Below, piece by piece: positions 1 through 64,000 of a DNA stretch of 64,000 nucleotides; within the stretch, counting starts at the first letter, position 1, and every line of letters begins with the position of its first letter. The translations under genes and the position numbers were made by a program. The notes beneath the pieces are model-generated. The model searched no databases. It worked only from the letters and a program-made list of their open reading frames with translations, and was not told the DNA's origin. Origin of the DNA: Malacoraja senta (taxonomy: Eukaryota); the NCBI GenBank assembly GCA_038087875.1, contig CM075988.1, positions 16,370,001 to 16,434,000 on the forward strand, in the 5' to 3' direction.

Positions 1-1389
1 TAGCCCCTTTAATGCTTTCCCAGGGGTGAGCCAAGAGTCAGGTTCAGTGAAAGCTGACTAATCCAAGACTTTAAACTCCAGCTGTAGATCATTGTGCACC
101 ATTGGGTGGCATTCTGTTTTGTACCCTAAGGCATCTGCCGTCTCCATGGAGATTTGAGTTGCAGTTTGCGGGTTTGCTGGAAGGGTCCAATGTGCAGAGC
201 TTGCAGTTAGTATTGAGGGGACGGTAAGCCAGATCTTGTCAGTGCACCGGTCCAAATAATAATGTGCTTGTGATTATTATTCTCGCCCGACTGCATTTTT
301 TCCTTTATTACCCACCAGTTTAATACCTACTGCTGCTATTTGCAGTCACAGATAATTCTTTGTTGAAATGCAGTACATCACGTTATTGGGATAGATTAGA
401 TCGTGGGGCAGAGGTCAGATTTTGTGCATGTCCTCTGAAACCACCTGGCTTTCCTCCGGGTGTCATTGTGATCACAGCTCTCTCGGGTAGAGAATTCCAA
501 AACCATTACAACCCATTGAGAGAAGAAATTCCTCTTCAGCTCCACCTGAAATGGGTGACACCCCCCCTTATTTTGAATTGGACTCATTACGTTTAGATAC
601 TCTCACTATGGGAAATATCCTCTCAGCATTCACACTATCAATCCTCGTTAGAATCTTATGTTCCAGTACAATCTCCTAAGGTTCTTCCCAACTCCACTGA
701 CTAGAAGGCCTCAACTACTCAACTTTCTTTAACTGTTATTTCTTTGTCACTTCCCCCCATGGATTGGCAGTGCAGTGATACATGAGGTAGTGATGCTGCC
801 TTACAGCTCCAGAGACCCTCAAGCCTGCCTGTGTGGAGTTTGCATGTTCTCGCTACCACTGCATTGTTTCCTCCCCGGGTGTTCCGGTTTCTTCCTACAA
901 CCCATAGACGGTGCGTAGGTGGGTTAATTGGCTCCTGTGCGTTTCCCCGAGTGTAGGCGGACAGGAGGAGAAACAGGATTGGCTGCATAGATGGACGGCA
1001 GAGATGGTGACAGCAAAAATAATGGGGGCGGGGGAAATTGGGGATTGCATGGGGAACTGGCATAAACTCGATGGACAGAACGGCCTGCTAGGTTTATGGG
1101 AAAATATGAAAAATAAAATAAAATCTAACTCCTTCAACCTAAGAATGAAGCTTTCACTGCTCAGCTCCAATCCAACTAGATTCTTCCTTATACACGGGGA
1201 CCAAGAGCCACACGCAGTAGAGCAGGTGTATTCCCAACACCGCCCCACAATATTGTGTCAGAAATATCCTCTTTTTAAACTCCACGCCCTTTGCAACAAA
1301 GGCCAACATTCCATCTGCCTCCCTAATTACTTGCTGCACCTGTATGCTAATAATTTGTTATATGTACTCGAATCCTGTAAATAGATTTC

Positions 1390-1940
1390 ACTGCATAGAA
1401 CAGTATAGAGTACAGCACAGGAGCAGGCTCTTCAGCCCACATTGTTTGTGCTGAACATGATGATTATAGCTGATCTTATCTCATCTGCCTGTACGTGATC
1501 CGTATCCCTCTATTCCCCGCACATCCACGTGCCTGTCTAAAATCCTCTCAAATCCCATTATTGTATCAGCCTCCTCCATCACCCCCTGGTAATGCGTTCC
1601 AGGGACCCCGCCACTCTCTCTAAAAAAAAAACTTGCCCCACTCATCTCAATTAAACTTTCCCGGTCTCACCTTATAGCTACACTCTCTAGTGTTGGACAT
1701 TTCCACCCTGGGGAAAAAGGTGGAAAAGGACTCATGGATGTTTACCCTATCCATGCTTACTATCAAGTCTCCCCTCAACCTCTGACATTCCAGAGAAAAC
1801 AATCCAAGATAATCCAACCTCTCCCTGTAGCTGTAACCCTCCAATCCAGGCAACATTCAGGTAAACCTCCTCTCCAAAGCTTCCACATCTTTCCTGTAAT
1901 GGGGCAACCAGAACTCTACACAATACTCCAAATAACGCAA
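1390..1940 (-). mobile_element. CR1 (HER1-like) LINE 3' fragment
   Basis: YSYRERLDYLGLFSLECQRLRGDLI, WLPHYRKDVEALER. Confidence 0.85.
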
Positions 1941-3069
1941 TGCCCACAATACTCTGCTTAAATAATGTACCTTTTTCAAATAACCTTGCATATCCCCATC
2001 TGCCAAATTCTTGCCCATTCGCTCCCGAACCTTGCTGGAAAGCCTCTGCAAACACGTTGTCCACCTCACAACTTGTAGACCCACTTATCTTTATACCATC
2101 AGCAAACATGGCTCCAGCAAACTCGGTTCCTTCATCCAAACCATTATTATGATAAGTGGTACAGGCCACCACAACACTGACTACTCTAGCACCTCACTAT
2201 TTTGCCGATTACCACTCCAAAAATGGATCATCTTTCCCGACTCTGTTTTCTGTCAGTAAGCAGGGGAACGTACAAACTCCGTACAGACAGCACCCATAGT
2301 CAGGATCGAACCCGTGTCTCTGACGCTGTCAGGCAGCAACTCTGCGCCACCATGCTGTCTTATGGCATTTGTTGCAACCATTGTATAGGCGAAAATTATG
2401 GAATGAAGAAACAAGGAACTGCAGATGCTGGTTTACAAAAAAAAGACACAAAGTATTGGTGTAACTCAGCAGGTCTGGCAGCAATTCTAGAGAACCTTCT
2501 TCAGACTCAAGGTGGCATTTTGTGTCAGGACCCAAGACGTCACCTATCCTTGTTCTCCAGAGATCGTAGAATGTTGCAGGCTAAATGGAAGCCATTTGCA
2601 CCTTTGTGACTAAACTAGCTTTAAAAAGAGATCTGAGAAGAAGCTCGTTAATAATAATAATAATAATAATAATAGATTTTATTTATATAGTGCTTTTCAA
2701 TTTGGGATGAGCTTTCAGACATCCGTATATTTATCCAATTTCCTTTGAAAATTATTATTGAGGCTATTTCTCTCATCTATTGAAACATTAATAACTTTTT
2801 AAATAAAAATCTTATCTCCCTCTTTTAGCAAAATCAAATAAATGACTTTATGAATGGGTTTTCAGCCATAAAGAACAGTGTGGACAGGAAATACAGTTCC
2901 TTTATACCTGGTAATGTTTAACACCACACTGTGATTCGTGGAGTACCTGACAGCATAGAGAATTAGAACAGATCTCCAAGTTCCTCCTATAAGAATGATT
3001 TGCATTTATCTAATTCCTTTCACAGCCTACGAATATCACATTGTCCAGGGATCTTCTAGCGGTGGATAA

Positions 3070-3416
3070 AACGATGAGAGGAATATATCAGGAAGATGGA
3101 CAGAGTCTTGCCCAGAGTAGGTGAATCAAGGACCAGAGGACATGGGTTTAAGGTGAAGGGGGAAAGATTTAATAGGAATCTGAGGGGCTACTTTTTCACA
3201 CAAAGGGTGGTAGGCGTATGGAACAAGCTGCCAGAGGAGGTAGTTGAGACAGAGACTATCCCAATGTGTCAGCAACAGTTAGACAGGTACACAGATAGGA
3301 CAGGTTTGGAGGGATATGGACCAAACGTGGGCAGGTGAGACTAGTGTAGCTGGGACATGTTGGCAAGTTGGGCCGAAGGGCCTGTTTCCATGCTGTATCA
3401 CTCTATGACTCTATGA
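3070..3416 (+). mobile_element. CR1 LINE 3' fragment
   Basis: SRTRGHGFKVKGERF..FFTQRVV.VWNKLP; (CTCTATGA)n tail. Confidence 0.85.
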
Positions 3417-3459
3417 AAGGCACTCGTGTGACGTGAAGCGTGGCGGCCAAGTTGTCCAC

Positions 3460-3735
3460 ACCAAGATCCCACAAACAGTGCTGAAGTTAGTAACGTCGTT
3501 GCTTTAGCCATTAGGCTGAAGGTTGGTTAGGGCACTGTGGTAATTCAAATAGTCCTTTGGATCTTTTAAATGAGGCAGAGTCCTTGGCTCAGTGTAAATG
3601 TCCCGTGCAGCAATGCAGCATTCCCCGTGATGGTGCCCGCCTGCATTCTGTGCTTAAATCTCCGCAGTAGGAGTTTGGGTCCACGATCTACTGATGTAGA
3701 GATGAGAGAGAGCCACGAACTAAGTCAAAGTTGGC
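3460..3735 (-). mobile_element. Old DeuSINE (SacSINE1/AmnSINE-like) relic; similar relics near 15785-16080 and 44830-45210
   Basis: Degenerate match to the recalled Deu-domain layout (CCCACAAACAG...AAATAGT...GGATCTTTTA...GCAGCA.TCCC); not verified by alignment. Confidence 0.45.
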
Positions 3736-4816
3736 ACCTCCGGTAATTTGCCAGCATAATTTTCTGATTTAAAACCCACTTCACTAATGCAACTATCCGC
3801 ATCAACAGTCGCTGGTAATTACATCTCTGGGCTGAGAGCCACGTAGCCTGTGTGGCCTCAGCCTGTCACACCGTCCATGATACTCACTTACTCACTCACT
3901 CACTGCACGAATGAGCAGATGCCAGGCAACAGCCTCGCTGCTAATGGCTTCACTTTATCTCACTTTCAACAACGATCATAAAGTCATAAGGAGTAGAATT
4001 AGGCCATTCGGCCCATCAAGTCTGCTCCGCCATTCAATCATGGCTGATCTATCTCTCCTAACCCCACTCTCCTGCCTCCTCTCCATAACCTCTGATACCG
4101 ATACTAATCAAGAATCTATCCATCTCGGCCTTAAAATATCCACTGACTTGGCCTCCACATCCTTCTCTGGCAAAGAATTCCACAGATTCACCACTCCCTG
4201 ACTAAAGAAATTTCTCCTCATCTCCTTCCTGAAAGAACGTCCTTTAATTCTGAGATTATGACCTCTCGTTCTAGACTTTGATTGCCTCTGACCCCGCAGC
4301 AAACTCCAGGTGCTGGGAGGGGTCTAGAAGTCTGGAATCATGTGGATGAGGAAAATGTCCCCTCCCCTCCTCCCTCCCCTGGCTGATTGTCCGTAGGGCA
4401 GTGGGTTTGTGGGTTCTCGGTATCTTTGCCAACTGATGTGGCCCCTCCTCTGTGTTTGCCCTTGCCCGAGTGACTGATTCTCCCCCTACGCCACTTGTTA
4501 ACTGGCATTCTAGATGTGCTAGCTTAGCTCAGTTGGTAGTGAACCGTTGACGGCTTTTCCTTACCCTTGTGGGTATAATATCGGCTTGTTATGTTGAGGG
4601 GTTTGCTGAGCCATCTGTTGTACTTGTGTAGGGTAACAATGGGGTCTACCAATGTTCTCAGATCCTTGATCCAGATATAAACAGAATACAAAAGCAAGGA
4701 AATTACAATGGCCTGTTTCCTTTATCGCTGTTACTTTTTTGCATATCTTTTATTCATTGTTCTTTATCTCTCCACATCATCGTCTATATCTCTTGTTTCC
4801 CTTCTCCCTAACCAGT

Positions 4817-4844
4817 CTGAAGACGGGTCTCGACCCGAAACGTC
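4817..4844 (+). ncRNA. Minimal hammerhead motif in PLE pLTR fragment (about 4710-4910)
   Basis: CTGAAGA-C-GGGTCTCGACCC-GAAA-CGTC. Confidence 0.65.
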
Positions 4845-5148
4845 ACCCATTCCTTCTCTCCAGAGATGCTGCCTGGCCCGCTGAGTTACTCCAGCACTTT
4901 GTGTCTATCTCCCACTAATATATCATTTCTGAACCCTCTCCTGACCTTTTAGCACCTCTGGAGTAAAAGGATGGTGATGTTTTGTGTCAGGAGGCCCACC
5001 AATGTGCTCAGATGTACTCTGAAACTCCCAAAACATGATTCACAGAGCAGGAGTCCGAGCCACAATCCCTTCCCCAGTCAGCAGCAACGAGAAGCAAATG
5101 AAGTGGCCTTTCCTCACAGCTCCTGGGACAAAACAGCTCCTGTATTTG

Positions 5149-5368
5149 TGTTAAAGAAGGAACTGCAGATGCTGGAAAATCGAAGGTACACAAAAGTGCT
5201 GGAGAAACTCAGCGGGTGCAGCAGCATCTATGGAGCGAAGGAAATAGGCAACGTTTCGGGCCGAAACCTTTCGGGTCTGAAGAAGGGTTTCGGCCCGAAA
5301 CGTTGCCTATTTCCTTCGCTCCATAGATGCTGCTGCACCCGCTGAGTTTCTCCAGCATTTTTGTGTAC
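5149..5368. mobile_element. Fold-back (inverted pLTR) PLE-derived short element with hammerhead motif at 5277-5304
   Basis: About 85-bp inverted arms (5185-5270 / 5281-5369); 15-bp TSD CAGCTCCTGTATTTG. Confidence 0.85.
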
Positions 5369-5992
5369 CAGCTCCTGTATTTGCCTGCTTTGCCACACTT
5401 TAAATCATCTGAAATTGCTTGACAGAAGCTTTTTGATGAGATAAAGAGCTAATAAAATGCAAATGCTACTGTTAAATTCAACTTGTCATGATGAATTGAC
5501 GTTGCTGGCACAAGATGTATATTAATGGCTGTGCTTTGCGGATTAGCAGAGATCAGCACTTTGGAAACAAAGGCAATCCAATCCTACTGCCAATCTCATT
5601 CAACCCCTGGAACAGGGGGAAGGGCATTGACTGGGCTCTTCATTTAGTTTTTGACTGATTTCTACCTTTACTCAATTTGGATGCTGAGCACTTTATCCCT
5701 CATTGCCTTATCTAAAACAAATAACCACCCTTCCTCGACTTGAAGCCTCCACTGGCTGGATTCTACAGGCTTTTGTGCAGAGACCTCCAGTTAGTCACTC
5801 CTCTCTGCATTGTGCACTGTTTACACTACCTGGTTCCACACCAGATTGGAAAAGTTGGCTCGTCTCCAGTGGTGAAACTAAGCCATCTCGCGCAATTGGT
5901 AAGAAAGTGGCTGACACAATGAATACATGTGGGTTAAATCAGCAATCGTAATGCTGTGACCTGATTGCAGAGATTTACTTTTCATTACATTG

Positions 5993-7175
5993 AAGATAGA
6001 CACAAAAGGCTGGAGTAACTCAAGCAGGCATCATCTCTGGAGAGAAGGAATGGGTGACATTTTGTGTCGAGACCCTTCTTCAGACTGGTTAGGGATAAGG
6101 GAAACGAGACATATAGACGGTGATGTGGAGAGAAAAAGAATAATGAATGAAGGATGTGCAAAAAAGTAACAATGACAAAGGAAACATTGTAAGCTGTTCG
6201 TAGGGTGAAAATGAGAAGCTAGTGCGACTTGGGTGGGGGATAGAGAGAGAGAGAGGGAATGCCAGGGTTACCTGAAGTGAGAGAAATCAAAATTCATACG
6301 ACTGGGCTGTAAGCTGCCCAAGCGAAATATGAGATGCTGTTCCTCCAATTTGCGTTTAGCCTCACTCTGATAATGGAGGAGACTGAGGGCAGGAAGGTCA
6401 GTGTGGGAATGGGAAGGAGAATTAAAGTGCCCAGCAACCGGGAGATCAGGTTGGTTCAGGCAGGCTGAGCGAAGGTGTTCCGCGAAACGATCGCCCAGTC
6501 TGCGTTTGGTCTCGCCGATGTATAAGAGTCCACATCTTGAACAACGTATACAGTAGATGAGGTTGGAGGAGGTGCAAGTGAACCTCTGCCTCACCTGAAA
6601 GGACCTGTCGGGGTCCCTGGACAGAGTGGATGGAGGAGGTGTAGTGACAGGTGTTGCATCTTCTGCGGTTGTAGGGGAAGGTACCTGGGTTTGGATGGGA
6701 AGGGATGAGTTAACCAGGGAGTTGTGGAGGGAACGGTCTCTGCGGAAGGCAGAAAGGGGTGGAGATGGGAAAATGTGGCTAGTGGTGGGATCCCGTTGGA
6801 GGTGGAGGAAATTTCGGAAGATTATGTGTTGTATGCGATGGCTGGTGAAGTGGAAGGTAAGGACTAGGGGGGCTGTCTCTGTTGTGACTAGGGGGAGGGG
6901 GAGCAAGGGTTGCAGGATACCGAGGAGACACGAGTGAGGGCCTCATCAATGATTGGAGAGGGGAACCCCCATTCCCCAGAGAATGAGGACATCTCGGATG
7001 TTCTAGTATGGAACACCTCATCTTGGGTGCAGATATGGTGTAGACGGAGGAATTGGGAGTAGGAGATAGAGACTTTGCAGGAAGCAGGGTGGGAAGAAGT
7101 GTAGTCGAGATAGTCAGTAGTCTTGTGATGGGGACTGTGGGATCAAGAAAGGGGAGGGAGGTGTCGGAGATGGAG
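5993..7175 (-). mobile_element. Penelope-like element fragment (GIY-YIG, frameshifted) with pLTR
   Basis: ORF 6268-6906 (-) with NLIYCIRCSRCGLLYIGETKRRLGDRFAEH; pLTR at about 5995-6090. Confidence 0.88.
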
Positions 7176-7387
7176 GAAGCATGGAAACAAGCCCACTTAG
7201 TCCACACCAAGCATCGAGCACCCATTTACACTAACTCGAAACATATCCTGTATCATCCTGCTCACATTCCCATCTACCCTCCAAATTCTATGACCCACCT
7301 CCACTTGGGGCAATTTACAGGGGCTGGTTAACCTGCCTATCTGCACCTCTTTGGATGTCACATGGAGAATGTGCAATCTCCACATGC

Positions 7388-7690
7388 ACGGTGGCGCAGC
7401 GATAGAGTTGCTGCCTTACAGCGCCAGAGACCCAGCTTTGATCCTGACTACGGGTGCTGTCTGTACGGAGTTTGTACGTTCTCTTCGTGACCTGCGTGGA
7501 TTTTCTCTGAGATCTTCAGTTTCCCACCACATTCCAAAGACGTACAGGTTTGTAGATTAATTGGCTTGGTGTAAATGTAAAATTGTTCCCTTTGTGGGTA
7601 GAGTAGTACTAATATGCGGGGATCGCCAGTTGGCACGAACTCGGTGGGTCGATGGGCCTGTTTCCATGTTGTATCTCTAAACTAAAAAAG
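7388..7690 (+). mobile_element. tRNA-derived V-SINE (HE1-like) with CR1-derived tail
   Basis: A/B-box-like head GGTGGCGCAGCG...GATCC, V-domain GGAGTTTGTACGTTCTC...CCCACATTCCAAAGAC, tail GGGCCTGTTTCC..TATCTCTAAACTAA. Confidence 0.85.
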
Positions 7691-8299
7691 TGCTGGAGGT
7701 CAGGGTCAAATCCGGATTATAGTCATATAGCATGGAAACATGCTCTTCTGCCCAGCTTTGTCTGTGCCAACCAACCTGTGCCCCTTCTGAGTTAGTCCCA
7801 TTTCCCCGTATTTGGCCCATATCCCTCTAAACTACTATCCACGTACATGTCCAAATGTCTTTTAAATGGATCATTGCTATCTGCGACACCAGGTCTACTA
7901 CCTGTACCACTGTGCTACCTCTGGAGTTCTGAGGGGGAAGTTTTTCACGCAGGGGCTGTTGAATATTTGGATCGAGCTGCCAAAGGAAGTAGTGGAGGCA
8001 ATAGTAATTACAGTGTCTAAAGGGACAGGGAATTGGATAACAAATGAGCAGAGGGATAGGGGCCTAATGCAGGCCAATAGTATTACTTTAGGTAGGCATC
8101 ACCATTGGCGTGGATGAGGTGGGCCTCAAGGGCCTGTTTCTGTGGGGTACGCTTCTCAGATTCACTGGTCAGTCGGAGAACTTGGAGGGCATCTCTTGAC
8201 AAGAACATCCTCCAGGAGGGAGAGTCTGCTGATCTGAAAGATTCTCTGATGCACCGTTGCACCACTGCAACTATCTCCAATGTCCCCATGGCATGCATT

Positions 8300-8383
8300 T
8301 GTGCACAGAGACACAAACGCACAATCACACACACAGACAAGGTCACACACACACACACAGACACGGTCACACGCACACAGGCG

Positions 8384-8423
<40 letters not shown>

Positions 8424-8545
8424 GACACAAACACACACAGAGACACGGTCACATGCACACAGACAGGCGCACACACACAGACAGGCTGGTGCACACACAC
8501 CCAGCCAAAGTGACTGTCAGACACAGACAGACAGACAGACACACG
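8300..8545. repeat. Imperfect (CA)n/(CAGA)n microsatellite
   Basis: Direct reading. Confidence 0.95.
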
Positions 8546-9390
8546 CCTTGAACCAAGAGTTAAGTGTTGATAAAAATCCTCCACACAAGGTCACTCCCAC
8601 CTCTTTCCCAACAATATGTTCCTCTTTTCCTTTGATGTTTTCTGCTTCCTCAGTTAGCAAACATTTCTGCCCTCATTTGATGGTCTCATATCCTGGCTGC
8701 CAGCAGTAAACACTAAATTTCATCTAATTTAAGAAGTGCAGTTTCTTAAATTAGATTCCGAAGATTATCTGTGTGTAGCTTTCCTGCCTGTTTAATCATC
8801 TTTGCCAGCATGGTCTGCTTTGTATGCTGGCCTCTTTCAAGTATAATTTGCATTTGTTCATAATCTGTAAAGCAGCAAAATATCTTTAAAGGAAATCACA
8901 AGATAAAATTTGATGAGGAAGGAATGATGAGATATTGGCCTGCCGGAAGTTGACCACAGAGGCGGACTTTAAAGGTTATACTTTAATGCAGGAGGTAGTA
9001 GAGTTAAACATAGAACAGGACAGCACAGAAACAGGCCATTCGGCCCACGTGCCGATCACGATGCTAAATTAAACTAATCTCCTCTGCCCCCACGTGATCC
9101 ATCGGCAAGCATTCCCTGCAGATCCATGCACCTATTGAAAAGCCTCTTCAACACCTCTATTGTTCTGCTGCCACTACCACCCTAGGCAACGTCTTCCAGG
9201 TACCCACCACCCTCTGTGTAAAAATAAAACTTACCCGCATATCTCCTTTCAACTTTCCCCCTGTGATCTTAAAGCTATGGCCTCTAGTCCTTCACAATTC
9301 CACCCTGAGGAAAAAGGTTCAGATTGTCTTCAAATAAAACTGGAGAAAATTGATAGGTGACATCGTGGGCAGTAACTAGAGCACCAGGAG

Positions 9391-10434
9391 TAGCAATGTT
9401 ACAACATTTTGAGATTTTAAAAATAAAGTCTGTAATTTATCCCATCAGATAAAGCATAAAAAGAAGTTGAATTTGACACCTAATTCACTTTCATATCTTC
9501 AGTATTAAAAAAGTTATGGCCATTTTCATACTCGGAAATTAGCATCTTGTTCCCTATTGCTTTTTCATTGACTTAACACAAAAGCTGTGATCGAGGACAG
9601 TCAAAAGCCCATAACTTTCTTAAAAATTAAGAGAACTGAAAGAAATTTTCAGTTATTATAGATTGAAGCATTCTAAAACAAATATGAAACAATCTTACTT
9701 AGATGACATGAAATTAAAGCATATAATTAGTTAGTTACCTAATTGTAGCCAATTACAAAATTCAATTACTATATCTAAACATCTATCAATTTCTTAAGAA
9801 TAGATTAACATTTTTAAATAGCCTAAGTGTCCAAATAACATTCACACAAGAATTCACAATATAACATAATTTTAAAATCTCATTGTCATGGATTTACAGG
9901 CCAAATGGAAGGAATTGAATGTTTAATACCTGTAAATTAATGGCCATTTAAATAATCTTGCGAGTGAGGTTTTCTGGAACGCGATCATTTGGAACGTTGA
10001 TTTGCGGTGAATTTAACCCCGTATCGGCATGAAAAATACTGCCGTTAGTTCGGGGAAAGGAATCACCGTTTCGCATTAAAAAATGTGAATTAAAGGCTTC
10101 TTAAGAAGCACTTTTATACATTAAAATAAACTACTTTCGTTTACCTGTCCCGTGTGTGAAATCCGTCCCCGTTGTCGGCGTTGACGGCTTCAGAAGCTGA
10201 TTTTTAAATGACTCCAGCGCTGACATTGTCGATCGAATAAAAATTAAAAAAACACAAAACGCCCGTCGGAACGATTTTTCAGCAAACGCTTGTACTCCAA
10301 CGAAATATAACCCAGGACAAGGTAGGAGAAACCCACATTTTAACCCCACCCCCCCCCTTAAAGGCGTCAAAATCGCGCACACGGCCAGTGGCAGAATTGC
10401 AGCGCCGCTGAAGGTAAGTATTGTAACATACCTA
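9391..10434. mobile_element. Non-autonomous DNA transposon (hAT-like, tentative) inserted in a V-SINE
   Basis: Imperfect 14-bp TIR TAG(CA/GT)ATGTTACAA; TSD CCAGGAG (7-8 bp); removing it restores SINE sequence GAGCACCAGGAGGAAACCC. Confidence 0.7.
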
Positions 10435-11344
10435 CCAGGAGGAAACCCACGCGGTCACAGGGATAGTGTGAAAACCCCACACAGACAGCACCCGAGGTCA
10501 GGATCGAACCAGGTTCTATGACAGCAGCTCTACCAGGTGTGCCACTGTGCTGCATCCATCAAAATTAGTTGGCAAGCTGACACACACTCTCACTCTCCCT
10601 CTCTCCCTTATCTAACCTACCGAGTGATAAATTTAATTTTTTCTAGTTTTATTTCATTTTTTTTTTCTCCCTATAGAACGATTTAAATAAAATGAAAGCG
10701 GAGACTTAGAGAATTATTAATGCCCCACTTGCTGAAGTTACGAGCAGAGTGGTTAGGCTCCTGACCTGAAGATCAGATCTGATCAGAGATGCTCACCGAC
10801 CTAGACTGCAGGATTAAATGAGATTGCTCCGTACTGAAGGCAACATTTAAGCCGCTTTAGAGAAGAGTAATCTCGCCACAAGTAATTTTTGCAAGTGATT
10901 CGAAATGCCGTAGATTCCAGTGCTTATATTAAAGACGCAAGCACGTGTCATGAAATGGACAATTGAAAGAATTGCAGGTTGGAAACAGAAATGAAATCAG
11001 GAAACGCTGGAAACACGCGGCAGGTAGGGCAGCATCTGTAGAGGGAGAATATTAACGTTTCAGATCAAAGACCCAGCAGCAGATGGATCACAGCAGATGG
11101 GAGAACTTGCGCAATGTTTGAAACATCTCAGGAAAGAGAGTTCTGATGAAAGGTTTTTGACCCAGAAAATCAACCTTCTCTCATTCTACAGATGCTGCTT
11201 TATCAACAAGAAAAGGAATTGTTTTTATTTGTAGGTAGGAGAGAGGAATCACCTCATGATCACCCTCGTTATCACCTCGTCCACAGCCAACACGGAACCA
11301 TTATGGGCTCCATCGTTCCTGAGTCACCGGTGCCGGCTCTCATT

Positions 11345-11660
11345 TAGTTTAGTTTAGAGATACAGCTCGGAAACAGGCCCTTCAGCCCACCGAGTCCAAG
11401 CCGACCGGTGATCCCTGCACACTAACACTATCCTACACACACTAGGAACAATTTACACTTATACCAAGCCAATTAACCTACAAACCTGTACATCTTTGGA
11501 GTGTGGGAGGAAACCGAAGATCTCGGAGAAAACCCACGTGGTCATGGGGAGAATGTACAATATCCATACTGACAGCACCCAGAGTCAGAATCGAACCCGG
11601 GTCTCTGGTGCTGCAAGTGCTGTAAGGCAGCAACTCTACCGCTGTGCCACCGTGCTGCCC
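11345..11660 (-). mobile_element. V-SINE (HE1-like)
   Basis: Reverse complement of the same family, nested in a PLE 3' UTR. Confidence 0.85.
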
Positions 11661-12454
11661 AATTGTTTGGGATCTTTTCATACCTCTAATTTCCCTCTCC
11701 CGTGACTGTCAGTCCTGAAACAAGATTTCAATGATTGATTTGAAAGACATTTGGACAGGTACATGGATAGTGAAGGATTAGAGGGATATGGGTCAAACAT
11801 GGGGAAATGGGACTAACTTAAATGGGGGCATCTTGGTTGGCACAGGCTCTCAACTCGAAATGTCACCTATTCCTTTTTACCAGAGATGCTGCCTGACTCA
11901 CTGAGTTACTCCAGCATTGTGTGTCTATCTCTAATTGTCTTCATCTGTTGGGTGAGGCTGATTTGGGCTTTAGTTAATTGGTTGATGAGGGTTGTATTGA
12001 GAGAAAACGTGTCGGAATTAAAATAATGCTTTAAAAAAAGGAGGGATTGAAGATAATTTTTGCCTTAATGAAATTGTTAGTTATGGTTGTGAGCTCACTG
12101 CCAGAGAGTGAGGGGGAAGCAGTTGCAATGGTAACTTTCAAAAGACATTAGATTAAAAAGTTGATCGTAGGGAATTGGGACTAGTTGGTGAGCCCACTCA
12201 AAGCCCCCTTTGCGGGAACAACGGACAAATGGGCCTGGAAATCCCTGCATAAAGGGGTACACTGTGTTGATTGCAGAGGTGAGTGCAGCCAAGTCATCAC
12301 AGTTTAACAGGACACAGCATTTGGGTTTGCATGAAGATGGTTTACCAGGGGGAGGTCCTGGATTTCAGCTGCCATCCTCAGTCAGAACTCTCCACGAGGT
12401 GGGAACATTATGAGGCAGGGAAATAAAACTGTTTTGGAATATGCAGGGTATCAT

Positions 12455-12912
12455 AGGATCATAAGATCTTGTGATAGGAGCAGAATTAGGCCATTCGGCC
12501 CATCAGGTCTACTCCACCATTCAATCATGGCTGATCTATCTCTCCATCCTAACCCCATTCTCCTGCCTTCTCCCCATAATCTCTGACACCTGTACTAATC
12601 AAGAATCTATCTATCTCTACCTTAAAATTATCCACTGGCTTGGCCTCCACAGCCTTCCATGGCAAAGAACTCCACAGATTCACCACCCTCTGACTAGATA
12701 AATTCATCCTCATCTCCTTCCTAAAAGAACATCCTTTAATTCTGAGGCCATGACCTCTAGACCTAGACTCTCCCACTAGTGGAAACATCCACTCCACATC
12801 CACTCTATCCAAGCCTTTCCCTATTCTGTACGTTTCAATGAGGTCCCCCCTCATTCTTCTAAACTCCAGCGAGTACAGGCCCAGTGCTGTCAAACGCTCA
12901 TCATATGTTATA
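12455..12912 (-). mobile_element. CR1 LINE 3' fragment (related pieces near 3975-4280, 17268-18020, 28530-28850, 51895-52078)
   Basis: YDERLTALGLYSLEFRRMRGDLIETY...SRGHGLRIKG...QRVVNLW. Confidence 0.88.
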
Positions 12913-15900
12913 CCACACAAACGTGGCCATCTCGTGCTTGCTGAGGTTTATGTTGCATTCACTTCTCCTCCAAACCCTCTCCCCTCTCAATGTATCTCCA
13001 TGACCCTCTCATCCTTAATCCCTTTTGTGTTTCTCCAATTTCTCCTTATGTATTGTGCATTTTTGGCTTTGCTTTAAATCCTTCACCGCTACTCATCTCC
13101 ACAACCCCCTCGAGTTAATACTAACATCTAGCCTTTCTTATGATCGGGGCGACCTGTGATGCAAATTAAGTGAATGATTACAGTAGACATTTTTCACCGT
13201 CTAAGGTATCTTTCCAGATGTCCTGTAATCAAAAAGGTTCGAGAGTGTTTAGTTGTTAAATGCACCGGGACTGGATCAATAAAATTCTTGCTTGCTGCAG
13301 CTTTACGGGCATATTAAACGCAACAACTTAACAAATAAATGACATTATCAGATATTCTAGGTAAACCCGACTTTGATAGTGCAAGCATAAGTATGTAGTG
13401 TAACATACAGCGATGTGACCTCAGAATATGTTCCCTTAATTCAAGCCTACTTACCAAAAAACTAACACATCCCAGATGCCTTGGGATCATTCATTGAATA
13501 GAATCTGCTGATGTACTGAGCCTGCATTGTTACTTGGTTTGGCCTCTTTTAAAGAGTCCGGATGGCACAATGGTACAGCGGTAGAGTTGCTGCCTTACAG
13601 CGCCAGAGACCCGCGTTGCATCCTGATCCTGACCATGGGTTTTCTCAGGGTGCTCCGGTTTCCTCCCACACTCCAAAGACGTAAAGTTTGTGGGCTTCCG
13701 TAAAATAATCGCGAATTGTCTCTGGATACTGCTAGTGTACTGCTAGTGTACGGCGTATTCCTTGGTCGGCGTGGACTCGGTGGGCCGAAGGGCCTGTTTC
13801 CGCGCTGTATCTCTATAAAGTCTAAAGTCAACTGACCCCTATGATGACAGTTCAAATCTGGAGAGAGGATCTGCAGATTAGGCCTTGATTTTAGAATTAA
13901 AATTCAAGAGTCATGTGTCATTCAAGACTTTGAGTAAATTTACACATGAAGTTTTTGCATTTAAAACTAGAATGCTTCATTAAACCATGTAAAGTGACGT
14001 ACTATTTATTTAGATACAGTGCACTGTTGCTTTTAAAACGCCATCACTGGGAGATTTTACTCAACCAATCAGTGGATTGAAAGGAGGTTTCTAATCCCAG
14101 ACCATAGTAATTGGTGCAAATCAAAAATCAACCTTCAGGTTGCCTTTTCTTGTCTTAAAGCCCTGATCCAGATGGCCGATTAAAAGCTCAGCTGATCAAA
14201 TGCCGCTGCAATTGAGACTGTCCTTGTTCCATGAGGTACAAGGCAGCTCTCACTAAAGGAGAATGAAGCTTTCTGGCTGGGGAAAAAAGGGGAAGCACTT
14301 GCGAAATCCCACCTGAATCCAGCAGTAGGGTTGAAAACGAACCGATTACTGTTGGGTGGATGGTTGAGGTTCCAACTACGGATCTCACGTGAGCTTTGTA
14401 CCGACTGAGTCTTCATGTATCAGACATCTGCCAGCGAGGGAATTGATCTGTTTGTTGTATCCGGCGACGGAGCCGGTAACTCGATGCTTAGCCAGCGGCT
14501 AGGGTTACGCCGCGGTAGAGCAGTGAGACAGAGAGATGCCGGTGTTAGTCATACCTGTTTGGGAGATGGCTGTCGTGACCCCTGTGCCCCTGGTGTTGTT
14601 ATCTAATCCAAGGACAAAAGAGGGGCGGTGGAGAAAACATTTCAGCCTATCTGGTCTTTAGTTATCTCAGCCTCAAAACCCTCATTGACATTGCTTGATC
14701 CTACATGGTAGGGTTTCAGGACATCGAATGGAAAGATCTCAACGATAATCTTCAGCTGTTAGATACACCGTACACCAGACGTGCAAGAGCTTGAGGGATT
14801 CACATTATATTGATTAGTACGGGTGTCAGAGGCAGGAGAATGGGGTTAGGAGGGAGAGATAGATCAGCCGTGATTGAATGGCAGAGTGGACTTGATGGGC
14901 CGAATGGCCTAATTCTACTCCTATCACTTATGACCTTGTGAACATCTCGTTTGCTCTCTGCTAAAATTGAGACTCTCCATTTTCCCATGATCTGATATTA
15001 TTCTCTGCATCTATTCACCTATTGACACAATATTTATTTTTAGAACAAAGTGTTGGAGTAACTGAGCAGATCAGGCAACATCTCTGGAGGACATGGCTTG
15101 GCAAAGTTTTGAGTCGGGTCGAGTCTGAAGGGGAGTCCCAACCAAAACGTCACCTATCCATGTACTCCAGAGATGCTGCCTGACCTGCTGGGTTACTCCA
15201 GCACTTTGTGCTCTATGCAAGCCTCCAGCATCTGCAGTTCCTTATGCCTACAATATTCTGTTGCTCATTGGGAAAGGATTAAACATACTGATAGGGCTTT
15301 GGACATTCCCTTGTGACGTTGGGACAGTGGGATGTGGAGGTGCCAAGCGTTTGGGATGGGGATATGTGTGGGGATTTGGGTGAGTGTTTGTCAGTATTTG
15401 TCAATGCTCCTTGTGAGCTTAACAGTATTGATTGGGACAGTGAATGTGTCATAAATACAGGGAGGTCTGTGATAGAATATCCCTTTGCTACTAGATGAGT
15501 CAATATCAGGGGCAGCACACTGGCTCAGCTGATAGAGCTGCTGCCTCACAGTGCCAGAGACCTGGGTTCGATCCTTACCTTGGGTGCTGCTTGCGTGGAG
15601 TGTGCATGTTGTCTCCACAGCTGTGTGGGTTTCCTCCTGCGTGATCTGGTTTCTTCCACATTCCAAAGGTGTGCAGGCTTGTAGGTTAACTGGCCTCTGC
15701 ACATTGGCCAGTGTTGGGCTAAAGGGCTTGTAACTTTTAATGCTGTATCTTTCAATCAAGCAATGAATCAATCTTTATTGGTAGTGGCTCAATGTGGATT
15801 CTGAAATCTTAAGGTCAAAAGTTTGTAAGTTCCACTATCAGTTGCTGCACATATTTCCTGCAAGTTCCAACTAGCTCTGATCGCATCTCCCAGTCAAGTG

Positions 15901-16189
15901 CCTTTATGCTGGTGTGCCTTTATGCTGGTGATAATGGATGTGAAACACAAATGTTTGCTGCAGGAATTCAAAAGAGTGCACTAGCATTCTTGTAGGGGCT
16001 CTTTATGCCCTTAGATCATTTCAAAGTGTTTCATTCATCAAGAAATTAATTTGGAAGTACATTCACTGTTATTTGGAGCAAGTCTCTTTTGACAGCCGCT
16101 ATTGAAGGTACTCCCATTGTGCTCCAGTATATTCCAGACAAAACTCTCCCCGATAAGAGCATGTGCATTTTCCCTGGCATCCCCACTTA

Positions 16190-16487
16190 GGGGCGGCATG
16201 GTGGTGCAGCGATAGAGTTGCTGCCTTACAGCGCCAGAGAACCGGGTTCGATCCTGACTGCGGGTGATGTCTGTTCAGAGTTATTTACGTTCTCCCTGTG
16301 ACCGCATGGGTCTTCCCCGGGTGCTCCGGTTTCCTCCCACACTCCAAAGACGTCCAGGTTTGTAGGGTAATTTGGCTTTGGTAAAAATTGTAAATTGGTC
16401 CTAGTGTGTAGGAGAGTGTTAGTGTATGGGGATCTTGGTGGGCCAAATGGCCTGTTTCCATGCTGTATCTCCAAACTAAACTAAACA
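16190..16487 (+). mobile_element. V-SINE (HE1-like); other copies near 13562, 15510, 27113, 34880, 35515, 40578, 47195
   Basis: Same head, V-domain and tail. Confidence 0.85.
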
Positions 16488-17494
16488 ATAACCTTAAATC
16501 TGTCTCCTCACTTTAGCAAACGTCAGCCATTGGAAATAACTTCCACGATTTTACACAACATATCAATTCATGAGCAAAACGCAAAGTGCTGGAGTTTTGT
16601 GGGTCAGGCAGCATTTGTAGAGGGAATGGATAGCGACGTTTCAGGACCGGACCCTTCAAAATATCAATTCATGATTTTGAACAGTGCTACTAAATATCTC
16701 CCTGCATAGAACATAGAAATGTACAGCATCAGAACAGACTCATTATCCTACAATGTCTGTGCTGAACATAATGCCTAGATAAACTAATCTCCTCTATTTA
16801 AACATGATTCATATCCCTCCATTCTATGCGCCTCTTAATGTCACTATTACATCTGCCTCCTCCACTACCCTTAGCAGCGTGTTCCAGGCATCGACCACCT
16901 GCTGTGTAAAAGAAAAACATTTGCCTGGCAAATCGCCTTTAAACTTTTAAACTAGACTTATAAACAACTTGAAGTTATTCATGTTGATTAACACATTTGT
17001 CTTTTCTAAGATGTGGGAGTTATGTGGGAAATAATGGACGCATTTAAGATTAGCTTAATAAGCATGAGGTAGAACGGAGAAACAAGAAACTACTGCTACT
17101 GACCGCCCCCACCTCTATTCCAGCTTTCTTTCCCTCACTACAATCAATCATGAAGGGTCCCGACTGGAAACATCATCTTTCCATGTTTCCACAGATGCTG
17201 CCTGACCTGCTGAGTTTCTCCAGCACTTTGTGTTCATTTTATCATGAGGGAGAAAAGTGGAAACATGGAAACATAGAAAATTGGTGCAGGAGTAAGCTAT
17301 TTGGCCCTTCGAGCCAGCACCGCCATTCAATATGATCATGGCTGATTACCCAAATTCAGTAATGCATTCCTGCTTTTTCCCTATATTCCGTTAACCCTAA
17401 GAGCTAAATCTAACTCTCTCTTGAAAACATCCAGTGAATTGGCCTCCACTGCCTTCTGTGGCAGAGAATATCAACTCTATGGGTGAAAAAAAAA

Positions 17495-17820
17495 ATGCCT
17501 ACAATATTCTGTTGCTCATTGGGAAAGGATTAAACATACTGATAGGGCTTTGGACATTCCCTTGTGACGTTGGGACAGTGGGATGTGGAGGTGCCAAGCG
17601 TTTGGGATGGGGATATGTGTGGGGATTTGGGTGAGTGTTTGTCAGTATTTGTCAATGCTCCTTGTGAGCTTAACAGTATTGATTGGGACAGTGAATGTGT
17701 CATAAATACAGGGAGGTCTGTGATAGAATATCCCTTTGCTACTAGATGAGTCAATATCAGGGGCAGCACACTGGCTCAGCTGATAGAGGTGCTGCCTCAC
17801 AGTGCCAGAGACCTGGGTTC
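17495..17820 (+). repeat. 326-bp direct duplication of 15244-15569
   Basis: Identical except for one substitution; offset 2251 bp; the same ORF translations appear twice in the track. Confidence 0.95.
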
Positions 17821-18023
17821 TCAGTCTCAGTCCTAAATAGCCCACCCCTCATTCCTAAACCATGACCCCTGGTTCTGGACTCTCCCAACATCAGGACCAT
17901 TTTCCCTACATCTAGCCTGTCCAATCCCTTAAGAATTTTATATGTTTCCATTAGAATATATTTTTCCTCTCATCCTTCAAAATTCAGTGAATACAAGCCC
18001 AGTCGACCCATTCTTTCATCATA

Positions 18024-18217
18024 CAGTACCCTCCATAATGTTTGGGACAAAGACCCGCCATTTATTTATTTGCCTCTGTACTCCACAATTTGAGATTTGT
18101 AATAGAAAAAAAAATCACATGTGGTAAAAGTGCACATTGTCAGATTTTAATAAATGCCATTTTTATACATTATGGCTTCACCATGGGTCTTTGTCCCAAA
18201 CATTATGGAGGGCACTG
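18024..18217. mobile_element. Tc1/mariner MITE (internally deleted)
   Basis: About 32-bp TIR CAGT(A/G)CCCTCCATAATGTTTGGGACAAAGACC, TA TSD on both sides. Confidence 0.85.
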
Positions 18218-18577
18218 TATGTCAGTCCCGTCATCCTGGGAATTAACCTGGTAGATTGTTTGTCTCTTTGAGCATCGCTGTGTTATGTCGAATGTAGTCT
18301 TCACTGTATCAAGATGCCAGTGTGAGATGATCACTTGAGCAGGGGTAGGATCGAATGTGCTAGATGACAACTTGCTATGGAGCGGGACGGTGAGAATTTC
18401 CTGTGTGCTGCAAGTCCATTGTCAGTGTGACTTTCACAAGTCGCAAGTGTGAGCCAGACATGAAACCTATACTATTGTGTTAAAATCTAAAAGGAGCAAC
18501 ACTGTTTAAATATTAAGCCCACTATTGTAATCTGTGACAGATGCCTGTGACATGTGCAGCACACAAGGAAAAATATT

Positions 18578-19681
18578 ATTAGCTCCACTACAAACCTACC
18601 GACTCCCATGGCTATCTGGACTATACTTCTTCCCACCCTGCTTCCTGTAAGGACTCCATCCCCCACTCCCAATTCCTCCGTCTACGCCGCATCTGCTCCC
18701 AGGATGAGGCGTTCCACACCAGGGCATCTGAAATGTCCTCATTCTTCAGGGAACGGGGGTTCCCCTCCTCCACCATAGATGAGGCTCGCACCAGGGTCTC
18801 TGCCATACCCCGCAACACTGCTCTCTCTCCCCATCCCCCCACTCACAACAAAGGCAGAGTCCCCCTAGTCCTCTCCTTTCACCCCACCAGCCGTCACATA
18901 CAACAAGTGATCCTCCGTCAGTTTCGCCACCTCCAACGTGACCCCACCACTTGCCACATCTTCCCATCTCCCCCCATGTCTGCCTTCCGCAAAGACCGCT
19001 CCCTCCGTAACTCCCTTGTCAATTCTTCCCTTCCCTCCCATACCACCCCCTCCCCTGGTACTTTCCCTTGCAACCGCAAGAGATGCAACACTTGTCCCTT
19101 CACCTCCCCCCTCCACTCCATTCAAGGACCCAAGCAGTCGTTCCAGGTGCGACAGAGGTTCACCTGCATCTCCTCCAACCTCATCTATTGCATTCGCTGC
19201 TCTAGATGCCAGCTGATCTACATCGGTGAGACCAAGCGGAGGCTTGGCGATCGTTTCGCCGAACACCTCCGGTCGGTCCGCAATAACCAACCTGAACTCC
19301 CGGTGGCTCAGCACTTCAACTCCCCCTCCCATTCCGTATCTGACCTCTCTGTCCTGGGTCTCCTCCATGGCCACAGCGAGCAACACCGTAAATTGGAGGA
19401 AATGCACCTCATATTCCGCTTGGGCAGTCTACATCCTGGTGGCCTGAACATTGAATTCTCCCAATTCTGCTAGCCCTGGCTGTCCCCTCCCCTTCATCAG
19501 CCATCTGGTTGTCTCCTCCCCTCCCCCAGCCCTCGGGCTCCTCCTCCGCCTTTTCCTTTTTTCCTTTCCTCTCCCCACCCCCTATCAGTCTGAAGAAGGG
19601 TTTCGGCCCGAAACGTTACCTATTTCCTTCGCTCCATAGATGCTGCTGCACCCGCTGAGTTTCTCCAGCATTTTTGTGTAC
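18578..19681 (+). mobile_element. Young 5'-truncated Penelope-like element (probably Neptune-type): RT thumb/linker, GIY-YIG endonuclease, pseudo-LTR
   Basis: ORF 18733-19473 with Cys linker CNRKRCNTC and NLIYCIRC..YIGETKRRLGDRFAEH; 14-bp TSD CAAGGAAAAATATT (18564, 19682). Confidence 0.9.
19590..19617 (+). ncRNA. Minimal hammerhead ribozyme motif in PLE pseudo-LTR
   Basis: CTGAAGA-A-GGGT TTCG GCCC-GAAA-CGTT; minimal hammerheads in PLE pLTRs are established. Confidence 0.7.
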
Positions 19682-21970
19682 CAAGGAAAAATATTGCTTG
19701 CCGTTAACATTTCACGGTTAAAGAATTGTTTGGAAAGCCTCGATGTCTTAAGATTTTCATGGATTTCAAAGGTGCATGGAATCTGATGGATTGTTGCTCT
19801 GTCGAAACTCTAAGTGATACGTTGCTGATGAGATTCGCCCAATTTCTAAGTGAATTATAGACACAAGGAACTGCAGATGCTGGTTTATATTTTTAAAAGA
19901 CACAAAGTGCTGGAGTAACTCAGCGGGTCAGGCAACATCTGCGGAGTACATGGGCAGGCCAAATACGTCCCCTATCCACGCCCGCCACGGATGCTACCTG
20001 ACCAAAGTTATTCCAGCACTTTGTGTCGGATAAAGTAGAGGAGCTTGATTTGACAGAATCTCCCACATTTGCAGTGTATCCTTGGGCTGCTCAGAAGGAG
20101 TTCAGCTTTGCTGAATTAAACGATGGCTGACCTGTCCTGTCCTCCCCTGCTGTTTAAGTGGCTTGGGGGTGTGCAGATGCGTGGCTCGTCAGCACTGCGA
20201 TCAGCGCTCAGGGCTGAATGCATCTTCAGTCGTGAGGTCAGGTGTAGGGTTACAGCCACAGAACAATCAGCAGCTCTGTCTCAGCAGACGTACCTCAGCT
20301 GCAGACTCACACAACATCGCTCTCTCCCTGAACTGCATCTGTCTGAATATTCCTCTCTCTCTCTACTGTTCTTAGAACCAGCATTGCTACAGCACAAGAT
20401 GAGGCTCTTCAGCCCACTGAGTCTATGCCGGCCCCTTGTACGGAATTCCCACACTCTTTTCCCAAAGTCCTGCAAATTAATCCCTTTCCAGAGTTCATCC
20501 AATTCAGATTTTATAAACAATATTCATATTTTTCCACCTGTTCTATAGGCACTCTATTCTAGATAATAACACACAAGAAAATAGGAGCGTGAGGCCACCA
20601 GCCCCCTCAAACCTGCTCCATCATTCAATATAAGCTTCCCAGCTGCTATCAGGCAACTGAATCATCCTACCACAACTAGAGAGTAGTCTTGAACTACCAT
20701 CTACCTGATTGGAGAACTTCCGACTATCTTTGATCCCACTTTACTGGCTTTATCTTGCACTGAATGTTATTCCCTTTATCATGTATCTGTACACTGTGAA
20801 TGACTCGATTGTAATCATGTATTGTCTTCCCGCAGACTGGTTAGCGCGCAAGAAAAGTGTTTCACTGTACATCGGTACACGTGACAATAAACTAAACTCA
20901 AATATCATGGCAGACTTGCTCCAGTCGAGCTCAATTTCCGTCATGATCTTCTTTAAATACGTCCAACGATCCCGCCTCCATAACTCCCCACGATAGAGAA
21001 TTCCGGAGATTCCCCATTCTCTGCAAGTAGAAATTCCAACATGTCTTGGTTTGAAGTGACTGACCTCTGATCTAGTAACTATGTTCCCTTGTTTGACATG
21101 ATCGCACTTACAGCAATATCTCAACCCCTACCAACAGCAACATCGACCATCTCATTCCCCCTCAGGCTCTTGTATAATTCAATTATATAATATCCCACTC
21201 TTCTAAACTCCAAACTATACAAAACTAACCTTTTCAGCGTTTCATGATTGGACATTCTGGAATCTGGAATTGGTATAGTGCATCTCTTCTGGACTGCCTC
21301 CAGTTTCATATATCCTGCCTTACATAAGGGGGTCACAACTGTGCTCAGTACTCCATATATAGCATTGTATAACCTCATTAACACCCTGTACAATTATTAC
21401 ATGACTTCTTTTTTTAAACTCCAACAATCAAGGCCGAATCACCTGCTTAATTCCTCACTGCATCTGCATGGGCAATTGTTTTTCTGGTATGTGCATAAAA
21501 ACCCTTAGATTCCTCTGTATTCTTCTCCTTTTGCAATTTCAAACCATTTGATTCCTCTTCCTCACACATGAAACTGCATTTGCTAAACTTTTGCCCATTC
21601 AGAGTCCAAATGTCATCATTACAGCACACCTATCTGAGTCATCATCAAACCTCCACACCTACACTGTGCCCCTCCCCCCAAAATCATTAGTATAGATAAT
21701 AATTGAGGAACAAAGACTGTTCCTTGGGGTCTTCCACTGGTTATATCTTTCCAATCTCAAAAAGACCCATTTATTCCAATTCTCTGACATCTATGGAATA
21801 ACCACTCTTCAATCCTTGTTAACACACTTGCAGTTTTCGTCACCACACTCTTGGAAGGATGGAGAGTGTGCTGGGAAGTATTCAGGTTCATGTTTGAGTT
21901 TAGAGTCTCACGAGGTACAGGGTACAGTGAAAAATCTTGAAATGTCTCATAAGCAATTGGAGCAGAATTA

Positions 21971-22311
21971 AGGGCCTGTCCTTATTAATTAATAGAATTA
22001 AAGGCACTGTACGAGCTAATTCAAGAGCTCTCCCGAGTTTAAAAAAAAAATCAAACTCGTGGTAAGCACGTAGAATGTACGTTGCAGGTACGTCGGAGCT
22101 CGGGCCGTCTCTTAGCGGCTCATAACGCTAACGGCAGGTACTCGGGAAACGCGGTAAGCTCGTGAAGACTCGTGAAGATTTTTCAACATGTTGAAAAATG
22201 TCCACCAGAGCCCCGAGTACCTACGAGCGGCTATTACCGTAATTCTCCGAGTTCGAATCAGGGGAAACTCGGGAGAACTCTTGAATTACCTCATACAATG
22301 GGACAGCCCCG
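21971..22311. mobile_element. PIF/Harbinger-like MITE inserted in a CR1 3' end
   Basis: TIR AGGGCCTGTCC / GGACAGCCCCG, TTA TSD, interrupts GCAGAATTA|GGCCATTC. Confidence 0.7.
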
Positions 22312-24265
22312 TTAGGCCATTCGGCCCATCAAGCCTGCTCCGCCATTCAATCATGGCTGATCTATCTCTCCCTCCTAACCCCATTCTCCTGCCTTCTCCC
22401 CAAATCCTCCGACACCCGTACTAATCAAGAATCTATCTATCTCTGCCTTAAATTTACTTCACTCACAAAGATGATTTAAGCTGTGAAAAATGTGAATGTC
22501 AGAGGTGTCCTGCACCCCGAAGCAGTCTAACTCCCTCGCTGTTCCCCACAGACGTACTTCAAACTCCCACGCTTTCCATGTGCATGACCTTCCCTCACTC
22601 ACCACTGGGGTTACAGCAGCTCGCTGCAGTTCTGAATATATTAGTGCTGGGAGCTGACTGTGAGTGCCAATCACACCCAGATTACTTATTGTAATTAGGC
22701 TGAGGGCAGCCTCTCCACAAGTTGCTAAGTGCTGGATGCTCAGCTTGTGGCGAGAGCGATTTTTCTTTCCTGGTGTCTCAGATTATAAATGTTTAATGGA
22801 ACATTGCACAGTGCAGGATGAGTTGCTGGGTGCCAAGGATTGTAGGTCCTATGGCAAGCTGGTACGGTAAAATTCCCATTATGATTATGATTTGATTAGT
22901 ACGGGTGTCAGGTGCTAATGGGAGAAGGCAGGAGAATGGGATTGAGAGGGAAAGAGATCAGCCATGATTGATTTGATGGGCCGAATGACTCCTTTAATTT
23001 ATGAATTTATGACTGGGAAGGAGTCAATTTGCAAAGCAGATAAGGAAATAATTAGTGATTATGAAACTTTGTCACACAAACAGTAGTGTGGGTAGTTCAG
23101 ACAGGAGCTGTGCAGCATTTGATAAGTGGCTGGATGTCCACTTGCCATGCAGCACATGGGACTGAGACTTGGGAAGTATCAATAGCCTAACTAGATTTTG
23201 ATCAGCCAGTAAAATGTGGATACAAGGAACTGCAGATGCTGGTTTACAAAAAGGGCCATAAAGTGCTGGAGTAACTCAGTGGGCCAGGCAGCATCTCTGG
23301 AGAACATGGACAGATGACGTTTCAGCCTGCATGGTCACAATAGGACTAATGAGGGAGTTCCTCCAGCAATTTGCTTGTTACTACTAAATTACTTTCTCAG
23401 TTTACAATGGTGGAGTTTAATCTCTAAGTCAATAGTTCTGTTTTATAGCCATTATTAACTCTCCCATTAAATGGGTGTTACCGGATGAGTAATCTAGAAA
23501 TCTGGAATAATCACAAATTATAATGCTACCATGGCAGCTGTGATTAAAGACTCACATCACTAATGGGAACTGTAAATATTCAGCCATTGATATCTCTCGT
23601 GGACTGCAACCCTCTTCCTTTATCTAGTCACACCTAAATGTGACTCCAGCCCCACTATCTTGTGAAATTGCCAACCAAACCTGGAGCCTTCCCTCGAGTA
23701 GTTAGGGGCGATTGTTACTCCTTGCTTCCTGTTGTAGCCATGTCCTTTCTATAAACAAAATGAGCAATTTTTATATGATTGGAAATATTTCCCAATGATT
23801 CACATTCACGTAACTGTTTTGAGGTGCAGTGACTTGAATTAAAATAGGAGGGCACTGTGATGGTGAATTAAATAATGGGCCAGTACACCAAGGGACTTTG
23901 TGGAAGATTTTATTGTTCGGGATGCAGCAATGTAGTTATTAGCTGGGTACATAAATGGAAACACTCCTTGTATCAGAGATAGATAGATTATTGATTAGTA
24001 CGGGTGTCAGAGGTTATTTTTGAGAAGGTAGGAGAATGGGGTTAGGAGGGAGAGATAGATCAGCCATGATTGAATGGGCCGAATAGCCTAATTCTACTCC
24101 TATCACTTATGACCTCATGATCATCTCGTTTGCTCTCTGCTAAAATGGAGACGTCCCATTTTAAACAAAAACAAAAGCTGTTCACTGTTCCTTGGAGTAC
24201 AAAGTGCTGGAGCACTTTGCCTGAAAAGTCACCTGTCCGAGTTCTACATGTGACAATAAACTAAA

Positions 24266-24480
24266 TGTGTAGGAAGGAACTGCAGATGCTGGTTTACACT
24301 GAAGATAGACAAAAAAAATGCTGGAGTAACTCAGCCAAACAGGTAGCATCTCTGGATAGAAGGAATGGGGGACATTTTGGGTTGGGTATGAAGAAGGGTT
24401 TCGACCCGAAACGTCACCCGTTCCTTCTATCCAGAGATGCTGCCTGTTCCGCTGAGTTACTCCAGTAATTTGTCTATCTT
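24266..24480. mobile_element. Fold-back PLE pLTR element
   Basis: Inverted arms; 15-bp TSD TGACAATAAACTAAA (24251, 24481). Confidence 0.8.
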
Positions 24481-24700
24481 TGACAATAAACTAAACTAAT
24501 TTCCCATAAATTCTATACCATGAAGTTCCCTTTTTTCTGATTGATGTGGATTTAATTCCATTTTACACCTTCAGTCGCTGGCAATTTAATCATTCCATCA
24601 GCAGCTGTGCTTTCAACCACAATGTTCCATCTTCAGAGCCTCTCCACCTATCTCTTCAGTTAAGATCCCCTGTTCTAATACCACTTAATTTGGGTGGGTT

Positions 24701-24794
24701 GGGGTGGGAGATTGCAACCTTCACATGGTCCGCCCTGTTTCGACGAATGCAATCAACCTGGCGTGCACAATCAAATAAGATCAAATAGAACAAG
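24701..24794 (+). ncRNA. Second, 3'-truncated copy of the HDV-like ribozyme element (ribozyme 24701-24754)
   Basis: 94 bp matching 62458-62551 with 3 substitutions; L3 reads TTCACAT. Confidence 0.75.
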
Positions 24795-26199
24795 GTGACC
24801 ATGGACACTCCGTGCTCATTCTGCAGGAACACTGGGCACATCCGATATTCGGAAAGAGGGGCCAGCAGTCAGCCTGGGTGCAGTCCTCAGCTGCCCACTG
24901 CCATGACCCATAAATGGGCAGCTTGGCCAGGTCCAGCAGCAAATTAGCCAAGAGATCCCTTGACCAAGAGACCCACCCTCCTCCACACCGGATGTTACTT
25001 TTTGGGACCGCTGGGCACCGTTGGGGCTTGAGTGCTTCTTAGATGAGAGTAACAATATTTTGCTTTGAAATTTATATATCTGTTCTTTCTAACGCTTCCT
25101 TCTAATAATGTTTGGTTGTCATTTTGTACCCGTGCATAAACCTATTTTTGTCGTGCCTTGTACTGATGCAGTAAGAATTCCCCACTTTAATGCTCTAACC
25201 CCTTTGAAGTAAGAGCATACACTCCATTAGCCTTCCCTGTCACCAGCTGCTCTTGTATGCTAGGTTTTTCTTTGTTTCATGCACCAGGGCTCCCCAAGCC
25301 TTGTGCACGGCAGCAGTCTGTGTCCTTACTCCATTTGAAAAATTGTTCCTCCTTCCAATATGAGCAAATTCACATTTTCCCCACATTGTAGTGCATTTGC
25401 CAATGTTTCGCCCACGCACTTAATCTCTCAATATCTTTCAGTCAACTGCTTGCATTTTCCTAATAACTTGCCTTCTCGTTATTTTTGTGTCATCTGCAAA
25501 TTTGGCCACTGTACATCTGCTTCCATCGTCCAAGTCATTAATATATGGCTTGTTTTCATTGCATTCCATTGTCGCTTTGAGGAAACTTGCTGTGTAAATC
25601 AATTAGGAAACGTTACAGCAGCAGCATTTAATCTTTTAACTTGTTGAGGAATGTGATACTGAGCCCAGTGTCTTCAAACCACAGGGTGCTGAGTCAGCGA
25701 TTGAGCATTCTTGCCCACTACACCATTGGCAAACAGCAGGATTGAGGCAGATGTTTGCAACTGGAGGATGTTTTGGGTATGGGAGAACTAAATCAAGCTC
25801 AAGTAGCCATCGCATTGGAAAATGGTCGTCAGGCATTGCTTTACTCTGAAGATAGACACAAAATGCTGGAGTAACTCAGCGGGAGAGGCAGCATCTCTGG
25901 AGAGACTGAAAGGGTGACGTTTTGGGTCGAGACCCTTCTTCAGACTGATGTCAGGGCAGGGGGAGATACATAGATAAGGAAGTGTAAGGTGTGAAAATAG
26001 GGCAAAGGGAATGGAGTCAAAGGAAAATGTAGAATAGATCATTGTTACCTTGGAGAAGCTAACAACAATGCAAACAGAGATAAATTGTAATCAAATAATT
26101 GCTTCACACTGATTTATTGATAATTCCAGTTCTTTGGGCAAGTTCTGAGAATCTGAGTTTGGTAATGAGGTTGCTTGATTAATCTTCTTTTTACTCCAG

Positions 26200-26295
26200 A
26201 GCTCTGTGCAAATCAGCTTTGAGGAAAGTCCCCAGCTGCCAGCAACGGCCTGCATCAGCCAAGTGACTTGCATAGACCAGTCGGAGCAGAGCATG
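26200..26295 (+). CDS. C2CD2L: C2CD2L/TMEM24 coding exon (first visible; SMP domain start), SSVQISFEESPQLPATACISQVTCIDQSEQSM
   Basis: ttttactccAG acceptor, GTAAGT donor, phase 0/0; peptide resembles recalled human [32 protein letters not shown]. Confidence 0.93.
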
Positions 26296-27921
26296 GTAAG
26301 TGTGATTGAACCGAATGACAGAGAATGGGAACAGGCCCTTCGGCCCACCAACTCCATGCCGAGCATTGTGCTCCTTTGGAATTCACAAGACAAGAGGGAT
26401 GTGGGAACCTGGGCACTGAATATATTTGAGACTGATCAATAGGAATTTTAAACATTAAGGGAAACAAGGGTTCAAGTGGAGAAAGGTGGTGCTGAAGTGA
26501 AAATCAGCTCTGGTGTAATTAATCAGAGCAAACATGGCGGGGCGATTGGCCTGCATCGGTCATTTTTATTTTAGTGCAACTGCATTTTAGTGCAGTTATA
26601 TTTTAGTTGCAGTGCAATAATAACTACTAAATAAGGAAAAGGAACAATTAATTCAGTGACTTTTGCAATCTCTTAAGCTGCTGTGCACCACACTGTAAGT
26701 ACAGAGAGATTTTATTTAGCTTATTACAGCTCTGTTGATCGTTACTCAAGCTATCATCATTACCCTGCAGATCTATAACTTCCAGTAACTATGGTTGCAA
26801 TGTGGGAAATCTGGCAGACAATGTGCACACACAATGTCCTTGGAGACAGTGGAGCCGTGGTCAATTACAGGAAGTCCCAGTAACAAACAAGATCCATCTT
26901 CACAGACGGCCATAAGCTGATTCTGTCCTCAAAGTGGAAAATTGTAAAAATTAGTCCATGGTAACCATCCCTCCGTGGCATTGTAATGAATTGTGCCAAA
27001 AGTACATCAGGCTGTTAAGAAAAAAAGAATTGCTAAATATAGAGAGGCAGAGAGAGGGAGGAAATTAGTTGTGCCATTGGTAGGAATACATGTAAGTACA
27101 TAAATCAAACATTTAGTTTAGTGTAGAGATGCAGCATGGAAGCAGGCCCTTTGGCCCACCGAGTCCACGCTGACCATCACTCACCCATGCTCACTGGTTC
27201 TATGTTATCCCACTTTCTCATCCACTGTCTACACACTCGGGGCAATTTGCAGCTGCCAATTAACCGACAAACCCGCGCGTCTTTGGGGTGTGGGAGGAAA
27301 CCAGAAGAAACTTACCCGGTCACAGGGAGAACATGCAAACTCCACCCAGACAGCACTCAAGGTTAGGATCGAACCTGGGTCTCTGGTGCGGTGAGGCAGC
27401 AGCTCTACCAGCTGCCGTGTCTATGGATTCTAATATTTTGAATTTAATAATATGGGAGTTTGTTTGTATGTGGGGGTGTTCATAAGTTGGGCATTCACAT
27501 CCCTGGAACGGCATGTAATAGTTAGTTAACCTATCCTTAATCATGTTAGATGAGGGGTAAGTGTTGACCAAGGCACCAGGGAGACCTTTACTCATGGACT
27601 CATATAACACATAAACAGGCCCTTCGGCCCAACTTGCCCATGCCAACCAAGATGCCCCTTTTACACCAGTCCCACCTGCCCGTGTTTAGCCCACATCCCT
27701 CGAATCTATTTCAAGAGTTCAAGTTCAAGAGAGTTTATTGTCATGTGTCCCAGATAGGACAATGAAATTCTTGCTTTGCTTCAGCACAACAGAATCCATA
27801 TCCATGTACTGCCGTTCTTTGAATTATAAATGACAGCCTATGGAATATTCAGGAAAAAAATGACAGGGATTGAAATATTTTTTATACAAGGGTTAAATTG
27901 TTAACCATTTGTTTCCTCTAG

Positions 27922-28041
27922 GTACTTTGCTGCAATTTAGCGGTGGATGCAATACAGTTCCCCGTGTCTGTCACTCAGCAGTCTCCAGCTGCCGTGTCTA
28001 TGGATTCCTACCAAGTCATCCTGGCTCCACTTCAGGCTCAG
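27922..28041 (+). CDS. C2CD2L: C2CD2L exon, VLCCNLAVDAIQFPVSVTQQSPAAVSMDSYQVILAPLQAQ
   Basis: ttcctctAG / GTAATC, phase 0/0; conserved FPVSVTQQSPAAVSM motif. Confidence 0.94.
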
Positions 28042-28898
28042 GTAATCAGTGTAGTTAAACAGCATGGAAACAGGCCCTTTGGCCCATCGTGCCCAGGCAA
28101 CCCATCAATCCTATGCTCGTTCTACATCTCCTCTTGCCCCCTCATCACCTCCACCTGCTTCTCCCACCCGATTCTTTTACCAGCGACCTGCACTACCCCC
28201 CTCCCAGCTTTCCAGTCTCTGATGGTACACTGAACCCACCAACTCAAGAAGGGGTTCTTAAGTGCAGACCTGTCAGCATGGCACAGAAGTTGGAGCGATT
28301 TCATTATTATAGCAGCGCAAATGAATTTGGATCCTTGTCAGAAGTGACTAAAGTGTTGAACGGGTTCAATAGGGTCAATGTGGAGGAATAATAATCCTCT
28401 AATGAGAGCTGAATGTTGGGGAGTAATGTGGCGGTGAGAATTTACAACCTCCTGTCAAAACACTGTAGATGTCGCCTAGTGTATCGATTTCAAAAGCAAG
28501 TTCAATACATGATTGGCAGGAAAGGGTTTTCATAAGTTCATACGTTCTAGGAGCAGAATTAAGCCATTTGGCCCAACAAGTCTACTCCGCTCTTCAGTCC
28601 CTCTCAAACCCATTCTCCTGCCATAACCCAACACTAATCAAGAATTTGCCAATCTCCGCCTTAAAAATATCCATTGACTTGGCCTCCATAGCCATCTGTG
28701 GCGATGAATTCCACAGATTCACCACCCTCTGACTAAAGAAATTCCTCTTCCTCTCCTTTCTTTTATTCTGAGGCTGTGGCCTCTGGTCCTAGACTCTCGC
28801 ACGAGTGGAAACATCCTCTCCAAATTCACTCTTCCAGGCCTTTCACTATTCCCGAAGGATGTTTAGATGGATTCGGATTCATTGAAGGAAAATGGGAG

Positions 28899-29840
28899 TA
28901 CGATACGATACGATATTACTTTATTGTCAGTACAAAGTCTGAAATGTGTTTTGCATCGCAGCAGCTCCATTTACAGCATCACCTAAAAGATCACAGAGAC
29001 TTGACAAGTCAAGCATTAAGACATCAAGACAGGACCCAAAAATACATACATTCAGCACATTACTATAACAGAAGACAACATTTGAGGCCCATCAGCGTGC
29101 AGTTGATCTGGGATTAAGTGGCGTATTTAGTTCGAGGATTGACTGGTGCACAAAAGAGGACGTCAGTCTAACATTCAATTTTGGAACCCTATATCTCCGG
29201 TTTGATGGTAACAAATTGTACTCACTGTTCAGAACGTGGTTGGGGTCAGAAGAAATATTGTTGGCCATCCTTAGTATGTTTTTATGGTAGGATGATTCAT
29301 ACAATTTCTGAAGTGGTTGACCTACAATCTTTGAGCAGATTTTTAATTGTTGGAGCAGTTTTGATTTTGTAGCAGCAGACAAACACTTGTACCATGTAAT
29401 CTTACACTATTGCAAAACACTCATTATCACAGCGGTAAAAAAATAACAAAAGGATTTGTCTATTTGCTCCGAAAGATCTAAGTCAGCGGAGAAACCAGAT
29501 TCTTTGTTTTGTCTTATTGCAAATCATATCAATGTGGTCAATCCATGATAACTGATGGTCTATCGTTACTCCCAAGTATTTAAATGAAAATACCTGCTTG
29601 ATTTTTTTCATAATGGATAACAAGAGAAACTTTATGAGAGTCTTTGTGTTAATCTCAAGGGCATTATTATCAGTCCACTCGACCAGTTTGTTCACGCCGA
29701 GTTGGTGCAGCCCAGGGTTACTTAACAGAGATAATAGAACTGTATCATCTGAGTACTTTAGAATATATTGATTCGGTGTATCTGTACGCAATCATCAGTG
29801 TAAAAGGTAAAAAGCATAGCTGAACTCACACAACCCTGTA
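28899..29840 (-). mobile_element. Rex1/Babar-like LINE 3' fragment
   Basis: RT motifs KYSDDT, FKYLGVTID..LSW, QRIWFLR, RRYRVPK..SF; (TATCG)n tail. Confidence 0.8.
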
Positions 29841-31541
29841 GGGGATGTAATTTGGCATGCCTGGAGCTGGTCGGAATGGCTCCCTCCTGCACCCAATGTT
29901 CTCCACAGCATCATCCCGAAGGTGGTTGGAATGTTCTCATGAAAAAATAATTAACAAATAAGCAAATAAGCCCTGCTTAGAGTTACTTGCCTGCTATTGT
30001 TTGGCTACCTATTGATGCCAGCGACTCCTTTTTGTGCCTTAAAATTGCTTCACAGCAATTTTATTTTTAGATTTTAGAGATACAGCGCAGAGCATTCAAC
30101 CCACCAAGCCCCCGCTGACCAGCGCTATCCTACCCACTCGGGATCATTTACAATTTTTTACTGAAGCCAATTAACCTACAAATCTGCACCTCTTTGGAGT
30201 GTGGGAGGAAACCGGAGCACCCGGAGAAAACCCATGGTTAACCCATAGTTTTGGGTCGAGACCCTTCCTCAGAGGGAAGGATCTCGATCCATATAGTCAC
30301 CCATTTCTTCTCTCCAGAGATGCTGCCTGTCCCGTTGAGATATGTTATGTCTATCCTCATTGTTCTGAACTCCAGACAATATATTACTGATTGTATTCAT
30401 TTTATTTTCTTTGTGGGATACTTCTCGTGTGCCAGGAATTATTTATTTACTGAGTTGCTATGGGAGAGGCCAGTATCTATTGCCTGGCCATTATCACCCC
30501 ACAGAAGGTGAGCTACTCTCTGGTGCCACTGCATTCTTTCTGGTGAATACACCCACTGTGCTGTTGAGTAGGTGGGGCCAGGATTTAGATCTAGCAGTGT
30601 GAATGAACAGCAACATATTTCCACGTAAGGCTGTTATGCAGTTTGGAAGAAAAGCTCCAGGTCATTATATTCCCCTTCCTTCTGGAGAGTAGAGATCACA
30701 AGTTTATGAAGCACCGTCTGAGCAGCCTGAGAAATTAATTGCACTGCGTTTTGTGCATTGTGGCTATGGTGGAATGCTTTGTTTGGCGTAGATCAAAGTG
30801 ATTAGAATGGATCAGTCAGTTGACACGTAGAAAGAAGCCCCAAGAGAGCTTCTTCCCTCGCTCTCTTTCTAATTTCTCCATCACTAAACTAGTTCAATGC
30901 AGAGAAAACAGCCAGACGGCCAGTTCGCTCCCCTGTCCCTTGTTAACGAGCTGTTTTTAATTGATAAAAGCAGAACAAAGATACATGACACTGCTGTGCC
31001 TTCCTGTAATGGCGCCACCTGTCTCCCAGCGGATTGAGAGCAAGCAGGATCTCACATCAAGGAATCAAGCAATTATTACTGAAGAATAAGCTGGAATAAC
31101 TCAGCGGGTCAGGCAGTACCCCTGGAGAACATGGATAGGTGATGTTTCGGGGTCGAAACTCTTCTTCAGAGTGATTGCAATTATTATTATTATTATGCAG
31201 AAAAAAAGCACTTAAATTCTTTGAAACTGAATAGCAAAAAACATAATGGCTACTAAGAGCTGCCTGTTAATGCGAATTTATTGCAAAGATGGTAAGAAAT
31301 CAATGTAATTTTTCCTACCTATATATTCTTAAATTGTTTATTTGATGACATGAGATTATTATTCTTTGCTGAAGAAGGGATTGTGAAGGCATTACTCATA
31401 AATTAGACTGCTGCTGCAGGCACTCACATTTGCAAGCTGTAATCTGGTTACACTATTTGATTCATGAAATCTAATACAAGGTGGAAATTAAGGAGATCTT
31501 TATTTTTTCCATTTGGCGCAGCCAAATACAGTAATATATTG

Positions 31542-31749
31542 TGTTGGAAGGAACCGCAGATGCTAGTTTGCACCAAAGATAGACACGAAATGCTGGAGTA
31601 ACTCAGCGGGCCAGGCTGCATCACTGGAGAGAAGGAATGGGTGGTCAAAGTCATTCTGAAGATGGGTATCGAACTGAAACGTCACCCATTCCATCTCTCC
31701 AGAGATGGTGCCTGTCCCGCTGAGTAACACCAGCATTTTGTGTCTATTA
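31542..31749. mobile_element. Fold-back PLE pLTR element
   Basis: Inverted arms; TSD ACAG(T/A)AATATATTG (31528, 31750). Confidence 0.8.
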
Positions 31750-32380
31750 ACAGAAATATATTGGTTCTAGATAAAACACCTTTGAAGGAGGTGCTGGCTC
31801 CTCTGTTCATTGTTCAGTATACCACATGCTCAAGGTGCCAGTATTAATGTGTATTGTGAAATAAAAACAGAAAATACTGACAACACCTAGCAGGTCAGGA
31901 CACTGGGAAATGTGATGGAAGAGAATTCATATTTCTGGTCAATTATTTTAAGACAGATTTTGGATGCAAAAGATGTTTTAAACTGCGGGGTGAGGGCAGA
32001 GGGGTGTGGAGGACAACCGGAAGGGTCTGGGATGAGAAGGAAGGCAGGAAAAATGGATTGGCTGAAGACATGGTGATACGAGGTGAAAGTAGACGGCAAT
32101 AGATCCAGAGAACTTGTGATCCAAAAGCAAAATATTTCTAGAAATCTCTGAAATCAAAGCTGAGAATGCTGGAAACACTCAACAGGTCAGGCAGCACCTG
32201 CGGTCAGACTGAATGTTTCAGGCTGAAGGGGTTTTCATCAGAATTGAGAACATATTTGAAGTTTCAAGTTGACAGAGGTAGGAGAGGCAGTGAGGACAAA
32301 AAATGGATGTGTGTGGATAATGTACATTCGACGGGACATCTGTTTGCTGTTTGGTGAACTGGTTTATTTTGTTATTGCAG

Positions 32381-32488
32381 ATGGAGATCTGTTTGGAAGA
32401 AGCAGAGATCAAAGGGCTGCTGGTCACTTGGTCGTTCAAGGAGCCTCCTGCTCTGTCCCTCACGGTCACCCCTAAACTGCAGAGAGGG
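32381..32488 (+). CDS. C2CD2L: C2CD2L exon, MEICLEEAEIKGLLVTWSFKEPPALSLTVTPKLQRG
   Basis: ttattgcAG / GTAAGG, phase 0/0; resembles human [23 protein letters not shown]. Confidence 0.92.
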
Positions 32489-32705
32489 GTAAGGGAATGC
32501 GAAAAACTAGTTTAATAATTTAATTTTACTTGATACTAGAATTGTAATCGAGTGATGATATGTGAATAGGGGAACAAGATTTACATTCAAAGGCGATTCC
32601 ATTTGTTGACCTACGGATCACCTGTCCTTGTGTGGAAGTCAGACAATTTCTGCTGCTTGCTGCTCCTTGTGATTTCATCCATGTGATGGTTGACCAGCAC
32701 ACAAC

Positions 32706-33136
32706 CAATGATTTCTTTTATTTTTTATTTATCATTATACTTATGGGCGCCTATAGCGAGCAAGATAGTCCACCCGATGAAAAAGACGTAGTACGATCAT
32801 GGGCAGATTCATGGGTAATTTAAGGCCCCATTTCCATAACCGGCTTCCGTCTCCGCACCAAAGATCCCATAGGATACTAGTGCGGAGACGGAAGTCGGTT
32901 ACGGAAACAGCCTCGTAAAAATAAAAGTTCTTTGGTAAAAATCTTCTCCTCATTTTCAGAATTTAAATTTATTAACACAAACTGTTCCCCCGCAACGTTG
33001 ATTACACTGTGAGTCGGGTCGGGTCCGGTTACGGAAATGGATGAAAAAAAGGCCCACGTTCCACCCGGTGCATGCTACACGTCAGCCCATTGCATTTAGA
33101 AGGAGTGGTCTATCTTGCGCCGCTATAGGATCTTTG
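32706..33136. mobile_element. Non-autonomous DNA transposon with CA(A/T)..GAT / ATCTTTG ends (P-element-like)
   Basis: 8-bp TSD CACACAAC (32698, 33137); subterminal IR CCTATAGCG..GCAAGATAG; central palindrome. Confidence 0.65.
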
Positions 33137-34582
33137 CACACAACGATCTGTGAAGTGTTCCAATGAGTCAAGAATGTTGAATTGTCACATGTACTGAAAC
33201 GGAACAATGAACTTCCTACTTGGAACAGCATAACAGGTTTGTAAACACAGGACTCAATAGATAGCTTAATACGACAAACATAAAAAAGGTCAATAAATAG
33301 AAAAAATATATTAGTGCAATACGAAACAAAAGCCTGAAGTCTCCAGTACAACCAAGAGAGTTTGTAGTTTAGTTGGTATTTGTAGTTTTCAGTAGCCTGG
33401 TGGTTGTTGGGAAGAAGCTGTTCCTGAACCAGGCTTTAAGACTCTTATACCCTCTTCTCGAGGCATGATAACAGACTCCTATAACTTCTTCCCTAGGCAC
33501 AGGGAACAATGAAAACAGATTAGGAAAAGTGTTATTTATGTATCAATGTCTCAGTGAGGAAGTATTAAATGGAAGTCATTACAGATGACAGAAAGCTTTC
33601 TGTTCTCCATGTGTTGCAGGTCACAGGTCAATTATACTTTCCTGAGTATCTGAAACTGAATCCCCAGATAATTTGAGTTTTCTTTATAAAACAACCTGTG
33701 CTTATTACTGTGTTAACAATCAGTTGGTACAACAGTGAATGGTGAAAGCTTTCCTGTTCTTTGTTTTTTAACAGCAAAAGTGTGCTTTAAAACTCTGTCC
33801 TGAAACCACATTCATATAATAAACCATCACAAATGTCTTTATACTTGGAAGAGCGACAACCTGATCCAGATCACCACCCTTTCCACATCATTGTAAGATA
33901 GTGCTGGAGACTGCTGATTCTTTAATGCTGGTCCCAGAGGAGAATCTACTATCATCCGATACAATCATCCTACTCTTTTCAACCTCATTACTACCTGTAA
34001 ATCTAGCACCATTTCTAGATGTTAACTATATTCTGCACTCTGAATCTTTCCTATTGTACCCGAGTGTGGTTTAATTATATTTATATTTTGTATTGTCTGA
34101 TTTGATTGGATAGCATATGAAAGAAAGCTTTTCATTGCACCTTGGTACGCGTGACAATTTAAACCTAAACCTTGATCTTCTAGTTAGTGTTAGTCTACCA
34201 TTGCTATTTTCAAGGCATCACCATCAGTGGATCAATCTTCCAGTTTTTACCTTTCATAAAGCAATGCATTGCGGTAATGCATGCATGGCATTCACAACAT
34301 TTTGTAGCCAGGAGCAGTGTAGTGCAAGTTGGTATTTCTTCAGAATATCTGCACAATTATGTGTGTCCATGTCACCTGCGTGATTCCCTTTGTCAAATTG
34401 ATGTTAGACTTCTCTTCAGCATTTGCTCAAAGCCAGCAGACCACACGTGGAGGAGACGGCTGTTACTTCTGTCGGATCTTTTGTGTTGTTGTCTGTGTTC
34501 TGTGTTCTGCTAGCAAGTCAATTCTGCAACACGACACACTGGGAGCTGCTGGATTTATTTACTTGTATTTTTGTCTGCACAG

Positions 34583-34696
34583 GGGAATGATGGAAAAGCC
34601 GACATCTCCACCATCAAAGAATTGATTGAAGATACAATTGTCAGCACCAGTCCAGCCATGTTGATCAATCTCAAGGCACATATAGGAAACAATGTG
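34583..34696 (+). CDS. C2CD2L: C2CD2L exon, GNDGKADISTIKELIEDTIVSTSPAMLINLKAHIGNNV
   Basis: tgtctgcacAG / GTAGGT, phase 0/0; resembles human [22 protein letters not shown]. Confidence 0.92.
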
Positions 34697-35939
34697 GTAG
34701 GTAACACAAGTATTACTTGTATAGGAAAACAAGAATGTTTTATTGAAATTCTTACGCTGCAGCACAACAGAATATGTAAACATAGTACACTGTAAACAAT
34801 ATGATAAACATCCCCCTCTATCACAGTATCGTACATAAGTGCTTATAGGGTATAGTTCTTTGCTTCTTTTTTAACCACAGGGGTGGCACAGCGCCAGAGA
34901 CCCGGGTTTGATCCTGACCTCCGGTGCTGTCTGTGCGGAGTTTGTACGTTCTCCCTGTGACCGCATAGGTTTCCTCCGGGTGCTCTGTATCCCTCCCACA
35001 TTCCAAACACATGCAGGTTTGTAGGTTCATTAGTTTCTGTAAATTGCCCCCAGTGTGTAGGACATGGAACTAGAGTACGGGTGATCAATGGTCATCGTGG
35101 ACTCGCTGGGCCAAAGGGCCTATTTCCATGCTGTATCTCTAAAATTTAAAAAACATGCCAGAAGATAGCAGGATCATAGTTATTTCTGAAAGGCTTTTTT
35201 AGTTTCGCAATGATAAAAGTGGATATGGGGCAGGGGGCACGCAACAGGCAGAACTGCATTTGCTGGCTGTTGTACCACTCAGCCACTATCCTGTTGAAGT
35301 CAGTGGTCACTGGTCACCTAGTGTTGGAATCAGAGACTAGATAGGTGAGAGAGTATATAGTGATGGTTGACAGCCCATGTGTTGCTGCGCAGAATAAGTG
35401 GAGTATAATTTCTGTTCACCCCCTGTACAGTTTTCTCTTGTCAGCATTGTGTTATGAATTTTGCTGCCACCACTGCTCTCACATCCATGATTAATTGGCG
35501 GATAAGTTCCATGATAGGCACGCAGTGGCACAGGAGTAGAGTTGCGCCACGCTCTTCGTACGGAGTTTGTACGTTCCACCTGTTACCGCGTGGGTTTACT
35601 CTGGGTGACCTTAGTTCCTTCCACTTCCAAACTCAGTTTCCTTCCACACTCCAAAGATGTGCAGGTTTGTACAGGCTAATTGGCTTTGGTAAGAATTGTA
35701 CATTGTCCCAAGTGTATAGGGTAGTAGTAGTATACGGACGGGGTGATCGCTGGTCAGCGTGGACTCGGTGGGCCGATGAGCCTGTTTCCATGATGTATCT
35801 CTAAAGTAAACATTAGCATTTTGCTGGAAATCCAGTGACCGAGGCTGGTGTCTGTAATTGGAACCATGAAAGCACAGATTTGTCCCAATGGAATTCATGC
35901 TAATCTGTCCAAGTAATAATTTCTTTACCTTCCATTCAG

Positions 35940-36057
35940 GTGCCAGGGGAGAAACTTGGTAAGACATCAGCTCCCCCATCAAAGGTCGCTCTAAATACGT
36001 GGGGGAAGCTGGTGATCAGACAGCTGAAGGCAAATATCAGCAGAGTGGAAGAAGCGG
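35940..36057 (+). CDS. C2CD2L: C2CD2L exon, VPGEKLGKTSAPPSKVALNTWGKLVIRQLKANISRVEEA(G)
   Basis: ttccattcAG / GTAAGG, phase 0/1, joins neighbouring exons in frame. Confidence 0.87.
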
Positions 36058-37919
36058 GTAAGGCTTTTGGATTACATGTGAGGCTATTGATCCCCTAATT
36101 TGGTGAAGCTCGGAGTGCCCTTCAGTTATTGACAGGGAGATGATCATTTGGGTTCCTGCATTAGAGAGCAGAAAGAGGTTCAGCTCATAAATATGTCAAG
36201 TCTTCTTCCATGTTCCATCTTCCTCTCCATTAAAGAACAACCTAATTTTCTTTTAAATGTATCTTAAGAATTCTGCTTTAACAATGGTTTGTGACAAAGT
36301 ATGTGAACGAATTTGTTCCCTTTTGAAATTGTTGGTCTTCATTGTTCAGAAGACTTCTCTCACGTCACCTTCTAGTCTGTACTGAAAGACTGCTTCAGTT
36401 CATGTTCATTCCTGATATTGTCCTACATTTTCTGTGCAAGAATATGGCACAAATGTGCAGTCTAAGTAGTCGCAGGAGGTTCAGTGCCTTTGTAACGTTT
36501 GGTGTCAAAGCTTAGGGAGCTACACAAGTGGCTTTTTAGTCGACATATTGTTCCCGTGGAGAAGGGCAGAACTGGGAAGAAAATAACATCAAAGAGTCAA
36601 TAGTCAAGAGTGTTTAATTGCGATATGTGCTGGCAACAGAATAAAATTCTGACTTGCAGCAGCTTGACAGGGCAGTAAACGCAATACACACAGATAAATA
36701 TAATATATTGTTTTTAATTCAATCAATTAATACCATAATACTGGTGCATAAAAACAAATTTGTAATACAACCAAAGACACAGTCCACAGAAGTTCATAGT
36801 TGCTGGGATTTGTGTTATGTTGTGTTCAGGAGCCTGATGGTTGCTGGAAAGAAGCTATTCTTGAACCTGGTGATCACTGATTTCAGTCCCCTGTATTTTC
36901 TTCCCAATGGTAGGAGGAAAATGAGTGCGGTCAGGGTGGGGAGAGACTTTGATGATATTGGCTGCCTTTTTGAGGTAGTGCCTGCAATAAATCCTTTCTT
37001 CAAAGGGAGAAATATTAGTAACAAATGTCACACTGGAGGAGGGGCAATGTACGCATCACCCACTTTCCCCTTATTTACAGTCTCAGACATTCGGTTCAAG
37101 GTATCCTGTAAATAACAAGCCAAACATTTCCCTGTCAGAAGCGGAGAAGATGGGAGGAGGTTATTGATGGGTTCACATCGATTGTTGGCTGCAAAGTGGT
37201 TGTAGAAGAAAATGAGATGGGAAATCGTAATGGACATTAAATCCGCCAGTTGGAGACAATTGAAGAAAAGGCTATATTGACAATTGCCTTTGCATCCTTG
37301 GCAGGGGACAAATTGCTTCACACTAAATCAAATACTTCTAATGCAATTTTGCAGTCAACGGAAGTATTTTCTGGACACAAGGTGCCGCCAACAGTATTGA
37401 ATGATTTTGCAGTCTTAATTAGAGAAGGGCATAATCTCGAACATTGCAGCACCCTCTCCATTATGCATCGAAATGTCGGCACAGATTATGTCATAGTATC
37501 ATAGAGTTACGGTGTGGAAACGGGCCCTTCGGCCCGAATTTGTCCACTCTAGCATTTGGCCCATATCCCTCTAAACCTGTCCTATCCATGTACCTGTCTA
37601 AATGTTTCTTAAACTTGCGATAGTACCTGCTTCCACTACCTCCTCCGCCTGCTGATTCCATACGCCTACCACCATTTGTGTGAAAAGGTTATCCTGCAGG
37701 TTCCTGTTAAATCTTCCCCCCTCCCCCCTCACCTTAAACCTATGTTCTCTGGTTCTCTGTGTACATCTGGCAGTGGGACTTTAACCACCAATCCCCCTAA
37801 TTCAGGGAGCACTGAGCAATGCCAAACATCTTAACTGTCGTGAGAACATCGCTGCCGTCATGGATTATAGCTGCACAATCTTGCTGTGTGACCTGATGTT
37901 TTTATCTTGTAACTTGCAG

Positions 37920-38043
37920 GTTGTGGAGAGTTGTGTTGTGTGCTGGAACTTGACAGTCCCTCACAGATGAAACGAACAAGATCTGTGTTGCCCAAGTCCC
38001 AGAGCCCAAACTCTGTTCTGAAGTGGAACGATGAAGTAATCTT
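37920..38043 (+). CDS. C2CD2L: C2CD2L exon (C2 domain), CGELCCVLELDSPSQMKRTRSVLPKSQSPNSVLKWNDEVI(F)
   Basis: aacttgcAG / GTGAGC, phase 1/2; ELCCV.ELD.P motif as in human. Confidence 0.91.
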
Positions 38044-38288
38044 GTGAGCATCTTTATATGGTTCATCGCGTATACCTTACTGCAAGATAAGGAATCTTAA
38101 GAGATGAAATATTTCCAGAATCTAGCCAGAAGATCATCATAGGACAGAGATAGATTTAAGTGCAGATTCCATGTGTCGACCACAGGATAAGTTGACAGTT
38201 TAAGAATCCTGAAATATTCTGCTGCTTTGACAAGTGGATCATTATGTTCTAACTGTTGGTCAAATTGACGAGTATCTAATCAACAAAA

Positions 38289-38940
38289 GTAGACACAAAA
38301 TGCTGGAGTAACTCAGCGGGTCAGGCAGCATCTCTGGAGAGAAGGAATGGCTGATGTTTTGGGTCAAGACCCTTCTTCAGACTGATGTCAGGGAAGTGGG
38401 CGGGACAGAGATAGAATGTAGTCGGAGACAGTGAGACTGGTTGGAGAACTGGGAAGGGGAAGGGATGGAGAGAGAGGGACAGTAAAGGTTATTTGAAGTT
38501 AGAGAAGTCAATGTTCCTACCGCTGGGGTGTAAGCTACCCAAGCGAAAATATGAGGTGCTGTTCCTCCAATTTGCACTGGGACTCACTCTGACAATGGAG
38601 GAGGCCCAGGACAGAAAGGTCAGATTGGGAATGGGAGGGGGAGTTAAAGTGCTGAGAAACGGGGAGATCAGGTAGGTTGAGGCGGACTGAGCGGAGGTGT
38701 TCAGCGAAACGCTCGCTGAGCCTGCGCTTGGTCTCACTAATATACAGGAGTCGACACCTGGAACAGCGGATACAGTAGATGAGGTTGCAGGAGGTGCAAG
38801 TGAACCTCTGCCTCACCTGAAAAGACTGTCATGGTCCTTGGATGGAGTCGAGGGGGGAGGTAAAGGGACAGGTGTTGCATCTCCTGGGGAGGGGGTGGTT
38901 TGCGTGGGAAGGGACGTGTTGACCTGGGAGTTGCGGAGAA
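38289..38940 (-). mobile_element. Penelope-like element fragment
   Basis: ORF 38535-38816 (-) GIY-YIG; pLTR at 38289-38385. Confidence 0.85.
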
Positions 38941-39122
38941 GTGGAGACAGCATAAGTCACAGCATCAGATGGCACACAAAGAGGCCATCCATCTGGTGGT
39001 TTGAAAGATGTGCCTAATTGCTCCGGCCCACTCCGAGTTTCTTTTTGCTATACGATTGCCTGGCATTAAGCACTTCACTGTTGTGTCTTAAGTAACATGA
39101 TGTGTTTTGTGTTCCTCGCTAG

Positions 39123-39187
39123 TGAGTTGGGAGCAGGAAGCAAGGAAATGAAAGTGAAAGTCCTAGTAAAGTCTGAACAAAGTGAGA
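39123..39187 (+). CDS. C2CD2L: C2CD2L exon, ELGAGSKEMKVKVLVKSEQSE
   Basis: ttcctcgctAG / GTAAGT, phase 2/1, 65 nt, keeps the frame. Confidence 0.88.
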
Positions 39188-39300
39188 GTAAGTATCTATT
39201 TGAAGCAAGAAGATCCTCATTTACAACATATGTTGAGATAGCAAGGGTGCCGTTTACGGATCTAATTGCTCACAGAACCTGCACGTTCACTATTTTCCAG

Positions 39301-39428
39301 ATGTGCTATTGGGACAGAGTGTGATTCCACTGGATTTATCCCAGAGATCACCATCTGGATGCCAGAGCTTTCCATTAGCAGCCTCTCCAGAAACGTCGAA
39401 CACTTCTGCTGGATCAGTCTCGCTGGAG
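39301..39428 (+). CDS. C2CD2L: C2CD2L exon, (N)VLLGQSVIPLDLSQRSPSGCQSFPLAASPETSNTSAGSVSLE
   Basis: tattttccAG / GTAGTC, phase 1/0; LLGQ C2 strand. Confidence 0.88.
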
Positions 39429-40159
39429 GTAGTCTTACTCTCCTACCTTTCATCTTTATTAGTTGCTTTCATTTTCCTCGTCTCAGGTCATTGTTGGTCT
39501 GTGCTGTTGTCTGCGTGATTGTTCCTCCTTTAGTGAGAAGGCTATGACATGTTCTTGAGCCAGTGGGTACTTAAATCGAAGCATCCAGTTTTCCGTTCAT
39601 TATGTTGTTGCCATGAATTTGCGAATTGGTTACCGCAACACGGATCCCACAAGTATCTTCCAGCTGCATCCTCCTCTCAGCAATGATAAAGAGTGAAACT
39701 GAAAACAATAACTTTGAAAGGCTTGAGGTAAAAATTATCCTCCAGTCTCTTCTGCCAATTCTGAAAAATATTTTATATTTAGTATAAAAAAAAACAAAGG
39801 TGATTTTCTATCCCTCTGACTTGTACGAGTGAATACTTAACATCCGAGGGCCTGACGGATTCACGTTCAAACCCTGGTCTCTGCAGATATCAAAGAATTG
39901 TGAAAGCAAGATACTGTTGATTCTGGAAATCAACACCTCATAAAGATAGCGGAGTCAGGGGATATGGGGAGAAGGCAGGAATGGGGGTACTGATTGGGGA
40001 TGATCAGATTGAATGGCGGTGCTGGCTCGAAGGGCCGAATGGCCTACTCCTGCACCTATTGTCTACAATGAATGTTGGAAGAGTACAGTGGGTGTAGAGA
40101 CGCGGGAGGAAGTAGAGATGGCTCATATAGTATTAAATATTCAACGTTTTATTTCACAG

Positions 40160-40331
40160 CTGATTTACATGGAGCGTACAGATGCCAAGACAGCCCAGTC
40201 ACAGGTCCCACTGCGGACCAGTGTCACCCCAACGAAAAAAATTGAAATGGAACGAACCGTAATGCCAGACGGAACTATAGTGACAACAGTAACAACTATC
40301 CAATCCAGGCCTAAGTTCGACAGCAAAACAG
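40160..40331 (+). CDS. C2CD2L: C2CD2L exon, LIYMER...[36 protein letters not shown]
   Basis: tttcacAG / GTGAGG, phase 0/1; close to human [29 protein letters not shown]. Confidence 0.96.
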
Positions 40332-40900
40332 GTGAGGCTCCTGTTTATAACTGTGGTTACTCATCTTGATGCTGTACAATCAGCTCATCTAGTTTGGCAG
40401 TCCCTTTCTGTAGGCAGCTGATTGAATATGCATTTTCTTTCTGGTATTCTTATTTACTTCTATATAAAGGAGTTTATTTAATGTTTGACGCCATTAAGAT
40501 GCACTGCACCTCTGGAAGTCTCCATCAAACATGGCTGCAGCTATATATCGTGAGCTTTTCAACTAAAATGTTGGAGCGACACGGTGGTGCAGCAGTAGAG
40601 TTGCTGCCATACAGCGTAAGGGATCCGGGTTTGATCCTGACTACGGGTGCTGTCTGTACGGAGTTTATACGTTCTCCCCATGACCTGCGTTGGGGTTTCT
40701 CCGGTTTCATCCCGCACTCCAAAGACGTACAGGTTTGTAGGTTAATTGGCTTGGTATAATAATAAAATTGTCTCTAGTGCATGGTAGTGTAAGTGTGCGG
40801 GGATCTCTGGTCCACGTGGACGCCTTGGCCTGTTTCCTCGCCGTATCCCTAAACTAAGCTAAGCTAAAGGTCTGCAAACTGACGTGTTTGTTGATTTCAG

Positions 40901-40993
40901 ATTCTCCCACAAGGTCACCCTCCAAGGTGGAAGTAACGGAGAAGAGATCCATCAAGCTGGATGATAGCCCAGTCAGCCAACTTCCCAACAATG
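40901..40993 (+). CDS. C2CD2L: C2CD2L exon, (D)SPTRSPSKVEVTEKRSIKLDDSPVSQLPNN
   Basis: gatttcAG / GTAAAT, phase 1/1; RSPSKVEVTEK conserved. Confidence 0.94.
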
Positions 40994-41978
40994 GTAAATT
41001 GTGTTCCTCTGGGGATGCGCTGATTTCAGGCATGCTGCTCCTTTTTAAAGCCTCTGGGACTGTAGCCCATTTTGAGCCGATGAGAATCATTCTGACCTAG
41101 ACAAAATGAGCAGTGTTGGGTCCACCTCCTAAAAGATGTTAATTTATTTCAAAGGAAATGAAACTTGGGGAAACAGTGTATTCTGGGCTACAATCCAATT
41201 GTGCTGACTTTGGAATAAATTACCAAACACTTTATCAAAAAAATAACTGTAGGTGCTGTAAACAAAATGATACAATGCTGGAAAGTCTCAAGTCAGGCAG
41301 CATCTGAGGGGTTTTGTTATCAAAGCAATGATCATGCATCAGCTTAAAACGTTGACTGTAACTCTCTCCACAGAGGATTTGGATCGTCTGAATATTTCCA
41401 GCATTTGTCTTTGTGTTTTAAATGATTCATTAAACCTTTACATTATTTTCTTTCTGAAATCCTCTGGGTCCCAACGGCTTGTAAATGGGATTAGTGTAGA
41501 TGGGTAATTTAGGGTCAGTAATGATATGATGAACCAGAGGGTGTGAATCTGTGCGATATGACTCAGCATTCCCAGCCACAAGGACAGGAGATCATTGCCA
41601 ACAGAAAGAGTCATTGTTCATCTCGGGCTTGGTGAATCCGCCCGGTGAATATCTCCATGTTTGGTCCCAGGTCTGAACCTCAGAACCTCCAAGCTATGTC
41701 TCCCTCTGTCTCTCTGCTTCCCTTTGTGCGTGTATGTGTGTGTGTGTGTATGTTCGTTCATACATGCGTGCCGATGTGTATCTCCATTTATCTAACCCAC
41801 TCTGTCCTTCCCCCTATCCATTTTCTTTCCTTCTCCTCTAAACCACTCCTCCGAATTTGTCTGTCGACCTATCCCCCAGCCCGTTTCTCTCCATCGCACG
41901 TCTCCCACTGTCCCAGTCCATTTCTCATCCTCCCACATGCGTCCATGTTAACAATAACCTTGTATGTTTGGAAAACAG

Positions 41979-42112
41979 TGAACAACCAGCTTGCTAATGG
42001 TCTGGATCCAGTCGTACAAACAGCGATACAGCAACTGACAGAATCTGCTAACAAGCCCAGCAAAAAGACACCCACCAAACGCAGCACGCTGATCATATCA
42101 GGCATCTCAAAG
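41979..42112 (+). CDS. C2CD2L: C2CD2L exon, (V)[44 protein letters not shown]
   Basis: weak acceptor ggaaaacAG, donor GTAACC, phase 1/0; NGLDPV and [14 protein letters not shown] conserved. Confidence 0.93.
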
Positions 42113-42354
42113 GTAACCTTTCTCCACTCATGAGGAGCTTGAACTAAGTTTCAGCGTTTTGTGGCATTATTAATTTTACTTAGTCCCTTTAACTTCCAGT
42201 CAGATACGGCCTAACAGAATTTTAAGAGGCTGCAATGCAATTGGAAGCTATAGACAAACACATGACCAAATGACCAAAACGTCCAAATCTCAGACTGCAC
42301 TTTTGCTTAATCCTTACATAAATCAGTTGCTCATTTTGATGTGCAAGACCTATA

Positions 42355-42652
42355 CTTTAGTTTAGTTTAGAGATACGGTGCGGAAACAGGCCCTTCGACC
42401 CAGAGCCCGCGCCGACCAGCGATCCCCGCACATTAACACTATCCTACACACAAGGGACAATTTACACGTACACCAAGCCAATTAACTTACATACCTGTAT
42501 GTCTTTGGAGTGTGGGAGGAAACCGAAGATTTCGGAGAAAACCCACGTGGTCACGGGGAGAACGTATAAACTCCGTACAGACAGCACCCGTAGTCAGGAT
42601 TGAACCCGTGTCTTCGGCGCTGTAAGGCAGCAACTCTACCACTGCGCCACCC
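42355..42652 (-). mobile_element. V-SINE (HE1-like)
   Basis: Near full-length reverse copy. Confidence 0.85.
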
Positions 42653-43708
42653 TACTAGTAACTAGTGAAGTACACCAAGAAGGTATGCAACCCCTCACGG
42701 CCCTAGGGACATTGAAGGGAACAATTAAAAAATTCAAGTGGCAGCTTGAATAATTTTGATTGACCGGTCAGTACATTGAGTGTTTTTCAGGCACATGCTT
42801 GTGTCCTGGAGGGAGAAAGGTTTGTAGGTAATGGCAAGAAAAAGGAGCTACTCAAAGTGTTTACTTAAAGGCCAAGGTGACCTGCGCTGATGTGTTCCAT
42901 TGTGCTGTATAGTCTTGGATAAGAGAATTGGAAGATTGTTCTTGCATCTACTGGGTGAAAATGAAAACGAGAAGGTGCACTATCTTGCTTGGCCATGCGA
43001 TAGCAAACTTTAGCCTCAATTTTAATCAGATCTGGGGAGATCTGTTTTTTTTAATGAATCTTCTCAGCTTCTCTCTCCATTTCAACAAAAACCTACCTTT
43101 TTGAAAAAACCTAACCTGTGCTAAAATATCCTTGCTGAGCTTGTTGTCAAAATGTATATGTACTGTAATGAGCTTGTAACATTAAGGTTCTATATATGTA
43201 CAAATCGTGTGTACATACTGAGATTTTACTGATAGTTTAATCAGGTACCTATATTCCATTTACATAGCGTTGCTTCATCATTTGCTTCAAGGTACCTAAA
43301 AGTAGCCATTGACTGCAGGTGTTGGATACCTGGAACGCACTGCTAGGGGTGGCGGTGAAGGCAACTATTATGGTGTAATTTAAGAGGGATTTAGATAACC
43401 ACATGGATATGCTGGGGACAGAAGGATATGGATCACATGCAGGGAGATTAGATTAGTTTATTTGGGCATTATGTTCGGCGCAGTCATTGTGGGCTGAACG
43501 GCCTATTCCCGTACTCTGCTGTTCTATGCCTGCATGGATTCATTAACACTGTAAAACATTCCAAGGCTTCTCAGAAAATGATCAAACAAAATGTGACACC
43601 AAGCTTTAAGGAGGAAAAAGAGAGCCAGGGTGATTTGGGGAGGAAATTTGGGAGCTGAGGGCCTGGGCAGCTTGAAATATGACCATCAGTAGCAGGTAGA
43701 TTAACCTG

Positions 43709-43881
43709 GTAGACAAAAGTGCTGGAGAAACTCAGCGGGTGCAGCAGCATTTATGGAGCGAAGGGTTTCGGCCCGAAACGTTTCCTATTTCCTTCGCTCC
43801 ATAGATGCGGCTGCACCCGCTGAGTTTCTCCAGCATTTTTGTCTACCTTCGATTTTCCAGCATCTGCAGTTCCTTCTTAAA
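43709..43881. mobile_element. Fold-back PLE pLTR element (same subfamily as 5149 and 19590)
   Basis: Inverted arms; near-TSD CAGGTA(G/A)ATTAAC(C/T)TG. Confidence 0.8.
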
Positions 43882-44137
43882 CAGGTAAATTAACTTGTTC
43901 ACTGCCAGGATTTTTTTTCATTTGTATACTCTGACCCGAGTATACTCGGGGATGGCAGTGCAGGGGTTAACAATGGAGTTCCACGAGAAGCAAGAATTGG
44001 AGGAACAGAGATATCAGAGAGCATTTTAGAATCAGAGAAAGCTGCAGAGAGGAGGAGGGCTGACATAATGGTGACAGGGATTGTCTGCTCTACATATACA
44101 GGTACAAGGTGATGTCCTCTCTTTCACTCCGATCTAG

Positions 44138-44426
44138 TCCCCCATTGATCAGGACGAAATGGCTCTCTCTGTGGGTTACGCAGCTGCGATGGATGCCTCG
44201 CTGCAGTCTGAGGCGGGGTTGCCTGCCCTGCCCCACTGCAGCACTCAGACTGCACTGGAGTCGCCCAAGTCCACGGATCCTCCTTCGAACCAGCGGCAGC
44301 CGGTCAGCCAGGAGCCAGACGAGGCCATTGCATCCGACATTTCCGAGCGACCGTCGGTGGATGATGTCGAATCTGAAACAGGGTCAACAGGAGCACTTGA
44401 AACCAGAAGCTTGAAGGATCACAAAG
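44138..44426 (+). CDS. C2CD2L: C2CD2L exon, [21 protein letters not shown]...[31 protein letters not shown]
   Basis: ctccgatctAG / GTAAAC, phase 0/1; [30 protein letters not shown] matches human. Confidence 0.96.
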
Positions 44427-45553
44427 GTAAACGGAAAGGGAGTCAATCGTGACATTCTTTAGCGGCTCTCCGTCTCCTCTCCACTCTGTAAATCCTCCAT
44501 GCAAGTTATATTAAATGCTCAAAACTGTGGAGCAAATGGTAGCGACTGATCTCAGGTTTCTCCGCTCTTTGTTTCCAGTTGGTGATATTTCTTGCTGGAG
44601 TATAATTTGGTTGCTTGTAGCAGCCTCCTACTTCAATGAAGTGCTTCTTCACACGTTAGGGGCATGGGGTCAGCAATTAGTCAATGACACAAAAGATCGA
44701 TCTTATCCACCCTCATGCATGCTCCAGGAGTCACGGGAAAATAAGTGGGAAAAACTGGATGCTTTTCCGCCCCCTCCCCAACTCCCAAACAGCCGAAAGC
44801 TAGATGGCGCTGAGCCCAATTGCAGCTTGCCATTAGCTCAGCTGATTGAGATGTATGAACGCACCAGAGACCCAAGTCTGGGATTTTCCTGCTCTCTGTA
44901 GTTCACGGCCACACCCGAGGTACATTTGTATGCTGAGGCAGAAGTGCCATTGAGGCCTTGGTATCCATTCAACTACGTAAGATCCCTGGGCCTCATCTGA
45001 TCTAACAAAACAACCTGCAGAGGTTTAATTCCCTGTTCCTTTTGCCACCTTTCGTGATCGTACAAGTGTTTGTCGGGTGATAAGATTAGATGGTTAGTAA
45101 TTATATCGTTGTTCGGGGTTGCAATAGATGTGCTGCTCCTGACCAAAGTCATCTGAAGTGCCCTCATGGGCATGTTCTGATATTAAGAAATGAGTATGGT
45201 ATTGTTCTCGTCTTTATAGGGCACAGGGCATTGAGCTATTAATTACATTGCGTTTAAGCCCAAAACGTTAATCCTAACAATTCACATGCATAGATTTTTG
45301 TCTGGAACCCAAAGCAAAATATTACAGATGCTGTAAATGGAAAATAAAATCAGAAGGAGGAGGTCCAGGAAACATACGGGGAACAAGAGGCAGGGTCAGA
45401 ATTCTAGGTCATTGAACTATTTTCAGAACTGTTAGACCACCATCCACTTGAATGTTCTTTATATTGTAGTGTATCTTTCCTCCATTCTTGCATGAATGAC
45501 CCTTGCTGCTTCTGCCCAGGTTATTCTCCGTTTTCTCTTCCGTTCCCCTGTAG

Positions 45554-45789
45554 TTGGCTTTCTCCGAAGTGGAACAAAGCTCTTGTTCAGGAGGAAACAC
45601 AAGCAGAAGGAGCCGGGTTTCAGCCACTCCCACGACGACCTGTCCCACGTCAGTGACAGCCCTTCATCTACGCGGAAGAAGTCGGGAAGCTTCTCTCGGA
45701 AGCTTATCAAACGTTTCTCCTTCAAGTCCAAGTCCAAGTCCAAGTCAAAGGCTAACACCAACGGCAATACCGGGGCAACGGGGAACTGA
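45554..45789 (+). CDS. C2CD2L: C2CD2L last coding exon (polybasic membrane-binding C-terminus), (V)[14 protein letters not shown]...[34 protein letters not shown]
   Basis: ttcccctgtAG, phase 1, TGA at 45787-45789; [17 protein letters not shown] and [15 protein letters not shown] conserved. Confidence 0.96.
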
Positions 45790-48628
45790 ATGCACTAGGA
45801 TACCCAGACAGCATTGTTGGATTAGATACCTGGTGGGTCAACTATCTGGGGACAGGACAACAAGGGGCAAAGCACGAGGAGCCCAATCACGATTGTTGCA
45901 GTAACTTCTGTCCTGGGTTTCTTTTCGGTGACTTTCTTTGATGGTTGGAGTGGTGCCATCATTCATCAGCCGTCACTTGTGAAAGCCACTGTGCAGTAAA
46001 CTTTCTCCCAAGTCTGATCATATGTTGATGGCAAAAACAAATCCGGACCTTTCGACACCCTGAAGCCAAGGAAATTCTTGAGTCAAGGACTAAGATGCAA
46101 AGTCCTTTGTTTGGTGACACTAGTTTTGAATGTAAACTATCAACCTGACTTAACCTTTCCCCAATTTTATTTATTGAAAGTCTATAACTTTGCCAGGTTT
46201 TGGCAGCTGTACAAGATGTTTTAATAGAAATACTGTTGTAATGTTTTAATTGGGAGGAATTAACTGTCATTGATTGCTGCCTATTCTTGCATTTACTGAT
46301 TTGTATCTTATTGTTGTTTTGAAAATATAAACAAATAGATAAATTTTAATTCTTTCTCCATTTGAAAAGAAAGGGAAAATCACCTTGAAATAATGTCATT
46401 GTACTCTTTGGACCCTGAATGGCACCCAAAACAATGGTAAATCAATGAGGGGCAGAGTGTGCTTTCTGTGGGGTGACGGAGATGATGTTGGCCAGTTGCA
46501 ATTGTTGCACTTTTTGTATTCGCCGATCTTTTGGCAGATTGCATCCAGTTTTTTTTCCTTGCAAGCTGTGACGTTGAATCTAATTCCAGTCAAAGTCCAG
46601 AGAAGGTACGGAGAAGATTTGTGAGATCAGGAACAAGATGTAGGTCTTCGGTGACAGGGAAGGACTTGGCAAACTGACATTTTTGGAGCAGAGCTACAGT
46701 GAAAGGTTTAAGAGTTGTCCAAAATGTTGATGACATTTGGGTACAAGTAAATGGTGGGAAATTTCCAATGGTAGAAGCTTTGGAAATGGATGACAGGTGA
46801 GATTTTATTTGATGCAGCGAGTTATTTGATGTAAAATGCTTAGTCTAAAAAAGAGAGTAGAAATGAATTCAATAGCAAGTCTCAAAGAGGAAATGGAGAA
46901 ATGCTTGAAGGGGAGAATATTTGCAGGGATATGGGGGAGAGCAGAGAAGTGCGATTATTTGGATCTCACTTTCAAACAGTGGCATAGGCACAATGGGCAT
47001 CGATGTCTTTCTTAATATGTCATGCTTTGATTCTACGAATGTCGCATCACCTCAATTGGATCCAGAGACTGTACAGCTTGAATTAACATCCTTAGAAATT
47101 GTTTCAAAACACTCCACAGATCAGGGAACATTGGAAGAGAACAAAACAGGGTTAATATTTTAGGCTGATGAAGTCAGGTTCAATTACAAACAGTTAATTT
47201 AGTTTAGTAATACAGCATAGAAACAGGACCTCAGTCCACCGACCTGTTCACACTAGTTCCATGCTATCCCATTTTCCTGTCCACTCCCACTCCCACCACA
47301 TTTGGGGTAAATGTTTATGAAACAGAGGCCAATTAATTTACACATCCGCACGTCTTTTGGATGTGGGAGGAAACCAGAGCACCCGGAGAAAACCCATGGG
47401 GTCACAGGGAGAACGCGCATACTCCATACAGATAGCACCCGAGATCAGGATCGAACCCGGGTCTTCAGGGCTGTGAGGCAGCAGCACCACCAGCTGTGAC
47501 ACTGCGATGTTTGGTGAAATGTCCTTGCCCTGAAAGATGAACTGTTACCCTCTCCAAAGATGCTTTATGACCTGTAGTGCTTTTCGTGTATTTTGAGATG
47601 TTATATTAGATTTCTGGCAATCATCGGTATTTTAGAGTTTGTCAAAGAAAATCATGCACAGGGCAGACGTTTGGACTGGAATTGAGCATGAAGGTAATAT
47701 TTACCCCAGGTGAAAGGACTGATGTGAGACTTCCCCAACCATTATCGCGTATATCCAGAGGGTGCATAGCCTTTGGCATAGTCACAATGGAATAGTTAGT
47801 ATGGTGCCTGAGGCTTGTTCATGATACACATTGTATATATATATATATAGATTTAAGTTAGTGCAAGGTCTAATCTGCAGTACTTGGTGAGACTGCCTAC
47901 AACAAATGCTTTGTGCCCAGTTCTTGAAGCACATTGGTTTTCTGAACTAGATTCCCACCCACAATGTTTTTGGTTTCGATTTTGCTCCATCATGGGCAAA
48001 TACTGAGGCATCTCAGTTACCATATTGAGGAGATGGGTGACTGTTCCGATACTTCCGCAGGTGGCTCCTTGGGAGATACATATGTAAAAAGCATTGTACC
48101 ATTAATCACCTCTTTTTTGGGGCTGGGGGAAAGGGTGGTGAATGAATATAATGATGATGCAACTTTGTTGTAGCTTCTACAGTCATTTCATAGCGCAGGT
48201 GACGATTTGGAAATAACTAACAGCTATTTGGCTCCCACTTCTTGAAGAAGGTGGGACAATGGGATGGGCTCTGTGCTGAAATTAGTTTTTGCTGAGAGTG
48301 AAAAATAATTTTTTAAAAACCTTAAAAACCTCAATAATTAATCCTCCTAGAGACGTGGGAAGATAAAGATAGCGGATGTTTTATTTGCCTCTGAAGAATA
48401 ACCAGTTAGCTGGCTCAAAGCCTGAACTGCTGAGACAGTGAAGATGCTACTGGTTTGCAAAGTGGTACAAGCTGTTATGATGGGGGCTGGTTCAACCCCA
48501 GGTAACAAATACCATTTAAAGAGGGATCTGTAGGTACTATCCCATAAATTACTATGGGCTGCACTGTCCTGAATGCTACTTTAAATCCAAACTCAAAAGA
48601 GTGTACACATTTCCTTAAATTCCTTGGA

Positions 48629-48687
48629 AATAAATATTGATTTAAAAAAACATATTGTTCACACTGGCAACTGCATGTTTTAATAAA
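48629..48687 (+). terminator. Candidate C2CD2L polyadenylation signals
   Basis: AATAAA at 48629 and 48682 followed by a T/GT-rich tract, about 2.9 kb after the stop; no transcript evidence. Confidence 0.35.
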
Positions 48688-51475
48688 GATTTTGATTGTT
48701 TTTTTTTTAATGTGTATATTTACAATTTGCATAAAGCTGGCTTGGCTCCATCTTGGAAAGAAGCAACTCTCCCCGACTGACATTCCATTCATCGCCCTCT
48801 GGTCCACCATGGCGCTGATGTATCATCTAGGCAATGTTTCTTCTTCAGGCTGCATTTCCCAATCCCACCATCTCTCCACTTAGAAAGACCATAGTAGGAA
48901 GCACATGGGAACCAAACTGCTTCGCCTCCAAGTTCATCTCTATAGTTTTGCACCACCCTGGTTTGGAAATAAACTGCTCTTCTTTCAATCATAAAATGCT
49001 GAAACTCCCAATCTAACATTCTAACATCACGCCATACAAAGGGAACTACAACAAACCAGGCATCTCAACTCTTTTTTGAAGGCACTTAAGAATTTGGGAA
49101 TTACCAGAGCAGGCCATTTAATCCTTTGTACTTGCTCAATAACCAATGCCAGGTGCTGGAGTAACTCAGCAGGTCAGGCAGCATCTCTGAAGAACATGGA
49201 TTGGTGATGTTTCAGACTTTGGCTCTAAAGGATCTCAACCCGATACGTCAGGTTCTAAGGATGCTTTCAAGAGAGAGCTAGATAGGGCTCTTAAAAATAG
49301 CGGGGATATGGGGAGAAGGCAGGAACGGGGTACTGATTGGGGATGATCAGCCATGATCACATTGAATGGTGGTGCTGGCTCGAAGGGCCGAATGGCCTAC
49401 TCCTGCACCTATTGTCTATTGTCATATTTCCATCTTCTCCAGAGATGCTGCCTTACCGACTGAGTTACTCGAGTACTTTGTGTCATTTTTTTGAACACCA
49501 GCATCTGCATTTCCTTGTTTCTGCAGCTTTCAATAAGATTGTGGCTGACCTAATGAGGTGCTGATTTTGGAATGGTGCCTACATTAGGGTTGTGAATAGA
49601 GACCTAAACATTTATTTTCAACCTGTTACTTGTTATTTCCACTTCAACTTTCAATGTGTTGGCGAGTTAAGACATCACCGAATAAACGGAGAAGTGGAGG
49701 CAAGGTATTAATTGAGCTGTAGTTTGTTCACCCCTCTCGTCTCACTTTACAAACACATTAAGGACCAGGTGAGTCATTTTTCATGCTATGCTGAGTTTTT
49801 AAAACACATACATTTTCTTTGAAATAAAATACTGAGTCAAGCACTTGCGCAACTAAACTTTATTTTGGAAAACAAAATAACAGTTCCCCACTACTATACC
49901 TAATCACTGCGGGTTCGATCCTTGTATCTGCTTGGCCTCGTGCAAGCAGAGACACTCCATAAGGTCACGCAGTCCCAAGCGTTCTTCCAGAAGATCGACA
50001 TCGGACCTCGTGGGAGCTACCTTTCATAGGTCCCCGAACCTTGAGGGGCCCAACCACATGGGGGTGGTCTCTCTACAGTTCAATAACAAATATCGCTTAA
50101 CACAGTACATGATAGACAGTTCCCTAACCCAATAATACAGTAACTAATACATTGTATTCGAAAGGAGCTTCTGGAAGGAAGCAAACATAGCAACATTTGC
50201 CTAGATATTCAAGAAACCCAGACAAGGCTTAACATTTGACCCAATCAACATCTAGCAAAGTAAAGCTTTGCAACATTATTTACAATGTGTATGTCAGGTT
50301 TGCATTCACCCAATCCATTTCATGCAATTTACGCCTAATTGTAAGAATCTGCAAATGTCCCATTCTTTCCCTGCAACTCTTATCTAGGCTACAGACAAAC
50401 TGGCACCATTCAGCAGCTTGTCCCAGTTCTGCAGAAGGCACATTTAAATTGACCAAATGGCCTAGCAGCACAGAAGCCTTTTTCTCAATTTTAATGTCCT
50501 GGCAGCTCCAATTTGGCCAGAATTAACAATGTTTGGAAAGAAGATCAGCCAAGGTTGTAAAGAACTATTGACTTACTAAATCAAAAAGTCTCTTTCTGTG
50601 TGACATTCCCTTTCCCACTTTTAATAGATCAGAGAAATATGACCAGAACGTGTTTTAAAACCTAGTTTATTCCTTGCTACAACAGTTTTCCCGTGGAGTA
50701 GATGAACAATCGCCAGAACACCACTGCATGCCAACCTCCCTTTTATTCCATGGATGGTAATGGAACAGAGGGTGGCGTGATAATGCAGCTGTCAAATTCT
50801 GGTGATTTTATGACAGCTGAGTACACAATCTTGCTTTATAAATGGATTACAATGTTAAGCCTTAACTTTTTTTGTAATACCTTTTGAAAGTTAATTTATG
50901 AAGTGGCCTAGTACTGTCAACAGAGCCTTACCCTACAGTGCGTGATGCAACCTGCACATTTGCCATCTAACTGATCGCAATCATTTGCTCACTTTGCTGT
51001 TCTGAGTTTTGAGCTATGCATGAACTCCTCTAGTCTCACTAGCTTTAATACTAGACTTGAAAATCCTTTAACATGGCAATTCTTACCTTTACTAGGTCAA
51101 AAATATACTGTGGAAGCATCTTCTCTGAGAACATCATTGGATTTTCTGGTTTTAATTTAGAGGGTCTTATTGCAAATCCATGGGAAAGAATGATATCTGT
51201 CTCACTGTATAAGCAAAATGTCATTCTTTATATCTAATAGTTTCAATTCATTTAACTGCAATAGTGTCTATCAGTATCAGGTGACCTGCACATTAGGTAG
51301 ATTAAGTGATGTTCACATAGTTCTATTAGGGAAGCGTTTCAAATTTCCAAACTGATCCTTTGGATAAACTTAAATGTCTCTTAAAAAATCTTTGTATAGA
51401 TTCTCTAGTGGTCACTTCACCCTGATTTATATTCACACATCATCTGTGTGCAAGATAACATCTTATCCTTTGAGT

Positions 51476-51503
51476 CTGAAGAAGGGCCCTGACCCGAAAC
51501 GTC
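51476..51503 (+). ncRNA. Minimal hammerhead motif in solo PLE pLTR (about 51474-51565)
   Basis: CTGAAGA-A-GGGCCCTGACCC-GAAA-CGTC; near-TSD ATCTTATCC(T/C)TTGA at 51460 and 51566. Confidence 0.6.
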
Positions 51504-52079
51504 ACCCATCTTTTATCTCCAGAGATGCAGCCTGACCCGCTGAGTTACCTCCGCATTTTGTGTCTATCTTATCCCTTGATGATATATTTGCTACTGTGTG
51601 CGTGTAATAAGGATAACACAACACAATGCTGAACATTAAATAACAGAATAACAACGAGGAACTCAAAAATGCACCAGTCAAAGAGTTGATAATAAAAATT
51701 ATATTTGCATCTTATTTTGGCAAAAATATTTTTTTGGTGGCACCATAGTAATTGTGCAAGTACTACTGCAAACTCCATCTTCCAATCCAGTCACTATCTG
51801 CTTCCTCAGGGAGTCTCTGATAGCTTGGTTAGTAATGAATTTGGTGCAGCATTATGAGCCATAGATAGGGTAGACAGTCAGAACTTTTTTCTCAAGAAAT
51901 ATCTCATCATCTCCTTCCTTAAAGAATGTCCTTTAATTCTGAGGCTATGACCTCTAGTCCTAGACTCTCCCAGTAGTGGAAACATCCTTTTCACATCCAC
52001 TCTATCCAAGCCTTTCACTATTCTGTACGTTTCAATGAGGTCCCCCCCTCATTCTTCTAAATTCCAGAGAATATAGGCC

Positions 52080-52915
52080 TAGAGATGTAACAAATGCCCC
52101 AATATCTCATCACCTCCATCCAGGAACCCCAGCAGTCCTTCCATGTTAGACAGTGGTTCACATACACCTCCTCTAACCTCATCTACTGCATCTGGTGTTC
52201 CTGGCCTCCTGTACATCGGTGAAGTGTAGACTCGCTGAGCATTTTCCCTAGAACACCAAGGCCTGGTGGATCTCTCGGTTTCTAATCCTCTTCCCATTCC
52301 TATCCTCACCTTTCTGTCCTGGGCCTCCTCCATTGCCTGAGTGAGGCCACTCACAAACTGGAGGAACAGCACCTCATATTCTGAAGAGAGACACAAAATG
52401 CTGGAGTAACTCAGGCAGCATCTCTGGAGAGAAGGAATGGGCGACGATTCGGGTTGGACCAGTATCGGTAGTTTCTTCCTACATGCTAGCATTTTGTGTC
52501 TATCTTTGGTTTAAACCAGCATCTGCAGTTCCTTCCTACACACCTCATATTCCGCTTGGGCATCACACAACCCAATGGTATGAACATTGAATTCTCAAAT
52601 TTTATGTAAACCACTATATGTAATTTCAATCCTGTTGTCTCACATCTCCTGTATTTTCATCTCTGGCCTTTGTCCAACTACCTGCCTATCAACCCCCACC
52701 CCTCTCGCCTGTATCCACCGATTATGTACCATGCGTGCTCCTGCCCAAAGATCATAGAGCATAGAGCGCTATGATCTTTGGTCCTGCCCTACTTCTCTCC
52801 CGGCTTTCTTCCCCTCCCCCTCACAGTCAGCCTGAAGAACGGTCCCGACCGGAAACGTTCTCCAGAGATGCTGCCTGACCTGCTGAGTTACTCCAGCACT
52901 TTGTGACTTGTTTTT
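52080..52915 (+). mobile_element. Degenerate Penelope-like fragment with nested pLTR pieces
   Basis: Nucleotide similarity to the GIY-YIG region at 19080-19470 and to the pLTR. Confidence 0.7.
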
Positions 52916-54594
52916 TCTCCACCAGTTTGTTTTTTTTGCTCGGGGCGGTGGGCAGGGGATGTCGAGAACAGTTATCAGCACATTCAGCTTCTCGGCCAAT
53001 TTAGTGAGTTGTTTATGATAAAGTGATAACGGTTTTGTCTGGCAGGCTAAACATAGCGAGTGGGATTCAAAAACACACAGAAAATGCAAGATGCTGGTCG
53101 AACAGCAACCGTGGAAAGGGAGCAAAACACAAAGCACTGGAGTAACTCAATGGGTCAGGCAGCATCTAAGGAGGTGGTAGGGAATAGATGGGCGATTTGG
53201 TTCGGGATCCAGTCTGAAGAAGGATCCTGACCAGAAATGTCGCCTATCCATTCCTACCAAAGATGCTGCCTGACTGACCTGCTGTGTTACTCCAGCATTG
53301 TCTGGTTTGCTCAAGATTCCAGCTTCTGCATTTCCTTGTGTCTCCATCTATGCAAAGAGAAACAGTTAATGTTTCAGATTAGACCTGAGAAAGAAAAAAT
53401 AAACCAAGTCTGGATAGCAGAAAAATGTGAGTGAAACCAGAATTTCTGTTGGAGTGTGGCAGATGAGATAAGGCACTATAGTTCAAAGATACCTTCTATG
53501 ATCTTTGCTATAGTTGTATTACTTGTGGTTGATAAGATTCTAGCACACAGGGATCCGTTCAACAAGCCAGAATATAGACAGAGAGGGAAAAAAGTTTGGC
53601 AGTTGGAAATGTTTCTGATACGATAGGAAGACAGAGCGTGTTATCTAAAGAGTGTTCAGAAGTTTCCACTGCCCCTCCTCACCTAAACCCACACTCTAAG
53701 ACTACTTATGTTAAGAGGGTGAAAGAGGAGCCGTGTGCCTTCCCATTAAACAACAGCAGAGGGCTTGCGCATTTCCACAATATGTATTGAAACGTCGCTA
53801 AGCCCATTAATGATCTAAACAGCATTTTAATTTCAAATCAATTTTCCTGTCGCAGTTACAATGTTCAACATGAACATGGTGGCGCTTTTCGTTTGCGTGG
53901 GTTATTCCTTGCAACAAGGCGAAGCTGAAATTGTTATTCCTTCCACACATTGCAATCTGTGAATGTTTTACATTAAATATTACAAGAAGTAAATGGTAGA
54001 AAGTGAATAAATGGACAATTGTGGCAGAATTAACGTTCGTGAGCTGTGTAAAACTTTCAATCGTGCGTTATTTGCAGTCAATTTTGGGGTTATTTTATCT
54101 TCATTCAAACGGCTCGATCGCCAGATGGAAACAAAGTTGCATTTTGTGTCTATCTTTGCTGAAACACTCTAGATACAGCATTTCCGCTGCAGGAACACTT
54201 GCGGCACAACCAAAGAGGCACAACTAAGAACTCACAAAGAAAGACACAAGACATTTGCTGAACCCGAAAAAGTTTGTCCCTGCGTTTTACAAAAGTTGAC
54301 AAAGAGCCCACAGAAATCGAGTTTTAGGCGCAGTATCTACAATCACGCTGCCTTGACATTGTTTTTATTTTCAATTAAAAATAGACAAAACTGAAAAAAG
54401 TACCATACTTTAATGCAGCACAATTAAATAGAATGCATACTTAAAAATAGATTTTTTTGCTTTGATTTCGCTGCAAGAACCCGCTTCATGAATAACTTTT
54501 TCCCTACAGCAATAAGCAATACAGCATATAAGCTCTGAACTTCAGTCTTGGGTCGTTGGTTTTGTCTTTTTGCACTATTATTGTTTGTTTTTTA

Positions 54595-54815
<221 letters not shown>

Positions 54816-54984
54816 CTGGACTATATTACACAGTGTACTATGTTTACATATTCTGTTGTGCTGCTCTAAGCAAGTATTTCATTGTTATGTCTGGGACATA
54901 CGACAATAAAACCCTCCTGATTCTTTAATCAGCGCGCCTTTTTTCATTGAAAAAAATTAAACTCTGTTTTGCAGCGGGAACGCC

Positions 54985-55230
54985 GGCCATTGGTGCAGGG
55001 CCGAGCGGCTCGTCCAATCAGAGCGAGGCGCGGAATGGCGCGAGCCAATCCGGAGATCGTCGTGGTTGACGCGGGGACTGACCAATAGGAGCCTCGACCG
55101 AGGGTCGGGTTCTCCAATAGGCGGCGGGCGAGACCATGACGCAGAGCGTCGGCGTCGTGACGCAGAGGGGCGGGATGACTATAAAGGCGCGCAGCCGCCA
55201 AGCTGCAGGCGCCATTTTACAGGTGACCAG
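54985..55230 (+). promoter_or_regulatory. CpG-rich H2AX promoter: 5 CCAAT boxes, TGACGCA (CRE-like) x2, GC box, TATA, YY1-like GCCATTTT
   Basis: ATTGG 54989; CCAAT 55014, 55045, 55082, 55114; TGACGCAGAG 55137 and 55158; GGGGCGGG 55167; TATAAA 55180; GCCATTTT 55221. Confidence 0.85.
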
Positions 55231-55243
55231 AGGGACGCACAAC

Positions 55244-55699
55244 ATGTCGGGGAGAGGTAAAAGCAGTGGCGGGAAAGCCCGCGCTAAAGCCAAGACGAGG
55301 TCTTCCCGGGCCGGGTTGCAGTTCCCAGTCGGCCGAGTGCACCGTCTGCTGCGCAAGGGGAACTACGCCGACCGGGTGGGGGCCGGGGCGCCGGTTTACC
55401 TGGCGGCTGTGCTCGAGTACCTGACGGCCGAGATCCTGGAGTTGGCGGGCAACGCGGCCCGCGACAACAAGAAGTCGCGCATCATCCCTCGCCACCTCCA
55501 GCTGGCCATCCGCAACGACGAGGAGCTCAACAAGCTGCTGGGCGGCGTCACCATCGCCCAGGGCGGCGTCCTGCCCAACATCCAGGCCGTCTTGTTGCCT
55601 AAGAAGTCGGGCTCGGGGCCGGCGACCGGAAGCGGCGGCGGCGGCAGCGGCGGCAAGTCCGGCGCCAAGAAGAGCTCGCAGCAGTCGCAAGACTTCTAG
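55244..55699 (+). CDS. H2AX: Histone H2A.X (151 aa, intronless), C-terminus SSQQSQDF
   Basis: Canonical H2A core (SGRGK...[10 protein letters not shown]...[13 protein letters not shown]) plus C-terminal SQ(D/E)-aromatic motif; ATG downstream of TATA; human H2AX is also linked to C2CD2L. Confidence 0.95.
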
Positions 55700-56583
55700 A
55701 GCGCCCCCGCGGCGGCCGGGAGGGGGACCAGAACCAGCGGGAGGACTCGTCCCCAAGCCGTAAGAGAAATCATGCAAATGGACCTTAAAAAGACTAAACA
55801 TGAACCCCTTCTCGGACCTTACATGGACACAAGGGGCTGCGAGGCTCCGAGCTTTTCCTGTGTTTTACGCCTTTTTTAAAAAAAGAAACAAACTCCCATT
55901 TTTTTTATCTTTTCAATATCTGTAATTTTTGGTTTCATTTTGTTTTGGTGGGGAAACCTGAAGTAGTTCTGCTTTTTCTGCAAGGAAATTTTTTGTTTTC
56001 TGGGGTTGTGAGAATTGGTCAAGGGGTTGCAATTGGAGCTTTTTGCCACGTAAGCGGATGGAGGGCTACACTTCATGTATTTTTGCCCAACCCCCCCCCT
56101 TGATTTCTTTGAATTGGCGCGCTAAAGTCTATGTTCAAGTTACCATGTTAACTTAGGCTTTTAGTGGCTTGTTCATGTTGTTTCGGTCCATTAACTTGCA
56201 CAAGCAAATTCTCAACAGTGCCTTCTTCAGGATGTTGTGCAGAGACCTGTAACAAAACGCACATGGCTGTCCAACGTGGGGTGTATTTTAGTGGGGTCCT
56301 GGGTTACTCCGATCCTGTGCGCAATGGTGATGTGACCTTTTTTGTCTTCGACAAATGTGATGCTACCTTTGTAACGTGTCTGGCTCCGCTGTTGCAACAA
56401 GGCTTCTTGTAACAATGTTGAGGTGGTTGTGTTCTCATGTAGGTTTCTGTCTGATAACTGGAGTTGGATTTCAAAAACTGCATAATCAATTATTCTGTAA
56501 GTTTGTACAGGGGCCAGAAGAATTGTTTAACTTTTGAAGACCCAGTAAGCTGCCTTTTTAGCAGGCGTACACTGCTGGTTCAG

Positions 56584-56589
56584 AATAAA
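56584..56589 (+). terminator. Candidate H2AX poly(A) signal
   Basis: AATAAA about 0.9 kb after the stop, upstream TGTA (56504), downstream T/GT-rich sequence. Confidence 0.55.
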
Positions 56590-58619
56590 GATTTTCCTAT
56601 TTACATAAACTTGGAATTTGTATAGATTCTGTTATGGTTTTTTGCTCAGAAGCATCAGTAGTGTATTGTAGCATATTGCACCTGGTGAGTTTAGAACAAC
56701 ACTTTGCTATGAGACACTCAAGTCTACTGCTGGTTCATCCTTGTGTTGTGAAACCATTGTAAACAAGGTTTGCCAGCAATATAACTGCACAATAACATGG
56801 ACGTGAATATCCCACTTGTGCCTGGTTTACTGCCCACCAATACATGTACACAGACTACAATGCCAGCCAGGCAATATATAGGGAAATTGTCAATATTTGC
56901 TGTGATACTAAAGAGATTACGATCAAAATATGTACTTTGAAACATGTCAAGGAAATCAATTTCGATGCTGTGGTACATTTAATGGGCGATGTGAAATTGG
57001 GAAAATTGATGGTCCTTCCAGTAGACCATTTAAAAAAGCACAATTAACAGCTAATGATTGTAGAGCTTGTTTAGCACCAGGGATGATGGGATAGCATTTG
57101 GCTCAAACAATTGTTAGTGACATTATGGCTAATATATAATTACTTTTATCAAGTCATCAGAACTACTACCGTATGCTATAATTGGAGCATGAATCTAGAT
57201 AGTTATGCAGCACAGAAATAGGCCCTTTGGCCCAACATGCCCATGTTGATATTGATGCCCCATTTACACCAGTTCCGCCTATCCGAGTCTGGCCCAAATC
57301 ATTCAGCATTTCAGCAGTATTAGTGGGATGTGGAACACTTTTTTGTTATCGGCCAAACTACCTTTTTTCTCTGGTTCTGAGAGGTGGGGTTGTGGAGTAA
57401 AGAAGAGATGCCGACAATAGCAATCATAAAATACTACTTTTTCAAAATTTTCCAGTTCTCGCATGTGATTGACACAAAATGTCAATGATTTAGAAACTAG
57501 GAACTGCAGATGCTGGTTTTCCAAAAAGATGCAACATGTTGGATAACAAGGTTAGGCGGCATCTGGAAAACATGGTTAGGTCTGACATTCAGTCGGAAGA
57601 AGGCTCCTGACCCCAAACATCACCTGCTTTCCAGCGATGATGCATATCAATGATTTGTTCCCCTGTGGTGCTTGACCTATCCAGTACTCTGTTGCGTTTC
57701 TTTGCAAGAAATCGTTTTTCATCAAATTATCCTTCATCGACGAACTAGAGTTTGTACATTTCTCAACGTCCCAGCTAAATCTCCATGATCCTCTTCATGA
57801 CCATTGTTGGTATTAAGTGTTAGTAGGTTGATGTTTAAGCAGGTGAGTAAGTGACAGGCCAGGGGGGAAAGGAGAAAAATTGTGTTAAATGAATGAGTGA
57901 AATGTGAAGCCAGATTGAGGGGGATAAAAGGGAAATGGGGCTGGGAGGAGTAGTAGAACAGGAGGGAAATTGAATCTTCCACCAATTCAGTCAGCTTGAG
58001 CTGACTAAATATTTAGCCCGCCATGATACCAAACACCAAGATATGTTTTAGTCTTACCCCTGTAGTCTGCCACACTACCAGAGAGTAGTGTTTAAAAGTC
58101 AAAGTTGTAGTTAGTGTCAAAGGTTTGGTTATACTTTTAGGATTTTTAATATTTCTTTAAAAAAAACATTACTGTCAGCAGGAGTCTTGTTTATTTATAC
58201 CTCAGAAGCAATTTGTTTACATTTTTGAAAACTTGTATAAAATAGCTGTTAACATTGAGGTGCAGCCTACACACAACTTGTACATGCAGATCTGGAGGCT
58301 GGCATATAAACTTGCCTTGCGTACCCAGGTTCAATCCTGACTGAATTTGCAAGTTAATTGGCTTCTGTAAATTGTCTCTAGTGTGTAGGATAGTGCTCGT
58401 GTAGAGGGTGCTGACTAGTCGTTGCAGACTCGAAGGGCCTGTTTCCATGCTGTAAACTTTTAAAAATGAGATAATTCACAGTTAACAATTGAGATCATTG
58501 GAACAGTTTGTACTTCATGCAACACTCATTAAAATAAATATGACATTTGTATTAATATAACTTTTTTTTAAGTCAGGAAAATTACCAAAGGAGCTGCTGA
58601 GAATGACGGACACACCGAG

Positions 58620-60287
58620 ACGGGCAGCATCACTGGATAGAAGGATTGGGTGACTGGGCCAAGACCCTTCAGACTGAGTTGGGAGAGGGAGACACAGATA
58701 AGGAAGGGTAAGGTGTGAAAATGAGACATAAAAAGAGACAAAGTTAAAGGAAAATGTAGAATAGAGAGTCTCGGTGGGCGGCGCGACTCTCGTCAGCAGC
58801 GGCCTCTGCAGTCCGTCTGTCTTTATTATTTTTGTCTCGTTTTTGTGTAGTTTTTATTATTTTTTTGTCGGGGTGTGGGGGTGGGGGGGGAAACTTTGAA
58901 ATCTTTCCCCTGCACGGGAGACCTGACCTTTTCTTCGTCGGGTCTCCTTTGTCGTTGGGGCTGGGCAACGTGGAGCGGCCTCCAGCAGGAACGACCTGGG
59001 GCTCCAGTTGTGGAGCTGCGGACTACTCACCGTCACGGGGCTGGCCGAGTCCGGAGCGGGTGGAGCTGTGGTGGAGACAATCGCTGCTGCGACCCGACCG
59101 CCAGAGATTCGGAGGCTACAACCGTGGGTCTGGCGGACGGCAACACTGGAAGACCGCTTTTCGGGGCTTCCGCAGCGGCGACTTCTCCTGCCCGAGTTGC
59201 GGGGCTGAAGAGCACCTGGAGCGGGGCTTTATCCCCCCGCGCGGCTTGGAATGGCCGCCGAACTTTGCGGGCGCGCGCCGGGGCTCTAACACCAAGACCC
59301 GGTGAGCGACCTTGCATCACCAGGCGTGGCTTTAATGGCCGCGGGATAATCACCATCGCCCGCCGGGGGCTTTGACTTTGACTCTGACATCGGGGGGGGG
59401 GGGGAGTGCAGTGGAGAGATACGTTTTTTTTTTGCCTTCCATCACAGCGTTCTGATGGATGTATGTGTAAATTGTGTGTGTCTCGGGTCTTCTTCGTTTT
59501 GTATTGTATGGCTGCAGAAACGACATTTCGTTTGGACCTCAAGGGGTCCAAATGACAAATTTGTCCAAAAGACAAATAAAAATTGAAATTGAAATTGAGA
59601 TCATTGTTAGCTAGGAGAAGGTGTAACTACAAAGCAAACAGGTAAAATGTAATCTGACTGGGAAGGGGGAGGGATGGAGAGAGGGGAAAAGCAAGGGCTA
59701 CAAAGTTAGATAAGTCAATATTCATACCACGAAACGATTGCCAAGCCTGTGCTTGGTCTCGCCAATATATAGGAGTCCACACCTGGAACAGTGGTTACAG
59801 TAGATATTGTTGGAAGAAGTGCAAGTGAACCTCTGCCTCACCTGAAAAGACTGTCTGGGTCCTTGGACGGAGTCAAGGGAGGAGGTGTTGCACCTCTTTT
59901 GGTTGCAGGGGAAAGTACCCGGGGAGTGGGTGGTTTGAATGGGAAGGAACGAGTTAACTAGGGAGTTGCGGAAAGGGGTGGAGATGGGAAGATGTGTGTA
60001 GTGGTGGAATCACGTTGGAGGTGGGGAAACTCGGAGGATTATGTGCTGTATGTGACGGCTGAGGTGAAAGGTGAGGAGTAGGGGGACTCTGGCTCTGTTG
60101 CGACTGATTGGGGGGGGGGGAAAGAGTAGGGAGCTAGAGCACAGCTGCGGGATATAGAGGAAGCCCTAGTGAACCCCCGTACCCTAAAGAAAGGAATGAG
60201 GACATCTCAGATGTCCTGGTATGGAACAACTCATCTTGAGTGCAGATGTGTAGTTGGAGGAATTGGGAGTAGAGTCCTTGCAAGAGG
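58620..60287 (-). mobile_element. Degenerate Penelope-like fragment interrupted by a GC-rich element
   Basis: Matches 25870-26090 and 6300-7080; interrupted at about 58766-59598. Confidence 0.75.
58766..59598 (+). mobile_element. Young GC/CpG-rich non-autonomous non-LTR element with (AATTGA)n tail
   Basis: Splits PLE sequence GTAGAATA|GATCATTG; 3' hairpin TTTGGACCTC-AA-GGGGTCCAAA, then GACAAATAAA and the tail. Confidence 0.65.
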
Positions 60288-60876
60288 CAGTGCCCTCCAT
60301 AATGTTTGGGACAAAGACTCATTTATTTATTTGCTTCTGTACTTCACAATTTGAGATTTGTAATATAAAAGAATCACATTGGTTAAAGTGCACATTGTCA
60401 GATTTTAATAAAGGAATTTTTAATACATTTTAGTTTCACCATGTACAAATTACAGCAGTGTTTATATGTAGTCTGAAATATGGCTGCAATACAGGCCTGG
60501 CAGAGCATCACCAGAGAAGACACCCAGCAACTGGTGATGTCCATGAATCACAGACTTCAAGCAGTCATTGCATGCAAAGGATATGCAACAAAATACTAAA
60601 CATGACTACTTTCATTTACATGGCATTGCTGTGTCCCAAACATTATGGTGCCCTGAAATGATATATGGGGGGGGGGGGGGGTGGCTGGCTATGTATAAAC
60701 ACTGCTATGATTTCTACATGGTGAAACCAAAATGTATAAAAATGGCCTTTATTAAAATCTGAGAAAGTGCACTTCAACCACATGCATTTTTTTTCTATTA
60801 CAAATCTCAAATTGTGGAGTATAGAGGCAAATAAATTAATGATGGGTCTTTGTCCCAAACATTATGGAGGGCACTG
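60288..60876 (+). mobile_element. Tc1-like non-autonomous element with long IR/DR-type ends and a transposase C-terminal remnant
   Basis: Long TIRs; inner repeat TGTCCCAAACATTATGG; 60480-60599 encodes ...LVMSMNHRLQAVIACKGYATKY*. Confidence 0.88.
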
Positions 60877-62457
60877 TAACAGAACTCAGACTTCATGAAC
60901 TTCCTGACCTGATTATTCGTAAGGAGGCTGAGACAGTTTTGGTGAGGGGGATGAAGTGTAGAATTTGGGTCCAGACATTTGAGAACGAAGGACACCTGTG
61001 AACATTGGACAAAGAGGGGAAATAGGAATTTCACATAAGTCAAATCACTGGAGGAACTCCAGCGGGTCGAGCAGCATCTGTAGAAGGAAGGACTACTCAA
61101 CATTTCAGGTCGAGGCCCTTTCCCTCCGCATCTCCAATTGAGTTCATCCATCAAATTTTTTTTGCACCAGATTGCAGTCGTGTGTCTCCTTATATATTAA
61201 TATTTGTAGCTTTCTGCATTTTCATCTGTCAATGGGACGATTAAACAATCTGCCACAGTGCAGATTGCAACAGTGGCTCCAGGAAATCATCTTTGCAGAG
61301 AGGGATGGCCACAAGGGAAATTGCAGTGGAGGATGGGCTGAAGGAATGGGAAATTTAAATACATTGGGGTTTCCAAGATATGCTTCCATACACAAAATGC
61401 ACATTTATGCTAATTTAGTCCTATTTATACATACTTTAAATCCTGATTGAAGGAGATTTGTAAGAAACTTGAATATTTTTTTTAATCATTTTTGAATATA
61501 TTAAATCTCAACCAGCTTTGGATTCATTTTGAGGCCAAACTTCCCTGAGAAGCTATTCCACCACCACATAGTGAAAAATCAAAATGTAAAAATCTATAGG
61601 CAGTGAATAAGGAAAGTTTCCCCACGTATATTAGGGAGTGTGTTGAACTTCACCCACTGTAAAGTTGTATTGCAACATAATATTTATGGGTAATTAAGTG
61701 TTCATTCTGTTAAGTATTCAAAGAGATTGCAATTTAACTTTTCAGTTCAAGTTCTTTAAGGCTTGGTTGGGGGAAGGATGGGAGAGAATAATTTAGCAGT
61801 TTAGGGAAACCTGTTCATAAGTGGTTCTTTCACATTTAAATACTGAATATGAGCAAGTGATTCAACCCACACACTCAATATTCATTTATGCAATTTTGTG
61901 GGAGGATTGGTCTCTAATAGTGAGGAGAAGGAAATGATTTCCTTCCTTGGCCACAAATAGTGAGAGGTGGAAGTCTGCCAATCACAGTTATGTCTACTGC
62001 TATCCAAGCTGAGATCAAATTTAGAATTGAACAGAAATCAATGTGCAAGAGGCTGAGCCTTAACCAATTGACTTTTATTTTTCAAAATACAGGTATCACT
62101 GCCAAGCAATCTACTTTGCCAAATAGGATCTAACCATTAATCACACACTGTTTCTGCAACTCATATCTGGTTCTTAACCTGAATATTCTGGAGCATAATT
62201 CACTAATTATTACCAAATGCCCTATTTTTTTCTTTCAGCTGCTTTTTATTGTTAGGTTACCTTCCTCTCACCGGAAATCCATTATCAAAGCTTCACTATT
62301 ATGAACATGTCTTATTAAGTTGCTGTTTAACCTTCTCTGCTGTAAGGAGAATGACCATGACTTCTCTATATACGATCAAAGCTTTCATTCCTGATTCTAT
62401 TCCAGCAGATATTTTCCTGGTGTTTTTGCTCTTTTACAATACTACTTAAGTAACAGT

Positions 62458-62511
62458 GGGGTGGAAGATTGCAACCTTCACGTGGTCCGCCCTGTTTTGA
62501 CGAATGCAATC
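62458..62511 (+). ncRNA. Minimal HDV/CPEB3-like self-cleaving ribozyme motif (54 nt)
   Basis: P1 GGGGTGG/CCGCCCT (G1-U wobble), P2 GATTGCA/TGCAATC, P3 ACC/GGT, L3 TTCACGT, GT after P1, vestigial P4, J4/2 CGAA with putative catalytic C at 62501. Confidence 0.82.
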
Positions 62512-62593
62512 AACCTGGCGTGCACAATCAAATAAGATCAAATAGAACAAGTTGTCCTACAACTTTTAGGCTGTGCACGCCATACGCAAGAAG
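62458..62593 (+). mobile_element. Short non-autonomous non-LTR element (ribozyme head, 3' stem, AAG tail); Vingi/ingi- or RTE-type partner suspected
   Basis: TSD AAGTAACAGT(G) at 62448 and 62594; 3' end GCCATACGC(AAG)n; second copy at 24701. Confidence 0.75.
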
Positions 62594-63170
62594 AAGTAAC
62601 AGTGATCCACATGGCCAGTGATGTTTTAAATTACTGCACCTCTGTTCTTCATGTCCTCTATCTTCCTTGGCAGAGTCTTATCACAGGTCTGTCTCAGTGT
62701 AATTATCACATTTTCAGCTTTGGCATATATTTACAAAGTAGTTAAAACATAACAGGCATTTGTGTCCAACATGTGTGTGTAAGTGAACGCCTCTGCTCTC
62801 TTCAACTGAACACCATCTACCTCTTTTCCTTCAGGTGCTTATCTGGTTTCCCTTTAAATGCTAATAATCTCACCTATTTCTGGTTCCACGTGTTTACCGC
62901 TTTTATGGATGGCTTAGTAACTAGCCCACATTTATAGTTGCTGCTTCTGGTCCTGCCTGCAAATCTAATTTTCTATACCTACTCCATCAAAGCATTCTAT
63001 TTCAAATTACCCTAACAGGCCTTTCATCAGGAAGAACTGTCCACGTCCATTAATCTTTCCTGATAACTACTCAGTTCTGGTGCCTATCATCACCCTTCTC
63101 TCCCTGCCTGACTCATTTACCAATCATTATAAGTTCATAGGTGAAAGGAGCAGAATTAGGCCATTCAGCC

Positions 63171-63383
63171 TGTAGACAGACTCCAGACACGCTATGTGAT
63201 CCAAAATCATCTTTAATCAACACTTGAACTTTAACACCATGAAGGATGGTTAGATGTCAGAACATGCCAACTGCTGCTCAAACTGAGTAGTGCCAGAAGC
63301 AAGTGTTAATATAAACGTTATAGTGAGGTGGGGTTAGTGATGCTAACTATATGTGATTGGTTAACATGCATAATCAATCTACA
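63171..63383 (-). mobile_element. Solo LTR inserted in a CR1 3' end
   Basis: TGTAGA...TCTACA termini, 5-bp TSD CAGCC; CCAAT, TATA-like and ATTAAA in order on the minus strand. Confidence 0.7.
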
Positions 63384-63778
63384 CAGCCCATCAAGTCTAC
63401 GGCGCCATTCAATCGTGGCTTATCTGCCTTTCCCTTCCAACCCCATTCTCCTGCCTCGTGCGCCTAACCCCTGACACCCTTGCTAATCAAGAAGCCCCTC
63501 CTTACCTGGATCTGCCTATCTTTTGCCAGTTCTTGCCCCATCCATACCTTCACATAGTGCAAATGAAGTTTAGACTGTGACTTACAGGAAACCCACATCT
63601 GATGGTGTTCCTCCTTATCTGCTAGCTCAAGTCCTGGTGGATGATAGAGGCTGACTGTTTAGGAGATGTGGGAGACAACTTACCAAGGTGCTGCAGTGTA
63701 TTTTATAGATTATATGTACTGCAGCTACAGTGTTGGGTGTGGATAATTAAGAAGATTGCTGGAATGCTAATGAAGCAG

Positions 63779-63968
63779 ACACTCGGAACTGCAGATACTG
63801 ATTTCCAAACAAAGACATAAAGTGCTGGGGTAACTTAACTAATCAGGCAACGTCTCTGGAGAACATGGATAGGCGACTTTCCGGGTCAGGACCCTTCTTC
63901 AGACTCACCTGTCCCTGTTCTCCGCCGATGCTGTCTGGAACTGCTCAGTTACTTCAGCACTTTGTTTC
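63779..63968. mobile_element. Fold-back PLE pLTR element
   Basis: Inverted arms; 14-bp TSD TGCTAATGAAGCAG (63765, 63969). Confidence 0.75.
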
Positions 63969-64000
63969 TGCTAATGAAGCAGGCAGTTTTGCCAGGGATG

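What the first reader, a model, noticed from the sequence alone, without database searches (positions are those of the whole stretch)
62448..62604. A ~136-bp retroelement that is essentially a minimal HDV/CPEB3-like ribozyme plus a 3' recognition stem
Seen: between 10-11-bp TSDs (AAGTAACAGT[G]) the element starts at GGGGTGG and folds by eye into the HDV double pseudoknot. P1 is 62458-64/62487-93 with a G1-U wobble, P2 is GATTGCA/TGCAATC, P3 is ACC/GGT, L3 is UUCACGU, then GU, a P4 shrunk to 5 nt, and J4/2 CGAA. It continues with an 11-bp stem (62516-26/62572-82) enclosing a 7-bp hairpin (62549-65) and ends in an (AAG)n tail. Established: L3 UUCACGU and the GU after P1 match the mammalian CPEB3 ribozyme as I recall it; R2, RTE and L1Tc/ingi elements use 5' HDV-like ribozymes to cut themselves out of host transcripts. 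Inference: this is a promoterless, self-cleaving short internally deleted element mobilised in trans, possibly by a Vingi/ingi- or RTE-type LINE. The 5' boundary coinciding with G1 is what self-cleavage predicts. I do not know whether this family is already catalogued.
Basis: partly seen in the sequence, partly recalled or inferred. Interest (0 to 1): 0.88.

Follow-up and report, generated by a model that had tools for sequence, protein, structure and literature searches.

The report
Self-cutting ribozyme-headed mini retroelement family
This 136-base insertion is one copy of a young, very abundant mobile element whose front third looks like a stripped-down hepatitis-delta/CPEB3-type self-cutting RNA, and its relatives in the same genome suggest where the mammalian CPEB3 ribozyme may have come from.

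Summary
Window 62458-62593 is a retroposed insertion with a 10-11-bp target duplication. A contig of another sequencing run shows the empty site. It starts at G1 of a 54-nt HDV/CPEB3-type double pseudoknot whose P4 is cut to 5 nt, then has an 11-bp closing stem, an inner hairpin and an (AAG)n tail. The family has thousands of copies here: 5,559 exact hits of a 5' 22-mer. All 30 copies examined start at G1.

The head alone scores below Rfam's cut-off (15.6 bits). However, the genome also holds a 3.1-kb endonuclease/reverse-transcriptase LINE and a second short family. Their 5' heads pass the Rfam CPEB3 cut-off (44-64 bits) and share the invariant core with this head, while P1, P2 and P3 differ by compensating changes: 16 of 25 pairs, 96.6% of cells paired.

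The LINE starts at G1, ends in (AAG)n and has about 11-bp duplications. A 9-bp 5'-3' pairing sits where the short elements have their closing stem.

Best reading: a promoterless element, read through by host transcription, that cuts itself out and is copied in trans by this RTE-like LINE. Cleavage is untested. It is a new variant of a known kind.

The parts
62448..62457 (+). Left target-site duplication AAGTAACAGT. The next base, G62458, also matches the right copy, so the boundary is ambiguous by 1 nt.
   Evidence: The empty-site contig in X21 joins 62447 to 62594 with 11 shared letters.
62458..62511 (+). 54-nt minimal HDV/CPEB3-type ribozyme fold, with the presumed cleavage site 5' of G62458. 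P1 is 62458-64/62487-93, J1/2 is 62465-66, P2 is 62467-73/62505-11, P3 is 62474-76/62484-86 and L3 is 62477-83.
62494..62495 (+). GU after P1. By analogy with CPEB3 it would form P1.1 with L3: G37-C22 plus a U38.U21 mismatch.
   Evidence: Identical to the Rfam CPEB3 consensus. The P1.1 make-up is described in PMC4836649. The pairing itself is inferred.
62496..62500 (+). P4 reduced to 5 nt (TTTGA here). About 95% of read depth in other runs has C at 62498.
   Evidence: The Rfam alignment places a single U-A pair and 3 loop bases here.
62501..62504 (+). J4/2 CGAA, with the presumed catalytic cytosine at 62501. A subfamily has CTAA, which is the HDV-type J4/2.
   Evidence: (62502 G>T at 13-23% of depth). 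The role of C57 in CPEB3 is from PMC4836649.
62512..62515 (+). 4-nt spacer AACC between the ribozyme and the closing stem.
62516..62526 (+). 5' arm of the 11-bp closing stem (TGGCGTGCACA).
62549..62565 (+). Inner 7-bp hairpin with a 3-nt loop.
62572..62582 (+). 3' arm of the closing stem (TGTGCACGCCA).
62583..62593 (+). 3' spacer TACGC followed by the (AAG)2 tail. Other copies carry 2 to about 10 AAG units.
62594..62603 (+). Right target-site duplication AAGTAACAGT (followed by G62604).
24701..24800 (+). Second copy of the same family in the window. It is 95% identical over element positions 1-100, begins at GGGGTGG and lacks the 3' end.

Best explanation
The insertion belongs to a high-copy, recently active non-autonomous non-LTR retroelement, called SINE-A here. 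It has no promoter of its own.

A copy lying in the sense direction within any host transcript is transcribed by read-through. Its first 54 nt fold into an HDV/CPEB3-type double pseudoknot lacking P4 and cleave the RNA just 5' of G1. The whole ribozyme therefore stays on the released RNA, and every new copy can repeat the trick.

The rest of the RNA is a closing stem with an inner hairpin, a short A-Y-N-C-G-type spacer and (AAG)n. This part is recognised by the endonuclease/reverse transcriptase of an RTE-like LINE. That LINE also starts with a CPEB3-type ribozyme and ends in (AAG)n. The LINE enzyme nicks the target and copies the RNA by target-primed reverse transcription, giving TSDs of about 11 bp.

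Shown: the anatomy, the copy number, the fixed 5' end, the TSDs, the empty site, fold conservation with compensatory changes across families, and the presence and features of the LINE. Inferred: catalysis, read-through transcription, and which LINE is the driver. I put about 0.6 on the LINE family found here or a close relative.
For: 1. Fixed 5' end. Of the 30 fetched copies, 28 start at G1 of the fold and 2 carry one substitution, all with unrelated upstream DNA. Loose ends at 62457/8 in four other runs have random consensus, with agreement 0.33-0.36. The 5' 22-mer occurs 5,559 times against 3,142 for a 3' 22-mer, so 5' ends are not under-represented. The LINE, in contrast, has 9 hits of a 5' word against 154 of a 3' word.

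2. Fold. When only 67 nt are scanned, the only 3 hits among 4,227 Rfam families are CPEB3, HDV-F-prausnitzii and HDV. L3, CCCUGU and CGAAU are identical to the CPEB3 consensus.

3. Relatives in the same genome pass the CPEB3 cut-off of 35 bits: LINE 61.3, FAM4 59.7, SINE-B 43.7. Of 59 scored hits, 39 are over the cut-off.

4. On the alignment of 24 heads from 5 families, 96.6% of cells pair and 16 of 25 pairs change on both sides. None of 500 shuffles reaches this, and slid controls give 37-49% paired.

5. A second family, SINE-B, has 1,483 exact hits of its junction word. It has the same P4-less junction but different P1, P2 and P3 letters.

6. The family variants at 10% or more of depth inside the head are all structure-compatible. 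62489 G>A turns U.G into U-A. 62498 and 62499 lie in the P4 stand-in. 62502 G>T gives CUAA, as in HDV (the HDV consensus is).

7. P4-less HDV-like ribozymes exist: 'minimal' HDV-like ribozymes are described as lacking the P4 domain (intro), and the P4-less theta subgroup self-cleaves in vitro (abstract) (PMC10879173, passages).

8. The LINE is 3.14 kb, its copies are 96.8-98.2% alike, and it carries endonuclease and RVT_1 domains. It starts at G1, ends in (AAG)n and has TSDs of about 11-12 bp.

9. Shared design. The LINE has a 9-bp 5'-3' complement that begins 5 nt after its ribozyme and ends 7 nt before its tail; 1-2 of 2,000 shuffles reach this. It sits where SINE-A and SINE-B have their closing stems, which have z = -3.9 and -4.9.

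10. No tRNA-like gene was found. The best A- and B-box matches have 3-4 mismatches, and a TTTT run lies inside the element.
Against: No cleavage assay and no RNA data exist. No listed run is on record as RNA, and contigs cannot show RNA ends.

The head alone scores 15.6 bits against a cut-off of 35. It gave no hit when 2 kb were scanned. Sub-threshold CPEB3 hits also 'ring' in 7 of 14 control prokaryote genomes.

The covariation rests on only five families, and I drew the structure from these same sequences, which favours it (caveat stated).

Sites varying at 10% or more are not rarer in the head (4 in 54 nt) than in the body (5 in 82 nt).

No LINE shares this element's exact head or tail. The LINE's last 111 nt show no local structure (z = +0.9) and no BLAST similarity to the element.

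I could not find any report of a tested P4-less HDV-like ribozyme in a eukaryote.
Confidence: 0.78

Rival explanations
1. The head is a ribozyme-derived fold that no longer cuts. It is kept because the LINE protein binds it, as the R2 protein binds its own 5' ribozyme pseudoknot, or because it protects the 5' end. The 5' end would then be set by something else, for example a few master copies that sit behind external promoters.
For: Loss of P4 and the low Rfam score. R2 protein binding to the ribozyme pseudoknot is described in the review PMC6765202 (passage). Catalysis is untested.
Against: Several co-existing subfamilies imply many source loci, which favours a 5'-end mechanism carried by the element itself. 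These subfamilies differ at position 8 (A/G), position 41 (T/C), position 45 (G/T/A) and 62516 (T/C). The catalytic C, L3, G1.U36 and the GU are all kept. P4-less relatives are described, and the P4-less theta subgroup self-cleaves in vitro. Two P4-less families keep the fold through compensatory changes.
Confidence: 0.12
2. It is an ordinary Pol III-transcribed SINE whose internal promoter was not recognised, and the ribozyme-like fold is incidental.
For: A precise 5' end and high copy number are also typical of Pol III SINEs.
Against: ARAGORN finds no tRNA-like gene. Rfam finds no small-RNA family at its gathering score anywhere in the window. The best A- and B-box matches have 3-4 mismatches to consensus motifs that I recalled, and a TTTT run at element position 107 would stop Pol III before the tail. 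The same core heads a protein-coding LINE.
Confidence: 0.04
3. The ribozyme reading is right, but the driver is a different LINE that was not sampled here or has been lost from this assembly, not the LINE family found.
For: No sequence similarity between SINE-A and the LINE apart from the ribozyme core, the tail unit and a short pre-tail motif. The stems differ in sequence. Only the best 59 of a rough 102,231 first-look candidates were scored, so other ribozyme-headed LINEs may exist.
Against: Both have the (AAG)n tail, similar TSD lengths, a T-rich -1 base and a stem-spacer-tail design, and both are young.
Confidence: 0.3

Closest known systems
HDV-like ribozyme-terminated non-LTR retrotransposons (R2, Baggins, RTE). 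Source: review PMC6765202, passages read. The primary paper, Ruminski et al. 2011, is not held and is recalled only.
   Same: The ribozyme sits at the very 5' end. The elements are promoterless, are co-transcribed with host RNA and are freed by self-cleavage. RTE-type elements have microsatellite tails.
   Different: Here the element is non-coding, 136 nt long and present in thousands of copies. Its ribozyme lacks P4.
Non-autonomous partners that keep the 5' ribozyme: R2 SIDEs (PMC3414825, abstract) and NARTc/RIME of the L1Tc/ingi clade (PMC3383444 and PMC3185411, abstracts).
   Same: A 5' HDV-like ribozyme plus a 3' end used by the LINE's reverse transcriptase, with mobilisation in trans.
   Different: Those are recognisable internal deletions of their LINE and are site-specific (R2) or trypanosomatid. 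SINE-A shares only architecture and the invariant core with the LINE found, inserts genome-wide in what appears to be a fish, and is far smaller.
Mammalian CPEB3 ribozyme (Rfam RF00622).
   Same: Identical L3 UUCACGU, G1.U36, CCCUGU and CGAAU. The sister heads in this genome score 44-64 bits. One old copy (L087) is about 80% identical to the consensus over 67 nt by my count from the alignment, including P2 and P4 letters.
   Different: CPEB3 is a single-copy intronic ribozyme with a full P4, reported only from mammals (PMC8233481, passage). SINE-A itself scores only 15.6 bits, has other helix letters and has no P4.
Minimal P4-less HDV-like ribozymes (drz-Mtgn-1, theta ribozymes of gut phages; PMC10879173, passages).
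   Same: A double pseudoknot without the P4 domain, about 50-60 nt long.
   Different: Those come from metagenomes and phages and act in tRNA processing or have unknown roles. This one heads a eukaryotic retroelement and has a CPEB3-type core.
Ribozyme-bearing short retroelements of schistosomes (hammerhead SINE-like repeats; twister variants in non-LTR elements, PMC8501958, abstract).
   Same: A small self-cleaving RNA is used to process a short or promoterless retroelement transcript.
   Different: A different ribozyme class and a different phylum.

Membership tests
HDV-like (delta-type) self-cleaving ribozymes | P1 of 6-7 bp that starts with G1 paired to U at the cleavage site | tested here: met
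   GGGGTGG/CCGCCCT with G1.U36. In the family alignment this pair is G.U in 19 of 19 rows that have letters there.
HDV-like (delta-type) self-cleaving ribozymes | P2 forming the outer pseudoknot with sequence 3' of J4/2 | tested here: met
   GATTGCA/TGCAATC, 7 bp. Six of 7 P2 pairs show changes on both sides across families.
HDV-like (delta-type) self-cleaving ribozymes | 3-bp P3 closing a 7-nt L3 with U20 and G25, plus P1.1 to the bases after P1 | tested here: met
   ACC/GGT and UUCACGU followed by GU, identical to the CPEB3 consensus. The roles of U20.G25 and P1.1 are from PMC4836649. Formation of P1.1 is inferred, not tested.
HDV-like (delta-type) self-cleaving ribozymes | Catalytic cytosine at the start of J4/2 (C-N-A-A) | tested here: met
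   C62501 followed by GAA. This C is invariant in the 24-row alignment.
HDV-like (delta-type) self-cleaving ribozymes | P4 helix | tested here: not met
   Only 5 nt lie between GU and J4/2. P4 is dispensable in the described 'minimal' subgroup (PMC10879173), so this places the head in that subgroup rather than excluding it.
HDV-like (delta-type) self-cleaving ribozymes | Mg2+-dependent self-scission giving 5'-OH and 2',3'-cyclic phosphate ends | not testable with these tools
   No assay was possible. No RNA run is listed and only contigs were available.
Rfam CPEB3_ribozyme (RF00622) | Score at or above the gathering cut-off of 35 bits | tested here: not met
   15.6 bits, E = 0.032 on a 67-nt scan, and no hit on a 2-kb scan. 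Sister heads in this genome do pass at 43.7-64.2 bits.
Non-LTR retroposed element (target-primed reverse transcription) | Variable-length TSDs, a simple-repeat 3' tail and an empty site | tested here: met
   20 of 27 copies with an exact TSD, median 11 bp; empty-site contig.
Classical SINE (Pol III, small-RNA-derived head) | tRNA-, 5S- or 7SL-derived head with internal promoter boxes | tested here: not met
   No tRNA gene and no Rfam small-RNA hit. Box matches are poor and an internal TTTT run is present (the box consensus motifs were recalled).
SIDE (short internally deleted element of a given LINE) | 5' and 3' ends identical or nearly identical to those of a full-length LINE | tested here: not met
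   Exhaustive exact-pattern scans found no LINE with this head or tail. There is no BLAST similarity to the LINE found. Only the architecture and the core motifs are shared.
RTE-clade LINE (applied to the putative driver, not to the finding itself) | About 3.2 kb, a single ORF with an AP-type endonuclease followed by reverse transcriptase, short UTRs and a microsatellite tail (criteria recalled) | tested here: inconclusive
   3.14 kb; a 940-aa open frame with Exo_endo_phos and RVT_1; an (AAG)n tail. Homologues lie on 3.0-3.4-kb contigs. No named RTE reference was compared and no tree was built.

The most novel reading that the evidence does not exclude
The mammalian CPEB3 intron ribozyme is a domesticated 5' head of an ancient vertebrate RTE-type retroelement lineage that is still active in this (apparently fish) genome. 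These LINE and SINE heads would then be the missing non-mammalian outgroup. Within this lineage the ribozyme has been pared down to a 54-nt P4-less form. Together with a 5'-3' closing stem and a microsatellite tail, that form is a complete, promoter-free replication module.
Probability: 0.45. Interest if true: 0.85.

Novelty: new variant of a known kind. Interest (0 to 1): 0.72.

Why it matters
Ribozyme-headed LINEs and a few of their non-autonomous derivatives are already known. This case adds three things.

1. It gives a eukaryotic, genome-scale role to 'minimal' P4-less HDV-like ribozymes, whose origin and function were described as undetermined (PMC10879173). Two families have 5,559 and 1,483 exact word hits, and one insertion is absent from another run's contig, so the element was active recently.

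2. Heads that pass the Rfam CPEB3 cut-off sit on a LINE and on short elements in a genome that does not look mammalian. [quoted passage not shown] This makes the origin of that ribozyme testable.

3. The LINE and both short families share a ribozyme - spacer - closing stem ... stem - spacer - (AAG)n layout. This points to a simple structural rule for what this reverse transcriptase copies, which could be tested.

Tried and rejected
- **Rfam scan of 61500-63500.** It gave only weak snoRNA-like noise and no HDV-type hit. The hit appears only when the search space is small.
- **Whole-window Rfam scan at gathering score.** Nothing found.
- **RNA evidence.** No RNA holder is listed. All 24 runs are kept as contigs, so RNA starts, ends and expression could not be read.
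- **Search for the parent LINE by exact patterns.**
  - 3' domain with a foreign upstream: 20 hits, all indel variants.
  - Head with a foreign downstream: 12 hits. The 10 whose downstream clearly rejoins the element are internal-deletion or duplication variants; one (L045) appears to end early, and one (L054) lies next to an assembly gap.
  - 24-nt tail with a foreign upstream: 100 hits, read from the listing as one-base variants plus about 11 with foreign upstream; the 9 of these fetched (8 of them characterised) are copies split by nested insertions or internal variants.
  - Head followed by something other than the P4-less junction: 36 hits, none bearing a P4 — 33 point mutants of the P4-less junction and 3 with small deletions or rearrangements.
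  - No LINE with these ends was found.
- **BLAST of the element against five LINE copies.** No similarity, apart from a chance SINE-A insertion in L077.
- **Taxon.** A histone H2AX-like ORF gave top named hits from sharks, rays and bony fishes. This is too conserved a protein to name the group. I did not try to identify the organism further.
- **Earlier-findings look-ups.** Nothing on this genome.
- **Papers not held.** Ruminski 2011, Webb & Luptak 2011 and Webb 2009 may already describe CPEB3-like heads or ribozyme-bearing short elements, so my 'not in print' statements are limited to searches.
- **Rejected: a chance look-alike.** This is ruled out and by the fixed 5' end.
- **Rejected: a DNA transposon.** There are no terminal inverted repeats, the TSD length varies and the element has a tail.
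Full report
**What is at the coordinates.** AAGTAACAGT (62448-57) recurs at 62594-62603. Between the two copies the element starts GGGGTGG and can be drawn as follows:
- P1: 62458-64 with 62487-93 (G1.U36, U5.G32)
- J1/2: AA
- P2: GATTGCA 62467-73 with TGCAATC 62505-11
- P3: ACC with GGT
- L3: UUCACGU
- GU after P1
- a 5-nt stand-in for P4: 62496-62500
- J4/2: CGAA, with the C at 62501

ViennaRNA recovers P1 and part of P3, the 11-bp stem 62516-26/62572-82 and the hairpin 62549-65. The whole element is not unusually stable (z = -1.55). The 3' domain alone is, with z = -3.88 and 0 of 200 shuffles folding as well.

**It is a mobile, recently active family.**
- In the window's own 1.94-Gb assembly, all 40 scored matches are 97-100% identical, and 39 of 40 cover bases 1-136.
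- Of the 30 fetched loci, 28 start GGGGTGG and 2 carry one substitution. Upstream DNA is unrelated and (AAG)n tails vary in length.
- A script found an exact direct repeat of 5-13 bp (median 11) abutting G1 in 20 of 27 copies. Three of the 30 were dropped because their tail motif was mutated. Two pairs of loci (L011/L026, L019/L020) have identical flanks and so are not independent. The rest show imperfect repeats by eye.
- Exact-word counts: a 5' 22-mer occurs 5,559 times, a 3' 22-mer 3,142 times and a 27-mer across L3-P1-J4/2 1,958 times. Reversed-pattern controls give 0.
- Ten coded organisms hold the sequence.
- In four runs, 7,623 to 15,316 contigs lie on it. Depth rises at 62454-62462 and falls after 62597. 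Loose ends at 62457/8 and 62596 have random consensus.
- One X21 contig joins 62447 to 62594 with 11 shared letters, which is the empty site. An X24 contig skips 62438-62594.
- This copy therefore inserted recently.

**Is the head an HDV-type ribozyme?** On its own the evidence is suggestive.
- On a 67-nt scan the only three Rfam hits of 4,227 families are CPEB3 (15.6 bits, E = 0.032), HDV-F-prausnitzii and HDV. L3, CCCUGU and CGAAU are identical to the CPEB3 consensus.
- That score is far below the cut-off of 35. A 2-kb scan shows nothing. Sub-threshold CPEB3 hits occur in 7 of 14 control prokaryote genomes.

The decisive context came from scanning the whole genome with RF00622. Of 59 scored hits, 39 pass the cut-off, with scores up to 64 bits. 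They fall into several repeat families:
- **A LINE.** It is about 3.14 kb. Five copies are 96.8-98.2% alike. One copy has a 940-aa open frame and the other four have frames broken into two long pieces. The protein has Exo_endo_phos and RVT_1 domains.
- **SINE-B.** A second short family of about 166 nt whose head also lacks P4 and still scores 43.7 bits. Its junction word occurs 1,483 times.
- **FAM4.** A family with a long P4 and CUAA in J4/2.
- **Older, decayed copies** (L079, L080, L087, L088).

**Covariation.** I aligned 24 heads from these five groups and counted the pseudoknotted structure on the alignment.
- 96.6% of cells pair.
- 16 of 25 pairs change on both sides: 3 of 7 in P1, 6 of 7 in P2, 2 of 3 in P3 and 5 of 8 in P4.
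- None of 500 shuffles reaches this.
- Sliding the partners by 1-3 columns gives 37-49% paired and at most 4 such pairs.
- Invariant columns are G2-G4, one P3 base (C18), six of the seven L3 bases (all but G25), C34-U36, G37-U38, the J4/2 C, the two As and the next U.

Two caveats apply. There are only five lineages, and I drew the structure from these sequences.

SINE-A and SINE-B share the P4-less junction (GUUUYGACGAAU against GUUUYCACCAAU), yet they have entirely different P1, P2 and P3 letters. This is what selection for the minimal fold predicts.

**Variation inside the family.** Variants at 10% or more of depth within the head are all compatible with the fold:
- 62489 G>A (U.G to U-A)
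- 62498 T>C (about 95% of depth, so C is the usual base) and 62499 G>A, both in the P4 stand-in
- 62502 G>A or G>T; the T form gives CUAA, the HDV-type J4/2

Three of these are CpG positions. Variable sites are not rarer in the head than in the body (4 in 54 nt against 5 in 82 nt), so this line of evidence is weak.

**The likely driver and a shared design.** Full-length LINE copies start exactly at G1 of their ribozyme. They end ...ACACGAA(AAG)n and have TSDs of about 11-12 bp. This matches SINE-A's tail unit and TSD length.

The pre-tail spacers resemble each other: ACACGAA in the LINE, ACUCGAU in SINE-B and (A)UACGC in SINE-A.

The LINE's last 111 nt have no local structure (z = +0.93). However, 5 nt after its ribozyme lies CTTTGAAGC, the perfect complement of GCTTCAAAG, which ends 7 nt before the tail. 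Only 1-2 of 2,000 shuffles give a 9-bp match, and one copy extends it to 10 bp. The two short families have their closing stems at the same two places: 11 bp in SINE-A, and a longer stem in SINE-B with z = -4.85.

The common layout is ribozyme - 4-5 nt - stem ... stem - 5-7 nt - (AAG)n. The short elements look like this layout with the coding part left out, although not by simple deletion of the LINE found:
- No LINE with SINE-A's exact head or tail exists in the assembly.
- BLAST finds no similarity.

The LINE shows the usual 5' truncation, with 9 hits of a 5' word against 154 of a 3' word. SINE-A does not.

I call the LINE RTE-like from its size, single endonuclease/reverse-transcriptase frame and microsatellite tail. 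Its relatives, at 50-63% identity, come from amphioxus, sea urchins, fishes, a lizard and insects, mostly on 3.0-3.4-kb contigs. The clade criteria are recalled, and no tree was made.

**Alternatives.**
- Pol III SINE: unlikely. There is no tRNA-like gene, no small-RNA family, poor box matches and an internal TTTT run.
- A non-cutting structural relic: cannot be excluded without an assay. It fits poorly with the many co-existing subfamilies, which imply many source loci, and with retention of every catalytic-core letter.
- A different, unsampled LINE as driver: this remains open.

**Comparison with what is known.**
- The review PMC6765202 (passages) describes HDV-like ribozymes at the 5' ends of R2, Baggins and RTE elements that lack promoters. 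It also describes R2 SIDEs and states that some SINEs use hammerhead or HDV-like ribozymes.
- NARTc keeps the L1Tc ribozyme (abstracts).
- PMC4836649 gives the CPEB3 core features used above.
- Searches returned no paper that links the CPEB3 ribozyme to a retroelement or that describes a P4-less HDV-like head on a eukaryotic short element.
- Webb 2009, Ruminski 2011 and Webb & Luptak 2011 are not held and may bear on both points.

**The CPEB3 link.**
- The LINE head differs from the Rfam CPEB3 consensus at 7 of the first 40 positions.
- The old copy L087 is about 80% identical over 67 nt, including P2 and P4 letters that the fold does not dictate. Both counts are mine, from the alignments.
- This looks like common descent rather than convergence, but I could not test it with a tree.
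A histone H2AX-like ORF in the window has its best named hits in sharks, rays and bony fishes, which is weak evidence for a fish.

**Verdict.** The element is a new variant of a known kind. Two by-products are worth following up: CPEB3-type heads outside mammals, and a shared closing-stem design.

Noticed in passing
L064-L078 (own genome, e.g. C1:217550485-217553632): A young LINE family of about 3.14 kb with endonuclease and reverse-transcriptase domains. Its first 73 nt pass the Rfam 'Mammalian CPEB3 ribozyme' cut-off (57-64 bits among the LINE-family loci L064-L067 and L069). Copies start at G1 and end in (AAG)n. A 9-bp complement links the region just after the ribozyme to the region just before the tail.
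   Followed up: yes
L081-L086 (own genome): A second short ribozyme-headed family (SINE-B, about 166 nt). Its P4-less head scores 43.7 bits for CPEB3, and its junction word has 1,483 exact hits. Copies seem to lack the first G of the 7-bp P1 register, which leaves a 6-bp P1 or a bulged C. How that affects the cut site is unexplained.
   Followed up: partly
L080, L087, L088, L079 (own genome): Older, decayed copies whose heads resemble the mammalian CPEB3 consensus even in P2 and P4 letters (46-51 bits). L080 and L087 share only about 30 nt after the ribozyme.
   Followed up: partly
L068, L072 (own genome): A family (FAM4) with a long P4 and CUAA in J4/2 (59.7 bits for L068; 54.5 bits for L072). 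The two copies are alike for only 109 nt (ribozyme plus 32 nt). A 153-nt block lies directly upstream in one copy and 220 nt further away in the other, so this ribozyme may not be a simple 5' head.
   Followed up: partly
L055 (C2:97868198-97874600) and L056 (C5:35682000-35688500): Two SINE-A copies at different loci carry the same insert of about 310 nt, with terminal inverted repeats, at the same internal site. They are 86.6% alike over about 460 nt. This suggests that a composite element was itself retroposed, so cargo between the head and the tail is tolerated.
   Followed up: partly
L045 (C1:355370567-355373599): A copy that appears to end about 20 nt after the ribozyme and is flanked by a direct repeat of about 10 bp (CAGCATCATA). 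It may be a retroposed head-only RNA or a deletion.
   Followed up: no
window 24701-24800 (+): A second SINE-A copy in the window. It starts at GGGGTGG, is 95% identical over positions 1-100 and lacks the 3' end.
   Followed up: partly
window 55244-55696 (+): An intron-less histone H2AX-like ORF of 151 aa ending in SQDF. Its best named hits are from sharks, rays and bony fishes.
   Followed up: partly
window 6268-6942 (-) and 18583-19473 (+): Two long open frames carrying a YIGETKRRLGDRFAEH-type motif. From memory this resembles the GIY-YIG endonuclease end of Penelope-like elements. Not tested.
   Followed up: no
window 63069-63134 (-): Weak C/D-box snoRNA-like matches (13-18 bits against cut-offs of 36-50). 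Most likely noise.
   Followed up: no
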